DNA of 64,000 bases from a virus, in IMG/VR virus record IMGVR_UViG_3300028299_000003, positions 1 through 64,000 of that record; one strand, 5' to 3'. Of this stretch, positions 1 to 64,000 are shown piece after piece. The notes below the pieces were generated by a model, which was not told where the DNA came from, did no database searches, and saw only the letters and a program-made list of their open reading frames with translations. The translations under genes were made by a program, and so were the position numbers. Numbering within the stretch: position 1 is the first letter of the stretch; every line of letters starts with the position of its first letter.

Positions 1-11
1 TTATTAATAAA

Positions 12-37
12 AAAACCCACAATTTATTGTGGGTTTT
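12..37. terminator. Intrinsic terminator-like hairpin
   Basis: aaaacccacaa-ttta-ttgtgggtttt inverted repeat next to an A-tract (U-tract on the - strand), downstream of the minus-strand gene run. Confidence 0.6.
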
Positions 38-52
38 CATTTTTAATTCAAG

Positions 53-298
53 TTATAATGTTTTAACAGTTTCCCCTTCTATTTTTATCTCACCTTCAGT
101 TTTTACTTTATTTACTAAATTTTCAGCTCTTTCTAATGAATCAAACATATACGCTTCTTCTGATAGTTTACCATTTTTTAATGATACTGTTTTAGTAAAT
201 TTTAAATATTCCCAAAAAAACCAATTTCTTTTCCTTTTTATACAGAAAAATTCTTTTTCTAGCCCATTTTTATATTTTACAATTTTATATTTTTTCAT
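53..298 (-). CDS. Hypothetical protein
   Basis: ORF in a tightly packed minus-strand run, with typical composition. Confidence 0.6.
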   Translation of the reverse strand: MKKYKIVKYKNGLEKEFFCIKRKRNWFFWEYLKFTKTVSLKNGKLSEEAYMFDSLERAENLVNKVKTEGEIKIEGETVKTL

Positions 299-317
299 TT
301 ATTTTTCATTATTTTTT

Positions 318-542
318 TTATCTTTCTTCATATCCATATTCTTTCAAATATATTCTTGTTGGATATTCATTTATTGATTCACCAGTCCACATTTCTTTAT
401 ATGACCCAACTATACATATTTTTGTACCATCTGTGAATATTATATCTAAATAACCACCATCATCTGATTTGGAATGATTTCTTTGTTTGATAAAATCAAT
501 TGTTTTATCTTTTAAATCATCAAATTTCATTTTCATCATCAA
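318..542 (-). CDS. Hypothetical protein
   Basis: ORF overlapping the rpsU 3' end. Confidence 0.6.
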   Translation of the reverse strand: MMMKMKFDDLKDKTIDFIKQRNHSKSDDGGYLDIIFTDGTKICIVGSYKEMWTGESINEYPTRIYLKEYGYEER

Positions 543-714
543 ATTTTTGTTTGTAGATAGCTTTTTGTATAACTTCTCTTCTTTTTTCTGATGGTTTTTT
601 ATATTCCATTCTTTCTTTTAATTCCCTCATAATTCCACTTTTAGTAACTTTGTTTTTTAAAACTTTAAGTGCCCTATCAATAGATTTTGAGTCTTTTACT
701 GGTACTATAAACAT
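520..714 (-). CDS. rpsU: Phage-encoded 30S ribosomal protein bS21
   Basis: 64 aa; SIDRALKVLK...GIMRELKERMEYKKPSEKRR matches the bS21 signature; C-terminal KAIYK resembles Bacteroidota bS21. Confidence 0.9.
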   Translation of the reverse strand: MFIVPVKDSKSIDRALKVLKNKVTKSGIMRELKERMEYKKPSEKRREVIQKAIYKQKFDDENEI

Positions 715-715
715 A

Positions 716-1456
716 TTATTCCTCCTTGTTTTTAATTTTTATTAATCCTTTTTCTATATCTCTAACTAATGAAGCGTTTTCAAATTTTTGTTTTTTAATA
801 AGATAACATTTTAATTCATATACTTTTTCAATCGCTGTGTCAAATAATTCATTCTCCTTATCCTTCTTTTCAGTATGAAATGGTATTTCCCATTGACCAT
901 CAACACAATATTGATTTAATTTTTCATCATATGTAATATTTTTTCCATCCAATCTTATACTACCAAATTCTTTTCCGTGTAGTGACCCTTTACCAGAACG
1001 AACATAATAGAAATCGGATTCATCTGTCTCACTTATTTTTGACAAAATTTCATTTGTTTTATCATCATAAAATTTTATATCAACCATATACGCTTCTCCA
1101 CCTATTAAAGATGTCATTTTATCAAAGATAGTTGTTTTCAATTGAAATCTCAAATTTTTTATGAATTTATCAAATTTTTCAAATTCAATATTATCTAAAG
1201 TTTTTTTGTCAAAATAATATTTAGGAATAACATTATAAATATTTTCCATAATAATTTGATTACCAGATATCCATTCATTTATTAATTCTTTAGCTTTTTT
1301 ATAGTCCATAATCTTATGTAATTCATCAACATTATGTCTGAACTTTTCATTAATAGGTAAAATAAAATCAAAATATTTATTATCACGTTCTTGAACAACA
1401 ATATTTTTTATTGTGTCAATAATTTTTTGTGGGTTTATTTTTTCCATTGTTTTCAT
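716..1456 (-). CDS. Hypothetical protein with C-terminal UVR-like motif
   Basis: C-terminal KKQKFENASLVRDIEK resembles the UvrB/UvrC coiled-coil motif. Confidence 0.55.
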   Translation of the reverse strand: MKTMEKINPQKIIDTIKNIVVQERDNKYFDFILPINEKFRHNVDELHKIMDYKKAKELINEWISGNQIIMENIYNVIPKYYFDKKTLDNIEFEKFDKFIKNLRFQLKTTIFDKMTSLIGGEAYMVDIKFYDDKTNEILSKISETDESDFYYVRSGKGSLHGKEFGSIRLDGKNITYDEKLNQYCVDGQWEIPFHTEKKDKENELFDTAIEKVYELKCYLIKKQKFENASLVRDIEKGLIKIKNKEE

Positions 1457-1462
1457 AATTAT

Positions 1463-2368
1463 TTATTTATTTTTTACATTTATTCCAATATACTCATATT
1501 CTTTACCATATATTTTAAAGTTATTATCATATAAAGATATATTATTTTTATTATTTGTAGAATCAAAAATTACACGACCACCCTTAGAAATAATAAAATC
1601 CTTATTACTATTAACAAATCTTCTCAATAATTCCTTATCAGAAATACTATAGTTCTTTGGTGGTATCACAGTACCTTTTATTTTATTTACCTTAATTAAC
1701 TCTATTTTATCTCTGAATTTTTCATTAACAATTTCATATTCAAATTGATCATTTGTTATACAAACATCAGATATGGTATTCGCTGTTTTTACAAAAAATG
1801 GGATAAAACAATAAGTGTTATAATTTCCAACTATATCCGCGATATAATCATCTACTGTCTTTTGTTCATTTTCCATAATCCTATATAATGTGTGTATCAT
1901 TTTCTTATTTAGTATAAACGCGAATGCCCCGAAATTTTTATAACTTTTATAAACATATGTTTTTACCATCTTTGGTTCAGGACATCCATGAAAATGACAA
2001 CCTAAGTACATTATATCCCAGTTTTTTGGCACAACATTTGAATAATAATCAAATCTTTCTTTAAAATCAGAACAAAATATTATATCATCTTCAAATACAC
2101 ATATTCTATCATAATCATTATCAATTGCGTCTTTTAAAACCGAACGATGACTTCTCAACGCTCCCTGTGCTCCTTGATTTTGTTTACCTAGATCTGGGTG
2201 GTTTATTTTTAATTCCTCTTCTGGGATTGTCATTCCATCAATCGCTGAAAATCTATAAGATTCAATATCAAATCTTTTAAATTCATCCACCATAAGATCC
2301 CATCTATCAGTTCTCCTATCTAAATTTATACAGTAAATTTTATCAACAAAATCGTTTATATTAGTCAT
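1463..2368 (-). CDS. Glycosyltransferase family 25 with extra C-terminal domain
   Basis: YCINLDRRTDRW, FSAIDG, GALRSH and VFEDD motifs. Confidence 0.85.
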   Translation of the reverse strand: MTNINDFVDKIYCINLDRRTDRWDLMVDEFKRFDIESYRFSAIDGMTIPEEELKINHPDLGKQNQGAQGALRSHRSVLKDAIDNDYDRICVFEDDIIFCSDFKERFDYYSNVVPKNWDIMYLGCHFHGCPEPKMVKTYVYKSYKNFGAFAFILNKKMIHTLYRIMENEQKTVDDYIADIVGNYNTYCFIPFFVKTANTISDVCITNDQFEYEIVNEKFRDKIELIKVNKIKGTVIPPKNYSISDKELLRRFVNSNKDFIISKGGRVIFDSTNNKNNISLYDNNFKIYGKEYEYIGINVKNK

Positions 2369-3098
2369 TCAAATTAATTAATTTTTTATATTTATCCTTT
2401 TTCCTAATTTCTAATTCTGTCTTATATTGAAGATCTCTTTGACTATTATCAGAAATTGGGTTGTCTAAGTTGTATATATATAAAACTTCAGGGACATACA
2501 AACTATGGTATCCCGACATTTCTAACATAGGAAATTGAAACGCTAAATCCCAGGTTATTTTTAAGTAATCCCCATTATCATCTTTAAGATCATCTTCATT
2601 TATTCTTAAAAATAGTTCCCTTCTAAATGTTCTCAAGTGTGTAGCTAACCATTCTATTTCTCTAAATTTATTTTCTTTTATTTCATTTTGTGTATAACTT
2701 CTAAGATGATTTGGTTTTTTACCATTTGATTCATATGATCCATAAGTTATCCAAACACTTGAATTGTAGATATTGTTAAGATAATTAAGAACATTGTTAT
2801 TTTTTAATTTATCATCACCATCTAATGTAATGCATATTGAATTTTCTTTTGATAATACAACACCATTTCTTATATTATATAGACCATACATTCTTTTTTC
2901 ATTTCTTATTATTTTAAGATTTTTTATATTTTTATAATTATTTAAAACAAATTCATAAGATCCATCTGTTGAAATATCATCTATAAATATAATTTCAAAA
3001 TTATCATAATTTTGATTAATAGCACTTTCAATTGAATCTTTTATCCATTGAATATTATTATATGATGGTATTATTATAGTAAAATGATTATTCATCAC
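2361..3098 (-). CDS. Glycosyltransferase family 2
   Basis: IIIPSYN, IDDISTDGS and LDGDD (DxD) motifs. Confidence 0.88.
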   Translation of the reverse strand: MMNNHFTIIIPSYNNIQWIKDSIESAINQNYDNFEIIFIDDISTDGSYEFVLNNYKNIKNLKIIRNEKRMYGLYNIRNGVVLSKENSICITLDGDDKLKNNNVLNYLNNIYNSSVWITYGSYESNGKKPNHLRSYTQNEIKENKFREIEWLATHLRTFRRELFLRINEDDLKDDNGDYLKITWDLAFQFPMLEMSGYHSLYVPEVLYIYNLDNPISDNSQRDLQYKTELEIRKKDKYKKLINLND

Positions 3099-4284
3099 TT
3101 AATATTTTTTTGTACATTTCTCTTCTTTTATTATTAACAACATCCATTTCATATCTATCAACAACTTTTTCATATAGTTTTTCACCCATATCTATTATCG
3201 CTGATGGATTTTCATGAAACCATTTCATTTTCTCATACCACATATTTGGTTTTGATTCATCAATCAAAAATCCATCTACACCATCCTCAATATCAATTGT
3301 ATATGGGCCATAATTACTCGCGATTATTGGGCATTTGTATATTCCCGCTTCTATTACTTTTAGTTGACTTTTATAATAGTTAAATAAACTATTATTTTTT
3401 AATGGTGACAACACAACATCCGCTTCGTGGTACATTGTACCATATGTTAATATTGGTTTTGTCCATCTTCTTTGATAAAATTCTTGTCTGAATTCTTCAA
3501 CTATACCATAGTTTTCATCACTAAATGTATTTAGATATTGTCTATGTTGCTCGTTTTTTAACCATTTACCACCATTTGTGAAAATATGTTCAAAGAATGA
3601 CCATTGATTTGATTTTGGATCACTTTTTATTATACCCTTTGGTGTCCTAACTCTTAGGTCAAAACCACATAAATATAATTGACAATCTTCTAAAAAGTCT
3701 TTATCAAACATTTCAAATGATTTTTTCATTAACCTAAGATCAGGCATATGACTTATACCACCACCCCAAAGAAATCTTATTTTATCTGAAGGTATTTTAT
3801 TTTCAACTCTCCACTGATATTCATCCTTGTTCAACGCGTTCTCCATAACAAAAACATTTTTATTTAATTCCTCAATTCTTTTCGCGAAAAGAGGTGTTGT
3901 TGTAGTTACATAATGAGCTGATTTTATCAGCCCTTCCATCATTTGTTGAGCGTTAGATTTTTTCCATCCTGAATAATTCAAATGTGAACTACTTAATATC
4001 CAATAGTCATCTATATCCCATACTATTCTTATATTATATTTATTTACAATTTCTTCAAACGCTTTACCATATTCTGGTTTACTGAAATTAATAACCTTAT
4101 TGTAAAATACAATGTTAAAATTACTCAAATATCTTTCATCTGCTAAGTTTAATGTATGATCGCTCAACATTCTTATTTCTACATCAATATCATCATACAT
4201 CATATGACTATGTGGATTTAGTATGCGATAGTAGCCAATACCATCTACATCGGCTGTTAGAGCTAGAATTTTCGGTTTTATCAT
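3088..4284 (-). CDS. GT-B fold (family 4-like) glycosyltransferase
   Basis: GYYR..P, WDIDD, and KSQLKVIEAG..PIIAS..PY...GVDGFL motifs. Confidence 0.8.
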   Translation of the reverse strand: MIKPKILALTADVDGIGYYRILNPHSHMMYDDIDVEIRMLSDHTLNLADERYLSNFNIVFYNKVINFSKPEYGKAFEEIVNKYNIRIVWDIDDYWILSSSHLNYSGWKKSNAQQMMEGLIKSAHYVTTTTPLFAKRIEELNKNVFVMENALNKDEYQWRVENKIPSDKIRFLWGGGISHMPDLRLMKKSFEMFDKDFLEDCQLYLCGFDLRVRTPKGIIKSDPKSNQWSFFEHIFTNGGKWLKNEQHRQYLNTFSDENYGIVEEFRQEFYQRRWTKPILTYGTMYHEADVVLSPLKNNSLFNYYKSQLKVIEAGIYKCPIIASNYGPYTIDIEDGVDGFLIDESKPNMWYEKMKWFHENPSAIIDMGEKLYEKVVDRYEMDVVNNKRREMYKKILSDE

Positions 4285-4372
4285 TTAACTTAATTATTTT
4301 TTATATTTTAATTGAAAAATTCATAAAAGTTTTTTTTAATATATAACAATAGATATAAAAATTAATATATAG

Positions 4373-4729
4373 ATGAAAGATTACTTAAATTTTATGAATG
4401 AAAATATGGAAACTAGTGGTTATAACTTATACATAGAAACAGATGAATCATTGTTTGATGAGAATTGGGATATATCAATAAATATATCAGACATTTGGAA
4501 ACCATATGAGGAACAAGAAATAGATTTGAAAAAATTTGTCCATAGATATAAATTAAGAATAAACGACCATAAGAATGAAATTATAGATATGAAAGGTGCT
4601 GATTCATGGAATGAGTTAGCTGGTATATTAAATGAATTCAATGTTTTTGATAATGAATCATCCCTTCACAAGTTTGATGAGATATATGACTGGGCGGATA
4701 AAAACTCAGTAGAAATGAACTGCCGCTAA
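4373..4729 (+). CDS. Hypothetical protein; last codons supplied by the IS right end
   Basis: ORF after a TATATA motif; the reading frame enters the IS right end at 4716. Confidence 0.6.
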   Translation: MKDYLNFMNENMETSGYNLYIETDESLFDENWDISINISDIWKPYEEQEIDLKKFVHRYKLRINDHKNEIIDMKGADSWNELAGILNEFNVFDNESSLHKFDEIYDWADKNSVEMNCR

Positions 4730-5944
4730 ATTAAAGATTTAGCCAACTTCTACGCCACAAGCACAATGTAACCATTCACTTTGAGTGACGCTGGGTTGGT
4801 TCCTCAACCCGAAATTTCTTATATTTATAGCAGCATTGATGTCCCTGTCGTGTATAGAACCACATTTTTTACAGGTCCATTCTCTATCATTTAAAGTTAA
4901 ATCCTTATTGATTGTTCCACAAACATTACAAGTTTTTGATGAAGGATCAAATCTACCAATCACACTTAAATTTTTACCATACCAATCACATTTGTATTCA
5001 ACCATAGATTTAAATTCAGACCACCCCATATCTAAAATGGCTTTATTCAATTCTGATTTTGCTGATTGACCATTAGGTATATATTTTCCATTTTCGTCTT
5101 GCTTTGGCTTACATCTTTTAACCATACCAGAGACATTTAAATCTTCCATACAGATTGTATCATAATTATCAACCAAGTATCGGGAAATTTTATGTAAATA
5201 ATCCTGTCTTTGATTTCTAATGTGTTCGTGTAAAAGGGCAATAACCATTTTTTGTTTTTTGTAGTGATTGGAATCCTTTGTTTTTCTTGCTAAGGATCGC
5301 TGCTCTATCCTTAGTTCATTCATAGCAGATTTAAAGAAATCGTGGTTCTTGAATTTCATTCCATCTGAAGTTATTACAAAATCTTTTATACCTAAATCTA
5401 AACCAACTGATGTTTTAAACATTATAGGTTTCTTTTCAGGTTTTAATTCGCTAGTATCAACTAGTATAGACACATAATATTTGTTAGTAATTGATCTTGA
5501 TACGGTTATAGTTTTTATTTCACCTTTAAACTCTCTATGTAAATCTATGTCTATATATCGTAATTTGGGTAAAAAAATTTGTTTTTTATTCTCACTAAAA
5601 AATACACCTTGAGGTAATTGAAATGACTGCTTCCCATATCTGTTTTTAAATTTAGGAAAGCCAGCACCATTAAAAAAATTATGATAGGCATTATCTAAAT
5701 TGCGAGTAGCCATCTGTAATGCCTGTGATGGACTTTCTTTTAACCAAGGAGCATCTGTATTTTTTAATTCGGTTATTTGTTTATTTAAATCAAAGCAATT
5801 TATGTTTTTCTTATTGCCAGTATAGTTCATTATTTTTGTTTCTAAACCAAGGTTATAGACAAATCTAACCTGACCAAAAATCTTTGATAGGTATTCTTTT
5901 TGGTCCTGATTGGGATATATTCTATATTTATATGCTTTTAACAT
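4716..5944 (-). mobile_element. IS200/IS605-family element carrying only tnpB; right end and omega-RNA region at ~4716-4810
   Basis: On the - strand, the subterminal hairpin GCTAAAT-CTTTA-ATTTAGC followed by GGCAGTTCA is a typical right end; no tnpA or clear left-end hairpin seen. Confidence 0.7.
4739..5944 (-). CDS. tnpB: RNA-guided endonuclease TnpB
   Basis: N-terminal KAYKYRIYPN HTH; RuvC motifs GLDLG, MEDL and DRDINAAINI; CxxC..CxxC zinc finger; catalytic D-E-D intact. Confidence 0.93.
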   Translation of the reverse strand: MLKAYKYRIYPNQDQKEYLSKIFGQVRFVYNLGLETKIMNYTGNKKNINCFDLNKQITELKNTDAPWLKESPSQALQMATRNLDNAYHNFFNGAGFPKFKNRYGKQSFQLPQGVFFSENKKQIFLPKLRYIDIDLHREFKGEIKTITVSRSITNKYYVSILVDTSELKPEKKPIMFKTSVGLDLGIKDFVITSDGMKFKNHDFFKSAMNELRIEQRSLARKTKDSNHYKKQKMVIALLHEHIRNQRQDYLHKISRYLVDNYDTICMEDLNVSGMVKRCKPKQDENGKYIPNGQSAKSELNKAILDMGWSEFKSMVEYKCDWYGKNLSVIGRFDPSSKTCNVCGTINKDLTLNDREWTCKKCGSIHDRDINAAINIRNFGLRNQPSVTQSEWLHCACGVEVG

Positions 5945-6097
5945 TACTTTACACTAATTATATTTGTTTCTGTAAAGATATATATAATTAAAAAAATATG
6001 GTTTTTTCCTATTTTTAAAAAGTTTATTTTAATATATAATATAAAAGATGATGAGATTGATGATTTAATGAATTTATTAGGGAAATAAATAAAAAAT

Positions 6098-6592
6098 ATG
6101 AAACATTTAAAATTATATGAAGAATTCAATAACCCTAAAATAAAAAAGGGAGAGAGAAAAATTTTAGATTTAATTTGTAAATTATTACAGAGACAATTAG
6201 ATACTGATGATATGAATTACACAATGACTAGAGATTTTATTATGATTGACGCTGAAACCACATTAGTTATAGATAATGAATATTTTTATTTACGGTTATA
6301 TAGACAGAATAAATTTGGTATCACATCCAATATAAAATATAATTTAAATCCCAAAAAACGATTTCTTTCTGAACCATTAGAAGATGAAGAAGAAGATGAA
6401 GATGACCATGACAAGGGAAAGTGGCCTGGTTGCAGTTTATGGGAATATGATGGTGAGATAAAAAGACACTCTCAGAAACTTAATGAATTAATAAATCGTT
6501 TATGGAAGAAGAAAGTGAAGTATGATAAAAATAAAGTGGATAGGGAGAAAGAAAAAGAAGTTGATGATCTGATGAATCTTTTAGAATTATAA
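6098..6592 (+). CDS. Hypothetical protein, MKHLKLYEEF N-terminal family
   Basis: Shared N-terminal motif. Confidence 0.65.
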   Translation: MKHLKLYEEFNNPKIKKGERKILDLICKLLQRQLDTDDMNYTMTRDFIMIDAETTLVIDNEYFYLRLYRQNKFGITSNIKYNLNPKKRFLSEPLEDEEEDEDDHDKGKWPGCSLWEYDGEIKRHSQKLNELINRLWKKKVKYDKNKVDREKEKEVDDLMNLLEL

Positions 6593-6608
6593 ATTACTAT
6601 ATAAGTAT

Positions 6609-6968
6609 ATGAAACATATAAAATTATTTGAAGATTTTAACCAAGACAAACTAGATACTGGATATTATTCACCATCTGTTGGTGACACTGTTTATATTAA
6701 TTATAAAATCCCAGGTGGTAGTAATAATTATGAACCAACACCAGTTAAAATAATCGCGATAAAAGGATCTGGAAGAGAAAAAGTTTATATCGCGTCTCAT
6801 AATGTAGAGTTAAGTAAATTCAAATTCGCCCCCGATCAAAGTGTTAAAAGAACAGACATAATAGGACCATATAAAGGTGTAGAAACACCAGCTGGATATG
6901 GGTGGGTCGCGAAAAATCCAAATATAAATACTGGAGTCAATCAAGTTTCAAATGATATGGCTATTTAA
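6609..6968 (+). CDS. Hypothetical protein, MKHIKLFEDF N-terminal family
   Basis: Shared N-terminal motif; SH3-like VGDTVYI segment. Confidence 0.65.
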   Translation: MKHIKLFEDFNQDKLDTGYYSPSVGDTVYINYKIPGGSNNYEPTPVKIIAIKGSGREKVYIASHNVELSKFKFAPDQSVKRTDIIGPYKGVETPAGYGWVAKNPNINTGVNQVSNDMAI

Positions 6969-7006
6969 TTTTCAATTTTAATATATACTTTAAAATAAAT
7001 ATAATT

Positions 7007-7327
7007 ATGTTTATTAATGACTTTTCATTATTTTTAAATGAAAAATATGAATCTGGTGTTTTTGATTTTAATGGATTGAGTTTTAAATTAGATACTTTTT
7101 ACGATAATGATGAAACTTATGTTAGAATACTTTATATGGATAAACATTATGAAGATCTATCGGTAATAGTTCCGAAATCAAAAATTTTAGATACAGATGA
7201 ATTTTTCTTAAATCCAAATATAGATAAAGAAATGGTGAATGTACTAATAGATCAGGGGTTTATAGAATGTACAAATAAAAAAACTATGGCGGGTGACAAG
7301 TTGACAAAATCATATATGTTAGTATGA
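7007..7327 (+). CDS. Hypothetical protein
   Basis: ORF after a TATATA motif; N-terminal F..FLNE. Confidence 0.6.
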   Translation: MFINDFSLFLNEKYESGVFDFNGLSFKLDTFYDNDETYVRILYMDKHYEDLSVIVPKSKILDTDEFFLNPNIDKEMVNVLIDQGFIECTNKKTMAGDKLTKSYMLV

Positions 7328-7782
7328 GATTTTTAGAGAATTATAATAAGTATAGAAAGGAAAAGGATATAAGTATGATACCAACTTCATGTCACGCTAG
7401 TTTTAATTATGAATTTTTAATATCAAAAGATGAGTTATTAAAAAGTAAAGATGAATTAACAAAATATCTTTCCAATAAAGAAGAGAATGATAAATTAAAT
7501 CCGTTCAAAAGAAAATTAACTATTAATAAGTTAAATATTATGTATCTTATTGAAGATTATTATAATTTTTTTGAAAGCATGTTTCGTGATATGAAAGTTT
7601 ATCGTTATGTTGGAAAAGCCATGACAAAGGATATGATTGAATACTCAAATCAAGTAAAAGCCACAAAGTTTAAATCACTCGCAGATACTTATGGATTTGA
7701 TGGTGGAATAGTCAGATATTGGGTGTTTACAGACGCTGTGGTTTTTCAAACATCAAAAAGAAAAGAATTAAAGATAAGATGA
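7324..7782 (+). CDS. Hypothetical protein
   Basis: ATGA-coupled to the upstream gene. Confidence 0.6.
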   Translation: MRFLENYNKYRKEKDISMIPTSCHASFNYEFLISKDELLKSKDELTKYLSNKEENDKLNPFKRKLTINKLNIMYLIEDYYNFFESMFRDMKVYRYVGKAMTKDMIEYSNQVKATKFKSLADTYGFDGGIVRYWVFTDAVVFQTSKRKELKIR

Positions 7783-8654
7783 AAAAGATTTTTACATATT
7801 CATTAGTTTTCATATTGTTATTTTTAGTATCTTGTTGTAGTACAAAGAATCGTCAATATGAAAAATCGGAATCAGTTATTATATCTGATACAGTTATTAT
7901 GATTCAGAAAAGACAAAGAACAGAGGATTCAATTAGATTTGAAGAAATGAAAAGAGAAGAATCATCTAGAGAAGAAAAAGAAAGACAAACACTTTCAAGA
8001 ACAGAGACCGCTGCACCTGTTTTATCAAGCCCACCAAGAGCAACACCAGTTGAGAGTGTACCAGAAAAATCTTTACCATCAACCCCACCAGCTGCTGGTG
8101 AATTAGAGATTATGATGGATAATGGTCTTATGTATGGTGATATAACATATAAAGAAGTTGACACAATGGTTGTTGGTAGAACAGATGTTTTAGAATTGAC
8201 AATATCTTATGATATACCAATTAGTAGAATTGTTGAAGAGGTTCATACATTTATAAGTGAAGGTGAATTGGTCTCAGAACCAATAAGAATCGCCCCAAAA
8301 ATGTTAGTAACATTGATTGATCCAACAAATGGTGTAAATTTTACTATAATACCAATATCACCAGAAGAACAATTAATTGAGGTTAATGATATAACAAAAT
8401 GGAATTGGAATGTTACTCCACTAACAAAAGGTAATAATAAATTAGTATTATCTGTTAATATAGTATTGGAAAATGGAATAAAAAATATCCAAGTATATGA
8501 GGATTATATTTATGTGTATTCAGATGAGTCTATTTTTGAGAGATTCTGGAATTGGTTTATAGATAACTGGGAACCATTTTTATCACTATTCATTATTCCA
8601 TTAGTTATTTGGGGTTATAATAGATTTATAAAAAAGAAGAAGGATGATGATTAA
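7779..8654 (+). CDS. Predicted lipoprotein with Pro-rich linker and C-terminal membrane helix
   Basis: Likely start at 7779: MKKIFTYSLVFILLFLVS-C lipobox; C-terminal hydrophobic FLSLFIIPLVIWGY followed by KKKK. Confidence 0.65.
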   Translation: MKKIFTYSLVFILLFLVSCCSTKNRQYEKSESVIISDTVIMIQKRQRTEDSIRFEEMKREESSREEKERQTLSRTETAAPVLSSPPRATPVESVPEKSLPSTPPAAGELEIMMDNGLMYGDITYKEVDTMVVGRTDVLELTISYDIPISRIVEEVHTFISEGELVSEPIRIAPKMLVTLIDPTNGVNFTIIPISPEEQLIEVNDITKWNWNVTPLTKGNNKLVLSVNIVLENGIKNIQVYEDYIYVYSDESIFERFWNWFIDNWEPFLSLFIIPLVIWGYNRFIKKKKDDD

Positions 8655-9021
8655 GGAGTTTAATGAATTTTTAATGGAGAGTGTTGGGGATGATATAAAA
8701 TCATTTGGTAGAAAGATATATAACACAACAAAGATTAATGCCGCTTATATTATGACTGGATATAAGAAAGAGTTTATGGATTTGGTGAATGATATAAATT
8801 CGTATAGTAAAGGTGAAATAACAAAAAAAGAATTAACTCATCAATTTGTTAGTTTTCTAAAACTTTTAGGAATAACTAGTACAGTTGTAATTCATTCGTT
8901 TTTAACTATCGCGATAATTATAGCGTTTAAACGATGGGGTCTGACAAAATTTCTACCTGATGCGTTCCAAGATGAGGATAAAAAGATAGATGAGAAGATA
9001 GAATCAATATTAAAAAATTAA
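8644..9021 (+). CDS. Hypothetical membrane-associated protein
   Basis: IKEFNEFLMES N-terminus; hydrophobic segment. Confidence 0.6.
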   Translation: MMIKEFNEFLMESVGDDIKSFGRKIYNTTKINAAYIMTGYKKEFMDLVNDINSYSKGEITKKELTHQFVSFLKLLGITSTVVIHSFLTIAIIIAFKRWGLTKFLPDAFQDEDKKIDEKIESILKN

Positions 9022-9032
9022 TATATAACTCT

Positions 9033-9626
9033 ATGGATCTTAGTAATAAAAAATATTTCTTTGACCAATACAATGATGTGTGGTATATGATTCCTTATGA
9101 TAAAAGAGGAGAGTGGATTAAATTAAGGGATGAAAATAGTGAAGAAATTTCTAGTTATGATGAATATATTTTAGATATTGATATTGATCAGTATAGTTTT
9201 GAAAATCCAGAACCAATAACTCTCCCAGAAAAAATTGAAGAAAAAATGATAGAAAAAATTAGAAATTTTGATGATTTTTTAAATGAATCAAAATCCATTT
9301 ATGGTGGTACAGAAATTACAGATAAAAATATTCCAAACCTTCAAGAAGAGTGGGAAGAAAACGAAGAAAACAATTCTGGAAAATATTTTATTATAACATT
9401 CGCTGATAATTCGGGTGATGAGATACATTTCTGGCTTATGGATATACATCATTATGAATATGTACATAACACTATTGAACAGGGTGGATGTGAAGAAGAA
9501 GAATTTATGGAATTTGTTGATAACAACGCATTGGATCAAAAAATGGTCCAAACATACACTGAAATTGATTGGTTCGGTAATTATGATATAGAAAAGGTTG
9601 TGTATATACCAGAATTTGGAATGTAA
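9033..9626 (+). CDS. Hypothetical acidic protein
   Basis: Internal IRNFDDFLNES motif. Confidence 0.6.
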   Translation: MDLSNKKYFFDQYNDVWYMIPYDKRGEWIKLRDENSEEISSYDEYILDIDIDQYSFENPEPITLPEKIEEKMIEKIRNFDDFLNESKSIYGGTEITDKNIPNLQEEWEENEENNSGKYFIITFADNSGDEIHFWLMDIHHYEYVHNTIEQGGCEEEEFMEFVDNNALDQKMVQTYTEIDWFGNYDIEKVVYIPEFGM

Positions 9627-9639
9627 AAAAATTTGATTT

Positions 9640-9987
9640 ATGAAAATAAAAAGATTTGAAAATATTGATTTTGATGAAAATAATTGGGATTATGAAGAAG
9701 AAGATGATTCATCAAAAAAAGTAAAATTGGATAAAGATAAGATGGTTGATGATATAATGAATATGATATATAATGACCCATCTGGATACGAGGACTTTGT
9801 GTATGGTATAGTTGAGAATACTTTGAGAGATTATGATACAGAAGATTTGAAAGATATATTACAATATGAGGATGATGAAATATGTGATGAATGTGATGGA
9901 GAAGGTTATATAGATGGTAAAAAATGTGAAATATGTAATGGAACTGGAAATGTTGATATATATGAATACAAATATGGAAAAAAATAA
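9640..9987 (+). CDS. Acidic protein with DnaJ-type CxxCxGxG zinc-finger repeats
   Basis: CDECDGEG and CEICNGTG. Confidence 0.6.
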   Translation: MKIKRFENIDFDENNWDYEEEDDSSKKVKLDKDKMVDDIMNMIYNDPSGYEDFVYGIVENTLRDYDTEDLKDILQYEDDEICDECDGEGYIDGKKCEICNGTGNVDIYEYKYGKK

Positions 9988-9997
9988 TTAAATAAAA

Positions 9998-10666
9998 ATG
10001 CCAACACCAAAAAAGGGTGAAAGAAAAAAACACTTCATTAAAAGATGTATTCCTTATCTTCTTGATGAAGAACCAAGTACCCTAACATCAAAAAAGAAAA
10101 AAGGAAAACAATCGTACGCGATTTGTAATTCAATATACGATAGAAGAAATAAAAAGAATGAGAATATTGATATTTATACTGATGATGTTTTAACAGATGT
10201 GATGGGATTTTTAAATCTTATGGAACCACCAGAGTTTTATGACGCGGTATCGTTGTTGAATAAACATATAAACAATAACCCAGATGATGAACACGCGAAA
10301 GATTTGTTTAAAGAATTAAAAGGATTAGAAACATATTATCAACCAGATTTGGATACTCAAGAAATATCTAGTTTTAGTGATTATTTAACAGAGGATAATT
10401 TTTTAGATGATGAGTTTGAGTGGGAAGATGAAAGAGATACATATGAACAATTTTCAACTTGGTTATATAAACACGATTTTGAATTTTATGAAGGTGAGGA
10501 AGACTTTAAGGAATATTTTTATAAAATATTAAGTGATGATTCCTTAGACTCAAAAGAAAAGTCATTAAAAATTGTAAATTATTTAGAAGAAAAATGGGGG
10601 CTTTATGATGGATGGGAGGAGACTTTTCAAAAATTATTTTCTATAATAGAAAAAAAAATAATCTAA
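9998..10666 (+). CDS. Hypothetical protein
   Basis: Basic N-terminal PKKGE...FIKRC...AIC domain followed by an acidic region. Confidence 0.6.
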   Translation: MPTPKKGERKKHFIKRCIPYLLDEEPSTLTSKKKKGKQSYAICNSIYDRRNKKNENIDIYTDDVLTDVMGFLNLMEPPEFYDAVSLLNKHINNNPDDEHAKDLFKELKGLETYYQPDLDTQEISSFSDYLTEDNFLDDEFEWEDERDTYEQFSTWLYKHDFEFYEGEEDFKEYFYKILSDDSLDSKEKSLKIVNYLEEKWGLYDGWEETFQKLFSIIEKKII

Positions 10667-10721
10667 TGATTCAGAAGAATCTAAAGAATTTTTAATATAT
10701 AAATTAAAATTAAGTTAATAG

Positions 10722-11882
10722 ATGGGTGGTCATGCTTTAGATAAATTAGGTATAAAAACAGAACGAAAATCAACAAAAGAACTTTATATAATATTTGATA
10801 AATTAAATAGATATTTTAGTAAATTTGACACTACTATACCAAGATTTTATAGAAATAAGAAAACACATGGTGATTTAGATATTTTGATTAAAGTTTCTAG
10901 TAATGAAATAATATATAATATTGTTAAAGATAGAATAAATCCCGATGGATTAATAGTTAATGATAATATTATAACATTTGATTATGATAATTGTCAAGTA
11001 GATTTAATTTGTATAAAAGAAGATATCTGGGAATCAGCGAAAATCTATTATTTATATGATCCTTTACCAAATCTTTTTGGCAAGACAGCTCATGGATTTG
11101 GTTTAAGATTTGGAATGGATGGATTATTTTATAAATTTATAGGAAAAGGTGGAACGAATACTCATGTGATTAAATTAACAACAAATCCTAGAAAAATATT
11201 TGAGTTTCTAGGTTTTGATTATGATAGATTTGAAGAAGGGTTTGATAATGTTACTGATATTTATGAATTCATAGTAAATGGAAAATTTTATGATAAAGAA
11301 ATGTTTAAACCAGAGAATTTAATCGCGGTTGATAGAAAAAGAAGTATGAATAGACCATCATATCGTGCTTTTTTAGAATATTCAAAATCAACAACGTCAA
11401 ATTTCACATTTGATAAAAATAAAAATGTTTATATAGATTATATTGATGAAAATTTTCCAGGGTTTAAAGAAAAATTAAATGTTTATATAGAACGGGATAA
11501 TATGATAGATCCTAGAAAAAAATTCAGGGAAGCGATATCAAATCACAAACCAGGAAAATTACTTGGAACAATTATCGGATATTATACAAAATCTAAAGAT
11601 GATTTTAATAAATTTATTATAGAAAGTGATATTGAGGCAATAAAAAAAGATTTTGATAACTTCTATATAGGATTCAATAAAAATGAAAATCTTTTTCTAA
11701 AGAAAATAACTGATTATGAAACATTTAAAATGACAGTTAAAAATTATGATATAACAAATCATAATTCCATATCTAATTATGACAGCAGGCAATCTAAAGA
11801 AATTCCATGGGAAGATGTATTTATTAAACCAAAAAATAGTGATAGATATATAAAACCATATGAGAAAGGAAAATTATTTTAA
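10722..11882 (+). CDS. Pol-beta/PolX-fold nucleotidyltransferase-like protein
   Basis: HGDLDIL (DxD), QVDLI third Asp, GLRFGMDGL and IFEFLG motifs. Confidence 0.65.
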   Translation: MGGHALDKLGIKTERKSTKELYIIFDKLNRYFSKFDTTIPRFYRNKKTHGDLDILIKVSSNEIIYNIVKDRINPDGLIVNDNIITFDYDNCQVDLICIKEDIWESAKIYYLYDPLPNLFGKTAHGFGLRFGMDGLFYKFIGKGGTNTHVIKLTTNPRKIFEFLGFDYDRFEEGFDNVTDIYEFIVNGKFYDKEMFKPENLIAVDRKRSMNRPSYRAFLEYSKSTTSNFTFDKNKNVYIDYIDENFPGFKEKLNVYIERDNMIDPRKKFREAISNHKPGKLLGTIIGYYTKSKDDFNKFIIESDIEAIKKDFDNFYIGFNKNENLFLKKITDYETFKMTVKNYDITNHNSISNYDSRQSKEIPWEDVFIKPKNSDRYIKPYEKGKLF

Positions 11883-12358
11883 ACTTTCATTATCTAATTA
11901 TTATATAATTAACATAAAAAATTTTAGAATATGAAAAACACTATGAAAATATATTATGATGACGATCCATATTCAATTATTAGTAAAGTAAACGATTTAA
12001 TAAGTTCTTGTGGGATAGAGATTATTGAAGGTGATAGTGATGATGGTTGGGTAGAGTATGAAGTCATAATACATGACCAAAAAGGTGAAGAGATTTGTGA
12101 ATGAAAAATTGTATTTTAATACCTACATTTTGAAACTGGGATTGATTATTCAATTCTTTTTATATTTACCATAGTTGTAATATCATACATTTGTTCACCA
12201 ATTTTCAATTTTTTCACCATGGAATTAAATGTACTAGAAAATTTTGGCAATCCTTCTTTTTCAACTGTTTCTTTTTCACCTTTTTTATTAGTTATTTCGT
12301 ATTTCATAAGATATTTTTATTTTATATATAATATCAAATCGGGTCAATTTTAAAATAA

Positions 12359-12402
12359 GAAAAGGAATGGATTTAATGGTCTAACCAAATCCATTCCTTT
12401 TC
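12359..12402. terminator. Intrinsic terminator closing the tRNA-Glu-like array
   Basis: gaaaaggaatggattt...aaatccattccttttc long inverted repeat just 3' of the last tRNA-like gene. Confidence 0.7.
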
Positions 12403-12406
12403 AATG

Positions 12407-12475
12407 TAGCCCTTGTGTGAATCGAACACCACTTATCGGGAACCCCCGAAGTCCTATCCAATAGACGAAAGGGCC
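12407..12475 (-). ncRNA. tRNA-Glu-derived RNA with 4-nt anticodon loop and bulged T-stem
   Basis: GGCCCTT TC GTCT..GGAC T TCGGG-GGTT-CCCGA TAA GT(G)GTG-TTCGATT-CACAC AAGGGCT A. Confidence 0.75.
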
Positions 12476-12493
12476 ATAATTCTGAGAATTGAT

Positions 12494-12592
12494 TCGTCAT
12501 TATGGGATTTAAACCCATATTCCCTTTCGGGAATCCCTCTAAAGAGGGATTACTCTGCTTCGCAGGAGTCCTGTCTTTTGGACGAAATGACA
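12494..12592 (-). ncRNA. tRNA-Glu-derived RNA with tiny anticodon hairpin and two extra arms
   Basis: TGTCATT/AATGACG acceptor; GTCC/GGAC D-stem; CTGC-GAA-GCAG; ATCCCTC-TTTA-GAGGGAT; TCCC-GAAA-GGGA; ATGGG-TTTAAAT-CCCAT T-arm. Confidence 0.65.
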
Positions 12593-12637
12593 GAACCTTT
12601 TCTCATTTTTTAAAATCTTAATAAAAGATAAAAATAG

Positions 12638-12726
12638 TAGTCCTAGAGGGATTCGAACCCCCGTTACCAAGAAAACCTTGGCGTCCTTATCCACTTTAAA
12701 GTGGAGTTCCGTTAGACGATAGGACC
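12638..12726 (-). ncRNA. tRNA-Glu-derived RNA with 5-nt anticodon loop and a hairpin in the D-loop
   Basis: GGTCCTA/TAGGACT acceptor; D-loop insert TCCAC-TTTAAA-GTGGA; CCAAG-GTTTT-CTTGG; normal TTCGAAT T-loop. Confidence 0.78.
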
Positions 12727-12732
12727 GTTTTG

Positions 12733-12819
12733 TAGCCCCTGTGGGACTCGAACCTCACATTCCTAGGACAATACCTAGGGTCCTGCACATCGGACGATGA
12801 TCCGTTAGACGAAAGGGCC
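12733..12819 (-). ncRNA. tRNA-Glu-derived RNA with 6-nt anticodon loop, D-loop hairpin and bulged T-stem
   Basis: GGCCCTT/AGGGGCT acceptor; D-loop insert CATCG-TC-CGATG; CTAGG-TATTGT-CCTAG; GTG(A)GG-TTCGAGT-CCCAC. Confidence 0.75.
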
Positions 12820-12864
12820 ATTTTATTTTCGACTTATTTTTTTCAGTATCTCAAAGAACAAAAA

Positions 12865-12895
12865 CAAAGGTACATTGTTTTTTTGACAAAACAAA
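12865..12895 (-). promoter_or_regulatory. Bacteroidota sigmaA-type promoter followed by a boxA-like site
   Basis: TTTG-N19-TACCTTTG; GTTCTTTGA at 12851-12859. Confidence 0.65.
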
Positions 12896-12919
12896 ATTTT
12901 TCTTTGTTTTTTTTTTATG

Positions 12920-12994
12920 TCACCCGTAGGGGATTCGAACCCCTGATTTCAAGGATGAAAACCTTGCGTCCTAGACCGACTAGACGAACGGGCG
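12920..12994 (-). tRNA. tRNA-Glu(UUC)
   Basis: Canonical cloverleaf, CAAGG-TT TTC AT-CCTTG. Confidence 0.95.
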
Positions 12995-13001
12995 TATTTT
13001 G

Positions 13002-13156
13002 TAGTCCTAGGGGGATTCGAGCCCCCATGACCAAGAAAACCTTGGCGTCCTTATCACACAATCTGGATTTGAACCATAATTCCTCTATTCTATTATATAA
13101 GAGGGTGTTTCCTTTTGTTACACTATTTGTGTGAGTTCCGTTTAGACGATAGGACC
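13002..13156 (-). ncRNA. tRNA-Glu-derived RNA with a second cloverleaf (13054-13134) nested in its D-loop
   Basis: Outer part nearly identical to 12638-12726; inner part TCACACAA/TTGTGTGA, GTGT/ACAC, CCTCT/AGAGG, TGG-TTCAAAT-CCA. Confidence 0.75.
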
Positions 13157-13222
13157 TGAAATCATATATAAGATGATTTCGTATTTTTAATATTTTCAAA
13201 TTTTCAATGAACGATTACAATA

Positions 13223-13254
13223 CAAAGATAAGAATTATTCTGATACTATACAAA
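13223..13254 (-). promoter_or_regulatory. Bacteroidota sigmaA-type promoter for the tRNA-Glu-like array
   Basis: TTTG-N20-TATCTTTG, followed by boxA variant GTTCATTGAAAA. Confidence 0.7.
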
Positions 13255-13279
13255 TTTTTCTTGGATAAAATAAAAAAAA

Positions 13280-14185
13280 TGGAATGAGACTACTTCCACT
13301 TCTGACTGATACCTTCATTGTATTATCCCTTTGACTCCCATCAGAGGGTTCTCAATTTGTCCACATCCACCAGGGATGTCTATCAGCGACGCTGCCGTTT
13401 TATAGTTGGTGACTCAACTTTTACCATCAATCATATTCAACTTTCCGAATACCCTCTGCTTTCGGGGCAGTTCGTGGCCGCTAGACCACTAGGTGCATCT
13501 TTCAATCAAATTCATCCGTCTTGGGAACTTCAGAACTCTCGGTTCACCCGTAGGTGCTAAGAATTAAGCGACTTTCAGATTGATGTTGAGTGGGCCTTTC
13601 CATTTGATAACAAAATGCAGGAATTGAACCTACGTTTTTTATTTAAGCGATAAATGCCTTACCACTAGGCAAATTTTGTTAGTCCACCAAGAAGTGCCCA
13701 CTCAGCTGTTCTATATCCTTTTGAGATATAAAATTCAACACTTCTCATGCGTTTCGGGCTACCGACCCTACTGTGCGGTTCTTCAAGAATCCTGACCCCT
13801 CGTTCTACCAAGGAATCATTCACCTCTGGAACTATTAGATAGCCATCACGTTGGTCTGCTTTGACAGTCTAATCACTCCTTATCCAATCAGATGTATCAA
13901 TCGGCTGACGAATGGCGTTGGGTGTCACCCCATATTAGAGAAGCTCCTTACCCATTGCCGTGACAATGGGGGCTTACCTCTCGTATTCTTCCCACAGAAC
14001 CATAACCGATTTTCCACCTTAGTTCCACCGAAGTGAAACCCGCCACTGGGATGCGTTAGGATGAAGTTTGCTTGGATGAACTACCCGAAAGTAGCAGGAG
14101 ATTGTGAACATTTACTCCTCTTTTACACCTTACGATGTATTATCCTTTATCCCCCGAAGGGGAAAACTTCCCAAACAAAGTTAAT
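13280..14185 (-). ncRNA. Large structured ncRNA, probably GOLLD-like (ends approximate)
   Basis: ~900 nt, markedly GC-richer than the flanks, no credible ORF; several UUCG/GNRA-capped hairpins on the - strand; own promoter; lies between tRNA genes; 3' end GTGGAT..ATAATAC..AAGG..GTAGTCTCA recalls GOLLD (from memory, not searched). Confidence 0.65.
13609..13680 (-). other. tRNA-like domain (CUU loop, G at position 33) embedded in the large ncRNA
   Basis: ACAAAAT TT GCCT-AGTGGTA-AGGC A TTTAT-CGCTTAA-ATAAA AAAC GTAGG-TTCAATT-CCTGC ATTTTGT; enclosed by the TGAGTGGGC/GCCCACTCA helix. Confidence 0.7.
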
Positions 14186-14233
14186 TTTTTTACAATAAAT
14201 ATAAGAACATTTTTTAATTTCAAATTCGTTTTA

Positions 14234-14264
14234 CAAAGATACGAAGATTTTTTATATCGGCAAA
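14234..14264 (-). promoter_or_regulatory. Bacteroidota sigmaA-type promoter for the large ncRNA
   Basis: TTTG-N19-TATCTTTG. Confidence 0.72.
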
Positions 14265-14567
14265 ATTTATTTTTGTTTATTTTTCCCCTAGATCAATTTT
14301 ATAGTTATTATCAGGTGGTCCCGTTACAATAGTAACCTTGAACATTCTACCATCAACATTTCTTTTAATCATAAGATAAACCTTTTCTATATCAATATCA
14401 TTTTTTCTACCACCAAAGAAAAACAACTACATCTTTAGTGTAGTTTGATGAATTTAATATGATTTAATAAATCTAATCCGTTCATTTTTTCAAAATTTTA
14501 GAATTTAATTTCTAACTGATCATTTTCCTCATCTTCATTTATCTCCGAATTATCAAAATCAATTTTG

Positions 14568-14655
14568 TGCTCCAGATAGGATTCGAACCTATAAGCCTCA
14601 TTATGGCGGTGATTCCTGAGACCACTGTGTTTACCTTGGTTTTCACCACTGGAGC
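14568..14655 (-). tRNA. tRNA-Leu(CAG)
   Basis: GTGGT-CT CAG GA-ATCAC, long variable arm, A73. Confidence 0.9.
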
Positions 14656-14662
14656 TAATTTT

Positions 14663-14875
14663 TTATTTCTTTCTTTCCCTTCTTTCTTTCTTTTCAATTT
14701 TTTCAACTTTCTCAACCTTCTCCTTATTTGATTCGGATTGTTTTCTCCATTCCTTCCAATCTTTTTTATTTGAGTAAATCCAATCAAAACCCAAAAGTCT
14801 TTTGATTTCTTTATAATCATCAATAGATTTATCACTTACTCTTTTAAATTCATCGTTTCTTTTTAGTGTTTTCAT
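14663..14875 (-). CDS. Small charged hypothetical protein
   Basis: ORF between the CHAD gene and tRNA-Leu. Confidence 0.5.
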   Translation of the reverse strand: MKTLKRNDEFKRVSDKSIDDYKEIKRLLGFDWIYSNKKDWKEWRKQSESNKEKVEKVEKIEKKERRERKK

Positions 14876-14881
14876 ATTTTT

Positions 14882-15307
14882 TTAATGTTTAATTATTTTT
14901 GAAAAATTATAATATATATTATCCTCTAGAAATTTTTTTAATTTCTTATCAATATCTTTTTCTAGTTTATTTCTTTTCTTATCTAGTTTTTTAGATTCAG
15001 ACTTGTTCATAGTCTTTTTTATAATATCCATATCTCTAATTTCACCCGTTTCATCTTGTATTTCTTTTAATTTATTATAAAATTCATAGTATTTATTCTT
15101 TTGAAAAAATACAAAAAATACTTCCATTGAGTATCTTAATCTTCTTACCGATATTCGAATTTCATGTAGTGTATCTTCATTAGGATTTTTTAAATAATCT
15201 TCTATATTATTTTTTATAGTCTTTAATCTAAATTTTAAAGATTTTTTAGAAAATTCATTAGAGTTTTTTTCATTGTCAATTATCCATTTTTTTAATTTAT
15301 TCATCAA
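14882..15307 (-). CDS. CHAD-domain (polyphosphate-binding) protein
   Basis: LHEIRISVRRLRYSME and LKEIQDETGEIRD motifs. Confidence 0.8.
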   Translation of the reverse strand: MMNKLKKWIIDNEKNSNEFSKKSLKFRLKTIKNNIEDYLKNPNEDTLHEIRISVRRLRYSMEVFFVFFQKNKYYEFYNKLKEIQDETGEIRDMDIIKKTMNKSESKKLDKKRNKLEKDIDKKLKKFLEDNIYYNFSKIIKH

Positions 15308-15442
15308 TCCATTAGTTTAATTATATCGTTACTTTTCTTAAAAATCATATGTATCCCAAATATTCTTATTACAAATCCCTTCATATGTTTGAATTTTCTA
15401 AAATAGAAAAACCAAAATCTACTTTTGTAAAATTTTATGTAT

Positions 15443-15751
15443 TTAGTGTGTACTATCATATTTTTCTAAACATTCCATTTTGAACCAAGGCCATTTACCC
15501 CTTAACATTACCATATACCCATCATATAGAATTTTTGTTTTGCGGTGACCATCCATTGTTATTTTATAGGAATGTTCTATTTTTTCAATTTTTCCTGGAT
15601 TATTATTTGTAGCTGTATATTTTGACCATTTTCCACAAGAACTATCCCACCAAGAATATTCTTCATTTATCACAACTCTATCACCAATATCAAAAGGAAG
15701 TTCATCATATTCCTCCCATTCAAAATCATCAAAATTAATATTTTCAATCAT
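15443..15751 (-). CDS. Hypothetical protein (SH3-like)
   Basis: FDDFEWEE motif followed by FDIGDRVVI. Confidence 0.6.
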   Translation of the reverse strand: MIENINFDDFEWEEYDELPFDIGDRVVINEEYSWWDSSCGKWSKYTATNNNPGKIEKIEHSYKITMDGHRKTKILYDGYMVMLRGKWPWFKMECLEKYDSTH

Positions 15752-15791
15752 TTTTAAATATAATTGATAATTTAATAAATAAGAAATTTTA

Positions 15792-16007
15792 TTACCACCT
15801 TACTACTTTATAATTGTGACCCTTACTATTAACCATCTTACCTTCTGATTCTAGAATTTTAGTTATACTTTTTATAATAGAATTACTTAGTTCAGCGGTT
15901 TCCCAGTAATAATGAAATTCACCTTTTTTCGCGGATTTCAAAATTTCTCTTTTTAATACTTTCAGTATCTCAGCTTCCTGTCTTACTCTTTCTTCTACTA
16001 CAGTCAT
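15792..16007 (-). CDS. Hypothetical protein
   Basis: ORF in the minus-strand run. Confidence 0.55.
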   Translation of the reverse strand: MTVVEERVRQEAEILKVLKREILKSAKKGEFHYYWETAELSNSIIKSITKILESEGKMVNSKGHNYKVVRW

Positions 16008-16084
16008 GGCTTTTTAATTTTTTATAAATTAATATAATTGGTTCAAAATACAATTTAATAGATTTAACTATTTCCTTTTTCATT

Positions 16085-16393
16085 CTAATTTTCATTTTCT
16101 TTTTTTCCTTTCTTACATATAGGACATACTACAACTTGTTGTAAGGTTATGGAATCTATATCTACAATAATATAACCTTTATTATTACAATTTGCACATC
16201 TAAATTTGTTATATTTACACATAACAATATTCATTTCTTCTTTATAACTAGGAATGTGTCTATTATCACATGCTCTGTCACCAATCATACCAAATCCAAA
16301 ACATTTTTTAACATCATTTTTAGATAGAGTACACACTCTACAAATTCCATTAATTCGTTCTTCTTGGGTATGAGGTTTCATTTCATTCATCAA
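16085..16393 (-). CDS. Cys-rich hypothetical protein
   Basis: CANCNNKG...CPIC. Confidence 0.55.
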   Translation of the reverse strand: MMNEMKPHTQEERINGICRVCTLSKNDVKKCFGFGMIGDRACDNRHIPSYKEEMNIVMCKYNKFRCANCNNKGYIIVDIDSITLQQVVVCPICKKGKKENEN

Positions 16394-17156
16394 TATATTT
16401 TTTTAACTTTTCAAATTCATTTTCAACAAATTCATTATTCTCTCTACCCATATCCTTTATTACATATGGAATATATCCACAGTTTTTAATTTCTTTTATT
16501 TTAATTCTATCTCTATTTTTCACTTGTTTAATTGAATGTTTTTCTTTTATTTTTTCATAATGCCATTTTCCATTCCACAATATCGCTATTTTATAATCTT
16601 CTATTATTATATCAGCGTCCCATCCATTAAAAATTGATTCATTAGTTTTAATATTATTAAAATATTCTTTACATAATTCAGAAAAATATATTTCATTTTT
16701 ACTTCTTCTATTCTGATTTAGAACTGAGGCTCTACCACCCTTTATTGCTTTATCTATATTATTTTTATTTGAATATGTTATAGAACACTTGTTAGAACAA
16801 AAAATTCTATTTTCAGTTATTCTATGCTCAAATATTTTATTACAATATTTACAAATTGTACTTATTCTTTTAATATGATTTCTACCAATCAATGACTCAC
16901 TTTTCTTTTTCTTATCATCATCATCCCAATCTCTACTATTGGCACAACTTCTAGAACAATAATATTTTTCTTTTTTAGGAAAAAGTTTTTCTCTTTCCTC
17001 TATTTCAAATTCCTTTTTACAATTATTACAAGTAACTATAAATTTTTTGAATTCACCATACTTTTTATTAACATATCCACCTTGGTGTATATTTTGACAA
17101 GAAGTATTACAATATTTATTTTTTACAGGTTTTCCACAATTTAAACATTTATTCAT
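16383..17156 (-). CDS. Putative homing endonuclease (Zn-ribbon repeats plus Vsr/PD-(D/E)xK-like domain)
   Basis: CxxC...YCSxxC repeats; SKNE, ADIII..KIAILWNGKWHY...RDRIK. Confidence 0.7.
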   Translation of the reverse strand: MNKCLNCGKPVKNKYCNTSCQNIHQGGYVNKKYGEFKKFIVTCNNCKKEFEIEEREKLFPKKEKYYCSRSCANSRDWDDDDKKKKSESLIGRNHIKRISTICKYCNKIFEHRITENRIFCSNKCSITYSNKNNIDKAIKGGRASVLNQNRRSKNEIYFSELCKEYFNNIKTNESIFNGWDADIIIEDYKIAILWNGKWHYEKIKEKHSIKQVKNRDRIKIKEIKNCGYIPYVIKDMGRENNEFVENEFEKLKKYIDE

Positions 17157-17226
17157 TTTATAATAGTTTTTATTTCTATATATAAAATTATAAAAACGGA
17201 AAGTTGTATTGAACCTTTTTATATTG

Positions 17227-17296
17227 TGCGGATGTCAGATTCGAACTGATTCTCAAGATTATGAGTCTCGTATGTTAACCATTACACCACACCGCG
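17227..17296 (-). tRNA. tRNA-Met(CAU) with imperfect acceptor/T stems
   Basis: CGAGA-CT CAT AA-TCTTG; TTCGAAT T-loop; Met versus Ile2 identity uncertain. Confidence 0.75.
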
Positions 17297-17391
17297 TGTT
17301 TTTTACATTAGAATTTTATTAATTTCTAATGGTATAAATTTAATTGAAAATTAATTAGTTTCCAAAATTTAATTGTTCTTTTTTACATGTG

Positions 17392-17690
17392 CGGCCCGTG
17401 TAGGATTCGAACCTACGACCAACAGATTACACATTATCCATAATTTTCATTACGGGGTGGACTATATCATCATCTCTACTGAGATGTCGGACGCTATTAA
17501 AGGTTTATTGATTGATTTTCTCACCTTTTAGTCTCTGCACCTTCCCAAATACTCTTATAATCTTCTCTGGGCTTGGATCAGGATTGCCATATTAAAGGTT
17601 TCCCTGAGTTCATCCGATTTTCCATATGTGGTCACCCACATACGCTGCAATCTTTACAGTCTGCTGCTCTACCAGCTGAGCTAACGAGCC
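17392..17690 (-). tRNA. tRNA-Asn(GUU), intron-containing
   Basis: Exons 17690-17656 and 17429-17392 join to GCAGA-CT GTT AA-TCTGT; G73. Confidence 0.9.
17430..17655 (-). ncRNA. Group I intron (226 nt, no ORF) between anticodon positions 35 and 36
   Basis: P1 CUGU^AA/UUGCAG with U.G at the splice site; core AATCCTGA, GCAGAGACTA and GATATAGTCC; terminal G. Confidence 0.9.
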
Positions 17691-17710
17691 ATTATTTCAA
17701 AGAACAATTG

Positions 17711-17783
17711 TGACCTTGGCGAGAATCGAACTCACATCTAAAATTCCGCAAATTTTTATTCTAATCCGTTGAACTACAAGGCC
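17711..17783 (-). tRNA. tRNA-Arg(GCG)
   Basis: AAAAT-TT GCG GA-ATTTT. Confidence 0.88.
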
Positions 17784-17793
17784 CTGTTTATTG

Positions 17794-17866
17794 TATCCAC
17801 TCTAGGACTCGAACCCAGACCTAATTATTCGAAGTAACTAATGCTAATCCGTTACACCAAGTGGAC
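17794..17866 (-). tRNA. tRNA-Arg(UCG)
   Basis: AGTTA-CT TCG AA-TAATT. Confidence 0.9.
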
Positions 17867-17870
17867 ATTG

Positions 17871-17945
17871 CGGTGACGACCAGATTTGAACTGGCGATCT
17901 CCTGAGTGACAGTCAGGAATGTTAGGCCATCTACACCACGTCACC
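17871..17945 (-). tRNA. tRNA-Asp(GUC)
   Basis: CCTGA-CT GTC AC-TCAGG; G73. Confidence 0.93.
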
Positions 17946-18400
17946 TTATTTTAACCATTTTCTTATTGCGTTATCACTTACACCATATTTTCTTCCTGTT
18001 CCTTTATATCCAAGTTCTTCAATATCTTTTAATAGTGTTTCTTTATCAGGTCTTTCTACTTTTCTTTGTTTTAAATCTGCACATTTTTTACATCTTTTTG
18101 ATTGTCTATCTTTTTTGTTGCCACATTTACAATAATAATTTCCATTATAGAATCCATAATTATTTTTTATATTTTTTGCACCATGTGTGTCTAAAGTTAC
18201 ATTACAATTTGGACAAACAATTCTTAAATTTTCTAATCTATTATCATCATTTATACCATTAATATGATCCAATACAAATATTAATTTTTTCCCCATCCAT
18301 TCTTCATCTTGACCACAAATTTCACATTTTTTTTCTTTCAATCCTTCATAGAATTCTTAACAATATTAGTAAAATGATTTTCTTCATATCTATTTTGCAT
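17946..18400 (-). pseudogene. HNH homing endonuclease, internally deleted or frameshifted
   Basis: LDHINGINDDNRLENLRIVCPNC; the ATG at 18400 (MQNRYEEN...) is out of frame with the HNH part; much shorter than its paralogue at 19043. Confidence 0.65.
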
Positions 18401-18471
18401 ATTCTTTTTTATTTGTATATTAAAATCTGAATACCAAAAACTGTCAATTAAATCAAAGAACGTCTTTTTTG

Positions 18472-18548
18472 TTGGGAAGGTGGGATTTGAACCCACATGT
18501 GACCAGTTACCGTTTCAACACTTTATAAGAGTGAGCGGATACATCCCA
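18472..18548 (-). tRNA. Non-canonical tRNA-Ile(UAU)-like, D-loop 3' of the anticodon arm
   Basis: TGGGATG TAT CCG CT CACT-CT TAT AA-AGTG TTGAAA CGG TAACTGG TCACAT GTGGG-TTCAAAT-CCCAC CTTCCCA A. Confidence 0.72.
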
Positions 18549-18560
18549 GTTTTTATATTG

Positions 18561-18710
18561 TTAGTGTGAGTGGATACGATGAATTGAATTTGTCGGATTG
18601 GGTGGGGTCGAACCACCATGTAACCAATTAACCTTTCAACTGCTTATCAGGCAGAGGGTTTACAATCCGTTTTGTTAGAGAATCACTCTAACCAATTGAG
18701 CTACACACCC
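18561..18710 (-). pseudogene. Disrupted canonical tRNA gene (probably Ile) split by the non-canonical tRNA-Ile(GAU)
   Basis: 5' half GGGTGTG TA GCTC AATTGGTTA GAGT G ATTCT CT (18710-18677) and 3' remnant ATCCACT CACACTA A (~18575-18561). Confidence 0.65.
18593..18669 (-). tRNA. Non-canonical tRNA-Ile(GAU)-like, D-loop 3' of the anticodon arm
   Basis: CGGATTG TA AACC CT CTGC-CT GAT AA-GCAG TTGAAA GGTT AATTGG TTACAT GGTGG-TTCGACC-CCACC CAATCCG A. Confidence 0.75.
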
Positions 18711-18715
18711 GTTTG

Positions 18716-18798
18716 TGACCGAAGTGGGAATCGAACCCACATGAGCTTAGCTCAAAGGTTTTTAAGACCTTCGCGTCTGCCAGTTCCGCCATTCAGCC
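18716..18798 (-). tRNA. tRNA-Leu(UAA)
   Basis: AAGGT-CT TAA AA-ACCTT, long variable arm. Confidence 0.93.
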
Positions 18799-18815
18799 AA
18801 TTTTATTTCAATACG

Positions 18816-18863
18816 TCAAAGAACCATTTTACAAATTTACAAAATTATTTCCACATTTCCAAC
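18816..18863 (-). promoter_or_regulatory. Possible internal promoter plus boxA in the tRNA operon
   Basis: TAAATTTG (18839-18832) with imperfect -33 GTTG, followed by GTTCTTTGA. Confidence 0.45.
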
Positions 18864-18880
18864 TTTTCAACAAATTTTTG

Positions 18881-18957
18881 CGGTCCCAAAGGGATTCGAA
18901 CCCTTCTGTTATTCCTCCGTGACAGGGAGGTAGCCACACCCAGCAACTCCTGAGACC
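18881..18957 (-). tRNA. tRNA-Asp(GUC), atypical D-arm and variable loop
   Basis: CCTCC-CT GTC AC-GGAGG; G8G9, no A14, 8-nt variable region; G73. Confidence 0.82.
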
Positions 18958-18969
18958 AATCAATTTTTG

Positions 18970-19052
18970 TGACCAAGGTGGGACTCGAACCCACAAGTTC
19001 TGTGAACGATAGGTTCTAAACCTATTATGTTTTCCAATTTCATCACTTGGCC
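18970..19052 (-). tRNA. tRNA-Leu(UAG)
   Basis: ATAGG-TT TAG AA-CCTAT, long variable arm. Confidence 0.92.
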
Positions 19053-19717
19053 TTCTCGTAATTTTTTTTCCATTTTCTTATACTATTATCACTCACTCCG
19101 TATTTTCTTCCTGTTCCTCTATATCCAAATTCTTTTATTTCTTTTAATAATTTATCATAAGATGGTCTTTTTACTTTTCTTTGTTTTAATTTTGAACAAT
19201 CCATACAATATTTACTATTTTCTTGTTTTTTATTTCCACACTCACATTTCTGTTGTGGATTTTTATTTATTTTTGATTTTTGATTTAAACTCTTACAATA
19301 TGTATTTGTTTGAGCGTGACAATTTGGACAAAGTATTTGAATATTATTAAATTCATTATTAAATCTATTGCCATCTATATGATGAATTTCTAATGGTGCA
19401 TCTTTATTATTCCATTCGGTAAGATTACAAATTTCACATTTTTTTTCTTTATATCCATCCATTATTAATTTTTTTCTCAGTGTGTTGCTACTTATTAATG
19501 ACCCGTTAAATAAATATTTAGAAACATGTTTTCTATTATTTGATATTTTTTTACCCTTTAATCCCATATTGCCATTATATTCAATATTCATTTTTTTCAA
19601 ATATCCATTTAATGTTGATTGTCTACATATAAGTTCTTTACAAATGAAAGATTTTGGTTGATTATCATTTATCCATTCTAATATCTCTTCTTTTTTTTCT
19701 AATATATCTTTTCTCAT
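19043..19717 (-). CDS. HNH homing endonuclease
   Basis: CEIC...LEIHHIDGNRFNNEFNNIQILCPNCH; C-terminal HTH; likely start MRKDILEK at 19717; stop lies inside tRNA-Leu(UAG). Confidence 0.85.
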   Translation of the reverse strand: MRKDILEKKEEILEWINDNQPKSFICKELICRQSTLNGYLKKMNIEYNGNMGLKGKKISNNRKHVSKYLFNGSLISSNTLRKKLIMDGYKEKKCEICNLTEWNNKDAPLEIHHIDGNRFNNEFNNIQILCPNCHAQTNTYCKSLNQKSKINKNPQQKCECGNKKQENSKYCMDCSKLKQRKVKRPSYDKLLKEIKEFGYRGTGRKYGVSDNSIRKWKKNYEKAK

Positions 19718-19821
19718 CTTTTTTTTTATTTTATATATTAAAAATAAAAAGTCAAAAATGGTAAACACCATAATTATTTTTATAATATGTATATTATTTT
19801 AATTATTTCAAAGAACTTATG

Positions 19822-19898
19822 TACCGATGGCTGGATTCGAACCAGCGACGTGTAGTGATTATGATTCACTTGCGATAGCCAACTCCGCCCACATCGGT
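19822..19898 (-). tRNA. tRNA-Met(CAU) (or Ile2), atypical D-arm
   Basis: AGTGA-AT CAT AA-TCACT; ACCGATG/CATCGGT acceptor. Confidence 0.82.
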
Positions 19899-19905
19899 GT
19901 GTTTG

Positions 19906-19987
19906 TGGTCAAGGTGGGAATCGAACCCACAAGTTTTGAAACAATAGGTTTTGAGTCTATCGCGTTTACCAATTTCGCCACTTGACC
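19906..19987 (-). tRNA. tRNA-Leu(CAA)
   Basis: ATAGA-CT CAA AA-CCTAT, long variable arm. Confidence 0.92.
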
Positions 19988-19990
19988 GTG

Positions 19991-20072
19991 TGACTGAGGA
20001 GGGAATCGAACCCACAAGGATTTCTCCAATAGTTCCTTAAACTATCGCGTCTGCCTGTTTCGCCACTCAGCC
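19991..20072 (-). tRNA. tRNA-Leu(AAG)
   Basis: ATAGT-TT AAG GA-ACTAT, long variable arm. Confidence 0.88.
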
Positions 20073-20081
20073 GAATTTTTG

Positions 20082-20163
20082 TGAGAGGGGTAGGATTCGA
20101 ACCTACAAGTCCCGAAGGAAACGGGGTTACAGCCCGCCGAGCCACCAGCTGCTCAACCCTCCC
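20082..20163 (-). tRNA. tRNA-Tyr(GUA)
   Basis: GCGGG-CT GTA AC-CCCGT, variable arm with UUCG loop. Confidence 0.92.
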
Positions 20164-20179
20164 AATTTATTCCAAGATG

Positions 20180-20188
20180 TCAAAGAAC
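20180..20188 (-). promoter_or_regulatory. boxA-like antitermination site (also at 19808, 18816, 18453, 17697, 12851)
   Basis: GTTCTTTGA repeated in tRNA spacers. Confidence 0.65.
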
Positions 20189-20193
20189 TTTAC

Positions 20194-20226
20194 AAAAACA
20201 AAAAACCCAATCTTTTGGATTGGGTT
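20194..20226 (-). terminator. Attenuator terminator upstream of the tRNA operon
   Basis: AACCCAATC-CAAAA-GATTGGGTT followed by TTTTGTTTTT, between the promoter and the first tRNA. Confidence 0.8.
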
Positions 20227-20250
20227 CGGATTACTTCAAGTTATAAAAAC

Positions 20251-20340
20251 TCATCGTAGCAATACAAACCCATCATCCATATCTAGATATAAATCTATAT
20301 TATAGAGATTAATAATGTTCATATTTGAATTTCGTGTCAT
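20251..20340 (-). CDS. Putative attenuator leader peptide MTRNSNMNIINLYNIDLYLDMDDGFVLLR
   Basis: 29 codons plus TGA; A-rich upstream; the 3' part (20274-20258) is complementary to the terminator 5' arm (20235-20218); codons match the downstream tRNAs. Confidence 0.75.
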   Translation of the reverse strand: MTRNSNMNIINLYNIDLYLDMDDGFVLLR

Positions 20341-20416
20341 TGAATTTTTTTTATTTTGTTTTTGTAATGTATATATAGTATTTAAAAAAGTTTATTTTTT
20401 TCCATTTTTAATAATA

Positions 20417-20448
20417 CAAAGATACGGAGATTTTTTTAATATACCAAA
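20417..20448 (-). promoter_or_regulatory. Bacteroidota sigmaA-type promoter of the tRNA operon
   Basis: TTTG-N20-TATCTTTG. Confidence 0.75.
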
Positions 20449-20759
20449 TCTTTTTTGATGATTTTATCAATTTCTTCTTTATTTTCATCATAATTTTCTT
20501 GTTTCAAGGTATGAACTACATCCCCTTCTTTTAGATTATCCAATTCATCACCAGTTGGATTTATGATAGCTATTTGTAATCCATCATTATGAATAATAAC
20601 TCTTTTGAATGGGTGTAATTGAGCTAACTCTCCCTTTAAATCCACAACTATTCCATGGTCCTTTGGTATCATTATTCCCAACGCGGTCGCGAATAATAGA
20701 GCACCCACCAACCAATCTCTACTATTATCTGGATTAGTTTCATTATTTGTATATTCCAT
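20436..20759 (-). CDS. Hypothetical protein
   Basis: ORF with an N-terminal hydrophobic stretch. Confidence 0.55.
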   Translation of the reverse strand: MEYTNNETNPDNSRDWLVGALLFATALGIMIPKDHGIVVDLKGELAQLHPFKRVIIHNDGLQIAIINPTGDELDNLKEGDVVHTLKQENYDENKEEIDKIIKKDLVY

Positions 20760-20828
20760 AATATCTATTATTTTTCAAATATATAAAAAAATTTTGATAA
20801 AGTTTAATTAAGAATGTTTTTCATATTT

Positions 20829-21224
20829 TTATTGAAGATTATCAGATAAATAATCTTTTAATTTATTAAACTCTAGTCTTCCAGAATTTAAAGATAAAAC
20901 ATCCCAACTATCTTGTTTTATCGGAATTAATCTAGAAAAACCTTCTTCATCAACTATACCAAGATCAAATCCTTTTATTAATTGTTCTAATTTATCGGTA
21001 CTTTTACCATCCACATATATCCAGGGATACGGTAATCCATATTCTTTATGACCCCAACATGATTGAGTAGTTATAATTCCATTATAATTTAAAAGGACCA
21101 CCAATTCCCTTATTCCACTATCTATTTTTTTCCCCAACCCATCAGTAATATTTCTAGAATTATATTCCATTCTTTTATATTTTTCATCATCAAAATCTAT
21201 ATCGGAAAATTTTTTTATTTTCAT
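20829..21224 (-). CDS. Hypothetical protein with TYW3-like N-terminal motif
   Basis: IDSGIRELVVLLN..GIITTQSCWGH. Confidence 0.5.
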   Translation of the reverse strand: MKIKKFSDIDFDDEKYKRMEYNSRNITDGLGKKIDSGIRELVVLLNYNGIITTQSCWGHKEYGLPYPWIYVDGKSTDKLEQLIKGFDLGIVDEEGFSRLIPIKQDSWDVLSLNSGRLEFNKLKDYLSDNLQ

Positions 21225-21233
21225 TATTTCATA

Positions 21234-21556
21234 TTATTTTGTTACACCTTCGTTAGTTTTCATTTCCCATATACTTTCACCATCATCATCATACATTGGA
21301 ATGAACATTAAATGATCCCACCAGGGTCTTTTTTTTCTTTTTTTGGGTTTTGATTTTGGTTCATCCTCTTCTTCCAAAGTATTATCAAAATCAAAAGAAA
21401 CCTCATCATCAGAATCATCCTCTTCTTCTATAACATCCTGATCCATCTCCGAAAAATATCATCAAAGTCATCTTTATCAAAAGTCTTAAATCTCCTAGGT
21501 TCAGGTGGTGGTTGTGGATATGGTACTGTATAACCTTCAAATTTTTTTATTTTCAT
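21234..21556 (-). pseudogene. Acidic protein gene with a one-base frameshift near 21451
   Basis: MKIKKFEG... frame and MDQDVIEE... frame join if one T is added to ATTTTTC. Confidence 0.5.
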
Positions 21557-21557
21557 A

Positions 21558-21980
21558 TTAATAAGTTATAAATTTATTTAAGAATGTTATAACACCATTT
21601 TTTACAGTAACAATATCAACCCAATTATATTTTCTTTTATCTTTTATTTCTAAGTCCAAATTCAGTGGTGTTGATGATTTTATAACAATATATTCACTAC
21701 TATCTAATGTTCTATGTATTGAAAATGTTTTATCACTCTCTTTTATTTCAACTGATATAAATTTCCATAAAGATGAAGATATTTGAGGATATAATTCACC
21801 CATCACTTCTTTATTTATTTGAGTGACTTCCATTATTTTAACCTCTGTTTCTTTCTGTTTTACTTTAACTAATTCCTCATTTTCCTTATTTTCAATCCAG
21901 GTTTTAATCTTGGAAAAATTCTCAGTTAAATAAAGTTGAAAATATTTACTTTTTATAATATCTGGTATAGAATTTATCAT
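21558..21980 (-). CDS. Hypothetical protein
   Basis: ORF after a TATATA motif. Confidence 0.6.
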   Translation of the reverse strand: MINSIPDIIKSKYFQLYLTENFSKIKTWIENKENEELVKVKQKETEVKIMEVTQINKEVMGELYPQISSSLWKFISVEIKESDKTFSIHRTLDSSEYIVIKSSTPLNLDLEIKDKRKYNWVDIVTVKNGVITFLNKFITY

Positions 21981-22033
21981 TAAGGATTTTTTATTTTATT
22001 GTATATATTAAAATAAAAAATCCTTCTTTTTAG

Positions 22034-22285
22034 TTACATGTAAATACTATTAATTATTTTATATAATTTTTCATCCCTAAATTCTAATATTTTTAAATGT
22101 ATCGCACGCCTTATTAAGTAAACAAACATAAATGGTTTAGCACCTAAAAAAATTGTTAATTTTATTTTCTTTTTTTTATCTATATTATAAAAAGAATACA
22201 TAACATTATCCATAGATAAATAAGTCCATTTCAACTTACCATCTAGTGTATAATCAACAATTCTGTCTAATATCAAATCATCCAT
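22034..22285 (-). CDS. Hypothetical protein (I..T..GKL.W family)
   Basis: Motif shared with 31133 and 31474. Confidence 0.55.
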   Translation of the reverse strand: MDDLILDRIVDYTLDGKLKWTYLSMDNVMYSFYNIDKKKKIKLTIFLGAKPFMFVYLIRRAIHLKILEFRDEKLYKIINSIYM

Positions 22286-22545
22286 TAATAAATCAAATCA
22301 GTGAGCCTATAATCTTCTATTTCACCACGTTCGTTTTCACATTTAGCTCTTCGTTTACCATTTTTATCGGTATAAATTTCACGAATTGTTACTCTGTAGA
22401 AAGTCGTCTCATTATCTGTAAATATTCTACATCTACTTCCAATTTTTAATTCATTAACCAATCTTCTAATAGTGATTTTATCACTTATTACTAAAATTGA
22501 AATTATAATTAAAAGACAAATTAAAATTACTAAAAATATTATCAT
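22285..22545 (-). CDS. Membrane-anchored hypothetical protein
   Basis: N-terminal hydrophobic helix. Confidence 0.55.
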   Translation of the reverse strand: MIIFLVILICLLIIISILVISDKITIRRLVNELKIGSRCRIFTDNETTFYRVTIREIYTDKNGKRRAKCENERGEIEDYRLTDLIY

Positions 22546-23465
22546 AATTTACGGTTTTTAATTTCTTTATCCATTTCTTTTTTTACTTTATATACTAAAG
22601 AGTGGCTAAACCCAGTAGTTTTTATTATATCCTTAACATTTTTATCATTTATAAATAATTTATGAATTATTGAATATTTATCTGATTTCATAATTCTATT
22701 ATCTATTATTCTATCCCATTTTCTATTCATTATTGGAAGATTGAGAGATTTTGCTTTATTTTTTATTTTTTCTAATGTTTTAAATTTAAATATTCTAATC
22801 GTAGAACAACCACCTGTTGATAATTTAAAACATTTTTCTTCATCTGTCAAAATTTTATAGAATTCTTCTAATATTTTTTTCCAATTTTTATCACACTTAA
22901 TTTCTATAGATTTACCATTTTTACATATAGACCCATCTCCATCAATGAAACCTATAATTAAACTAAATATTTGATCTTTTCCTAGATTTGGAATTGTTGG
23001 AATATTTTTTGTTTTATTGGTTTTCCAATTAAATATTTCTTTTAATTCTATTACTGTTTGTTTATCACATAATGTATATCTAACAGAATTTAATTTATCA
23101 ACATAAGATGGTTTTAAATTTATACCCAAGTGCTTTTCTATTTTATTAAAATGTTCTTCATCTTTTTTACTTATATTTACTTGAAAATAACAATTCTTAG
23201 ATAGATGACCATCAGCAAGTAAAAAACCAATCCAATAACAAGTAATATTATCATTTAAATTTAATAGTTTTATTAAATTTCTTTTACTCTCATAAAATTC
23301 TCTTTTTATTCCAAAAAGATGTGCCATTTTTTGTATATAATTCCAAGATAAATTTAAATCGTTTTTTATATCTTTATTGCTTTTTTTAGAATAATTTTCT
23401 AACAAATACTCTTTTAAATATTCATTTCTTTCTGTGTTTAAATTTCTTATTTTATAATTAGTCAT
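22542..23465 (-). CDS. Free-standing LAGLIDADG homing endonuclease
   Basis: YWIGFLLADG and IIGFIDGDGS motifs. Confidence 0.85.
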   Translation of the reverse strand: MTNYKIRNLNTERNEYLKEYLLENYSKKSNKDIKNDLNLSWNYIQKMAHLFGIKREFYESKRNLIKLLNLNDNITCYWIGFLLADGHLSKNCYFQVNISKKDEEHFNKIEKHLGINLKPSYVDKLNSVRYTLCDKQTVIELKEIFNWKTNKTKNIPTIPNLGKDQIFSLIIGFIDGDGSICKNGKSIEIKCDKNWKKILEEFYKILTDEEKCFKLSTGGCSTIRIFKFKTLEKIKNKAKSLNLPIMNRKWDRIIDNRIMKSDKYSIIHKLFINDKNVKDIIKTTGFSHSLVYKVKKEMDKEIKNRKL

Positions 23466-23485
23466 AATACATAATTTCTTTTACC

Positions 23486-23923
23486 TTATATATTAAAATT
23501 ATAATCATCTTTTATTCTTCTTTTTTCCTCTTCATAAATAATTGAATTTTTTTTATCATATTCTCTTTTTCCACGAGACAACGCGATTTCTAGTTTACAC
23601 TTTCCTTTTTCGTTTATAAATATCATAGTTGGAACAATAGTTAATCCCTTTTCATTTATCTGAGATTCAAAATGTTCTAATTGTTTTTTAGTTAATAATA
23701 ATTTTTTATCTCTCTTTGGATCATGTTCAGAACCTTTACCATATTCACTAATATGAAGGTTTTTTACAAACATCTCACCATCTTTAAAAAAACAGTAAGT
23801 GTCAGTAAATCCAACATTATTCAAACTGATTGATTTTATTTCAGAACCTTTCAGTACAATTCCACAAATTTCCTTTTCTAGAAATTCAAAATTGAAGTGT
23901 GCTTTTTTGTTTTTTATTTTCAT
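23486..23923 (-). CDS. smpB: SsrA-binding protein SmpB
   Basis: NKKAHFNF, GIVLKGSEIKS, HDPKRDKKLLL, GLTIVP and RGKREYDK motifs. Confidence 0.95.
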   Translation of the reverse strand: MKIKNKKAHFNFEFLEKEICGIVLKGSEIKSISLNNVGFTDTYCFFKDGEMFVKNLHISEYGKGSEHDPKRDKKLLLTKKQLEHFESQINEKGLTIVPTMIFINEKGKCKLEIALSRGKREYDKKNSIIYEEEKRRIKDDYNFNI

Positions 23924-24216
23924 CTGTATCTAAGTTTCATTGTTGGTAATAGTGGTCCTACGAAAGAATCATAATCATATTTTCTAAATCTATCTGGTGC
24001 TAATCTGTCCTTGTTGACACATACCACTTTAACATATTTTTTTATATAAGTATCTATCACATTCATTTCATCCGCGTTCATATTGAATTTCTCATCAACT
24101 TCATTTCTAATTCTTTCAACTATATCACTTGGTCTTGTTGATGGTATAATTCTTCTAAGACCCTTTATCGGATATTCAAATATTATATACTCTTTTATTT
24201 TTTCTATTTTTCTCAT
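23920..24216 (-). CDS. Hypothetical protein
   Basis: Coupled to smpB; IKEYII motif shared with the next ORF. Confidence 0.55.
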   Translation of the reverse strand: MRKIEKIKEYIIFEYPIKGLRRIIPSTRPSDIVERIRNEVDEKFNMNADEMNVIDTYIKKYVKVVCVNKDRLAPDRFRKYDYDSFVGPLLPTMKLRYR

Positions 24217-24217
24217 A

Positions 24218-24598
24218 TTAGTTTTTATTATACCATTTCATATCAAAAATTTTATTATTTGTTTTAATAGATAATTTGGAATCAAATGATGGAATACATT
24301 TTGATAAATATTTCATTATAAATACTTTAATTTTTTCATACTCATTACTATTTTTTTTAACATCAAAACGATCAACTTCTTTTAACATCGTCATCAATAT
24401 TTTCTTTTCAATATCCAAATCAAAATATTTTTCATAATCCTCAATTTTTTGTTCAATATTATCATAACCAATATCATCTATCAATTGATTTACACCATGT
24501 TTAAATAACGTTCTTATCTTCCATTGTGGATATGAAGAAATTATATATTCTTTTATTTCATTAACATTCATTTGGAACATTTTTATAAAAATAATCAT
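24218..24598 (-). CDS. Hypothetical protein
   Basis: IKEYII..YP motif shared with 23920. Confidence 0.55.
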   Translation of the reverse strand: MIIFIKMFQMNVNEIKEYIISSYPQWKIRTLFKHGVNQLIDDIGYDNIEQKIEDYEKYFDLDIEKKILMTMLKEVDRFDVKKNSNEYEKIKVFIMKYLSKCIPSFDSKLSIKTNNKIFDMKWYNKN

Positions 24599-24669
24599 TT
24601 TTTTTTAAAATAAAAAATATTTCAAGGGTGTATCAATTTTTATATATAGGATAAAATAAACCCACGGAA

Positions 24670-26253
24670 ATGAGCATTTTAAAACTAAATACATATAATT
24701 TCAATGAATTAGATTGGCCAAGAGATGGTAGGTTTCTACTTGGTTTTAGTGGAACAACAATAGCTGATACAGAATTAGCTTATATGGACCCAAATGGTAA
24801 GGTAACTATAGTAAGAGGTGCTGGTGGTGGATCAAGTACTTCAGGTACATCAGGAACTTCAGGAACTTCAGGTACAGATGGAACCTCAGGAACCTCAGGC
24901 ACAGATGGAACATCAGGCACTTCAGGCACAGATGGAACATCAGGAACAGATGGTGCTGATGGGAGTGGTAGTTCAGGAACTTCAGGCACAGATGGTACTG
25001 ATGGTAGTGGTAGTTCAGGAACTTCAGGCACAGATGGAGTTGATGGAAATGGTAGTTCAGGAACAGATGGAACATCAGGCACTTCAGGCACAGATGGCAC
25101 TTCAGGTAGATGGGGAACTTTAATTTTAAATGGTGACGGTTATGGAACAACAGATTGGATAAATCCAACTAATGGACTTGCTGATCAATGGTCAATTGGT
25201 GGTGGATGGATTAGATCTATATGGAATAATGTTAGTGGATTTACAGATAATGCTCAGTTTTTTACACCAGATGGTGATTGGAGTGGAAATGGTATTGAAG
25301 AGGCGTCTTATATATTAGAGACTGGTCAACAATATACATTTTCTATGAAATATAGTAGTAACAGAGAAATACACGTTTTTGATAGTAATATAGTTAATAG
25401 CTATTTTAAATTCCCATCAAATGATGGACCAGCGGTATTTGTCTCTGGATTAACAACCGCGTTAGCGGATGATTATTTGTCTTTTGGATGGTCTGGTGAT
25501 ACAAGTATTCAGTTTGGTGATTGGTGGGTGATAGATGAGGTTAATTTGTATATTGGTGATATAGGATTACCTAGTGATGGTAGTTCAGGAACATCTGGTA
25601 CTGATGGTGTTGGTGGAGCTGATGGGTGGGTATATTATGGTATAGGATACACTGGATCAACATCTGGATTTACATTAACACACACAACCGATACAACAAC
25701 AATGAAAATCGGTAGACCAATAAGATACTTTATACCAAATGAAATGACATATTATGGTATTATTGTTTCAAGAGTTGATGGTGGAACCTATGATAATTTT
25801 GGGATTGAGGGAGCCCCCCTACCAACTGGTACATCTATGAATGTTTATTATGGTCCGATGAGTTATGTTGACAATAAATATTTTCTAATAAATGGTGATT
25901 ACGCGGATTCTGATGATACTACGTTATTAACCAATGATTTATTGATGCCTAATGGATATTACTGGAATCAAGGAACCGCGTATTTGGTTAGACAACGATG
26001 TGTCGCGTCTAGTATAGGTAGTGGTTCAGCTCCGAGTATATCACCAACTATACGTGGAAATGAGGTATTACAGACAAAGGATGACATATCGGTTAGTTTA
26101 GTAACATCTGGTGTTGATATAAATCCATCAAATTATAAATTAACAGATCAAGATAATATTGATTTTTCAATTAGAACAGCTGGTGTATCTGGAACCCCAA
26201 GAGACTTGGCATTATATATAACAACAATCTTGGGTGATAATCATACTTTATAA
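24670..26253 (+). CDS. Virion fibre protein with collagen-like G-T-S/D repeats
   Basis: About 30 GTS/GTD/GSS triplets followed by beta-rich domains. Confidence 0.75.
   Translation: MSILKLNTYNFNELDWPRDGRFLLGFSGTTIADTELAYMDPNGKVTIVRGAGGGSSTSGTSGTSGTSGTDGTSGTSGTDGTSGTSGTDGTSGTDGADGSGSSGTSGTDGTDGSGSSGTSGTDGVDGNGSSGTDGTSGTSGTDGTSGRWGTLILNGDGYGTTDWINPTNGLADQWSIGGGWIRSIWNNVSGFTDNAQFFTPDGDWSGNGIEEASYILETGQQYTFSMKYSSNREIHVFDSNIVNSYFKFPSNDGPAVFVSGLTTALADDYLSFGWSGDTSIQFGDWWVIDEVNLYIGDIGLPSDGSSGTSGTDGVGGADGWVYYGIGYTGSTSGFTLTHTTDTTTMKIGRPIRYFIPNEMTYYGIIVSRVDGGTYDNFGIEGAPLPTGTSMNVYYGPMSYVDNKYFLINGDYADSDDTTLLTNDLLMPNGYYWNQGTAYLVRQRCVASSIGSGSAPSISPTIRGNEVLQTKDDISVSLVTSGVDINPSNYKLTDQDNIDFSIRTAGVSGTPRDLALYITTILGDNHTL
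24838..25107 (+). repeat. 9-nt-unit tandem repeat encoding Gly-X-Y triplets
   Basis: ggaacatca / ggcacagat type units. Confidence 0.85.
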
Positions 26254-26268
26254 AAAATAAATTAAATA

Positions 26269-27039
26269 ATGTCATTAAGAAACGGTTTTGGTAATGATTC
26301 TCATACAGTTCTTTTAACAAGTGCGAGTGAACAAAAATTAAGTGAATCACCTTATATTATTGATTCCTCATATAGTTATCCAGGTGGTGGTCATCACTGT
26401 TATGTTAGTGGTATAACAACAGGTGATGGTAGTATACATGGAGTTTTTGAAAGACGTGATGGAGTAAATAGAACATGGATTACAACTGGAACAACAGCGG
26501 AAGAAAACTGGGTATATCTTGATTGTAGAGATAATCTAGATGATTTTAGTTTCGGTGATGGTGATTTCTGTATAGATTTTTGGATAAAATTAACAGCGGT
26601 TCCAGTTGCTTCACCAACTATTATATATGGTTCAAATGGAGTATTTATAAATGATAATAATTTTTATGCTTTTGGGTACACTAATGAACAAGGTGGGTTT
26701 CAATCTGGTTTCACATTTATGGTAAGAGAATCTGGGAGTTATAATTTGATATTGACACACTCAACAGGTATGACAAATAATAATTGGTATCATATCGCGT
26801 TGTCTCGTCACAATGGATATATTAGAATGTTTTGGAATGGTGATTATGTAACTGGGACTACATATAATAATACGATGCCTAATTTTAATCATTCATATTT
26901 TATAGGTGTTATGAATGCTTTATGGGATGATCCAGGACTTGTTAAATCCAAATTAAGTGCGTATTATGATGAATTTAGAATATCAAAAGGGCACCCTAGA
27001 TGGACTAGTAGTTTTACTCTACCAAATAGAGAATATTAA
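26269..27039 (+). CDS. LamG/concanavalin-A-like virion protein
   Basis: GDFCIDFWIK, NNWYHIALSR and YDEFRISKG..RWTSSFT.P motifs. Confidence 0.8.
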   Translation: MSLRNGFGNDSHTVLLTSASEQKLSESPYIIDSSYSYPGGGHHCYVSGITTGDGSIHGVFERRDGVNRTWITTGTTAEENWVYLDCRDNLDDFSFGDGDFCIDFWIKLTAVPVASPTIIYGSNGVFINDNNFYAFGYTNEQGGFQSGFTFMVRESGSYNLILTHSTGMTNNNWYHIALSRHNGYIRMFWNGDYVTGTTYNNTMPNFNHSYFIGVMNALWDDPGLVKSKLSAYYDEFRISKGHPRWTSSFTLPNREY

Positions 27040-27053
27040 AAATAAAATAGATA

Positions 27054-30000
27054 ATGGATAAATCAGAAAAATTGTTGTTTTTTAATAAAGAGGGATATTT
27101 ATATAATTTTCAATATGATAATATAGATCAAAAATGGGAAGGAAAGATTTTATTTGATGAAAATAGTGATGAATTATTTAAAACTCAAGGATTATACATT
27201 TTTGAATCAGTTGATCCAATAAATTTCACTGGAATTTTTGATATGGAACCGTCTCAATTATTCAATTGGAGTGGAATGACATTTGTTTCAGATAGAGCTA
27301 AAAATGAGATAATAACAAACATAGAAAAGGTAAATAATTCATCTAGTTTTTATTCAAAATGGATATATGGTCACGACTTTGAAATAAAATTCAGACCTGG
27401 TACTGTTGTATCATTTAGTGGTGAAACATTCACAGGAACAGGATGGTCAGATTTTACAAATAGTGCACAAACATATTTTTCTATATTATCAACAAAGAAA
27501 GACGCTGTTTTGATTTCAACAATAACTAATAATCAGAGTTTTACAGGATTTCAATTCCAAACTGGTGCTACATTAACTAGTCATAATATAATAAAAGTTC
27601 CAGATTATGGAAATGAATATTTGGTAGATTTAAATAACTTGAATTATTATGAAGGTAAAAAACTAAATATTGTTGATTCATATTATAATGATGGTATTTA
27701 TACATATAGAGATTATAATATATTAAAAGATAAGGTATATGATTTTGATTTATCAACACAAACGGGTGGGACATTAAGGTTAGAATTGACATTATATACA
27801 GAAAGACCTAGATTGTATACTGGGCCTGTTGAAATTATAATAACGGACAATTCATTAAATGGAACTAGTATTATTTTTGAAAATGATATAAATAATGATA
27901 TTCAATTTTTTAATACTGGTCAAACAATGATATTTGAAACATATGATGGTGGTGGAATTTTACCAACCAATCCAATATTTACAATATCTGGATATAGAGA
28001 TAAAGACTTATTGGTCGACCATGATATTTACTTTAGAACTGTCGCTGGTAGAAATTATATATTAATAGATGGTATAGATTTAACTGGAGTTACGAATATT
28101 GATCAATTATATTTAGAAGCTAATCCAGTGATATCTGGTGTTACTTTTCATAGTGGGAGGACATTTGATGTCATATGTGTTGAAAATGACGCGAAATTGA
28201 TTGTAAATTCAAGTGGACCTAGTGGATCAAAAATTGAGGTTGAACAATATGTTATCACAGAAGGACCAACTAGATACAATATTTATAAAAAATATAAGAG
28301 ATCACAGATTCAAACTCTTTACGCTCAACAAACCACGTATTTATCATTAACTGGTTATACTGGAATGACTAATTGTTTTACAACAACAAATGTTGTAAGT
28401 TTATCACAGACTATAATAAATTCTGGTGGTACAGATAATTATTATGAAAATACAATAGACTCGTTTAACATAAAATATGGTAGTTATTTGGAATCACTTG
28501 GTGTTGAAATGTATCTTTATACATATTCTGGTACTAATTATCTTATGGTTGATGGATTATATGAATATAACTATAAACCTTATTTTGCGGTTAATGTATA
28601 TTTAAATGGTACACCCTTATCAATTGGTAATAATTTTACTTTTACAACTGGATTTACACATTCTGATGTTTATTATTTTGAAGTTGATGAAAATTTAACA
28701 AGAGAAAAAATAAGTTTGTATGATACAAATAGGTTATCAAAAAACTTTACTTGCGTTATCGCGTTTGATTTAAGTAATGATTTATTGGATTATGGATTCA
28801 CTATTAATCTGAACACGACTGATTATTTTATAAATTATTCATCATCTAGCGGGACAACATCATGTACACATGAGACGATAAATGATTTTATTGAAAAATA
28901 TGATGATATTTTCTCAAAGATTGGTTTTGATTTAAGTAGTGGATACACATCAAGTGGATATACATTGGATATACTTGGTAGATATCCTAATATGGATATT
29001 ATAAATTTGGATGTTGATGTAAATTTATTTTCAACATATACAAAACACACTACACACAATAAAGGAATTGTAATATCTAGTAATGTATTAAGATCTGTTT
29101 ACCTAGATTTATACGATCTTGAACTCGCGACTGGGATGATTATGTCTGTCAGTAATAGTCAATATGCGATGAATAATCGTGATTATAATATAATAGCTGT
29201 TTTAAATGATATGATTCAACTATCATATCAAGGACCATTCTTCTATGATTATGCTGCAAAATTAGATATATCAACAAGAGATTTTATAAGAAAACCAAGA
29301 AGTTATTACGATAGAATTGTGGATTATAAATTTTCTTGGGCTGAACAACCATTTGGTGAGATTACAAAAGATATATTCTTTTATGATTTTAGTGGTAATC
29401 AGTTAGTATCATATAATAATATCACTAGTTTAACATATACTGGTGTAGAACCATTATATAGTGAGACTAATGATAAGAAAGTATTTTTAAATAGATACGC
29501 GAATAAATTTGAATCTGAAGTTACCAACCCAACAAATCAACAAACAGTTTTTGATTCTATAATACACAGGTTAGAAATGTTAAATGATAGTTCATCTTAT
29601 GATTATACCCCATCACCACTAGAAGTATTTTTTGGATTTAATTCATCAGATGAAGGGGTTTCTGTAAATGAAATGAAATTGGAGAAAGTAGAATATGTTA
29701 CAATAACAGGAACAACTCATAATAGTGGTGTTACAACATATGATAGTCATTTCATAGTATCTGGTGATACAATACAATATATAACTACTGATTATTTGTT
29801 TGATTTCAATAGTTATGGATTAGAAACAGATCAATTGATATCATTAGATTTTATTGAAAATAATACAACAACAGGTCAAACTATTTTTAATAATTATAAA
29901 AATTATAGAATAAAAGATTTAACCCAAACGAAGATATTTATTGATACAGATTATTCGGATAGATTAAATTATTTTAATACTAGATATAACCTCACATATA

Positions 30001-31127
30001 GTGGAAAAACATATGATTATGTAATAAATGTTGAACCTAAAGAATTATTAAGATGTACATTATATGGACAAACAGAAATAGAAGATGAAAGATTTGATAT
30101 AATGTTGAGAAATCTTGGTATAGATATTTATAAAGAAGCTGAATTCATATTTAAAGATTCTGATATACAAGAACAATCTGTGGATTACATTAGATTAAAT
30201 AGAAAAAGAAAAGAGATGTTATCAATATATCCACAAATATTTGATTATGTTGGATCATATAAAGCGTTGATACACGCGATAGATTATTTTGGATATAATG
30301 ATTTAGAATTATATGAATATTATAGAAATTTAAAAGAAGATTCTCCTCTATATGGAAAATTACACAAAATAATAATACCAGATATTTTTGATAATACTGT
30401 TGATGGGTGGAATTCTGTAGATTTCATAAGTAAGAAGTATGATAAGAGATATTATAAAAAGACAAATTTATTCAATTTAACTTACAGAATAACAGACATA
30501 TATGGTAATTATACTTTACAATATTCATTGGAAGAAGTACAAACAAAATTGATGGCGTTAGTTAGTTGGTTAAGGAGAAATGTTATTCCATTATCATCAA
30601 ACATAAGGGATATAACTGGTGTCGCGGACGCGTTTCATGAACTAACATACCGTTATGATTCTTCTAATTATGTCAAAAAATATGTTTTAGATCAAGAGGT
30701 GGTTGGTGTTAATTTCAATTATACCACAACTATGATAGATAATTATAATTATTTATTTTCTATAAATTTCTATGTTTTATCTGGTCAGACTGCTCCTGAA
30801 TTTTTCTCTGGTAGAATAAAAACATATAGTATAGATTTAGAAACAAATGAGTTATTACCTCAACAAAATTTTGAAATATTTAAAACTAATTATGAACCAT
30901 ATTCATTTAATATAAATTTTGATGTTGATCCATTTATATCAATAGAAATAACAACATTTAATGGGTATGGTGTTGGGTATATGAATTCAAAAATGTTCAA
31001 ATTTAATGAAGGAAAAAACTTCCATTTAGTTAATAGTAATTTTAATACCACTAACTTTTCGTATTTAAATACAAGTGATGGTTACTATATAATAGATGAT
31101 GGTCGTTATTATGTAATAAAATATTAA
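27054..31127 (+). CDS. Large virion structural protein (baseplate/tail-associated)
   Basis: 1357 aa beta-rich; VGSYKALIHAIDYFGY motif; follows fibre genes. Confidence 0.6.
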   Translation: MDKSEKLLFFNKEGYLYNFQYDNIDQKWEGKILFDENSDELFKTQGLYIFESVDPINFTGIFDMEPSQLFNWSGMTFVSDRAKNEIITNIEKVNNSSSFYSKWIYGHDFEIKFRPGTVVSFSGETFTGTGWSDFTNSAQTYFSILSTKKDAVLISTITNNQSFTGFQFQTGATLTSHNIIKVPDYGNEYLVDLNNLNYYEGKKLNIVDSYYNDGIYTYRDYNILKDKVYDFDLSTQTGGTLRLELTLYTERPRLYTGPVEIIITDNSLNGTSIIFENDINNDIQFFNTGQTMIFETYDGGGILPTNPIFTISGYRDKDLLVDHDIYFRTVAGRNYILIDGIDLTGVTNIDQLYLEANPVISGVTFHSGRTFDVICVENDAKLIVNSSGPSGSKIEVEQYVITEGPTRYNIYKKYKRSQIQTLYAQQTTYLSLTGYTGMTNCFTTTNVVSLSQTIINSGGTDNYYENTIDSFNIKYGSYLESLGVEMYLYTYSGTNYLMVDGLYEYNYKPYFAVNVYLNGTPLSIGNNFTFTTGFTHSDVYYFEVDENLTREKISLYDTNRLSKNFTCVIAFDLSNDLLDYGFTINLNTTDYFINYSSSSGTTSCTHETINDFIEKYDDIFSKIGFDLSSGYTSSGYTLDILGRYPNMDIINLDVDVNLFSTYTKHTTHNKGIVISSNVLRSVYLDLYDLELATGMIMSVSNSQYAMNNRDYNIIAVLNDMIQLSYQGPFFYDYAAKLDISTRDFIRKPRSYYDRIVDYKFSWAEQPFGEITKDIFFYDFSGNQLVSYNNITSLTYTGVEPLYSETNDKKVFLNRYANKFESEVTNPTNQQTVFDSIIHRLEMLNDSSSYDYTPSPLEVFFGFNSSDEGVSVNEMKLEKVEYVTITGTTHNSGVTTYDSHFIVSGDTIQYITTDYLFDFNSYGLETDQLISLDFIENNTTTGQTIFNNYKNYRIKDLTQTKIFIDTDYSDRLNYFNTRYNLTYSGKTYDYVINVEPKELLRCTLYGQTEIEDERFDIMLRNLGIDIYKEAEFIFKDSDIQEQSVDYIRLNRKRKEMLSIYPQIFDYVGSYKALIHAIDYFGYNDLELYEYYRNLKEDSPLYGKLHKIIIPDIFDNTVDGWNSVDFISKKYDKRYYKKTNLFNLTYRITDIYGNYTLQYSLEEVQTKLMALVSWLRRNVIPLSSNIRDITGVADAFHELTYRYDSSNYVKKYVLDQEVVGVNFNYTTTMIDNYNYLFSINFYVLSGQTAPEFFSGRIKTYSIDLETNELLPQQNFEIFKTNYEPYSFNINFDVDPFISIEITTFNGYGVGYMNSKMFKFNEGKNFHLVNSNFNTTNFSYLNTSDGYYIIDDGRYYVIKY

Positions 31128-31132
31128 GAAAA

Positions 31133-31477
31133 ATGGAAAAAACAGAACAAGATATTCTATTAGAAGGGATAATAAAATATACCGAAAGCGGTAAATTAGT
31201 TTGGAAGGTCCTTCATCAAGGAGAATTTACAACAGATTATTCTTCTCATATAAAAATAACAAATTTAAAGTTTGTAAATTTAACTTTTTTTAATAACTTT
31301 AAAGATAAAACTATGTCAGTTATTAATGTGACAATATCAAAAGAATCTAATACTGTGATAGTTAAAGATAAGTCATCATTTAATAAAAAATATGCAACAA
31401 TATCAGTTGATAGTAACGCTAGATTATTTTTATTTGATGAATTATATAGAGAAATCAAGAAGAAATTAGAAAAATGA
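31133..31477 (+). CDS. Hypothetical protein (I..T..GKL.W family)
   Basis: IIKYTESGKLVW. Confidence 0.55.
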   Translation: MEKTEQDILLEGIIKYTESGKLVWKVLHQGEFTTDYSSHIKITNLKFVNLTFFNNFKDKTMSVINVTISKESNTVIVKDKSSFNKKYATISVDSNARLFLFDELYREIKKKLEK

Positions 31478-32364
31478 ACCTATCATCAGTATCCAGTATA
31501 ATAGTTCTGACCAAGAATAAAAATATGGTATGGACTTATCATAAACAAGAGAATGATAAATCGGTCTATAGATCAACATATATTCTTGGTACAACAACAT
31601 GTAAGTATGAGTATAGAATGGATAAATCAACTCTTATAGTAAGAGAGTTGAAATGGGGTAGATTAATAGCGGAAATAACAGTTACTGGAAACCAAAAAAA
31701 TGGTGATAGATTTGATGAATTATCATCAGCTATTATAGAATCCGTTATATATAATCAAGCGAAGAAAAGTAATGCAGAGAAACCCCGTGAATCATTTTTT
31801 CAAAGATTAGTAGATCCAAATAAGATATATTCCTCAGATGATAGAAAGAGAATTGAGGATATGATAGATAAACTAATAGAAGATACAGATGATGGTTCTA
31901 TGAAATGGGAAAAGACATCAACAAAATATAAAAACGCTGAGTTTTTTTATTCAGAAATTAGATTAAGTAAAATAAAAAAATTGGAATTTGAATTAGTTTC
32001 TACGAAAGAACCATCAGAAGATTCAAGTGAAAATTGTCTTTTAGTATATCTTAGACGATATAAACACATTCGTGATAGAATTTTCAGTATACCTCTTAAA
32101 GATTTTATTTATATTATAAAATTAATAAAATTAGTTAGATATAAATTAGGTGAAACGGATATAGATCCATATAAAGAAAGAAGAAGAAGTTTAATGGAAT
32201 ATTTAGAACATTTTGAGGGAACACTAATGGGTGGCATGAAAGACTATACCAAAGATAGAATAATAGATAGACTGTTTGTTATGAGAAAGAAAATAAAAGA
32301 CGCTAACACCAAAAAAGAATTTGATGAATTAGAAACCGAAATCGCGTATTTTTCACATATGTAA
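31474..32364 (+). CDS. Hypothetical protein with two copies of the same domain
   Basis: IIVLTKNKNMVW and LIEDTDDGSMKW. Confidence 0.55.
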   Translation: MNLSSVSSIIVLTKNKNMVWTYHKQENDKSVYRSTYILGTTTCKYEYRMDKSTLIVRELKWGRLIAEITVTGNQKNGDRFDELSSAIIESVIYNQAKKSNAEKPRESFFQRLVDPNKIYSSDDRKRIEDMIDKLIEDTDDGSMKWEKTSTKYKNAEFFYSEIRLSKIKKLEFELVSTKEPSEDSSENCLLVYLRRYKHIRDRIFSIPLKDFIYIIKLIKLVRYKLGETDIDPYKERRRSLMEYLEHFEGTLMGGMKDYTKDRIIDRLFVMRKKIKDANTKKEFDELETEIAYFSHM

Positions 32365-32412
32365 ATTATTTTAAAACAATCAAATTTTTAACTTATATAA
32401 CCTAAAAAAACA

Positions 32413-33033
32413 TTGTTTGAAGGTAGTACTATATTAATGGTTGTTTCACACCCAGATGATGAAATAATATTTGGATGGCCCATCCTACAAAATAAAAATA
32501 TTAATAAGAAGATACTTTTAATATCATCAGATATTTATAATGAAAAAGAATTTTTAAATAAAAATAGACTAATCCCAATAATTAAAATATGTGAAGAAAC
32601 AAATACTGAATTATTTTCTTTAAATTATGATAATAGTTTTTATAGGTTAGAAGGATGGCCTAAAACCCTATATAAACAACTAAATTATTTGATATCAAAA
32701 AAAATTAAAACAATAAAACATGACTATATTTTTACACACAATCCATATGGAGAATATGGTCATCCAGATCATAGATTTTGTTTTGAATCGGTTTTGTTAT
32801 ATTCCGAAAAACCAATAATATACACAGATATTTGGTCAGAAAATCCAGATAATTGGATTGGTGAAAGTATGTCTGATAAATATAAAAAATTATATTTTAA
32901 TGATTCATTAAGAATTGGTGAATATAATATTGATAGAGAATTTTACAAATATTGTATGCAACAATATGTTATTAACGGAACATGGACTTGGGGTTATGGT
33001 CCAATTGAAAAATGTAATTTATATATGATATGA
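32413..33033 (+). CDS. PIG-L/LmbE family deacetylase
   Basis: SHPDDE and THNPYGEYGHPDH motifs. Confidence 0.85.
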   Translation: MFEGSTILMVVSHPDDEIIFGWPILQNKNINKKILLISSDIYNEKEFLNKNRLIPIIKICEETNTELFSLNYDNSFYRLEGWPKTLYKQLNYLISKKIKTIKHDYIFTHNPYGEYGHPDHRFCFESVLLYSEKPIIYTDIWSENPDNWIGESMSDKYKKLYFNDSLRIGEYNIDREFYKYCMQQYVINGTWTWGYGPIEKCNLYMI

Positions 33034-34265
33034 AGATAATTCATTTAAGCCCAGGATTGATAGAAATACCACCAAAGGGTTGGGGGGCGATAGAAGAAGT
33101 TATATGGAATTATAAGTTAGAATTAGAGAAATTCGGACATACAGTAGAAATACATAATTATTTTGAATTTCTAAAACTGGTTGATAATGGGTATGAGTAT
33201 GATATTTTACACATTCATGTCTCTGATCAATGTCATGAACTTATTGAAAGAGGATTAAAATATTTTTTCAATATTCACGATATACATTTATATACAAATT
33301 GGAAGATTAGTAAACAATATTTAGATTGTTTGAGAGCGGTCAAACATTCTATATTATCATTTTCACCATCTATGTTTTTAATTGAAAGAATGGACCAGGT
33401 TAAAAATAAGATAATTTATGTACCACATGGAGTGAATAAAGATACATATAAATCAAATTTAAATAAAGATAATTCAGAAATTAAATTGTTATGTATCGCT
33501 AAGAATGGAACAGCGGTATGGAAAGGATATGATAATAAAGGATTTATACACTCGGTGGAAATAGCTAAAAAATTAAATCTACCATTAACTATAGTTGGTG
33601 ACAACACAGAATTTTTTAGTAAAAATGATTATGATTTTTCTTACGTTAATATTATTCAAAGAAATGTTTTTAAAGATGAACTTATAAATGAATTTTATGG
33701 AAAACACCATATACTATTACATATGTCAAAATTAGAAAGTGGTCAACCATGTTTAGTAATATTGGAGGCGTTATCATGTGAATTACCAGTTGTTTCAATG
33801 AGTATAGATAATTATGAAATTCCTGGTGTTGAATTTGTAAAAAATATTGATGATGGGGTAAAATCTGTTATTAAAATTATTGAAAATTATGATAAATATA
33901 AGGAAATGACAATTTTATCATCAGATAAGTACAGATGGAGAAATTCTGTTGGAATAATAAATATGCATTACAGTGAATCAATGAAAAAACATAATATAAT
34001 AAAATTCGTACCAGCTGATGATAGAGGAATACCAGAAAGTGTTTTTAATATTTATGTTCAGAATGATTTGTTAAAAGTAAAACTTCTTGAGTCTGATAAA
34101 TTTGAATATGATGTTTTATTTAAAGATTCTAATCAAAATGAACTTTATAGAAAATCACTAGTAAATAATACTTGGTGTGGCGTTTTTTTAAATAAAAATC
34201 ATTATTTTATATCAATAAAAAGAAAAGATTGGGTAGTTGATTATGTTGTAGAATATAAAATATGA
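33030..34265 (+). CDS. Glycosyltransferase family 4
   Basis: IPPKGWGAIE, PHGV and E....LVILEALSCELPVV motifs. Confidence 0.85.
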   Translation: MKIIHLSPGLIEIPPKGWGAIEEVIWNYKLELEKFGHTVEIHNYFEFLKLVDNGYEYDILHIHVSDQCHELIERGLKYFFNIHDIHLYTNWKISKQYLDCLRAVKHSILSFSPSMFLIERMDQVKNKIIYVPHGVNKDTYKSNLNKDNSEIKLLCIAKNGTAVWKGYDNKGFIHSVEIAKKLNLPLTIVGDNTEFFSKNDYDFSYVNIIQRNVFKDELINEFYGKHHILLHMSKLESGQPCLVILEALSCELPVVSMSIDNYEIPGVEFVKNIDDGVKSVIKIIENYDKYKEMTILSSDKYRWRNSVGIINMHYSESMKKHNIIKFVPADDRGIPESVFNIYVQNDLLKVKLLESDKFEYDVLFKDSNQNELYRKSLVNNTWCGVFLNKNHYFISIKRKDWVVDYVVEYKI

Positions 34266-34312
34266 TTTTTTTTTATTAGAAAGTTTTTTTATATTTATAA
34301 AAATAGATAGTT

Positions 34313-35005
34313 ATGGAAAGATATTATATAATAAGTAGTTTACACAGAATGAATTTTCTGAAAAAATATGGATTTAGACCATTTAAATTGGATTTAAACG
34401 AAAAGAATAATATATTCTTTATTGTAGATAAATTAGATGGTCAAAAAGATTCGTTGTTTATATTATCAGAAGGTGTTAGATCATATTTCACATTTTTTTC
34501 ATTAAATTATCTGAAAAATTCAGTATCAATTTTAATTGATCCCGTATTTTTCACTAAGAATGGTGGGTTAATAACACCACCATATGATATTTTATCCGCT
34601 GAGAAAAATACAAATAGAATGATTTTACTTAGTTCTAAAAAACCAATGACAGAAAAAACTGTTCCGTTACTCGAATTATGGGGTGAGAATTATAAAATAA
34701 TTGATACAGATAAAATAACAGATGAACAATTGGAGGCTGAGTTGGATAAATATTTATATGATTATAAAATAAAACCAAAAGAAGAAGTCAATGTTGAAAT
34801 AGATGAGAAAAAAAGGGATGAAGAGATTAAAGAATTTTTATCTGGATACAAAAAAACTAAAGATGATATTAGTTCGATATTAGGTGATAATCTACCAGAA
34901 TTTATTTTAGATAAAACTAAAGGAGATAATTATAAAAAGATTAGTTTTAAATATGCTGATTACAAAGTAAAGAAAAAAAATGATGATGGATTATTTTCTA
35001 TTTAA
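34313..35005 (+). CDS. Hypothetical protein
   Basis: 230-aa ORF. Confidence 0.55.
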   Translation: MERYYIISSLHRMNFLKKYGFRPFKLDLNEKNNIFFIVDKLDGQKDSLFILSEGVRSYFTFFSLNYLKNSVSILIDPVFFTKNGGLITPPYDILSAEKNTNRMILLSSKKPMTEKTVPLLELWGENYKIIDTDKITDEQLEAELDKYLYDYKIKPKEEVNVEIDEKKRDEEIKEFLSGYKKTKDDISSILGDNLPEFILDKTKGDNYKKISFKYADYKVKKKNDDGLFSI

Positions 35006-35248
35006 AAATCTTTCTATATTCTGACTAAGAACTGATTTTCCGTATATATCTTGTCTTTCATTATAACACCTAAATCCAATAGATTCGTTATAATATTTTA
35101 GAATTATATCATCTTTTAGTTTTAATCCAGATGATGATAATATATGATATAGGTATATTTCATCCATTTCTGTTATTCTTTTAATTGTATTATTAACAGT
35201 AGGATCTAAATTTTTTTCAACTAATTTATTTAATTTATCTTTTATCAT
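34991..35248 (-). CDS. Hypothetical protein
   Basis: Likely ATGA-coupled start (MIKDKL...). Confidence 0.5.
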   Translation of the reverse strand: MIKDKLNKLVEKNLDPTVNNTIKRITEMDEIYLYHILSSSGLKLKDDIILKYYNESIGFRCYNERQDIYGKSVLSQNIERFLNRK

Positions 35249-35538
35249 TCCATTGATTTGAATATTATAGCACTTTGTTCTAACCACCCAAATTCTCTTT
35301 TAATTTCTTCTGGTGATCGTGATGTACTTATGTTGAATTTATAGTGATCATTATCAATTTTATCAAAACTATTTAGTTTTATACCATTTTGTTCTAACCA
35401 TCCAAACTCATTATTGAAAGCGTCTGATATAGTTTTCTGACCAGATATCTCTAGTACTTGATTATCATCCACATAACATATAACAGTATATGTGTTATCT
35501 GTGTTTTCTTTTATATAATTTGAATATTGTTTCAACAT
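35245..35538 (-). CDS. Hypothetical protein with internal EFGWLEQ repeat
   Basis: LKQYSNYIKE N-terminus; EFGWLEQ occurs twice. Confidence 0.6.
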   Translation of the reverse strand: MLKQYSNYIKENTDNTYTVICYVDDNQVLEISGQKTISDAFNNEFGWLEQNGIKLNSFDKIDNDHYKFNISTSRSPEEIKREFGWLEQSAIIFKSME

Positions 35539-35626
35539 GAGAATTATTTTTTTTATTATATATAAAATATTTATATTTAGATTATATATTAAATATATAC
35601 ATTAGAAAAATAATTAAGTTTATTTA

Positions 35627-36217
35627 ATGAAGAGACTAGATATTGTCGGATTACCAAGTGGCCAAATTATAACCATTACGGATGACCAATTAAAAGAGTT
35701 GATAAAAAATATGGTGGTTTGGAAAATAACGCGATATCTAACAACCTCGTTAGATGATGGTGTATATTGTTTTAATGATGATGATGTGGAATTTATCACA
35801 AGAAAATTATCTATGATGTTATATGATCAAGCATTTAAAAAAGATTCATATGAGTCAGGAACATTTATGCGATATTTACAAAAAATATATCCAGACTCAT
35901 CTAGTTGGAATAATATAATAACATTAACTTGTTCATCTCAGGATTTGAATAATTTAGAAGGAATAGAAAATCTTAAAAATTTAGAAGTGTTACATTGTGA
36001 TCATAATAATATAGAAGAGTTAAATATAGGTGGTCTAAGTAAATTAAGAATTCTTTATTGTAATGGTAATAAATTAACTATGATTAAAGATATTTCTAGA
36101 TTAAAAAATCTAACTATTTTATGGTACGAAGATAATGATTTCAATGAACATTATTTGAAATTTTTAGATAGATATTGTAAGATTAGAAAAATAAGAACTA
36201 TACACAGAAAAAAGTAG
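35627..36217 (+). CDS. Leucine-rich repeat protein
   Basis: LKNLEVLHCDHNNI and LSKLRILYCNGNKL repeats. Confidence 0.8.
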   Translation: MKRLDIVGLPSGQIITITDDQLKELIKNMVVWKITRYLTTSLDDGVYCFNDDDVEFITRKLSMMLYDQAFKKDSYESGTFMRYLQKIYPDSSSWNNIITLTCSSQDLNNLEGIENLKNLEVLHCDHNNIEELNIGGLSKLRILYCNGNKLTMIKDISRLKNLTILWYEDNDFNEHYLKFLDRYCKIRKIRTIHRKK

Positions 36218-36268
36218 ACCCCTAATTATCTTATAGAACCTATTTTTTTATATATAGAATAAAAATAG

Positions 36269-36982
36269 ATGATGAATCTTATCGGGCTTGATATTTCTGT
36301 TAATAGTACTGGATTATCAATATTTAAAGATGATAAATTAGAATTATATAATTTCACTACTATAAAAGATAGTTATATATGGGTTAAAAAGACCATAGAA
36401 TATATCAATTTTGAATTTATCAATTATACTTATTCTGATAATGATGATTACAGTGAAAAAGAAATAATAAAACTTGTAGAATTCAATAAAATTTCTGATA
36501 TTATTTTTGATAAAATTTGTGAGAATATTAATAAAGATGAAAAAACATACATATGTATTGAGGGATATAATTTTGGGTTTAAACAGAACACTAATAGTAT
36601 AACAGATATCGTATGTATCTCTACTATTTTAAAATCTAAGTTATTAAATATTCCAAATTTAGAACAGATGTTAATTCTTTCACCAAAATCAATTAAATCA
36701 TATGTTGCTGAAATGGTATATGGTACAACACAGACTATAAACAAAAGAGGGACAAAAAAAATCATTAATAAGAGTCCAGATGGTGTTAGTGGCGGAAATT
36801 TCTCTAAACACGACATGTTAAAAGCTATAATTGATTCGGATTATGATGATATTTTGACGAATATTGTAAAAAAAAATAAAGATGAAATATTAAAAATGAA
36901 GAACATTCCAAAACCGTTTGATGATATTTGTGATAGTTATTGGATAGTTAAAGTTCTTAGTAATATATTAAAATCTTCATAA
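36269..36982 (+). CDS. RuvC-like Holliday junction resolvase
   Basis: IGLDISVNSTG, CIEGY, PKSIK and DDICDSY motifs. Confidence 0.75.
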   Translation: MMNLIGLDISVNSTGLSIFKDDKLELYNFTTIKDSYIWVKKTIEYINFEFINYTYSDNDDYSEKEIIKLVEFNKISDIIFDKICENINKDEKTYICIEGYNFGFKQNTNSITDIVCISTILKSKLLNIPNLEQMLILSPKSIKSYVAEMVYGTTQTINKRGTKKIINKSPDGVSGGNFSKHDMLKAIIDSDYDDILTNIVKKNKDEILKMKNIPKPFDDICDSYWIVKVLSNILKSS

Positions 36983-37989
36983 TTTTTATTTATAATAAAA
37001 ATAAAATTATATCCTTGTTCTATACATGACTTTTGTTTTATCAAGTTCTTTTCAATATCTTTTTTGTAGATATAATCCGATTTTATTTCTATAATTAGAT
37101 TAAATGGTTTATAAAAAAAATCAGAAAAGTAAATTTTTTCTTTGTTTTCAAATTTATATCGAATTGTTTTTCCCTTTTCAATGTTCAAATTCTGATATTT
37201 TTCTAAAAAATCTAATTCATAAGTTCCTTGATAAGTTAAGTTTTTAAATTTTTTTCGTAAAAATAATGATTTTTGTTTTTTTAAATTTATAATTTCATCC
37301 TGAGAAACATTATTAACCCCATATTTTATTAAACAAGTTTCTACACTTTTACATCTATTATTATAATTCTCATTTCCATATTTTTTGAATTTTGTATTTT
37401 TACCCTTTTTTCTAATATTTTTATTTTGTAATGGGTTTTCAACCCCATAATTTTTTAATGTTGTTTTGATTTTTTTATTTTTTATTTGTTCTGATTGAGA
37501 TGGGTTCTTAACATTCCAATTTTTTAATGTTGTCTGTGTTTTTTTGTATTTGATTTTATCATTTTTCGAAACATTATCAACCCCATAATTTTTTCTAATC
37601 GTTTCTTTTGATTTTTCTTTAATTATTTTACTACATAATGGTGATTTCCCACCATATTTTTCCATCATTGTTTTAGATTGTTTTGATTTTATATCTGGAT
37701 GTTGACTACTAACACACCCAAACCTCTCATTGAAAGTATTCATAAGTTTTCCAACTGAACATTTATGGCTACATGCATATAAAACAGTTCCCATTTTTGT
37801 GTTTTTAGTATATTTACAATATTTTAATTCTTTTTCATTACCACAAATATCACATTTAACTCTTATTATATAATTACTATTCGGCCTTAAATCTTCTATT
37901 TTAACATCAATTAAATTTTTATATTTATCATATCCCTTATTGATATAATAAGGTTTATTTTTAATCTTTATAGTTTTATTTATTATCAT
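36937..37989 (-). CDS. Putative homing endonuclease (KYGVxN repeats plus PD-(D/E)xK domain)
   Basis: YGVDNVS/YGVENPL repeats; YFSDF...IIEIKS. Confidence 0.72.
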   Translation of the reverse strand: MIINKTIKIKNKPYYINKGYDKYKNLIDVKIEDLRPNSNYIIRVKCDICGNEKELKYCKYTKNTKMGTVLYACSHKCSVGKLMNTFNERFGCVSSQHPDIKSKQSKTMMEKYGGKSPLCSKIIKEKSKETIRKNYGVDNVSKNDKIKYKKTQTTLKNWNVKNPSQSEQIKNKKIKTTLKNYGVENPLQNKNIRKKGKNTKFKKYGNENYNNRCKSVETCLIKYGVNNVSQDEIINLKKQKSLFLRKKFKNLTYQGTYELDFLEKYQNLNIEKGKTIRYKFENKEKIYFSDFFYKPFNLIIEIKSDYIYKKDIEKNLIKQKSCIEQGYNFIFIINKNYEDFNILLRTLTIQ

Positions 37990-38146
37990 ATAATAATATC
38001 ATTTTTATTATTCCATTCTTTTTAAAATTTTTATGTATCAAGTGTTCAACATATCTTGATTTATTTTCAAAATTATTTTCTAGAAAATCAATTATATAAG
38101 GACTTAAACTAAATACTATTTTCTTTTTTGTTATTTCTTTTTTCAT
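37976..38146 (-). CDS. Small ribbon-helix-helix-like protein (not in ORF track)
   Basis: MKKEITKKKIVFSLSPYIIDFLENNFENKSRYVEHLI... Confidence 0.55.
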   Translation of the reverse strand: MKKEITKKKIVFSLSPYIIDFLENNFENKSRYVEHLIHKNFKKNGIIKMILLYDNK

Positions 38147-38245
38147 TTTGTTTGTATTTTACTTGTATATATAAAATTAAAAATATCATATTTTTCCAAT
38201 TATTAAACAAAATACCTCATTATTAATATATAAAGATAAAACATA

Positions 38246-38416
38246 ATGGCTAGACCAAAGATAAAAAACAAAAAAAGAAACATATCACTTTCAATAAATA
38301 TTGAATTGGATGAAATTTTTGAAGATTTTGTTAAAGATAAAAAAATAACAAAATCTCAATATGTTGAATATTTAATTGAAAAGGAAATGGATAAAGAAAC
38401 GAAAAAAGAATTTTAA
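38246..38416 (+). CDS. Small ribbon-helix-helix-like protein (not in ORF track)
   Basis: MARPKIKNKKRNISLSINIELDEIF...TKSQYVEYLI. Confidence 0.6.
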   Translation: MARPKIKNKKRNISLSINIELDEIFEDFVKDKKITKSQYVEYLIEKEMDKETKKEF

Positions 38417-38440
38417 TATATAAAGAAAAAAAGTTTTACT

Positions 38441-38890
38441 ATGAAACATTTAAGAGAATATCGCCATTTTAAAATTGACCCATCAAGGAATAATATTAAA
38501 GACCCAAATGAACCATTTTTCATTGAACCAAAGTATGATTATAAGCAAAAAAGGTTATTAGGAATAGAAAACAAAAAAGAATTAATAGAAATAGATATTC
38601 CAACAATAAATAATCTAATACAGAATATAGCAGTTGAATCTGCTGCAGGAACATACCAACTTAGTGAAAATCTTCTTACTGTTCTCAATAAAATAAGAAA
38701 ATATGTTGAAAGTTATTATGAGGATGATCGTTCTGATATAAGTGAAAGTTATTTAGTATTTGAAGAATTATCAGACGATGATTTGAGAAAATTAACAAAA
38801 CTTGGATTTGGTGTTTATATATATGATGATTCAAATGAATATAGTGAATATTTTGGTGATAAACACAGAATATCCTGGGAATGGAAATAA
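38441..38890 (+). CDS. Hypothetical protein, MKHLREY N-terminal family
   Basis: Shared N-terminal motif. Confidence 0.6.
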   Translation: MKHLREYRHFKIDPSRNNIKDPNEPFFIEPKYDYKQKRLLGIENKKELIEIDIPTINNLIQNIAVESAAGTYQLSENLLTVLNKIRKYVESYYEDDRSDISESYLVFEELSDDDLRKLTKLGFGVYIYDDSNEYSEYFGDKHRISWEWK

Positions 38891-38904
38891 AAAATAAATA
38901 GAAA

Positions 38905-39123
38905 ATGATTAAACTGTTTGAAAATTTTGAAAATGATTCAAGAAAAATATGGAATTCTATGAGTAAAGGAGAAAGAATAGATTTTATAATAACATATTTT
39001 CCGAGGATAAAAGAAGAAGATTATGAAGTAATATCAAATCAAGGATTTGGAACATTAGATTATTATTTAATGTTTGATAAAAGTGTAATATCAAAAAGAT
39101 TAAAAGAATATAAAAAGGATTAA
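38905..39123 (+). CDS. Hypothetical protein, MIKLFENF N-terminal family
   Basis: Shared N-terminal motif. Confidence 0.6.
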   Translation: MIKLFENFENDSRKIWNSMSKGERIDFIITYFPRIKEEDYEVISNQGFGTLDYYLMFDKSVISKRLKEYKKD

Positions 39124-39140
39124 AAAGTTAGGTTAAAGAA

Positions 39141-40583
39141 ATGATAATACAAGATTTAATTGAAATAACTGTTAATAGTACATCATTGAAATATTACAAG
39201 GATATTGGATATGATGCCGAGTTAAATAAAAAAACTATAGTTAGAACAGATGATTTATCAAAATCTTCTTGTTATGAGGTTATGGTAAAGTGTGATTATT
39301 GTGGAAATGAAAAAATGTTAAAATATTGTAAATATATTAAAAATATAAAACATCATAATATATATTGTTGTAGTAATAAATGTGCTTATCAATTGAAAAA
39401 TAAAAAAACTAATGTAGAGAAGTATGGAGTTGATAGTTTTTCTAAAACAGATGACTATAAGTTGAAATTTAAAAAAATGAGTTTAAAAAATTATGGATTT
39501 GATAACCCATCAAAGAATTTTAATATAAGAAAGAAGATATCTGAGAATAAATTTGATTTTTGGAAAAATAAATTAAAAGAAGAATACAATGTTATATCTA
39601 TAAATAATCATAATTATGAAATGAAATGTGATTGTGGTAAAGATCATAATTTTTTTATTGATAGAGATGTTTTACATAATAGAAAACAATTGAAAACTAT
39701 TTTGTGTACAATTTGCCATCCTATTAAATCATATTTTAATTCTGGAATGGAGATTAATGTTAGGAATTATATTTGTGATAATTATTATAATGAAATATTA
39801 TTTAATAGCCGATTATTAGGAAAAGAGTTAGATATTTATGTTCCTAAATTAAAACTTGCGTTTGAATTTAATGGAGTTTACTGGCACAATGAAATGAATA
39901 AACCAAATAATTACCATCAGGAAAAAACTGAACTGTGTGAAAAAAATAATATTCAATTAATACATATTTATGAAGATGACTGGTTGTATAAAAATGATAT
40001 TGTTAAATCAATGATATTAAGCAAATTAGGGAAGACAGAAAATAAAATAGAATCAAATAAATGTGAAATTCGTGAAATAACCGATAATAAATTAGTTAGA
40101 GAATTTTTAGAAAAAAATCATATTCAAGGATTTATTGGTTCAAGTGTGAAAATTGGTCATTTTCATAAAAATGAGTTATTAAGTCTAATGACTTTTGGAA
40201 AAAGACGAAAAAAGAATACGGAAGATGAGTATGAGTTATTGAGATTTTGTAATCGGTTGAATACTAATGTGATAGATTCTAGGGATAAATTGTTTAAATA
40301 TTTTGTGAAAAATTATTCACCAAAAATGATAATAACATATTCGGATAGATCATGGGATACAGGGGATCTATACAGAAAATTAGGATTTGAATTTATAGGA
40401 AAGACACAACCAAATTATTACTATGTTATAGATAGAATAAAACATCATAGATTTAATTATAGAAAAGATAAATTAATAAAAGAAGGTTTTGATAAAAATA
40501 AATCAGAACACGAGATTATGTTGGGTAGAGGAATTTATAGAATATATGATAGTGGGAATTTAAAATTTGAATATATAGATTAA
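39141..40583 (+). CDS. Putative homing endonuclease (Vsr/PD-(D/E)xK-like plus C-terminal domain)
   Basis: KCDYCG, YGVD repeats, ELDIYVPKLKLAFEFNGVYWH, FLEKNHIQG and YSDRSW motifs. Confidence 0.72.
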   Translation: MIIQDLIEITVNSTSLKYYKDIGYDAELNKKTIVRTDDLSKSSCYEVMVKCDYCGNEKMLKYCKYIKNIKHHNIYCCSNKCAYQLKNKKTNVEKYGVDSFSKTDDYKLKFKKMSLKNYGFDNPSKNFNIRKKISENKFDFWKNKLKEEYNVISINNHNYEMKCDCGKDHNFFIDRDVLHNRKQLKTILCTICHPIKSYFNSGMEINVRNYICDNYYNEILFNSRLLGKELDIYVPKLKLAFEFNGVYWHNEMNKPNNYHQEKTELCEKNNIQLIHIYEDDWLYKNDIVKSMILSKLGKTENKIESNKCEIREITDNKLVREFLEKNHIQGFIGSSVKIGHFHKNELLSLMTFGKRRKKNTEDEYELLRFCNRLNTNVIDSRDKLFKYFVKNYSPKMIITYSDRSWDTGDLYRKLGFEFIGKTQPNYYYVIDRIKHHRFNYRKDKLIKEGFDKNKSEHEIMLGRGIYRIYDSGNLKFEYID

Positions 40584-41557
40584 TGAATAGTGATGAAAGA
40601 AAATATTATAAGTGGTTATTAAAAAATCATCCACTAGATTTGGATGGAACTTTATATGAACATAAAAAATTCAAGGAAGATAAACATATCCCAAAAAATA
40701 AAAGGAGATATAATAGTAAGGGCAACACACTTAATGAAGCTGTAGAACAAACTAGTGATTTAGTTAATGGTTTTCCTGTGAATAAAAAAATAAAGTTTGA
40801 CCAAGGATTAATGGTAAAAGCGATCCAGAATGGGTTAGTAATTCTAATTAGTTACGCTGGTGATAAAGATAATTGGAAAGGTGGGAGAGAAAGAGTTATA
40901 TATCCAATGGTTTTAGGTATAAATAAAAACACTGGTAATATGTTGGTTCGTGGGTGGCATTTATCTGGTTGGTCTGTTTCCAAAAAGAGAGATGTTAAAA
41001 AAGAATGGAGATTATTTAAGATAGAAAATATAAAATCCATGATGTTTACTGGAGACTTTTATCGTCTTCCACCAAAGGGATATAAAATGAACGACCGTGT
41101 GATGACAGAAAGAATTATTAAAGCGGCAGATTTTAATGAAATTCGTATGAATCAAGAAAAATTAGTAAAAGCGGGACAAATTCAAACTGTTGAAAAAGAG
41201 ACAGTTGGTGGAGATAAACCAGGTGTTGTCGCTAAAGTAGATGTTCATAGAACAGATACAGTACTTAATCTTTCCAATCCATACGAAAATGAGAATGTTA
41301 CACCATACAAAATGGCTAATAAAATAGGAGATTTGAAATTAACATTCTTAAAAAGTATAAATAAACAAGAATATGTAGCGATTATCGGAGCGTTAGGAAC
41401 ATTGAATAGAACTGTGAAACTTTTTGAAGATAAAGAATTCATAGGTAACTATAAAGTTATGAAAAATTCAAAAGGTAGAGAAATAAACAATATTAGAAAT
41501 ATTCAGGGAGCTACCGAATTCCAACTATATACATTTAATAAGGTAATAGAGAAATAA
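40583..41557 (+). CDS. WYL-domain protein
   Basis: ISY.G......RVIYPMVLG....LVRGW...WRLFKIENI. Confidence 0.6.
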   Translation: MNSDERKYYKWLLKNHPLDLDGTLYEHKKFKEDKHIPKNKRRYNSKGNTLNEAVEQTSDLVNGFPVNKKIKFDQGLMVKAIQNGLVILISYAGDKDNWKGGRERVIYPMVLGINKNTGNMLVRGWHLSGWSVSKKRDVKKEWRLFKIENIKSMMFTGDFYRLPPKGYKMNDRVMTERIIKAADFNEIRMNQEKLVKAGQIQTVEKETVGGDKPGVVAKVDVHRTDTVLNLSNPYENENVTPYKMANKIGDLKLTFLKSINKQEYVAIIGALGTLNRTVKLFEDKEFIGNYKVMKNSKGREINNIRNIQGATEFQLYTFNKVIEK

Positions 41558-41575
41558 AAAATAATTTCATTAAAA

Positions 41576-42025
41576 GTGTTTTTCAAAATTAATCAAAAAC
41601 CAAAAAATATAAAATTAAGTAAACTATGTCTTTCTGGTAGATTTTCAGAATGTATTAATAATTTAAATACGGTAATTTCTAATGAATTATTAGACTTATC
41701 AGAAGATAAAGAAATATGTTATGTTGATATATCTGATAAAACTGGATTTGTTAAAATTCTTCCGACATCAAAATATTTTCTAGTATTAGAAAAATATATG
41801 AAATGGAAAAAATTAGATGAATCATGGTTAGAAAGTATGAAATATGATTTTAAGAGTTTTGATTATGATGAGGATTTTAATAAAATAGAACCAAATTTTC
41901 AACATATGAGAGTTGGTAGATTCATAAATAAAGTTTTTGGTGATAGTGTTTTAGAATATGATGTTGAAACATTTGTTTTGAGGTATAAGATGTATCAAAC
42001 TAAAACTTCATCCGTTTTTTCATAA
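41576..42025 (+). CDS. Hypothetical protein
   Basis: MRVGRFINK motif shared with 47052. Confidence 0.55.
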   Translation: MFFKINQKPKNIKLSKLCLSGRFSECINNLNTVISNELLDLSEDKEICYVDISDKTGFVKILPTSKYFLVLEKYMKWKKLDESWLESMKYDFKSFDYDEDFNKIEPNFQHMRVGRFINKVFGDSVLEYDVETFVLRYKMYQTKTSSVFS

Positions 42026-42034
42026 TGACTATAA

Positions 42035-42217
42035 TTATTTGTGTCTAATTATGTTGTCATTGTCATCAAAATCTGGAAAATCATTAGAAGTTAAGTCCAT
42101 CCATGTTTTCTTTTTCTTTTTTGGTTTGTATTTTGGTTTAATTTCATTATCAATTTCTTCCCATCCTTCATCATCGAATGTATCAATAAATTCTTCAAAT
42201 AATTTTATGTGTTTCAT
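42035..42217 (-). CDS. Small protein, MKHIKLFEEF family
   Basis: Shared N-terminal motif; C-terminus similar to 21234. Confidence 0.6.
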   Translation of the reverse strand: MKHIKLFEEFIDTFDDEGWEEIDNEIKPKYKPKKKKKTWMDLTSNDFPDFDDNDNIIRHK

Positions 42218-42235
42218 AGTTAAATTTTATTTTTA

Positions 42236-42979
42236 TCAGACTTTTTCAAACCAATAGTTAAAGAAATAATAATCATTTCCAGTTATTGAATAATATTTTT
42301 CTTTATATTTTAATTTAATATATGGATTACCATCTTTATTTACTTCAGATTTTATTAATTCAACGATAGCGTTCATTTTTATTTTTTCAACTTCACCCAT
42401 CTCATTTTTAACTTCAACTTCTTTTAATGTTTTATATAACCCTTCATCAACATCAAACCAATCACAAAGAATTTTATAGAAGTAATTACTTAATTTTAAT
42501 TTATATTCCTCATCCATATATGTGAATCTTTGATCTCCCCATAATTCTGTTTGTAATTTAGGTTTGTCAATCCAATTAAAGTTTTTAAATACACCAAAGA
42601 ATTCCTCATCTTCTAGATTAAATGAGATAAAAATATCTAATTTTAGAAAATTATTTCTGAACATTCTAAGTATTTTGAAATCAGAGAAATTATCAAGATC
42701 TTCTAAGAATTTATCATTCTTATATTGTTTCATCATATCACGATCCGATCCCGCCATCGCGTGTTTAGAAATCTGGCCCATTCTCGCGATTGCACCACCA
42801 AGACGAGCGTAATAATCAACATATGGACCATCAGAATTACCATAGACCGATAAACCCGCATCGCTTGCAAATCCATAGCCAGGGCCTAGTGGGTTTTGTG
42901 AATCAATACCCATTTGATATTGATTGAATTCAGAATATTCAAGAATTAATTTTATTCCACTATATTTTAAATTTTTCAC
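42236..42979 (-). CDS. Hypothetical (probable virion) protein
   Basis: ILEYSEFN motif; 247 aa. Confidence 0.6.
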   Translation of the reverse strand: MKNLKYSGIKLILEYSEFNQYQMGIDSQNPLGPGYGFASDAGLSVYGNSDGPYVDYYARLGGAIARMGQISKHAMAGSDRDMMKQYKNDKFLEDLDNFSDFKILRMFRNNFLKLDIFISFNLEDEEFFGVFKNFNWIDKPKLQTELWGDQRFTYMDEEYKLKLSNYFYKILCDWFDVDEGLYKTLKEVEVKNEMGEVEKIKMNAIVELIKSEVNKDGNPYIKLKYKEKYYSITGNDYYFFNYWFEKV

Positions 42980-44039
42980 TTAGATAATTTGTTAATTTTT
43001 CTTTAATATCTTCGTTATATTTTATTCTTAATAAATTAATATTATTTTTCTTACAATATATATTCTTTATTTTATCTCGTTTTTTTCTTAACTTTAATTT
43101 ATCTTCGTTCTTCTCGTGTATGAATTTCATAAAATGTTGTTCACCATCATATTCTATACATAGATTGTATTTAGGTAAATAAAAATCAAATTTTAATAAT
43201 GATTGGTATTTACAATCTTTAAATGTCTTTTGATTAGAATATTTTATATTCATATCATTTAATATAAATGATAATTGCCTTTCTCCTTTAGATTCACAAC
43301 ATTTTGGACACCCAGCACCCTTTGCATGAATTTTTGGCATTTGATTAAATATACCATGAGTTGGACACATAATCTTTATTTTTTTTCTATTATTTTTATA
43401 ATTAATCATAGAATAATCATATTTATCACCATGTATTTCTTTTGCATTTTTAAGAAAATTATTTTTGTAACTATCTTTAAGACATTCTGGGCATCCTAAT
43501 TCTTTGTTTAAATGATTAAGTGGTAATTGTTCAAATACACTATGAATCGGACATACAATTTTAACTTTTGTTCTATTATTCTTGTATTCAACTAATGAAT
43601 AATCATATTTATCATTATGAATATTTTTAGATTTTGATATGAAAGATTTATTAGATTTTTCATAGAAACTACATTCTGGACATCCTTGTTTTTTTATTAT
43701 ATGATTATATGGTGCCTGTTCAAAAATACCATGTTTTAGACAAATTATTTTTACTTTTGTTTTGTTGTTTTTATAATCAACTAATGAATAATCATATTTA
43801 TCATTATGAATATTTTTAGATTTTTTCGCAAATGTGTTATTGGTGTATTTTTTGTTATTAGTACATGAAGAACAACCAAATCCTTTTAAATGATTAAGTG
43901 GTAATTGTTCAAATACACTATGAATCGGACATACAATTTTAACTTTTGTTCTATTATTCTTGTATTCAACTAATGAATAATCATATTTGTTATTATGTAT
44001 TTTGTAAGCTTTATTAATGAATTCCAATTTGAATGACAT
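42960..44039 (-). CDS. Putative homing endonuclease with KYDYS/CPxHG repeats
   Basis: Four HxxKYDYSLVxYKN..KVKIxCPxH..F.Q....H...GC repeats; FDFYLP..CIEYDGEQH; likely start 44039. Confidence 0.78.
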   Translation of the reverse strand: MSFKLEFINKAYKIHNNKYDYSLVEYKNNRTKVKIVCPIHSVFEQLPLNHLKGFGCSSCTNNKKYTNNTFAKKSKNIHNDKYDYSLVDYKNNKTKVKIICLKHGIFEQAPYNHIIKKQGCPECSFYEKSNKSFISKSKNIHNDKYDYSLVEYKNNRTKVKIVCPIHSVFEQLPLNHLNKELGCPECLKDSYKNNFLKNAKEIHGDKYDYSMINYKNNRKKIKIMCPTHGIFNQMPKIHAKGAGCPKCCESKGERQLSFILNDMNIKYSNQKTFKDCKYQSLLKFDFYLPKYNLCIEYDGEQHFMKFIHEKNEDKLKLRKKRDKIKNIYCKKNNINLLRIKYNEDIKEKLTNYLSEKFKI

Positions 44040-44073
44040 ATTTTTTATATATATAAAAAAATAAAAATCAATT

Positions 44074-44538
44074 ATGGCTAGATTAAAAAAAACAGAGTTA
44101 ATAGATGAACTTAATAAACTAGGTATTTCGTTCACCGATGGTATGACTTATAATGACCTACAGAAGTTGTATTCAAAATCTATGGAAGCTAAAGAAGTGT
44201 ATGATACAATGATAAGTGATGTTGATGAAGTTATAGAACAACATATTAAAAAGGAAGAACCTATCATTGAACTAGTTATAAAGGAAGTATATACATATAT
44301 ACCAAAGGAGAATGAAAAATTAGTTATGGATAAACCATCACAACCATTAATAAAAACAGATAAAGGTATTTATGAATCTTTTATAAATAATAGATTACCA
44401 TTTGTTATAAAATATAAAAATAATACCGTATTTGATAGTTCAAGTTATCCAATAACTCAATTGAAAGCGTACGATACATTCTATGAAGTATATGGTTTGA
44501 GATATTCTTATCAAGGATCAAGTATTATAAAAAAATAA
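44074..44538 (+). CDS. HeH/LEM-like N-terminus plus a domain shared with the GT25 C-terminus
   Basis: LKKTELIDELNKLGI...DLQKLY; F.N....F.I......FDS...YD....YG..Y.Y.G. Confidence 0.55.
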   Translation: MARLKKTELIDELNKLGISFTDGMTYNDLQKLYSKSMEAKEVYDTMISDVDEVIEQHIKKEEPIIELVIKEVYTYIPKENEKLVMDKPSQPLIKTDKGIYESFINNRLPFVIKYKNNTVFDSSSYPITQLKAYDTFYEVYGLRYSYQGSSIIKK

Positions 44539-44540
44539 TA

Positions 44541-44566
44541 AAAAAGTCCTGAATTTCAGGACTTTT
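44541..44566. terminator. Bidirectional intrinsic terminator
   Basis: aaaagtcctgaa-t-ttcaggactttt between convergent genes. Confidence 0.75.
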
Positions 44567-44571
44567 CTTTT

Positions 44572-44799
44572 TTAGTTCATAGACACATTTTTAAATAAAT
44601 CCTTTTTAGCTTCAACTTCAACAATTTCATTCAATAGAGTTTTAACAGTTTTGAAAATGAAATCATTTTTGGATAATTTGTTTTCCAAAATCAAATGAGC
44701 GTCTTCGGGTTTCATAAGACCAATTAGTTGGTCGTCAAATCCTTTAGATTTCAAATCAACTTTCATTTTCTTTGTGATGAATAATGGAATACCTTTCAT
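44572..44799 (-). CDS. Hypothetical protein
   Basis: MKGIPLFITKKMK..L...GF....I..MKPEDAH; TATCTTTG promoter element at 44815-44822. Confidence 0.55.
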   Translation of the reverse strand: MKGIPLFITKKMKVDLKSKGFDDQLIGLMKPEDAHLILENKLSKNDFIFKTVKTLLNEIVEVEAKKDLFKNVSMN

Positions 44800-44893
44800 T
44801 TTTTTATTGTAGTACAAAGATACGAAAATTTTTCGTATTATAAAAATATTTCACTTTCTTTTTTTTATATATATAAAAAAATAATATTCTCAC

Positions 44894-47044
44894 ATGAGCA
44901 AAGTTGTTAGGTTTAGTGAATTCAAAAAATTAAACGAACTATCAAACTATAATCAATACGGAAATACTACTGGTTTTGCGAATTCGTTGACTGGGAGAGG
45001 AATTATGAGTTTGGTAAAATGGTTTAGAAAAGGTGTTAATCTTTTTAGACTAGAATATTTTAGAAGAAGATTAGAAAACGAGATAGTCGCTGGTATCTTG
45101 AGGGATTATTCTAACGCGTTAGAAGATTTTGAAGGACAAGAAGAAAAAGGACAAGAAGAACCAAAATCACAAGAAGAAAAGAAAATTATTGTTGATTATC
45201 AGTGTCCTAAACTATTCCAAGAGATGGACAGACCATTGTGGGATGAATATTATGAACATATGAAAATTATTGGTATGGGTAAAAATTATGGAGTTGAAGT
45301 TCCAAGTGATGATATATTGATGAAATTACCAGTTGAATGTGAGAATTTAATAAAATTACAAAATAAATATACATCTGAATTAGATGACGGCCGAGTACAA
45401 CTTAGAACTATGAGACAAACATACGATAGTAAATCCTCTGGTGGAGTTAGTGGTGAAGAAGAATTAAAAAAAGCTAAAAATAGTTTAGATTTATGGGAAT
45501 GTATAGTTGGTATAGCAAATAATATGTTAAAAACAATTGAACGACTTATTGTTATAAAAAAATGCACTGATGAAGGTAATATGAAAGAATTACCACCACA
45601 TAATATTAAGCAAATAACAGCTGGTAGTAATATAGTTAAATATGATTATAAAGGAAAAGAAATTATGGTCATAAAAACTAAGGATGGACAGTTAGTGACT
45701 GTTGATGAAAAAGGACAAATAGTAAAGTTTAATAAAGATAATGTTCCCGAGGTTATAAATCCAGATATCGTTACCTCACAAGAGAGTATAATCGGGTTAT
45801 TTTCTATTTATATGAATGATCCTAGTAAGATTGAAAATAATACAAAAATTGTTGTTAATTTAGTAAATAAATTGGATTTAACCGATTCTGGAATTGGTGA
45901 AATTATAACAAATTTATATAAAATATCAAAAAGTTCTGGTGTATTAGAAAAATATCCAGAATTTGGTAAGTTCTTAAAAGACAAATTACTAAAAATCAGA
46001 GGTGCACAAACAGTAAATGTAAATGATTCATTCAGAGTATCATACGATGATTTTCTAAATGAAATGGGTATGACATCAACAAAACCAACCACTGGTGTTC
46101 TAGATAAATTATCTGGATATAGAAAAATATTTGGTGAAAAAGATTTGAATTGGGATTTACTAGGTTCAAAGGATATGGATGATGTTGTCAATTATTATAT
46201 GGATAAAACAAAAGGTAAAGAAAGAAGAGAAAGTGCGACAAATATGGTAAATCTAAACGCGATTGCCGCGATAGCGAACTCAGTAGAAGGTATAATATAT
46301 AACATAGAACCAAATCCATCAACTAAATTAACACCAGGTACTGGTGGTGGAATAACTGGAAATGAAACCGCGTTAGCGAGAAAATGGAGAAAAATGGTAA
46401 ACAACACACTCGCGAGATTTAAATATTTTGTAAATACAGATAAGGTTGATCCACTTAGAATGGATGTTAAAGCTGGTGGTAAAGAAGTTAAAAAATATGC
46501 AGATAAAATGTCAGGTGAGGTTGATGATACTATAAATATTGTTAAATGTATTGAAAATAATAAGGGAAGACTGATTAAAAATGTCAAAGTTTCAGATAAT
46601 AATAATGATTTAAAAAATTATTTGATGTATGTTTTTTGTCATGAAGGTAAGACCTTAATTATGAGATTGGTCTCACATAATGATGGTAAACCAATATTTA
46701 AAATAATGAATGAAATAATGGATACTGAAGATCCTAAAAAAGTAGTTAAAGGAGAATTAGACGATAAAGGAAATTATAAAGCTTTTTATTGTTATTTTCC
46801 TCGTTTAATAACAGCTAGTAACACAGATAAGAAAAAATTAACAAAGATAAAGTTATATGTTGGTGGTGATAATCCTAGATTTTTGAAGGATATGGATATG
46901 CACTATTACACATATATTTTTCTTAAGGTTGACATTGATGAAACTGAAATGTTTAAAAAATCATTAGATTTCAAAACAGTTAATGTAAATGGAAAAGATG
47001 TATTATCAGATGAAATAATTAAATTAATAACTCCAAAAAAATAA
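44894..47044 (+). CDS. Large hypothetical (probable internal virion) protein
   Basis: N-terminal VVRFSEFKKLNE and internal YDDFLNE motifs. Confidence 0.6.
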   Translation: MSKVVRFSEFKKLNELSNYNQYGNTTGFANSLTGRGIMSLVKWFRKGVNLFRLEYFRRRLENEIVAGILRDYSNALEDFEGQEEKGQEEPKSQEEKKIIVDYQCPKLFQEMDRPLWDEYYEHMKIIGMGKNYGVEVPSDDILMKLPVECENLIKLQNKYTSELDDGRVQLRTMRQTYDSKSSGGVSGEEELKKAKNSLDLWECIVGIANNMLKTIERLIVIKKCTDEGNMKELPPHNIKQITAGSNIVKYDYKGKEIMVIKTKDGQLVTVDEKGQIVKFNKDNVPEVINPDIVTSQESIIGLFSIYMNDPSKIENNTKIVVNLVNKLDLTDSGIGEIITNLYKISKSSGVLEKYPEFGKFLKDKLLKIRGAQTVNVNDSFRVSYDDFLNEMGMTSTKPTTGVLDKLSGYRKIFGEKDLNWDLLGSKDMDDVVNYYMDKTKGKERRESATNMVNLNAIAAIANSVEGIIYNIEPNPSTKLTPGTGGGITGNETALARKWRKMVNNTLARFKYFVNTDKVDPLRMDVKAGGKEVKKYADKMSGEVDDTINIVKCIENNKGRLIKNVKVSDNNNDLKNYLMYVFCHEGKTLIMRLVSHNDGKPIFKIMNEIMDTEDPKKVVKGELDDKGNYKAFYCYFPRLITASNTDKKKLTKIKLYVGGDNPRFLKDMDMHYYTYIFLKVDIDETEMFKKSLDFKTVNVNGKDVLSDEIIKLITPKK

Positions 47045-47051
47045 GAAAATT

Positions 47052-47396
47052 ATGAAACATTTAAAATTATTTGAAGAACTTATAGATCCATTTGCTGATG
47101 AACAATGGGAAGAAGAAGAATATGGACAAGAAATGATAGATATATTTAAGAATTTTCTTGAGAATGATGATTCTGAAATATCAAAAGAATTATTAAATAA
47201 TGGTGCTTATGAAGATTTAGATCCTAATAGGCCAATAAAAATTGGTCGATTTATTGATAGATATTTAGGTAGGCGCAGAGACATAGAACATATGGAATCC
47301 GTGTTAACATTTTTTAATAGATTTAAACAATATATAATTAAGAACAAGGTTAAATCTTCTAATTTTCCACATATTGATTATCATAGAATTCCATAA
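47052..47396 (+). CDS. Hypothetical protein, MKHLKLFEE family
   Basis: Shared N-terminal motif and DPFADEQWEEE. Confidence 0.6.
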   Translation: MKHLKLFEELIDPFADEQWEEEEYGQEMIDIFKNFLENDDSEISKELLNNGAYEDLDPNRPIKIGRFIDRYLGRRRDIEHMESVLTFFNRFKQYIIKNKVKSSNFPHIDYHRIP

Positions 47397-47433
47397 ATAG
47401 ATTTTCGGATTTTTAATAAAAAATAAAATAATT

Positions 47434-47637
47434 ATGAAAAAAATATTAAAATTTAACGACTTTATCATAGAACAAAATGACCCATCTTCTAAAGAAGAAG
47501 AGGAAATAAAACAATTAGATGATGATATTAACAAAACCAAACTGGAATTGAAGAAGAAGGAATTGGAAATATTAAGAAATAGACAGAAGAATCAGTCTGA
47601 AGTAGAGAAACAAGATAAAGCACAACAAAACAAATAA
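47434..47637 (+). CDS. Small coiled-coil protein, ILKFNDFIIE family
   Basis: Shared N-terminal motif. Confidence 0.55.
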   Translation: MKKILKFNDFIIEQNDPSSKEEEEIKQLDDDINKTKLELKKKELEILRNRQKNQSEVEKQDKAQQNK

Positions 47638-47644
47638 TTAATTT

Positions 47645-48445
47645 GTGAAATACATACAGAGATTTAATGAAAGTATAAAAATAGGTGCAAAAGAATACAA
47701 AAAGCAATTAACAGAGGAAGATTTTCTTTATTTATTCAATAAAAATTGTAATAACTTTAATATAAACGATAGAGCACTTATAAGAGGTGATAAGAAATTA
47801 TTCGGTGATTTTTATTATTTAAATGGTAAAAATAGAAGTGTTGATTATAAGTGGATGATGAATTGTCCAATTCATTTAGAATTTATGAGAAGTAAACTCT
47901 GGGAAAATTTGCCACAAAAGGATAAATCAACAGATTTTGGATTAGATGGAAACACACAAATTTCTAGTGGGTTTTATGGTACTGTTTATAGAGTGATACC
48001 ATATGATAACGCTACATTTGTTATGAGTGATAAATTAGTTGGTAACTATAACACCATATTAAACAAAGACTTATCAGTACAATTTTTATCTAATGTTAAT
48101 AATGTTCTAAAAGAATTCAATGACTATTTCAATGAAGTTACTTATGATATGAAAAAATTAGTTAGTAACTTAAATAAATTATTCAAAGATAAAAACAATG
48201 TTACTGAGTTTGTTAAAAATAAAACAAACAATTCTGATATAATATTAAAAATTTATGATATAATACATAAAAAGAATATTGATTTTAAAGAATATATGGA
48301 AAACGCGTATAGTCCAAAATCATACACAGTATTAAATTATAAAGAGGTTTTGAATAGTACACTCCCATTTGGATGGACAGATAAACCAGTTTTACTTATA
48401 AAGAGTTACCTATCAAATGATTTTTTTAGAGAGAACCTTTCTTAA
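47645..48445 (+). CDS. Hypothetical protein, MKYIQRFNES family
   Basis: Shared N-terminal motif. Confidence 0.6.
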   Translation: MKYIQRFNESIKIGAKEYKKQLTEEDFLYLFNKNCNNFNINDRALIRGDKKLFGDFYYLNGKNRSVDYKWMMNCPIHLEFMRSKLWENLPQKDKSTDFGLDGNTQISSGFYGTVYRVIPYDNATFVMSDKLVGNYNTILNKDLSVQFLSNVNNVLKEFNDYFNEVTYDMKKLVSNLNKLFKDKNNVTEFVKNKTNNSDIILKIYDIIHKKNIDFKEYMENAYSPKSYTVLNYKEVLNSTLPFGWTDKPVLLIKSYLSNDFFRENLS

Positions 48446-48473
48446 TATATAAAATAAAATATATTGATTCTTA

Positions 48474-51400
48474 ATGGCTACGATAGACCAAAAATTTGTA
48501 GAAAAACTAGAACTATTCACCAATTCATTAGAACAAATAACAGAACTTCTTAAAGAACAAACTAAGAAGGATAATACTGATGTTGTTAATAAACTTCTAA
48601 AGAATATGGACGAAGATAGAATGTCTGTTGTTATAGAAGAATTAAAAGCGGTTAGAACCGATCTTAAAGAAATAAAAACAGATACAAAATCAATCAAATC
48701 ATCAATAGATGAATTAAAGAAAGAAAAAGAAAGAAATAATTTATTCAATAGAATACAAGATCCAGAGAATAAAGATAAAATTGTTGATGGTATAAAAGTT
48801 ATTGGTTTAATCGCTGGTGGTGTTCTCGCGATTGGATTAGCGTTTAAAATAGTTGGTGAAGTAGATTATTTATCAGTACTATCATTAAGTGCTGGTATGG
48901 TTGCGACTGGATATGCGTTTACAATGATTTCAAAAAATCTGAAAGAACAGAAATTATCTTTAAAAGATATTTTTTTGACCGCGTCTGTTCTTCCTATAAT
49001 GGCTGCTGGGTTGGTGATATCTAGTGCTATATTTAGTAGAGGATTATTCACTTTAACCAAAGAACAAGGATTTACATTAGTTGTTATATCAGCGACGATG
49101 GGGATGGCGATGTATCTAATGACTAAAGCTATTACAGATACAAAGAAAGTATCAGAAGGAAAAATAGAAACTAATTTATCTAGTTATATGATGTTACCAG
49201 TTATTTTACCATTGATAGCGAGTGGAATTTTAATATCTGGATGGATTCTAAGTGCTGTACCAACAATAGCACCATCAAAATTATTATCTATTGGTGTAAT
49301 AACATTAATCGCTGGTGTGTCATTGTGGTTAATGACAAAAGCGTTATCAAAAACAAAAAAAGAAGGTGATGGAAAAGATTTAAAATCTAATTTTCAAAAT
49401 TATTTGGCGTTACCTGTTATTTTACCATTAATAGCTAGTGGATTGGTAGCAGCTAGTATAATATATCTTATGATGAAAACTATGAGTAAAGATGAAGCTA
49501 TAGATCTATTATTGACTAGTGCTGCTATAGGTGCTTCAATGTTAGTAATGATACCGACGATATACTTGTTGAGTAAAACTGGATTAAAACCAGGGGATAC
49601 AGCTAAAATGACACTAATCTTACCACTTATAGCTGGTGGAATAGCTGTGTCATCATGGATATTATCAGAAGGAATATATGATGAAAGTAAAGTACCTTCA
49701 TATAAATGGTCATTAATGACTGGATTATCATTCATCGTATTTGGTGGATCAATGTTCTTATTAGGAAAATTTTTAAAGCAACAAGAGATTATAATAGGTG
49801 GATTAGCGGTACTAGGTGTAGCGTTTGTGATGATGGTAGCGTCAAAAATAATAAATGATGGATCATATAAATCTTTTCCATCATATGATTGGTCGTTAGG
49901 AGTTGGATTATCGTTCCTTGTATTTGGTGGTAGTATGGCGGCGTTGGGTTGGTTATCTATGATTGGTGGTGGTTTAGGGATGGTCGCGTTACTCGCTGGT
50001 GGATTAGCGACAATCGGTATGAGTTATGTTATGGTTGAAGTGGATAGAGTAATAAGTGGTGGTTCTTATAAGAAGTTCCCATCATATGATTGGTCAAAAG
50101 GTGTTGGATTATCATTTCTTGTATTTGGTGGTAGTATGGCGGCGTTAGGTGGGTTAATAATAACTGGAATTGGTGCGGTCGCACTTCTAGCTGGCGCCGC
50201 TGCGGTTTGGGGGTTAGGTGAATTAATGGTTGAAGTTGATGATATATTGAGTGGTGGTAAGTGGAAAAAAGATTCTTACCCATCAGAAGAGTGGGCTAAA
50301 GGAGTTGGAACATCATTGGTTCTTTTCGCGGAAGCGGCGGGATCGTCTAGTATATGGGATAAAGTAACAGATTGGATATTTGGATCAAACAAAGATACGA
50401 TGGTTGGGTTAGCTACTGAAATGATAAAGGTCGCGGAAACATTAGGAAGTAGTACAATATGGGATAAGAATCTTAAACATCCATCTGAAAAATGGGCTAA
50501 GGGAGTTGGAATATCAATGATGTATTTCGCTCAGATTTTTGAAATACTTGATAAAGTTGATATAGACTCTGATGAATTTGGAGAAGAATCTGTTAATTTA
50601 ATAAAAGGTATAGAACAAGTCGCTGTTTATTTAAACGATAGTAAGATAAAATGGGATAACATCAGTACAATGCAAAAATTACCAGTCTGGGGAGATAATG
50701 TATCAAAAGGTATTTCATCATTTGTTAAGGTTCTTGACGAAATTGATGAAGCGAGTTATGGAAAGAATGATATAAATATATTTGAATTAACGTTAGATTC
50801 AATTGTTAGTGCTTCCACTAAATTGAAAGGTGTATCAATTGGATCTATAAATGTTAGTGATGTATCAAAAGGTATATCAGAGTTCATCAAGTTACTAGAT
50901 GAACTTGATGAAGCGAGTTATGGTAGAAATGATATAAATATATTTGAATTAACGTTAGATTCAATCGCTAGTGCTTCTAAAAAATTGAAAGGAGTAAAAT
51001 TTGATTCAATAGAAGGATTTACAAAGAGTATTAAAGATTTATTTGAATTCACTAGTAATCAGAGTTTAACAAAAGGAATTAGTATAGATGAAATAATATC
51101 AAATTTTTCAAAACTCGGAGATATTAATACTTCTGGAATAGATAATTTATCATATTCATTGAAGAGTGTTAAAGATGTTTTAGATAATATTGACACTGTT
51201 GGATTACAGAAATTAACAAGTTTTACAAATGATATGTTAGTATTATCATTAATTGATGAATCTAAGTTAGAAAACTTTATAGAAACTATTGATGATAAGA
51301 AATCAGAATTAATAGAAATATTATCTTTAGGTAGAATGGGTGAAAATGTAGGTGGAAATTTTGAAACAACAGTTGTATCTAGACAAATAATTCAAAAAGA

Positions 51401-51563
51401 TACAGAAGAAAAGAAACAAGAAGAAGAAAGATTTAGATCCTTAATGAGTAGATTAGAAATTATGACAAGCATATTCCAAAGTATGTTAGAAGTTAAACGG
51501 ATGGATAATCCAGAAGGCCTTAATTTTACAGAATCAACAAGAAGTAATTTCAACTTCGTCTAA
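48474..51563 (+). CDS. Tape-measure-like / membrane-inserting virion protein
   Basis: 1029 aa, helical, with Gly/Ala-rich hydrophobic repeats (PSYDWS.GVGLSFLVFGGSMAALG; LPVILPLIASG). Confidence 0.55.
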   Translation: MATIDQKFVEKLELFTNSLEQITELLKEQTKKDNTDVVNKLLKNMDEDRMSVVIEELKAVRTDLKEIKTDTKSIKSSIDELKKEKERNNLFNRIQDPENKDKIVDGIKVIGLIAGGVLAIGLAFKIVGEVDYLSVLSLSAGMVATGYAFTMISKNLKEQKLSLKDIFLTASVLPIMAAGLVISSAIFSRGLFTLTKEQGFTLVVISATMGMAMYLMTKAITDTKKVSEGKIETNLSSYMMLPVILPLIASGILISGWILSAVPTIAPSKLLSIGVITLIAGVSLWLMTKALSKTKKEGDGKDLKSNFQNYLALPVILPLIASGLVAASIIYLMMKTMSKDEAIDLLLTSAAIGASMLVMIPTIYLLSKTGLKPGDTAKMTLILPLIAGGIAVSSWILSEGIYDESKVPSYKWSLMTGLSFIVFGGSMFLLGKFLKQQEIIIGGLAVLGVAFVMMVASKIINDGSYKSFPSYDWSLGVGLSFLVFGGSMAALGWLSMIGGGLGMVALLAGGLATIGMSYVMVEVDRVISGGSYKKFPSYDWSKGVGLSFLVFGGSMAALGGLIITGIGAVALLAGAAAVWGLGELMVEVDDILSGGKWKKDSYPSEEWAKGVGTSLVLFAEAAGSSSIWDKVTDWIFGSNKDTMVGLATEMIKVAETLGSSTIWDKNLKHPSEKWAKGVGISMMYFAQIFEILDKVDIDSDEFGEESVNLIKGIEQVAVYLNDSKIKWDNISTMQKLPVWGDNVSKGISSFVKVLDEIDEASYGKNDINIFELTLDSIVSASTKLKGVSIGSINVSDVSKGISEFIKLLDELDEASYGRNDINIFELTLDSIASASKKLKGVKFDSIEGFTKSIKDLFEFTSNQSLTKGISIDEIISNFSKLGDINTSGIDNLSYSLKSVKDVLDNIDTVGLQKLTSFTNDMLVLSLIDESKLENFIETIDDKKSELIEILSLGRMGENVGGNFETTVVSRQIIQKDTEEKKQEEERFRSLMSRLEIMTSIFQSMLEVKRMDNPEGLNFTESTRSNFNFV

Positions 51564-51613
51564 AAAAAATTAAACATTTACATTTTTCTTTATATAATTT
51601 AAAAAAGCTAATT

Positions 51614-52105
51614 ATGATTAGTGGTATTATAAATTTCGTTAAGTATAGAAGACTAATAGAAAAAAATAAAGAAGAATTATCAAGAGAGTTTGGTGTAAAA
51701 ATTGATAATTTATATCGTCTAGGAACAATAGTAAGTATTTCTTCTCAAAAATTAGAGTTAATGAGAAACTATAAAAATTCTGAATTAGATATTCATAAAG
51801 AATTAGATGTAGAAGTTAGACGAATAATATCTAAGATGGATCGTTATTTTATGCAGAAAAATTTAATAGAATACATTGGATTATATGATGTTCAACGAGT
51901 TGGAGAAAATTTAGTAACACTTGTTATGTCGTATAGATTATTGGGTATTGTTAAATTCGCTAAACGAATAAGAATAGTACAAGTAATATCAATACTTAGT
52001 TTATTTTGTGGGTTTTTTGGATTGATGTATATGATACCAGGTGCTTCAATATTCTTACTGATGGTAATACTTAATTCTATACTATTTAAAAAACTTTTTA
52101 TATAA
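51614..52105 (+). CDS. Membrane protein
   Basis: Two C-terminal hydrophobic helices. Confidence 0.6.
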   Translation: MISGIINFVKYRRLIEKNKEELSREFGVKIDNLYRLGTIVSISSQKLELMRNYKNSELDIHKELDVEVRRIISKMDRYFMQKNLIEYIGLYDVQRVGENLVTLVMSYRLLGIVKFAKRIRIVQVISILSLFCGFFGLMYMIPGASIFLLMVILNSILFKKLFI

Positions 52106-52135
52106 ATAAGATATAAACAAAAAATAATAAAAATT

Positions 52136-52564
52136 ATGGCGAAAGAAGACTTTAAAAAATTATCGGATGATATTAAAGATCATTTTCTAAGTATAGAAAA
52201 GGAATTTAATCTTCCAATGGATATAACATTTCATTATCTATCAAATACAAAACAAAAACAATTAATAAAATTTGTTAAGATTCCAGATCAATACTCATGT
52301 GAAATATCACTGAATTCAGATATATTGGTGATTTTTAATGAAGAATACTTTGATAATTTTGATGAAAAATCAAAAAAGATATTGATTGAAAAAGAATTAG
52401 ATAGAATTGAATTTAACTTTGAAAAAGGTACAATAAGATTAATAAATCCAAAGATAAATGTAAATAGTGGGTTTGTAGCGAAACATACCTGGGAATCTGT
52501 TGATAATGCGATTAAATTAGAAGAAGAATTTGAAAAACAAAGAAAAGAAAAAAATAAAGAATAA
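52136..52564 (+). CDS. Hypothetical protein (degenerate phage metallopeptidase-like)
   Basis: ILIEKELDRI where HELxH would be expected. Confidence 0.45.
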   Translation: MAKEDFKKLSDDIKDHFLSIEKEFNLPMDITFHYLSNTKQKQLIKFVKIPDQYSCEISLNSDILVIFNEEYFDNFDEKSKKILIEKELDRIEFNFEKGTIRLINPKINVNSGFVAKHTWESVDNAIKLEEEFEKQRKEKNKE

Positions 52565-52806
52565 TTATGACATTTTCAGAATATATTATACAACAAAGAA
52601 GTTTGAATTTTTATTTTATATCTATTTATGATATGAATAGACTTGGTTGTAATATGACTATTGAAGAATGGTTTTCGGATCTTTATTATGATTATAATAT
52701 TCTTTTTCCACGAAATTAAAAAATTAATAAGATAATTATGACAGATTTAGAAATCTTTAACAATTTCAAATATCTTTTAGAATGTTAATAAAAAAAAATA
52801 AAAATT

Positions 52807-53670
52807 ATGGAAATAAATAAAGAAGATTTACAAGATTTTGTCATTAGTGACGAACAAACAAATCTAGAAGATAATTTTGGTGACCTACAAGTAACAACTA
52901 TCGGTGTAGTTGATCAATTTGATTTTACTAGTGAAGATGAGTTTAATGTGGAAGAATCATTTGAATATGTTAAACACACAAAAAAACCATCAGAGACTAA
53001 GGAACTAGCTAAAAACCGAGAAGCAGATAATATAATCAAAGAAACAGCGTCTAAATATATTGATCAATCATATGTTGAAGCTATGAATAAAGAGTACGAT
53101 AATTTAAGAGCGTTGTTAAAAAGATATGATGTCAATAGTGAATTAGTTAAGAATATGGTAGAAGAAGATAAGGATAAGATTTATGGTATCGCGGAATATT
53201 TGTTTAATAATTTTCAATCAAGATTAAACGATATGAGTTTTTCTTTTGATTTGACTCGTGGTGAGTGGAAATTTTTATTCAATTCATTATTTCACAAAAT
53301 TGAGTATGATCAAAATGAGGTATTTCAGGTAAACGAATTGAGAGAAAAATATCTTGATAATGTTATAGAGACAGTAAAATCATTAGATAAATCAATGGAA
53401 GATATTCCAACAGTTGTTGGTGTTGATTATCTAATTATTTTATATCACATAATTTCTAAGTATAAAGTTAAAGGAATCAGTTCCGAGTATTACGCGTATA
53501 TTGGATTGTTAAAAAAAATCGCGGAAAGAATAAAACTTTATAACGCGTACAATGTTTGGATTCAAAGACTCAGTTCAGACTTTCAACTATGGGGTGGTGG
53601 TTTGAGTGTGGATGAAGAAATTCTTAATGGCAGTGGTATGTCAGAAGTTCAGGAAACTCAAGAAGATTAA
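52807..53670 (+). CDS. Hypothetical protein
   Basis: 287-aa acidic ORF. Confidence 0.6.
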   Translation: MEINKEDLQDFVISDEQTNLEDNFGDLQVTTIGVVDQFDFTSEDEFNVEESFEYVKHTKKPSETKELAKNREADNIIKETASKYIDQSYVEAMNKEYDNLRALLKRYDVNSELVKNMVEEDKDKIYGIAEYLFNNFQSRLNDMSFSFDLTRGEWKFLFNSLFHKIEYDQNEVFQVNELREKYLDNVIETVKSLDKSMEDIPTVVGVDYLIILYHIISKYKVKGISSEYYAYIGLLKKIAERIKLYNAYNVWIQRLSSDFQLWGGGLSVDEEILNGSGMSEVQETQED

Positions 53671-53722
53671 AATAATCTTGGATTTTATCCACAAAAGCAA
53701 TTTATGAAAATAAAATTAGATT

Positions 53723-54157
53723 ATGAAGATTAAAGTAGTAAATAAATCAAATAATGAAATACCAAAATACGCTGAACCTTTTTCAGCTGGTGTGGATTTA
53801 AGAGCAAATATAGATAGACCGATGATATTAGAACAATCGGAATTTTTTACAATTCCAACTGGAATTTATATTGAATTACCTAAAGGTACTTTTGGTATGG
53901 TGACACCTAGAAGTGGATTGGCTTCTAAATTTGGTATTTCAATTGTTAATTCACCTGGTATTATAGATAGTTCATATCGCGGAGAATTAAAGATTATATT
54001 AATTAATCATGGAAAAGAACCATTTATGATAAATAATGGTGATAGAATCGCACAATTAATATTGATGAATTATCAAAAGATTAATTTTGAAATAGTCGAT
54101 AAACTTTCTGAAACTGAACGTGGTATCGGTGGTTTTAATTCAACAGGTGTTAAATAA
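53723..54157 (+). CDS. dut: dUTP diphosphatase (trimeric)
   Basis: AGVDL, PRSGLA, GIIDSSYRGE, RIAQL and RGIGGFNSTG motifs. Confidence 0.95.
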   Translation: MKIKVVNKSNNEIPKYAEPFSAGVDLRANIDRPMILEQSEFFTIPTGIYIELPKGTFGMVTPRSGLASKFGISIVNSPGIIDSSYRGELKIILINHGKEPFMINNGDRIAQLILMNYQKINFEIVDKLSETERGIGGFNSTGVK

Positions 54158-54182
54158 TTGTAAAAAATAAATTTTTAAAAAT

Positions 54183-54413
54183 ATGACTAGATTGGAATTT
54201 TTATATAAAGAATTGGGTTCATTAGTAGATGATATATCAGAATTAGCTGGAACCGAATTTGAAGAGGTAGAAGAAGCGTTGGATTGGTTGAAAGAAGATG
54301 GAACAGATGATTCACTAGACTTTCTAGATAAACTAGAATCTGTAATAGATGAAATAGATGAAATAGAAAGTGAATCAGATGTTGATGAATTTTTTGATGA
54401 TGAAGATTATTAA
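54183..54413 (+). CDS. Very acidic small protein
   Basis: D/E-rich; possible nucleic-acid mimic. Confidence 0.55.
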   Translation: MTRLEFLYKELGSLVDDISELAGTEFEEVEEALDWLKEDGTDDSLDFLDKLESVIDEIDEIESESDVDEFFDDEDY

Positions 54414-54429
54414 AAAATAATTAGAAACA

Positions 54430-54457
54430 AAAAAATCGGAGTAATTTCCGATTTTTT
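54430..54457. terminator. Bidirectional intrinsic terminator
   Basis: aaaaaatcgga-gtaatt-tccgatttttt between convergent genes. Confidence 0.75.
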
Positions 54458-54784
54458 TTATAAAAAATATCTGTAAACTTTTTCAGTATGTTTACAAGTA
54501 TTATCCTTTCTGAATTTTAGACATTCACAACTTAGTATATAATCTTCGTGTAATGTTAATTTTGTCGTATTTTCTTTATCTTTTATTAAAAATGTTTTTT
54601 TATCTCTGTTTATAGACATCTGATTTGTTCTAATCCAAACACTCATTAATTTACCTAACGTTATACTTTCATCTAATAATTGATACATTATGTAATCAAT
54701 AACAACAAATCTATTACCACCATTGGTTCTTGTTATTACTGGTTTTGAGTGAATTATATTTGGTATTTTTGTTAATATATCCAT
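54458..54784 (-). CDS. SWIM zinc-finger protein
   Basis: SCECLKFRKDNTCKH. Confidence 0.65.
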   Translation of the reverse strand: MDILTKIPNIIHSKPVITRTNGGNRFVVIDYIMYQLLDESITLGKLMSVWIRTNQMSINRDKKTFLIKDKENTTKLTLHEDYILSCECLKFRKDNTCKHTEKVYRYFL

Positions 54785-55392
54785 TATTCAAAAGTATTTG
54801 TATATACTTTAGTTATAAAATTTATTCCATTACTGTTTAATTCCCTAGTTCCTATACCAGCGAAATTTGGTGTTAGTTTTGGAATATATGATATTTCTTT
54901 AAACCCATCATCTTCATATTTGAATAACATATCTTTATCTTGGTCAAAAACAAAAATAGGATTTTCTGTGAATGTTTTAGCCAGTTCTACAGAATACCCC
55001 GTACCACCATCAACGACTTCTATTTTGGATTTATTCTCATACCTATTGCCCTTTTCACCTGGTTTTATAATATTACCAATCGCGAAAATAGATTCAGAAT
55101 TTTTAACCTGAAACCAATTTCTAGAAAGAAGTTTACGAACATACCTAGAAGACCCAAATAATTGCCTACTCATATTATTAGAAACTACTAATACTTTCTC
55201 CCATCCTTCCATTAGTTCATCATCAGATAGAATCTTTCTACTTGGAGATAAACATCTATGATCATCAAATGAATAAGCGATAGTGTCAACACCATATTGT
55301 TTTCCTGTGGTTTCCCACGCGATATCCGATCCGCGAGCTCCACCACTATGATTTATATATTTCATAATTATTTTTTTTTTCAAAATTATCAA
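54784..55392 (-). CDS. SLOG/DprA-like nucleotide-binding protein
   Basis: HSGGARGSD, GGTGY and FAGIGTR motifs. Confidence 0.6.
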   Translation of the reverse strand: MIILKKKIIMKYINHSGGARGSDIAWETTGKQYGVDTIAYSFDDHRCLSPSRKILSDDELMEGWEKVLVVSNNMSRQLFGSSRYVRKLLSRNWFQVKNSESIFAIGNIIKPGEKGNRYENKSKIEVVDGGTGYSVELAKTFTENPIFVFDQDKDMLFKYEDDGFKEISYIPKLTPNFAGIGTRELNSNGINFITKVYTNTFE

Positions 55393-55546
55393 TTTGTTCT
55401 TGAAGTATTTTTTTCTGTAGTTTTTCCATTTCTTTTAATGTATTATACAGATTTTCAAAATCAAAAGTATAACAATCATCTAAAAATTTTATCTGGTATT
55501 TAATGTCCTCAGATAAAAGTTCGTATCTTTCAAATATTTCTTCCAT
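55346..55546 (-). CDS. Hypothetical protein
   Basis: Small ORF in the minus-strand run. Confidence 0.45.
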   Translation of the reverse strand: MEEIFERYELLSEDIKYQIKFLDDCYTFDFENLYNTLKEMEKLQKKILQEQIDNFEKKNNYEIYKS

Positions 55547-55578
55547 TTTTTTTGTAAATATAAGTTATAAAATTTCAA

Positions 55579-56121
55579 TTAACAACTTTTCTTAAGAAGT
55601 TTTTTCAATTTTTTAGAAAAATCCCTTGATTTCTTTTTCAAATCCTTTTCATCACTATTATTATCTATAATGATATCATATTCATAATTTTCAACATTCA
55701 TATCAGAATCGTTATTTGGAATAAACTCAACTTCTTTTTTTACGAGTAATGTTAGACATAAATTTCCATAAAATTTCTTTAGTTTATCTATTTCTTGTGG
55801 TTCTCGTATATGAACAAAGTAAACATTAATTCTAGTGTCTTTATTATTTTTTACACAATAATCAGTATCTACTTTTATTTTATCTATAATATCATTAAAT
55901 GGCCCATCATTATATTCACTCCAAATCCTTTTCAAGTCGGATAGAAACTTTCTAGACCTCTCTTCTTTTTTTCCATCCCATCCAAAACACAATTCCGCGA
56001 CACTTTTTACCTTATCAACTGATGATAAGTTTTTTACTCTAAAATCAGAAACTTCTTTTACATAACTTACAAATTTGTCTTTTCCAACTTGGGAAGTTCC
56101 ATTAACTATTACAATTATCAT
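55579..56121 (-). CDS. P-loop nucleotide-monophosphate-kinase-like protein
   Basis: NGTSQVGKD P-loop; RKFLSDLK, HIREPQE and YDIIIDN motifs. Confidence 0.65.
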   Translation of the reverse strand: MIIVIVNGTSQVGKDKFVSYVKEVSDFRVKNLSSVDKVKSVAELCFGWDGKKEERSRKFLSDLKRIWSEYNDGPFNDIIDKIKVDTDYCVKNNKDTRINVYFVHIREPQEIDKLKKFYGNLCLTLLVKKEVEFIPNNDSDMNVENYEYDIIIDNNSDEKDLKKKSRDFSKKLKKLLKKSC

Positions 56122-56303
56122 TTATCATAAATTATTTTTTCAACAGGTACAGAATATTCGTACCATAGTTTATCGTTAGTTACACCTATTTTAGCGTTAC
56201 AATCCTCACATTTTATAAATGTTTTATTTCTCTTAAGATTCTGTTTGTTACAAACAGGGCATTTTTTAATATCATCTAATTCCATTATATTATATTATTT
56301 TTT

Positions 56304-56561
56304 TCACCAATCTTCATCTTCATCTTCATCAAATTCTCCTTCAATAATGAATTTACCATTTTTTAATTTTTCAGTTACTTTAACATCAAGTTCTCTTTCA
56401 ACACATTCAATGAAATCTTCTTCTTCATAATTGACGATACCATTATATCCGTTGATATACATATCAACAATGAAATCTATATCAAACATATCCTCAATAG
56501 AATCAGAATTCAAATATTTTTCTTCAATCATTTCAATGATTTCTTCTTTTGTTTTTTTCAT
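56304..56561 (-). CDS. Acidic hypothetical protein
   Basis: D/E-rich ORF after infC. Confidence 0.55.
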   Translation of the reverse strand: MKKTKEEIIEMIEEKYLNSDSIEDMFDIDFIVDMYINGYNGIVNYEEEDFIECVERELDVKVTEKLKNGKFIIEGEFDEDEDEDW

Positions 56562-56566
56562 CTTTT

Positions 56567-57091
56567 TTATTTTTTATGTGGATTTATAATTACCCATAAT
56601 CTTTTATTTTCTAATTTTGGTAATTGTTCAATTTTACCAAGTTCAGTTAATTCTTTGACAAATTTAAGTAATAACACTTGTCCTTGATCAACAAATTTAA
56701 TTTCCCTACCACTAAACATAACATATGCTTTCACCTTATCTCCATCCCCTAAGAATTTCTTAGCGTGATTGAGTTTGAAATTAAAGTCATGGTCACCAGT
56801 GTTATAAGTAAATCTAACCTCTTTGGTTTTCATAACAGATTTTCTTTGATTTTTTTCCATTTCTTTTTCTTTCTGTTTCTTTTCATAAAGAAATTTTCCA
56901 AAGTCAGTAACTTTACATACTGGTGGATTTGATGTTGAAACTATTTCAACTAAATCTAAATTTTTATCAGCAGCGATTTGTAACGCTTCCGAAATGTTAA
57001 CTACTCTACTTTCAATGCCATCACCAACAATTCTAACTTTTGGTGATCTGATTTTTTCATTTACTTTGATGTAGCTGTCTTTTTTATTCAT
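56567..57091 (-). CDS. infC: Translation initiation factor IF-3
   Basis: NEKIR..KVRIV, LDLVEI...PPVCK..DFGKFLYE, KEVRF...HDF.FK and F.GRE motifs. Confidence 0.95.
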   Translation of the reverse strand: MNKKDSYIKVNEKIRSPKVRIVGDGIESRVVNISEALQIAADKNLDLVEIVSTSNPPVCKVTDFGKFLYEKKQKEKEMEKNQRKSVMKTKEVRFTYNTGDHDFNFKLNHAKKFLGDGDKVKAYVMFSGREIKFVDQGQVLLLKFVKELTELGKIEQLPKLENKRLWVIINPHKK

Positions 57092-57123
57092 ACTGTTTTT
57101 ATATTTTATTTTTTGTTAAATGT

Positions 57124-57807
57124 TTATATTAATGTTAATAATTTTGGATTTGTTAGTATTACACTACCAATTCCAATATTTTTACATCCTATATCTTCTA
57201 ATCTTTTTATGTCATCCAATTCAACCCATGATGAACCAGATACATTGAATTCATTGTGTTTTTTAATAAATTCCCAATTATATCTTTGAGCTAATTTTCC
57301 AGATACCCCACCACCAAACATATTTACAGAATTAAGATGAATTTCTTTTATTCTATTCATATCATAAATGTTTGGATTCTGATTGTAACTCAATTTCAAA
57401 TATAAATAATGTTTTGTTTTTGGTATAATTTTATTTCGTGGATTTTTTACATTTGGACACGAAAAATTTAATTCTATACCTTTTATATCAAAACCATCAA
57501 TCAAATTACACATTTCTTGGATTTCTTCGTCAGTACCATGTATTGATACTATCATATCCTTAGTATTTTCTACCTTTGGATAATAATTATCAATCCAATA
57601 TACAATACCTGGATTTCTTAACATAATCTTATTCCATACTGATTTTCCTAATGGTATGACAGCGAATGAAATACCACGCTTAGGATTTAATGTTATAGTT
57701 TTAGTAACAAACGGATATTTGGGGAATTTATATTTTAAGAAATTATGCCAAAACCAACCATTTCCATCATATCCCATCGCTCCACTTTGATAAAAGAAAT
57801 CACTCAT
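57124..57807 (-). CDS. Dihydroorotate-dehydrogenase-like FMN protein
   Basis: VTKTIT..P..G, N....NPG, ELNFSCPNV and GGVSG motifs. Confidence 0.7.
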   Translation of the reverse strand: MSDFFYQSGAMGYDGNGWFWHNFLKYKFPKYPFVTKTITLNPKRGISFAVIPLGKSVWNKIMLRNPGIVYWIDNYYPKVENTKDMIVSIHGTDEEIQEMCNLIDGFDIKGIELNFSCPNVKNPRNKIIPKTKHYLYLKLSYNQNPNIYDMNRIKEIHLNSVNMFGGGVSGKLAQRYNWEFIKKHNEFNVSGSSWVELDDIKRLEDIGCKNIGIGSVILTNPKLLTLI

Positions 57808-58180
57808 CTTCTATTTCAGGATTATGTTTTATAAAATTCTCTAGATATGTTATCATATTCTTCAATCCAACATAGTTCGCGGTATGAAATTTCATTTTTG
57901 GTAATTTTAATCCATTCTCTAATGTATAATTACAGACCCATTTCAACGCGTCATACCCTGTTTTTTCTTTGAATTCAACTTTAACATCATCGTCATACAC
58001 AGTGTAATGTTCAAACGATAGGTCATGATCAAAACTTATAAGTCTAGGCATACCATTATCAGTAATATATTTTACAAATTCATCATAAGATTTGACAATT
58101 ACCCATTTCAAATCTTTATGATTTTTCAAGTAATATGAAACATCGTGTGGTACTCTAATATCGTCAAGAAATAAGTTCAT
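57800..58180 (-). CDS. Cyclic-phosphate-processing receiver-like domain protein
   Basis: LFLDDIR, ISFDHDL, KTGYD and HTANYVG motifs. Confidence 0.7.
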   Translation of the reverse strand: MNLFLDDIRVPHDVSYYLKNHKDLKWVIVKSYDEFVKYITDNGMPRLISFDHDLSFEHYTVYDDDVKVEFKEKTGYDALKWVCNYTLENGLKLPKMKFHTANYVGLKNMITYLENFIKHNPEIEDE

Positions 58181-58219
58181 ATTGCAAATATACGAAGAAA
58201 AATTGTATTAAAAAAAATT

Positions 58220-58441
58220 TTAGTCAAATTCTTCAAAAACATCTTCTCTTATTTTCTCTTTTAAAACTTTTTTTTGTTCGTCAGATATATCATATTCTTC
58301 TCGTAATGATTCTAGATATATTTCAAACATAGAAATGATTTCTTTCTTTACATCTTCCATCAACTTTGATTTAAAAAAAACAATTCTTTTTTTGTTTTTT
58401 TTTAAGCTTTTAAGAATATTAGGATAATAATTTATGACCAT
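58220..58441 (-). CDS. Hypothetical protein
   Basis: Small ORF. Confidence 0.45.
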   Translation of the reverse strand: MVINYYPNILKSLKKNKKRIVFFKSKLMEDVKKEIISMFEIYLESLREEYDISDEQKKVLKEKIREDVFEEFD

Positions 58442-58469
58442 ATATATAATAATTTAAAAATGATTTTTT

Positions 58470-59579
58470 TTAAAATTCTTTTTTATCATAACTAATATAA
58501 TAATTATCAATATTAAAATATTTATCATAAATATCATAAATTTGTTCTATTTTTATATCACCTATGATTGGTTCTATCAACCATTTTTTTGGTGTAACAT
58601 ACTTGTTTATATTACTATATCTATTTATATCTGATTTCCTATACATAATATCAAAAGATTGTTTAACAATATCAAATCTATCTTGTGTTATAAATTTCTC
58701 TTTGTTATCTAAAACATATTTAACTTTTTCATAAAATTCATCAATTTTATTATCTTTTGTTTCTGATGAAATATTTACAATAGATGAATTATCCGTTATA
58801 TGATCTAAGTAACAATTTATATAGTAGACTAATCCATTTTTTTCCCTAACCTCCTGATACAGTGGAGATTTTAAACCATTACTAAGTAACGCGGTTGTAA
58901 AATTAACTAGTGGATAATTATCTAATATAACAGGACTTAAATATATTATTGAAGTTTTGGATTTAAAAATATTCGTTTTCTGATATTCAAATTTATTATT
59001 TTTTAAATAATTGGTATTGTAATTATTATCAAAGTTATTAAATTTTATAGAATTATTTCTATATTTATTATATCTAGACACATTTATTATCATTGTTGGA
59101 TTTGTGTAGTATTTATTCCTATATTCTATACAATCTTCTAATGTTATATTTTCAATATCATTTACATCTCCTATTGGATTATAATTATCAAATAGTTTTC
59201 TATATAGATTTAAAAAATGTGCACTACTCTGTTTATTGAATGTATCGGAGTATTCCTCTAATATAATTTTTTTCTCATTTTCAAAATCTTCTTGTGTGAT
59301 TTTAAAATCCAAGATTCTTTCTAGGTATCTATCTTTAAATTTATGTAAATATTCAAATAATCCAGTTATATAAAAAACTATTTTAGTATCAGATGTATAC
59401 GCGTTCCAACTTATACCATTTTTTTCAAATTCATCTAGTAAATCATCAAAATTTTTACATATTAAATGTTCTATAATATGTGATATACCTCTGTTTCCTT
59501 TTTTTTCGTTTTTTATAGTGCCATTGAATACAACATGAAATCCTGACAAATCGGTTAAGCTTTCAATATTTAAAATCAT
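58470..59579 (-). CDS. M16 family zinc peptidase
   Basis: GISHIIEH, NAYTS, EKKIILEE and LYQEVREKNGLVY motifs. Confidence 0.88.
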   Translation of the reverse strand: MILNIESLTDLSGFHVVFNGTIKNEKKGNRGISHIIEHLICKNFDDLLDEFEKNGISWNAYTSDTKIVFYITGLFEYLHKFKDRYLERILDFKITQEDFENEKKIILEEYSDTFNKQSSAHFLNLYRKLFDNYNPIGDVNDIENITLEDCIEYRNKYYTNPTMIINVSRYNKYRNNSIKFNNFDNNYNTNYLKNNKFEYQKTNIFKSKTSIIYLSPVILDNYPLVNFTTALLSNGLKSPLYQEVREKNGLVYYINCYLDHITDNSSIVNISSETKDNKIDEFYEKVKYVLDNKEKFITQDRFDIVKQSFDIMYRKSDINRYSNINKYVTPKKWLIEPIIGDIKIEQIYDIYDKYFNIDNYYISYDKKEF

Positions 59580-59805
59580 CTAGTAGTAATTGTGTTTGTT
59601 TTTCTATTTATATATAAAAAAATGATATAGAATTTTTAATTATTATCTATATATTTGATATTCCTTGGGTGTATAAATCTTACTCGATTATTATTTTCTG
59701 ATTCAATACATAAATAGTAGTCTTCGGATACCTTATTGTCTTTATTGAAGATGTTGACCTTATCTATTATGGTTAGTTTTTGCCCAGTTTCTGTTGTTAT
59801 TTTTT

Positions 59806-60948
59806 TCATTTTAATATATCTATTATTTTTTCGTCTATATTTTCATTGTACTTTACAACATTATATGATATATTATTGTTTTTACAAAACTCTTTTTTTA
59901 TTTTATCATTTTTTGTTAATTTTTTGAATGAGTGTGTTCCACCAAAATGTTCAATTATTTTATAATGATATTCCAAAGAAAACCACTAAATCTTTAGTTT
60001 AGTGGATGAATTTGGAAAAAATAGGCCTTTTTAATTTAATATATACATTTAACTAGAAATAGTTTGTTCTTTGATGTCTTGGTTCAATTGGTTCTACAAT
60101 AAAATCTTGAATTGTAGGTAAAATCAATAAAGTATATAAAGATCAATCAACGAGTTGATCCATAGGAGCCTAAGTGTTAAATGTCACCTGTGCCAACCGA
60201 ATTAAATTTAAAATAATATCGTACGGGACATACGATTCGAACGTGGAGCAAAAATAAGACCTGAATTCATTTAGGCATAAGCTATGAAGCGTTTAAAGAG
60301 ACGGATCAATTTGATCCAGAAACCACTACATCTTTTAGTGTAGTGGTAGTTCATAAATTCATAAATGTTAATTCTTCTGTTATTAGAATCACATTGTTTA
60401 CATCCACTACCAACTAGATGATTACTAGGCAATTGATAAAATATACCATGTGTGGGGCATATTATTTCTACTTTTGTTCTATTGTTTTTATAATCAACTA
60501 ATGAATAATCGTATTTATTATTGTGTATAATTAATGATCTCTCTATAAATTTATTATTATTTAATTTTTTATTTTCACACTTTGGACAATTTTGTCCTCC
60601 GATATGATTACTATGTAGTTGTTCAAATACACCATGTATAGGACAAATAATTTTTATTTTTGTTTTTGAGTTTTTATATTCAACTAATGAGTAATCATAC
60701 TTATTTTTGTGTATTATTTTACATTCATTAATGAAGCTTTTAGTATCAAATTTGAATCTTTTTTCTATTGAACATTTTGGACAATTTTGTCCACCTATAT
60801 GAGCGTGATATAATTGTTCAAAAATACCATGTGTTGGACAAATAATTTTTATTTTTTTATCAAATTTTTTATATTCAACTAGTGAATAAACATACCTATC
60901 ACCATAAACTTCTTTACATTTTTTAATTATTGTTTCATTACTGTTCAT
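59806..60948 (-). pseudogene. KYDYS/CPxHG-repeat homing endonuclease disrupted by the mini-IS
   Basis: N-terminal repeats at 60948-60354; C-terminal fragment EYHYKIIEHFGG...NDKIKKEFCKNNNI...KYNENI at ~59973-59806. Confidence 0.78.
59971..60353 (+). mobile_element. Non-autonomous IS200/IS605-type mini-element retaining an omega-RNA-like right end
   Basis: Left hairpin CCACTAAA-TCTTTAG-TTTAGTGG; right hairpin ACCACTACA-TCTTTTAG-TGTAGTGGT then AGTTCA; no tnpA/tnpB; left boundary approximate. Confidence 0.75.
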
Positions 60949-60949
60949 A

Positions 60950-63900
60950 TTAGTATATATTTAATGTACTTATACCATTTTTATCTTTACTTACATTGAT
61001 TAAATAATCATATTTTATTTGGTGAATATGTTCTATTAATAATATTTTATCAATATGGTTTTTTAATTCATATAAAAATTCAGTAAATTCTTCCACAGAA
61101 TTATCAACCAATTTGGTCATAATCTCGTCAAATAATATGAAATTTGGTTTTGATGTATTATTTATTTTTCTCAACGCGATTTTCAACGCACATGAATTAA
61201 ATGTTCTTTCTTTACCAGACCCTTCAACCGCGTTATATTCCTGTTCATCATTTTTTGATTTCATTTTTAGATTAAGTTCGTTATCAAAAAGTAAATTAAA
61301 ATCAACATTTGATAAAAGATTATTTAACTCATTGTTTATTATATGAATTGATTTTTTCAATAAATATGTTGGTAATCCATCTCTATGCATTGATTTCATA
61401 TAAGTATTATTGATAAATTCACTTTTTTCTTGGTTTTTGAATTTCTCTATTTTTTCCTCATAATCATCTATAACTTTCTTTCTAAGAACTATATTGTTGT
61501 TTAACTCTATTTTAAGATTATTAAATTCCTTTATATTATTTGATATATTCAAAATATTTTTATTAAGATTATTAATTTCTTCATTTATTTTCTTATTGTC
61601 ATCAATAAATTGTTTATTCTCTAGATATTTATTCAATTTTTCTTTTTTCTTATCGTTTTCTGTCTTATTTTCTTTTATCTTTATTCTTATATCCTTTATT
61701 CTAGATTCAATTGATAATTTTTTATCATAATTATTTTTATCACTTTCTAATTTATTTACAGTATCTTTTATAGAATCTATCTTTGGTTTTACTTCCGATA
61801 TTTTGTTTTTAATTGATGTAATCTTATCATCTTTCTCTTTTATTTTTAATTCTATAAGATTCTTTTCTTTTTCAATGTTATTAATAAATGAAATAAATTC
61901 TTCATTTTCATCAATATTTTCCACATTTAGAATATCTATTTTCTCTCTTATACCCTTTATTTTATTTATTTTATCTTTTCCAATACTTGAAATTTTTTCT
62001 AATTCTTCTTTATTTTTCAAAATTTCTTTTTCAAAATGTTCACTACTATGATCATCTAATTGTCTAAGACAGGTTGGACATATTTTTGTTTCAGTATTAG
62101 AATTTTTTAATTTATCTATATTATCCTTTATTTTAGTTCCATCCTTTTTTAAATTAGTTATATCATTTTCCAAAAATCTAATATCTGTTTCATAAGATTT
62201 TATTTTATCTAAAATATTTTTCTCAAAATCAGTTCTTTTATATTTTACTTTGTTATCAATATCTTTTATATCATATTCCAAATCTGATTTACCCCTATCT
62301 AATCTACTTAATTCTAGATCAGCGTTAGAAAGTCCATCTTTATATTTCTCATATAATTCTCTTTGTTTCTGTAATTCAGTATTGTCAAAATCTTTTGGTA
62401 GCTGATCTACCTTATTCTCTAAATCTTTTATTGATTGGTAATCATACTGAATGTTATTATCACATAATTCAATATCTGTTTTTAAATCATCATAATCCAA
62501 TCTAATGATTTCATCATCTATCTTGTTTAATTTACTAATAAATATCTCCTTTTCTTTCTGTAATGAATCTGATTCTTTTTCTTTATCATCAACATTTTTT
62601 GATATTTCTTTTATTTTTTCTTTATCAATTTTTATCTTATCCAATAATTCATCAATTTCTTTTGATACTTTATCTACATTTATATTTATCTTTTCTAGAT
62701 TTAACGATTTTTTATATTCCTTAAACTCATTTAGTTTTTTATCAAATACATCATAACCCGCGTCACGAATTATATTATCAATAAAAACACTTCTATCAAT
62801 TGATAGTAATTCATTAATATTATCTGCGTTAGTTAAAGTTAACCGAATAAAATCCTGAAAATTTCCAATGATTGAATCCAATTCTTGTTGAGTTTTGATA
62901 TTAGTTTCACCAACTAATTTATTTTTTTCAATCATTTCTGTTCCTTTATAATAATCTAATTTTGTTGAACAAGAAGTTATTTCACCTTGTTTATTTAGTT
63001 TTCTTTCTGTTTTTCTATAAATAAGATATTTTTCACCATCAATATTTATTGTAATTCCTCCATCACAATGATTTAATTTTCTTTTATTATTTATATAACG
63101 ATTATCACCAAACTTTTCTCTCTTTTCGGTTGTCATAGTTGTGCCATATAATATGTATGTTATCACGTCTAGGATTGTTGTTTTTCCTTGCTGATTAATT
63201 CCGTGTATTTGTATTATGCCATGAATATCAGTAAAATCAATAACTATATTATTATCATATGATTTGAAATTATTAAACCATATTTTCTCAATACTCCACT
63301 TCGTATTATTAGATTTTTTTATCTCTAATCTATTATTTATGATATTATCTATTGAAATAATTTCATTTATCGTTTCATCGGTTATCTCATTCCTAAGTAA
63401 GAACTCCCTTAGAATATTTTGTTGAACAATTGGGTCATTTATATCAATTGTTTCTGAAATTAACTTTGTATCAGATACATCGGTATATAGTGGTCTACTT
63501 TCAATTTGTATTAATTCACTTCCTAAATTTTCCTTTATTAAAAATCTTATTTTCTTTTCATTCTCAGTATTCATATTAACACTGAAATCTTCCCACTTTA
63601 TCTTTACTTTTATTTTATCACTTTTTTCAAAATTAAAATTGAGTTTTATATTATCATAATCAACATTTTGATTTATTGGTATATTAATAAACTTATAATC
63701 GTTATCTATATCAATGGGTTCTAAAAACCCTTTATTAAAATCTAATATATTAAATCCATGGCCATTAACTTTTTCCCCAAATGACTGCTGGATGAGTGAA
63801 CTACTAAATCCTTTTGTTTTATTTTTATAATATTGTCTTATATGAATATCTGAAAATAATGAATAATCACCTTTGAATTCCGATATATCTCTATACTTTC

Positions 63901-64000
63901 CTTTCATTATTATACCATTTGGTAAATAACAACCAAATATTGGGTCATGAAATAAATCAATATATATTTTACTTTTGTCTCTTTTTGTCTTGATATCTTT
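60950..64000 (-). CDS. SbcD(Mre11)-SbcC(Rad50)-like fused nuclease/ATPase, 5'-partial
   Basis: Frame open to the window edge (IDLFHDP..SDIHIRQ..SSLIQQSFGE..HG); Walker A GINQQGKTT, CPTC hook, SGKE signature, FILFDE, IEH. Confidence 0.85.
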   Translation of the reverse strand, partial: KDIKTKRDKSKIYIDLFHDPIFGCYLPNGIIMKGKYRDISEFKGDYSLFSDIHIRQYYKNKTKGFSSSLIQQSFGEKVNGHGFNILDFNKGFLEPIDIDNDYKFINIPINQNVDYDNIKLNFNFEKSDKIKVKIKWEDFSVNMNTENEKKIRFLIKENLGSELIQIESRPLYTDVSDTKLISETIDINDPIVQQNILREFLLRNEITDETINEIISIDNIINNRLEIKKSNNTKWSIEKIWFNNFKSYDNNIVIDFTDIHGIIQIHGINQQGKTTILDVITYILYGTTMTTEKREKFGDNRYINNKRKLNHCDGGITINIDGEKYLIYRKTERKLNKQGEITSCSTKLDYYKGTEMIEKNKLVGETNIKTQQELDSIIGNFQDFIRLTLTNADNINELLSIDRSVFIDNIIRDAGYDVFDKKLNEFKEYKKSLNLEKININVDKVSKEIDELLDKIKIDKEKIKEISKNVDDKEKESDSLQKEKEIFISKLNKIDDEIIRLDYDDLKTDIELCDNNIQYDYQSIKDLENKVDQLPKDFDNTELQKQRELYEKYKDGLSNADLELSRLDRGKSDLEYDIKDIDNKVKYKRTDFEKNILDKIKSYETDIRFLENDITNLKKDGTKIKDNIDKLKNSNTETKICPTCLRQLDDHSSEHFEKEILKNKEELEKISSIGKDKINKIKGIREKIDILNVENIDENEEFISFINNIEKEKNLIELKIKEKDDKITSIKNKISEVKPKIDSIKDTVNKLESDKNNYDKKLSIESRIKDIRIKIKENKTENDKKKEKLNKYLENKQFIDDNKKINEEINNLNKNILNISNNIKEFNNLKIELNNNIVLRKKVIDDYEEKIEKFKNQEKSEFINNTYMKSMHRDGLPTYLLKKSIHIINNELNNLLSNVDFNLLFDNELNLKMKSKNDEQEYNAVEGSGKERTFNSCALKIALRKINNTSKPNFILFDEIMTKLVDNSVEEFTEFLYELKNHIDKILLIEHIHQIKYDYLINVSKDKNGISTLNIY

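What the first reader, a model, noticed from the sequence alone, without database searches (positions are those of the whole stretch)
18472..18669. Two tRNA-Ile-like RNAs with rewired topology (D-loop after the anticodon arm)
SEEN: both have a 7-bp acceptor stem (one mismatch in the UAU copy), a normal T-arm, A73 and a 7-nt CT-NAT-AA loop (GAU and UAU, both Ile), but no D hairpin 5' of the anticodon. Instead, the 5' D-stem strand (AACC or CCG) pairs with a strand 3' of the anticodon arm (GGTT or CGG) across a conserved TTGAAA. The D-loop signature AAYTGG follows on the 3' side, then TYACAT. All stems differ between the two copies while keeping pairing, and the linkers are conserved. The leader peptide contains both ATT and ATA. 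INFERENCE: these are functional Ile tRNAs with an alternative secondary structure that could rebuild the D/T elbow and evade host tRNA nucleases. UAU would also bypass TilS lysidylation. Standard tRNA finders would probably miss or mis-score them.
Basis: partly seen in the sequence, partly recalled or inferred. Interest (0 to 1): 0.85.

Follow-up and report, generated by a model that had tools for sequence, protein, structure and literature searches.

The report
Phage isoleucine tRNAs with permuted core
Two genes in a lake-water giant phage most likely encode working isoleucine tRNAs whose inner segments are joined in swapped order (anticodon arm first, D-loop second), a non-cloverleaf design shared by hundreds of phage Ile and Arg tRNA genes that gene finders miss and that I found in no paper.

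Summary
On the minus strand, 18593-18669 (anticodon GAU) and 18472-18548 (UAU) have a normal acceptor stem, T arm, anticodon loop and A73. They have no D hairpin. Instead a short helix closes around the anticodon arm and is followed by a complete D-loop sequence.

This is one large phage family. Two truncated scans gave 191 distinct genes in 262 loci. The cross-arm helix pairs in 44/44 Ile-type and 53/53 Arg-type sequences, with many compensatory changes.

New tests here:
- The base after GG (position 20) is U in 96 Ile/CAU genes and A in 92 Arg genes. This matches known IleRS and ArgRS identity rules.
- The Levitt pair covaries: A/U in 164 genes, G/C in 4, none mixed.
- Swapping the two blocks back makes ARAGORN, 154 as ordinary tRNAs, against 0/154 in native order.
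- Rewired and canonical genes with the same anticodon mostly exclude each other.

In this phage they are the only Ile tRNAs, and ATA is the fifth commonest codon.

The best reading is functional tRNA-Ile with an internally circularly permuted core. No experiment supports this yet. Nuclease evasion is untested.

This scan has already noted the family on more than 60 other genomes. I found no published description.

The parts
18593..18669 (-). Copy B: rewired tRNA-Ile(GAU), 77 nt. RNA positions map to window coordinates as follows. Acceptor 5' strand 18669-18663. U8 A9 18662-18661. Cross-arm helix 5' strand AACC 18660-18657. Anticodon loop 18650-18644, with anticodon GAU at 18648-18646. Linker UUGAAA 18639-18634. 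Helix 3' strand GGUU 18633-18630. Relocated D-loop AAUUGGUUA 18629-18621. CAU 18620-18618. T arm 18617-18601. Acceptor 3' strand 18600-18594. A73 18593.
   Evidence: Sequence. Rfam tRNA model 28.9 bits. Family model R1 92.0 bits. All four helices are supported by covariation.
18472..18548 (-). Copy A: rewired tRNA-Ile(UAU), 77 nt. Acceptor 5' strand 18548-18542, with a U6.U67 mismatch. Helix 5' strand UCCG 18539-18536. Anticodon UAU 18527-18525. UUGAAA 18518-18513. Helix 3' strand CGGU 18512-18509. Relocated D-loop AACUGGUCA 18508-18500. CAU 18499-18497. T arm 18496-18480. Acceptor 3' strand 18479-18473. A73 18472.
   Evidence: Sequence. Rfam tRNA model 31.0 bits. R1 96.8 bits.
18549..18592 (-). 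44-nt AT-rich spacer between the two genes. No fold and no relatives were found.
   Evidence: RNAfold gives 0 kcal/mol. BLAST finds only chance words.
18670..18712 (-). Orphan 5' fragment of a canonical tRNA, lying directly upstream of copy B. It comprises the acceptor 5' strand, a complete D arm and part of an anticodon stem. It is probably a scar of gene replacement.
   Evidence: Sequence. No matching T arm or acceptor 3' strand lies downstream. Only generic D-arm words match elsewhere. A similar scar lies upstream of a rewired Arg(UCU) gene in L154.
17946..18341 (-). 131-aa ORF with an HNH endonuclease motif, 131 nt downstream of copy A.
   Evidence: Pfam PF01844 scores 21.3 bits against a cut-off of 21.4, E 3e-4. 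Rewired genes are enriched next to HNH ORFs.
20251..20340 (-). 29-codon leader ORF at the head of the tRNA operon. 23 of its 28 sense codons are read by the operon's own tRNAs, including ATT, ATT and ATA.
   Evidence: background 0.409, binomial P about 1e-5, uninterrupted run of 18 codons.
20203..20227 (-). Terminator-like hairpin with a U-run, between the leader ORF and the first tRNA (Tyr, 20081-20163).
   Evidence: Consensus scan. This is a pattern match only.

Best explanation
Both genes encode functional elongator tRNA-Ile. UAU would read AUA, and GAU would read AUU and AUC.

Their core is an internal circular permutation of the cloverleaf. In standard numbering, block 10-21 (D-stem 5' strand plus D-loop) and block 22-45 (D-stem 3' strand, position 26, anticodon arm, start of the variable loop) have changed places.

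How the RNA would run:
- From U8 and A9 the chain goes straight into the strand that plays positions 22-25.
- It continues through the anticodon arm and returns through a conserved NNGAAA linker into the strand that plays 10-13.
- It then forms a normal D-loop: A14, A15, G18, G19, U20, A21.
- It reaches the T stem through CAU, where the U plays position 48.

Secondary structure is therefore a long nested hairpin (cross-arm helix stacked on the anticodon stem) plus a normal acceptor/T limb. The predicted three-dimensional structure is the usual L, with the D-loop/T-loop elbow intact.

Steps shown here by sequence comparison:
- the helices;
- the 15-48 pairing;
- the coupling of position 20 and the discriminator base to the anticodon;
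- the exact block-swap relation to canonical tRNAs;
- complementarity with canonical genes.

Steps inferred, not shown: processing, CCA addition, charging by host IleRS, and use on the ribosome.

The selective reason for the layout is unknown. An origin by tandem duplication of the core followed by loss of the outer copies is a conjecture.
For: 1. Helices. In 44 diverse Ile-type genes, 92% of cells pair against 59.5% in shuffles. The cross-arm pairs 11-39, 12-38 and 13-37 are paired in 44/44, with 10, 20 and 12 double changes. Slid controls give 41-49%. RNAalifold finds the same helices unaided. The Arg-type set repeats this: 53/53 paired, with 27, 14 and 5 double changes.

2. The relocated segment acts as a D-loop.
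- The base after GG is U in 92 Ile, 4 CAU and 1 UAC genes and in no Arg gene. It is A in 92 Arg genes and 1 Ile gene (Fisher 2e-54, not corrected for phylogeny). A scan with G or C at this position found nothing.
- This matches published identity sets: A20 is the main ArgRS determinant, and D20, D21 and G16 serve IleRS (PMC9976931).
- The discriminator is A in 93/93 Ile-type genes but G, A or U in the Arg type, as those identity sets predict.

3. Levitt pair. The 15-equivalent and 48-equivalent bases are A/U in 164 genes and G/C in 4 genes from 3 contigs, with none mixed.

4. Un-permuting. Moving positions 37-49 in front of 10-36 makes ARAGORN, 154 as canonical tRNAs, with the expected anticodon in 152. 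Native order gives 0/154. A control with the D block reversed gives 6/154.

5. Substitution. In loci with at least 5 tRNAs, rewired and canonical genes of the same anticodon rarely coexist:
- UAU: 1 locus with both, 26 rewired only, 26 canonical only.
- ACG: 0, 33, 24.
- UCU: 1, 14, 53.

6. This phage.
- No canonical tRNA-Ile occurs in the 76.6-kb record.
- ATA is 53.7 per 1000 codons and ATT 33.5.
- The leader ORF's codons mirror the operon's anticodons, and its run of 18 matched codons includes ATT, ATT and ATA.

7. A 335-nt contig from a lake metatranscriptome is identical to 18447-18781. The flanking ORFs have no cover in that run. This is only a weak hint of transcription.
Against: - There is no experimental evidence of processing, charging or decoding.
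- The metatranscriptome contig has depth 2.3, and DNA carry-over is not excluded.
- GAU-type rewired genes do coexist with canonical GAU genes in 9 of 26 loci. Mildred21 has canonical Ile(gat) and Ile(tat) alongside its rewired GAU gene. The rewired copy is therefore not always needed to fill a gap.
- The anticodon stem has only 4 Watson-Crick pairs plus an invariant U.U. Position 10.40 is U.U in 42/44 sequences.
- The conserved U44-A51 and G45-C50 could form a 2-bp mini-hairpin that competes with the elbow. These columns never vary, so this cannot be judged.
- The contingency tests treat related phages as independent.
- A later check of a sister claim in this scan put the bold reading at only 30/100.
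Confidence: 0.72

Rival explanations
1. The RNAs are tRNA mimics that are not used in translation. They could be decoys or sponges for a host or phage enzyme that binds tRNA-Ile or tRNA-Arg. Or they could be tRNA-shaped processing signals (RNase P or RNase Z punctuation) for the neighbouring homing-endonuclease transcripts.
For: - Rewired genes lie within 200 nt of an HNH ORF 2.5 times more often than canonical tRNAs do: 21.4% against 9.7%.
- In a marine UAU group the HNH ORF ends 1 nt from the RNA.
- GAU copies coexist with canonical GAU genes.
- No charging data exist.
Against: - A decoy or punctuation mark has no need for an invariant A73, for position 20 and the discriminator to switch with the anticodon, or for U33 and purine-37 loops.
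- It also has no reason to exclude canonical genes of the same anticodon.
- About 79% of rewired genes have no HNH neighbour.
- In this phage they are the only possible Ile decoders, and ATA is a top-five codon.
Confidence: 0.15
2. They are D-armless tRNAs in the mitochondrial style, with a long unstructured variable region. On this view the cross-arm helix and the 'D-loop' resemblance are incidental. This is the fold the Rfam alignment implies.
For: Rfam's tRNA model aligns them exactly this way, with the D arm deleted and an 18-nt insert.
Against: - The cross-arm helix is paired in 97 of 97 aligned sequences, with dozens of compensatory changes.
- The insert is the most conserved part of the molecule.
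- The insert carries A14, R15, G18, G19 and A21 equivalents, with 15-48 covariation and isotype-specific position 20.
- Total length is 77 nt, not the roughly 60 nt of armless mitochondrial tRNAs.
Confidence: 0.05
3. They are decayed tRNA pseudogenes or rearrangement scars left by homing-endonuclease traffic in the tRNA cluster.
For: An orphan tRNA half lies directly upstream of copy B. HNH genes surround the cluster.
Against: - There are 191 distinct sequences in 262 loci from unrelated phages of Streptomyces, Microbacterium and Salmonella, and from lake, marine and soil samples.
- All keep the same layout, with compensatory changes in every helix.
- The descriptor finds 249 hits against 1 in the control.
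Confidence: 0.02
4. This concerns why the layout exists, and is compatible with the best explanation. The permuted core is selected because it escapes host tRNA-targeting defences, or the phage's own tRNA-degrading enzymes, that read the D arm or variable loop.
For: No tool result here bears on it directly. Published context: defence systems do cleave tRNAs, including in the variable loop of tRNA-Tyr (Septu; abstract of PMC13096335).
Against: - No known defence nuclease is specific for both Ile and Arg tRNAs. This rests on my own knowledge.
- Canonical Ile and Arg genes are abundant in the same phage clusters.
- The anticodon loop, the usual target, is unchanged.
Confidence: 0.15

Closest known systems
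Canonical bacterial and phage class I tRNA-Ile and tRNA-Arg (Rfam RF00005), such as Mildred21 tRNA-Ile(tat) at MF155946 75913-75986
   Same: - 7/5 acceptor/T branch, T loop UUCRANY, and a 7-nt anticodon loop with U33 and A37.
- Discriminator rules match (A73 for Ile).
- All tertiary-interaction nucleotides are present: U8, A14, R15-Y48, G18, G19, A21.
- Position 20 is isotype-specific.
- Length is similar, 77 against 74-76 nt.
- They lie in the same gene clusters.
   Different: - Segment order differs. The D-stem 3' strand and anticodon arm come before the D-stem 5' strand and D-loop, so there is no D hairpin and the secondary structure is not a cloverleaf.
- A conserved NNGAAA linker replaces positions 44-45.
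- The variable loop is reduced to CAU.
Permuted tRNA genes of the red alga Cyanidioschyzon merolae (PMC3728597)
   Same: Both are tRNA genes whose segments are encoded in non-standard order.
   Different: - In the alga, whole 3' and 5' halves are swapped in the gene. They are processed through a circular intermediate and bulge-helix-bulge cleavage into a normal cloverleaf.
- Here the two ends are in their normal places and only an internal block is permuted.
- No splice motif is present, and no processing could restore the standard order. The mature RNA itself must be permuted.
D-arm-lacking mitochondrial tRNAs, such as metazoan mt-tRNA-Ser(AGY) (PMC4013460, PMC7609411)
   Same: Neither has a D hairpin 5' of the anticodon arm, and both have an extended anticodon-side helix.
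   Different: - The mitochondrial forms are shortened, have lost the D-loop and the G18G19/T-loop contact, and depend on co-evolved mitochondrial factors.
- The phage RNAs keep every D-arm element at full length, and presumably use the standard bacterial machinery.
allo-tRNAs and other (8/4) or (9/3) tRNAs of bacteria and phages (Mukai et al., PMC5389517)
   Same: Both are non-canonical tRNAs found by metagenome mining, partly in phage tRNA clusters. UAU is a frequent allo-tRNA anticodon.
   Different: - allo-tRNAs have an 8/4 or 9/3 acceptor/T branch and a long V arm. They are Ser or Ala acceptors whatever their anticodon.
- The present RNAs are 7/5, have no V-arm hairpin, and carry Ile or Arg identity elements that match their anticodons.

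Membership tests
tRNA (functional class; Rfam RF00005) | 7-bp acceptor stem with an unpaired discriminator base | tested here: met
   Copy B has 7/7 pairs. Copy A has 6/7, with U.U at 6-67. A73 is present in both. All 7 pairs covary in the family.
tRNA (functional class; Rfam RF00005) | T arm: 5-bp stem and a 7-nt UUCRANY loop | tested here: met
   GGUGG/UUCGACC/CCACC in copy B and GUGGG/UUCAAAU/CCCAC in copy A. 98% of cells pair in the family.
tRNA (functional class; Rfam RF00005) | Anticodon arm: 5-bp stem and a 7-nt loop with U33 and purine 37 | tested here: met
   The loops are CUGAUAA and CUUAUAA. The stem has 4 Watson-Crick pairs, plus a conserved U.U in the place of the fifth pair.
tRNA (functional class; Rfam RF00005) | D arm as a hairpin between the acceptor stem and the anticodon arm (the cloverleaf) | tested here: not met
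   Only 8 nt separate the acceptor and anticodon stems. Rfam deletes the D arm in its alignment. ARAGORN fails in three modes.
tRNA (functional class; Rfam RF00005) | Rfam gathering score of 29 bits | tested here: inconclusive
   Copy A scores 31.0 bits, which passes. Copy B scores 28.9 bits, just below. Neither was reported in the whole-window gathering run.
tRNA (functional class; Rfam RF00005) | Tertiary-core nucleotides: U8, A14, R15-Y48, G18, G19, A21 | tested here: met
   All are present, in permuted order. The 15/48 pair covaries: 164 A/U, 4 G/C, none mixed. After the block swap, ARAGORN accepts 154/154.
tRNA-Ile (bacterial identity set: anticodon, A37, A38, A73, D-loop 16/20/21, U12-A23; PMC9976931) | NAU anticodon, A37, A73, U at position 20 | tested here: met
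   Both copies have them. In the family, A73 is present in 93/93 and U20 in 92 of 93 Ile-type genes. In copy B the pair A11-U39 corresponds to U12-A23 under the permuted numbering, which is my inference.
tRNA-Ile (bacterial identity set) | Aminoacylation by IleRS and decoding of AUH codons | not testable with these tools
   This needs a charging assay or tRNA-seq of infected cells.
D-armless mitochondrial-type tRNA | Loss of the D-arm elements, with a shortened molecule of about 55-65 nt | tested here: not met
   The RNAs are 77 nt, and both the D stem and the D-loop sequence are retained.
allo-tRNA / (8/4),(9/3) tRNAs | 8/4 or 9/3 acceptor/T branch and a long V arm | tested here: not met
   The branch is 7/5, and there is no V-arm hairpin.
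Permuted or split tRNA genes (C. merolae type) | 3' half encoded upstream of the 5' half, with a bulge-helix-bulge motif that restores a cloverleaf | tested here: not met
   The acceptor 5' and 3' strands are at the gene's ends. Only an internal block is permuted.

The most novel reading that the evidence does not exclude
The permuted gene order may be an immunity allele of a selfish cassette. On this reading, HNH homing endonucleases in phage tRNA clusters cut canonical tRNA-Ile or tRNA-Arg genes of competing phages. The block-swapped gene still makes a working L-shaped tRNA, but it no longer contains the target DNA. The pair (endonuclease plus rewired tRNA) would then spread by replacing canonical genes.

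This would explain several observations:
- the 2.5-fold enrichment of HNH neighbours;
- the near-exclusion of canonical genes with the same anticodon;
- the truncated canonical tRNA fragments directly upstream of rewired genes, here at 18670-18712 and in L154;
- the wide spread across unrelated phages.
Probability: 0.2. Interest if true: 0.9.

Novelty: new variant of a known kind. Interest (0 to 1): 0.85.

Why it matters
The cloverleaf is treated as universal for cytoplasmic and bacterial tRNAs. If these RNAs are charged and decode, several things follow.
[quoted passage not shown] What they read would then be the three-dimensional shape and a few nucleotides, not the chain connectivity.
- tRNA counts for many phages would be systematically too low or wrong. 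For example, Mildred21 gene 169 is annotated tRNA-Phe but is a rewired Arg(UCG). Felix O1 has an unannotated Arg(UCU) gene.
- Analyses of phage codon use and tRNA complement would need revision.
- A natural new scaffold would become available for orthogonal tRNA engineering.
- The question of how far tRNA topology can vary becomes directly testable in cultured systems: Streptomyces BE-cluster phages, Microbacterium phages and Felix O1.

Tried and rejected
- ARAGORN in standard, intron-allowing and metazoan-mitochondrial modes. None calls either copy correctly. The intron mode makes an implausible 120-nt 'tRNA-Ile(aat)' that fuses the orphan half with copy B.
- Megablast of the 3.3-kb tRNA region against cultured phages gave no match.
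- RNAalifold's extra 2-bp hairpin (44-51, 45-50) involves invariant columns, so it cannot be judged.
- A scan with G or C at position 20 gave 0 hits.
- The divergent UCU gene of L046, searched against cultured phages, gave no match.
- I looked for the missing 3' half of the orphan tRNA in the spacer. No T arm is present, and BLAST finds only generic D-arm words.
- The singleton 'other' anticodons from my descriptor (TCC, AAA, CAG, AGC, ACC and others) are mis-parsed canonical or type II tRNAs.
- allo-tRNA membership is rejected, because the branch is 7/5.
- Pfam recognised only 4 of 10 sampled HNH neighbours, three of them below its cut-off. PHROGs recognised 10 of 10 as endonucleases: 7 HNH, 1 endonuclease VII, 2 weakly.
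- Parts of the laid 4-kb stretch have no cover in the two RNA runs. Short 20-nt pieces there come from other organisms' T arms. I draw no conclusion from these.
- The genome collection gave only 7 MAG contigs. At least one is the same 362,763-bp contig that IMG/VR lists as viral. I did not test the other six for phage genes.
- Eight full-text literature searches and four papers read found no description of this layout.
- I could not learn which part of a sister claim 'fell' in a later check.
Full report
WHAT IS THERE

The window is part of a 76.6-kb IMG/VR virus record. CheckV estimates it at 11% complete. It has 25% G+C. It carries tail-fibre, SbcC-like and several HNH genes, so it is a large tailed phage. 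It recurs in lake-water metagenomes.

A minus-strand tRNA operon runs from about 20.2 kb down to 12.6 kb. The two RNAs of the finding lie inside it, at 18593-18669 (copy B, anticodon GAU) and 18472-18548 (copy A, anticodon UAU).

Both read, 5' to 3':
- acceptor strand (7 nt), then U A;
- a 4-nt strand (AACC in B, UCCG in A), then C U;
- a 4-bp anticodon stem flanked by U.U, with a 7-nt loop (CUGAUAA or CUUAUAA);
- UUGAAA;
- the complementary strand (GGUU or CGGU);
- AAYUGGUYA, then CAU;
- a standard T arm, the acceptor 3' strand, and A.

Standard tools handle them poorly:
- ARAGORN misses both in three modes.
- Rfam's tRNA model gives 31.0 and 28.9 bits against a threshold of 29. It does this by deleting the D arm and inserting 18 nt in the variable region.

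A LARGE FAMILY, NOT A LOCAL ODDITY

- A pattern taken from the linker and D-loop-like segment, with no anticodon constraint, found 53 viral contigs.
- These gave 89 distinct 77-nt sequences with anticodons TAT (63), GAT (21), CAT (4) and TAC (1), all with A at the discriminator.

On 44 representatives below 88% identity:
- 92% of pair cells are standard pairs, against 59.5% in shuffles and 41-49% in slid controls.
- The cross-arm pairs 11-39, 12-38 and 13-37 are paired in all 44, with 10, 20 and 12 double changes.
- Position 10.40 is U.U in 42. It is A-U in copy B.
- RNAalifold predicts the same helices without guidance.

A covariance model built from this set separates family members (76-98 bits) from canonical tRNAs (30 bits or less). 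It also exposed an intermediate class.

THE SISTER CLASS CARRIES ARGININE ANTICODONS

The intermediate hits have the same layout with CCU, UCU, UCG or ACG anticodons.

I repeated the pattern scan with a single change, U to A after GG. Almost all of these carry Arg anticodons.

Pooling 191 distinct genes from 262 loci:
- U after GG goes with 92 Ile, 4 CAU and 1 UAC genes, and with no Arg gene.
- A after GG goes with 92 Arg genes and 1 Ile gene (Fisher 2e-54, not corrected for relatedness).
- G or C at that position was never found.
- The discriminator is A in 93/93 Ile-type genes. In the Arg type it is G (42), A (33) or U (17).

This is what the published bacterial identity sets predict (PMC9976931):
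- A20 is the main ArgRS determinant, with C35, U/G36 and a variable position 73.
- IleRS reads A73, the anticodon loop and D-loop positions 16, 20 and 21.

So the relocated segment behaves as a real D-loop read by the cognate synthetase. The Arg-type alignment independently supports the cross-arm helix: 53/53 paired, with 27, 14 and 5 double changes.

A motif-free structural descriptor gave 249 hits in 2.43 Mb, against 1 in reversed sequence. It found only Ile, Arg and CAU anticodons plus one UAC. The remaining singletons are mis-parsed canonical tRNAs.

TERTIARY STRUCTURE AND THE NATURE OF THE REARRANGEMENT

Map the strand after the anticodon arm to positions 10-13, and the following AAYUGGNYA to positions 14-21. 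The U just before the T stem then falls at position 48.

The 15/48 equivalents are A/U in 164 genes. They are G/C in 4 genes from 3 contigs, with three different anticodons. None is mixed. This is the covariation expected of the Levitt pair.

The layout is exactly canonical block 10-21 exchanged with block 22-45. To test this, I moved positions 37-49 in front of 10-36 and trimmed the linker to two bases:
- ARAGORN then of 154 genes as ordinary tRNAs, with the expected anticodon in 152.
- Native order gives 0 of 154.
- A control with the D block reversed gives 6 of 154.

The RNA is therefore an internal circular permutation of the tRNA core. The chain runs 9 to 22-25, then 26, then the anticodon arm, then the linker, then 10-13, then 14-21, then 46-48, then 49.

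Strand polarities are compatible with the normal coaxial D/anticodon stack and with the D-loop/T-loop elbow. This geometric argument is inference, because no three-dimensional prediction was available.

A simple origin would be tandem duplication of the core followed by loss of the outer copies. That is conjecture.

EVIDENCE THAT THEY SERVE AS tRNAs

In loci with at least five tRNAs, rewired and canonical genes with the same anticodon nearly exclude each other:
- UAU: 1 locus with both, 26 rewired only, 26 canonical only (P 0.016).
- ACG: 0, 33, 24 (P 0.001).
- UCU: 1, 14, 53 (P 0.005).
- GAU is an exception: 9, 17, 50.

In this phage:
- No canonical tRNA-Ile exists in the whole record.
- ATA is the fifth most used codon at 53.7 per 1000. 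ATT is 33.5 per 1000.
- The operon begins with a 29-codon leader ORF (20251-20340) followed by a terminator-like hairpin.
- 23 of the leader's 28 sense codons belong to the set read by the operon's own tRNAs, against a background of 0.409 (binomial about 1e-5).
- The leader's uninterrupted run of 18 such codons contains ATT, ATT and ATA. Only the two rewired genes could read these.

One 335-nt contig of a lake metatranscriptome is identical to 18447-18781. It spans both genes, the spacer and the orphan fragment. The flanking ORFs have no cover in that run. This is a weak hint of a polycistronic precursor. Depth is 2.3 and DNA carry-over is possible.

WHERE ELSE, AND ANNOTATION

Among cultured phages the Ile type occurs in about 80 Streptomyces BE-cluster genomes. 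It also occurs in a few Microbacterium phages and a Kehishuvirus, almost always unannotated.

Mildred21 carries:
- a rewired Ile(GAU) just after its tRNA nucleotidyltransferase gene;
- an unannotated rewired Arg(ACG);
- a rewired Arg(UCG) that GenBank labels tRNA-Phe(gaa).

Felix O1 has an unannotated rewired Arg(UCU) at 25951-26029, overlapping the start of an HNH gene.

ARAGORN overlaps only 3 of 239 rewired genes.

In one genome per prokaryote species, the Ile-type pattern occurs on only 7 contigs, all from MAGs. One of them has the same length (362,763 bp) and the same element as an IMG/VR viral contig.

WHY THIS LAYOUT

This is unknown.

I noticed an association with homing endonucleases:
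- Copy A is followed by an ORF with an HNH motif.
- 21.4% of distinct rewired genes lie within 200 nt of an HNH-type ORF. The figure is 9.7% for canonical tRNAs and 8.4% for canonical Ile/Arg genes in the same loci (P 2e-5).
- All 10 sampled neighbours match endonuclease PHROGs: seven HNH, one endonuclease VII, two weaker endonuclease matches.
- In a marine UAU group the HNH ORF abuts the tRNA.
- Copy B is directly preceded by the 5' part of a canonical tRNA (18670-18712). L154 shows a truncated canonical Arg(UCU) just upstream of a rewired Arg(UCU).

These observations fit a cassette that replaces canonical genes. They allow the speculative reading that permutation makes the gene immune to an endonuclease that targets the canonical DNA.

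NOVELTY

Eight full-text searches and four papers read turned up no description. The reading included the reviews on non-canonical tRNAs and on tRNA identity, and the allo-tRNA paper.

This scan has noted the same family on more than 60 other genomes. One later check rated the bold reading at only 30/100. I therefore keep my confidence at 0.72 despite the added tests.

VERDICT

The most likely explanation is functional tRNA-Ile(GAU) and tRNA-Ile(UAU) with a circularly permuted core, members of a phage-wide Ile/Arg family. This is a new variant of a known kind and of high interest. It awaits charging and structural experiments, which are feasible in cultured phages.

Noticed in passing
window 20203-20340 (minus strand): A 29-codon leader ORF plus a terminator-like hairpin lies directly upstream of the first tRNA of the operon. 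23 of its 28 sense codons are those read by the downstream tRNAs, including the rare codons CGA (twice) and CTC. It looks like a leader-peptide attenuator of a tRNA operon.
   Followed up: partly
window 18670-18712 (minus strand): An orphan 5' part of a canonical tRNA (acceptor strand, full D arm, start of the anticodon stem) abuts copy B. No matching 3' half was found. It is probably a replacement scar.
   Followed up: partly
window 12638-12726 (minus strand): An 89-nt tRNA-like gene (Rfam 38.3 bits, missed by standard ARAGORN). A GUC/GAC stem encloses a D-loop-like UAACGGAA plus an extra 5-bp hairpin. A second hairpin sits in the anticodon position with only a 5-nt loop. Its isotype is unclear.
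   Followed up: no
window 18881-18957 (minus strand): A second tRNA-Asp(GUC) has an unusual D arm (about a 6-bp stem with a 5-nt UGGGU loop) and an 8-nt variable region. Rfam gives only 32.9 bits. A canonical tRNA-Asp(GUC) lies at 17870-17945.
   Followed up: no
window 17391-17690 (minus strand): tRNA-Asn(GUU) is interrupted in its anticodon loop by a group I intron (Rfam RF00028, 96 bits, at 17438-17666). ARAGORN with introns allowed reports a 226-nt intron.
   Followed up: partly
L272:20368-20443 (Streptomyces phage Mildred21, MF155946 91367-91442): The gene annotated tRNA-Phe(gaa) is a rewired tRNA-Arg(UCG), with loop CUUCGAA and GGA in the relocated D-loop. The annotation reads the anticodon one base out of register.
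   Followed up: partly
L273:25951-26029 (Salmonella phage Felix O1, NC_005282): An unannotated rewired tRNA-Arg(UCU) overlaps the start of HNH endonuclease ORF45 (26003-26395).
   Followed up: partly
L154, 70 nt upstream of the rewired Arg(UCU) gene at 1184-1260 (minus strand): A truncated canonical tRNA-Arg(UCU), with the D arm and anticodon loop present and the rest missing, lies just upstream of a rewired gene with the same anticodon.
   Followed up: no
alignment A1, columns 5-72 and 6-71 (for example window copy A, L006, L012, L019): U.U or C.U mismatches recur at acceptor pairs 5-68 and 6-67 in a subgroup whose 3' strand reads CUUCCCN. 10 of 44 sequences are unpaired at 6-67. This could be an identity feature or an anti-determinant.
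   Followed up: no
L054, reverse-complement coordinates 4151-4245 (the same phage type as L029): A 94-nt gene with a GUA (Tyr) anticodon loop lies close to the acceptor stem, and a GUGG motif sits inside a later hairpin. It may be a rewired type II tRNA-Tyr, or it may be a mis-parse.
   Followed up: no
L028 about 4089-5165, also L052 and L055: Some phages carry five or more rewired genes in a row (CAU, CAU, UAU, UCG, ACG). Two of them have an extra hairpin between the D-loop and the T stem.
   Followed up: no

Follow-up and report, generated by a model that had tools for sequence, protein, structure and literature searches.

A probable tandem block of isoleucine-type tRNA genes, two of them truncated beside intact rewired ones, in a phage tRNA operon

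In T4 the free-standing homing endonuclease SegB, whose gene lies in the tRNA gene cluster, recognizes a motif of tRNA genes (in the T-arm) and drives the inheritance of the tRNA region (PMC2330249). The SegB gene and its neighboring tRNA genes replace markers of related phages (PMC2330249; PMC13096335), and in T6 SegB-driven amplification produces repeat units whose nuclease gene is truncated (PMC13096335). Other described systems also bear on tRNA genes that are broken or built unusually: group I introns with nuclease genes interrupt tRNA anticodon loops after a U (PMC3984707), integrating elements leave partial tRNA genes at attL and attR beside an intact gene of the same kind, where they are easily taken for parts of one gene (PMC9897764), and tRNAs without a D arm occur as mitochondrial tRNA-Ser(AGY) and in nematodes (PMC7609411).

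The locus analyzed here resembles each of these systems in part. As with SegB, nuclease genes lie among phage tRNA genes, one of the HNH genes of the array being truncated and lying beside tRNA remnants, and the tRNA gene present in a slot varies between relatives; however, the enzymes are HNH rather than GIY-YIG proteins and their cleavage is presumed, the remnants are 5' stubs ending at the anticodon loop, and the intact genes beside them have a non-canonical architecture. The stubs break off in the anticodon loop after a U, as at the group I introns, an example of which lies in the same operon (17438-17666), but they have no intron core or 3' exon behind them. Like the fragments of integrating elements they are partial genes beside intact ones of the same kind; whereas the fragments that integrases make are as a rule duplicated 3' parts on either side of an insert of kilobases, these are 5' parts that lie one tRNA gene apart, and no integrase was seen. 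Both intact genes lack a D hairpin in the usual place, as D-arm-less tRNAs do, but in the phage family a D-stem partner and a D-loop-like AAnTGGTnA are retained and lie on the other side of the anticodon arm, 3' of it.

The DNA analyzed (the window, 64,000 nucleotides) is the first 64 kb of the 76.6-kb IMG/VR record IMGVR_UViG_3300028299_000003, for which CheckV gives a completeness of 11%. The G+C content of the window is 26.6%, and a long tRNA array lies on its minus strand. We assign the 150-base stretch at 18561-18710 to a block in which four isoleucine-type tRNA genes follow one another in tandem within a phage tRNA operon, two truncated Ile genes (stub A and stub B) standing beside intact rewired ones, and give this explanation a probability of about 0.6. 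On the minus strand the order runs from tRNA-Leu(UAA) through stub A, the rewired Ile(GAU) gene, stub B and the rewired Ile(UAU) gene to an HNH gene without its N-terminal part, an order that follows from reading the letters behind the rewired Ile(GAU) gene, previously taken for a canonical 3' end, as the front of a second, rewired gene. The features are as follows.

18715..18798, minus strand: tRNA-Leu(UAA), the upstream neighbor (ARAGORN; Rfam 53.4 bits), ending in discriminator A and CAAAC.
18677..18710, minus strand: stub A, positions 1-33 of a canonical tRNA, with acceptor 5' strand, full D arm, anticodon-stem 5' strand and C32 U33 (3'-truncated Rfam match; 25/25 identity to contig L029).
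18674..18692, minus strand: 7-bp inverted repeat GTTAGAG / CTCTAAC with loop TGATT, across the break of stub A (repeat search; within the minimum free energy fold).
18670..18676, minus strand: AACAAAA, an A plus the discriminator-and-trailer motif (A CAAAA), at the joint of stub A with the next gene (sequence).
18593..18669, minus strand: intact rewired tRNA-Ile(GAU), 77 nt (Rfam tRNA 28.9 bits; family model R1 95.5 bits; family covariation).
18584..18592, minus strand: trailer and spacer CAAATTCAA, 3' of the rewired Ile(GAU) gene (sequence).
18563..18583, minus strand: stub B, TTCATCG TA TCCA CT CACA CT, putatively positions 1-21 of a rewired (UAU-type) gene (15-mer match to contig L026).
18549..18562, minus strand: AACAATATAAAAAC, an A, the trailer-like A CAATA and a spacer, at the joint of stub B with the next gene (sequence; motif statistics).
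18472..18548, minus strand: intact rewired tRNA-Ile(UAU), 77 nt (Rfam tRNA 31 bits; R1 96.8 bits).
17946..18341, minus strand: HNH endonuclease gene, with the N-terminal ~100 residues of the family missing (phrog_10822 positions 100-243 of 245, E 2.6e-27; Pfam HNH).

The two intact genes of the block are members of a family of rewired tRNA-Ile. A conserved-core pattern retrieved 22 IMG/VR loci, and by blastn 82 Streptomyces phages proved to carry this RNA without annotation, at 84% identity. There are 18 distinct sequences, each of 77 nt and each with the anticodon GAU or UAU. Four helices show covariation (92.5% of cells paired; 14/20 pairs changed on both sides), including a 3-bp helix of positions 11-13 with 37-39, and the D-stem partner and the D-loop-like motif lie 3' of the anticodon arm, the latter as AATTGGTTA in the rewired Ile(GAU) gene of the window. 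Both window copies match the family over the full 77 nt (alignment A1, model R1), with 95.5 bits at 18593-18669 and 96.8 bits at 18472-18548, and ARAGORN misses the intact rewired genes. Scanning one genome each for 185,579 prokaryote species with the core pattern gave 10 matches, five of them true members, all within phage-like tRNA arrays of MAG bins. This covariation argues that the rewired family is real, and no description of a rewired phage tRNA-Ile, or of a D arm relocated in this manner, turned up in the body of literature searched.

Stub A is the canonical member of the block. The earlier note on this DNA had described a clean canonical 5' half here, and this part of it was confirmed: the minus strand at 18710-18677 reads GGGTGTG TA GCTC AATTGGTTA GAGT G ATTCT CT. 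Cut out (18710-18672), the piece aligns to positions 1-37 of 71 of the Rfam tRNA model RF00005 as a 3'-truncated match (20.4 bits, E 0.009), with an acceptor 5' strand and a D arm (D stem GCTC/GAGT), while ARAGORN calls no tRNA at 18710-18677. In a metagenome scan its first 25 nt (18710-18686), the part covered by this comparison, proved identical (25/25) to the intact canonical tRNA-Ile(GAU) of L029 (823-897, called by ARAGORN, acceptor 3' strand CATACCC). The same 25-mer also begins tRNA(CAU) in unrelated, G+C-richer contigs (L028, L030, L031), and a 21-mer D-arm motif was rejected as proof of Ile identity, being common to phage tRNAs CAU, GAU, UAU, UCC, GUG, GUC and others; since, in addition, the anticodon cannot be read from the stub, Ile(GAU) is only our best guess for its identity. 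A 26-mer that includes the window's own anticodon stem had no match in IMG/VR by exact-pattern scan, and an apparent homology of the 16 nt after GAG to the spacer of L021 was discarded as weak (161/2000 shuffles). Nothing survives of the canonical gene's 3' part. Between 18676 and 18549 there is no AGAAT-type anticodon-stem partner, and the only T arm is that of the rewired gene; an orphan T arm sought across 12-21 kb was not found, nor was a distant 3' exon or matching 3' half anywhere in the window.

The earlier note had seen that 3' part on the far side of the rewired Ile(GAU) gene, in the letters ATCCACT-CACACTA-A taken as T stem and acceptor 3' strand, and had the rewired tRNA sitting inside a destroyed canonical one. 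Under that anatomy the rewired Ile(GAU) gene was inserted into a canonical Ile gene, replacing positions 34-58, and ATCCACT CACACTA A survives downstream; GGGTGTG...CT would once have run on into an ordinary anticodon stem and a T arm that closes with ...ATCCACTCACAC(CC)A, and the canonical gene would end ...ATCCACTCACACCCA. The letters do exist (18575-18561), CACACTA pairs with GGGTGTG at 6/7 positions (five Watson-Crick pairs and one G-U, with one mismatch) in register with TCC and the discriminator A, and bacterial tRNA-Ile(GAU) often ends ...TCCACTC..., which counts for the nested arrangement. However, this complementarity is at chance level, as 0.11 7-mers pairing so well with GGGTGTG are expected in the 44-nt spacer, or 2.3 with G-U pairs counted fully, and four are present. 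Nor does the spacer show similarity to the 3' half of the canonical tRNA of L029, and ahead of the supposed 3' end there is no T arm, neither a T-stem 5' strand nor a T loop.

The same letters fit the rewired family far better, and this match speaks against a canonical 3' half. G TA TCCA CT CACA CT (18577-18563) agrees at 14/15 positions with positions 7-21 of the rewired member in L026, the local alignment reading GTATCCACTCAC(A/T)CT, and none of 2000 shuffles reaches its score. Among 127,410 control 15-mers taken elsewhere in the window, none scored above 12/15 against the rewired family. In a repeat search 18577-18558 came out as a direct repeat of the 5' part of the rewired Ile(UAU) gene, at 80% over 20 nt, and every family-invariant base up to position 21 is kept (T8, A9, C12, C14, T15, C16, C20 and T21), whereas positions 22-77, with the anticodon, TTGAAA, the D-loop-like motif and the T arm, are absent. 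The 15-mer test was used because stub B is too short for profile methods, giving 1.8 bits with the family covariance model in truncated mode and a window-wide E of 3.7 with a short nhmmer profile; the evidence concerns about 15-21 nt, of which positions 7-21 are the solid part. Exact-pattern scans returned only L013 and L026 for TATCCACTCACNCTTATA, besides three chance matches in coding DNA, and 33 matches for TATCCNCTCNNNCTAACAA, all apparently chance and outside any tRNA gene. On the strength of the 14/15 match, the control 15-mers, the invariant bases, the missing T arm and the chance-level pairing, we identify 18577-18563 as part of stub B: the letters once read as T stem and acceptor would be positions 7-21 of a second truncated gene, of the rewired type. 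That the rewired tRNA is nested in a canonical gene is accordingly very unlikely.

The last letters of each stub are CT, which correspond to C32 U33 in the anticodon loop; AACAA comes next, and both stubs are joined to A+ACAA(A/T)A. The discriminator with a trailer CA(A/T)A or CAAAA follows 13/15 tRNAs of the array, and ACA(A/T)A, with a background of 0.0044 per position in the window, is present one base after CT in both stubs. As each stub is joined to the discriminator-plus-trailer motif of the array, the simplest reading would be a gene without about positions 34-72 that has retained its trailer and its place, so that the array has kept its gene-trailer-gene rhythm. A matching intact state is found in L029, where a canonical Ile(GAU) gene is followed by discriminator A, the 5-nt CAAAT and a rewired GAU tRNA of a second subtype. 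Stub A has G1 and would be expected to continue with C72, yet an A is found, and both stubs carry the full 7-nt loop-like CTAACAA, so that the break may lie behind position 38 of an altered loop instead of at U33. The earlier note had the 5' half stop exactly at U33; as stub A lacks the 3' strand of the anticodon stem, it may end there or after CTAACAA.

Without a T arm and an acceptor 3' strand the stubs can yield no tRNA. We consider them probably the dead remnants of redundant Ile genes: stub A would be a canonical GAU copy adjoining the rewired GAU gene, and stub B an additional copy, of the UAU type, adjoining the rewired UAU gene. Each would have been stripped of the part that begins with the anticodon and runs through the acceptor stem (about positions 34-72) while keeping the trailer, either by repair of DNA breaks or by replacement with incoming tRNA-plus-nuclease DNA, in an array rich in homing endonucleases; in more general terms, a deletion in a nuclease-rich tRNA array may be the cause. 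The shared structural end point of the two stubs is the one feature still calling for explanation, and it may point to a break within the anticodon loop or close beside it.

Relatives bear on how canonical and rewired genes replace one another. Between L029 and L021, homology (78% over 766 nt) reaches to within 4 nt of a slot and resumes downstream of it. In L029 the slot holds the canonical Ile(GAU) gene, in L021 a rewired Ile(GAU) gene (4121-4197; 94% identical to the window copy) together with an ORF of roughly 1 kb (312-327 aa) with NUMOD3-like repeats and weak endonuclease matches, for which PDB sequences and NCBIfam gave nothing clear. Judged from these flanks, canonical and rewired Ile(GAU) appear to be positional alternates in the two relatives, at a locus other than the window's own and with only weak endonuclease signals in the L021 ORF. 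Intact canonical and rewired Ile genes stand side by side in L008, L029 and L070; since L008 and L070 carry both forms, the two are not mutually exclusive, and the selection against the canonical form proposed by the earlier note is not borne out. Its suggestion that the variant displaced the ordinary Ile gene in place survives in part: the canonical stub beside a rewired gene, along with the slot swap between L029 and L021, supports the loss of a canonical gene (best guess Ile(GAU)) beside its rewired GAU equivalent, but not the nesting. The contigs were also searched for an intact canonical gene at the syntenic locus, as had been advised, and none of those found carries this very locus intact; the ancestral order given here is therefore a reconstruction.

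The slot region of L021 and L029 holds further elements. Ahead of the Ile slot lies a tRNA-shaped element that ARAGORN does not call (L021:4008-4077, L029:710-779), whose T loop is TGCGATT, whose acceptor stem pairs poorly and whose anticodon loop varies (CTGATAA in L021, CAGTTAA in L029). Just upstream of the tRNA slot, a 125-aa ORF (L021:3551-3928, L029:~290-690) looks, from its sequence, like ribosomal protein bL7/L12. Directly after the canonical or rewired Ile gene comes the second subtype of rewired tRNA(GAU) (L029:903-990, L021:5180-5262), which keeps the acceptor, TA, CCAG/CCGA, the anticodon arm CTGATAA and an AATTGG-like motif while its linkers differ, with no TTGAAA and a longer 3' connector; further UAU variants lie at L021:5269-5347 and L029:1253-1328. 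Elsewhere in the family, the rewired tRNA-Ile(GAU) of Streptomyces phage Mildred21 (L001:967-1580) lies ~14 nt after a gene annotated as tRNA nucleotidyltransferase. In L016 (980-1005) and in L018, which has the same sequence, AATTGTGAGCGGATA stands just upstream of the rewired tRNA; it looks identical to 15 nt of the lac operator, and in reverse complement it is similar to positions 8-19 of rewired tRNAs of the UAU type. This likeness is probably a coincidence or an operator.

The window likewise contains elements of interest outside the block. A GOLLD RNA match at 13281-13746 scores 147.4 bits (gathering score 150) and has a tRNA-like element embedded within it. A recurring minus-strand motif GTTCTTTGA(A/T)(A/T)T, which we take to be boxA-like, occurs at 18453-18461, about 19815-19823 and about 17697-17705, that is, after the rewired UAU gene, after tRNA-Met and before the intron-bearing tRNA. 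The motif is found directly 3' of the rewired gene in L021 (4200-4212), and it also closes the bL12-like ORF in L021 and L029.

The array is furnished with nuclease genes. Two ORFs, 17946-18341 and 19043-19771, encode HNH endonucleases (E 1e-27 to 1e-28 for phrog_10822; a Pfam HNH match close to the cut-off), and a third ORF, 16383-17156, has weaker HNH matches. The shorter protein (131 aa) corresponds to residues 105-236 of its 242-aa paralog at 49% identity, and no N-terminal remnant is left upstream of its ORF, so that stub A, stub B and this HNH gene form a row of three truncated genes. The stop codon of the shorter ORF directly adjoins tRNA-Asp(GUC), whose start is at 17945 (17945-17948), and that of the 242-aa ORF lies within the first 10 nt of tRNA-Leu(UAG) (19043-19052). 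Ending at a tRNA gene in both cases, the paralogs look like nuclease-plus-tRNA units; the genes they abut are Leu(UAG) and Asp(GUC), not Ile genes, and we infer a link between them and the Ile stubs. In the 412-kb phage L006, a same-family HNH gene lies 300 nt downstream of a rewired Ile(UAU) gene.

The suspicion of an assembly chimera was dispelled by contigs from other lake samples, X3 covering 18472-18900 and X6 covering 18534-18774, both without a difference, although the runs may stem from one sampling campaign. A contig from an RNA library (metatranscriptome) covers 18447-18781, also without a difference, and may represent a precursor transcript or DNA carry-over. Apparent joints of 18499 to 18772 and of 18741 to 18686 in the read comparison turned out to be T-arm and D-arm look-alikes of other organisms and not variants of the locus.

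Other explanations of the stubs were considered. An exon that meets a group I intron usually closes with U, as both stubs do (U33), and AACAA follows in each; the stubs could be the 5' exons of Ile genes that once had a group I intron (with a nuclease gene) at 33/34, AACAA being the intron start, from which the remainder and the 3' exon were later deleted. The intron in another tRNA gene of the operon (17438-17666; Rfam RF00028, 96 bits) lends this some appeal, as do phage tRNA fronts interrupted in the anticodon loop elsewhere: a tRNA(CAU) in L033 (1069-1102) that is broken right after CT and intact in sister contigs, and a tRNA(CUG) front in L056 (2381-2480) that passes at once into an ORF with an HNH motif, both likely intron or nuclease insertions. 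However, the intron at 17438-17666 is the only RF00028 match, with no intron core or 3' exon near the stubs, AACAA(A/T)A is the ordinary tRNA trailer motif of the array, two further deletions would be required, each ending exactly at the next gene, and none of the Ile genes found, rewired or canonical, carries such an intron, all of which makes an intron origin unlikely. If instead the stubs were kept for a function, as a processing or regulatory hairpin in the precursor RNA or as decoy 5' tRNA halves, the 7-mer CTAACAA at the same structural place in both, the 7-bp hairpin of stub A and the RNA-library contig spanning the entire block would be accounted for. Against this, CTAACAA shows no enrichment (12 copies in the window against 11.95 expected), stubs of this kind are missing at the 24 loci where other members of the family were inspected, the contig from the RNA library could be DNA carry-over or unprocessed precursor, and the fold of the whole stretch is no stabler than shuffles (155 nt, z -1.32), a value that also leaves a composite single-RNA structure of 155 nt unsupported; a retained function is quite unlikely in our view.

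An origin at the RNA level, in which the 34-73 piece was lost by cuts of an anticodon nuclease and RNase Z, followed by ligation and reverse transcription, is hardly credible. As for the earlier note's example of homing-endonuclease cleavage at the anticodon, we infer it at most from the context described above. A more specific proposal, that the stubs mark the cut site of a DNA endonuclease recognizing the anticodon-loop region of Ile tRNA genes, perhaps one of the array's HNH family, which drives replacement of the resident Ile tRNA genes, whether canonical or rewired, by cut-resistant rewired copies, seems doubtful. If true, such an endonuclease gene drive would explain how an 84%-identical architecture comes to be shared by high-GC Streptomyces phages and a 27%-GC huge lake phage.

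The tandem block that we favor corrects the picture of a tRNA within a tRNA, which was attractive and wrong. It also carries a warning for annotation, as ARAGORN misses the intact rewired genes and the stubs can be mistaken for parts of genes. The array, with its two clear HNH genes and its two stubs of the same structural end, offers a testable lead on the remodeling of phage tRNA sets. A canonical Ile-type gene that has decayed beside its rewired equivalent, and a slot that holds the canonical gene in one relative and the rewired gene in another, provide natural evidence of rewired Ile tRNAs standing in for ordinary ones.
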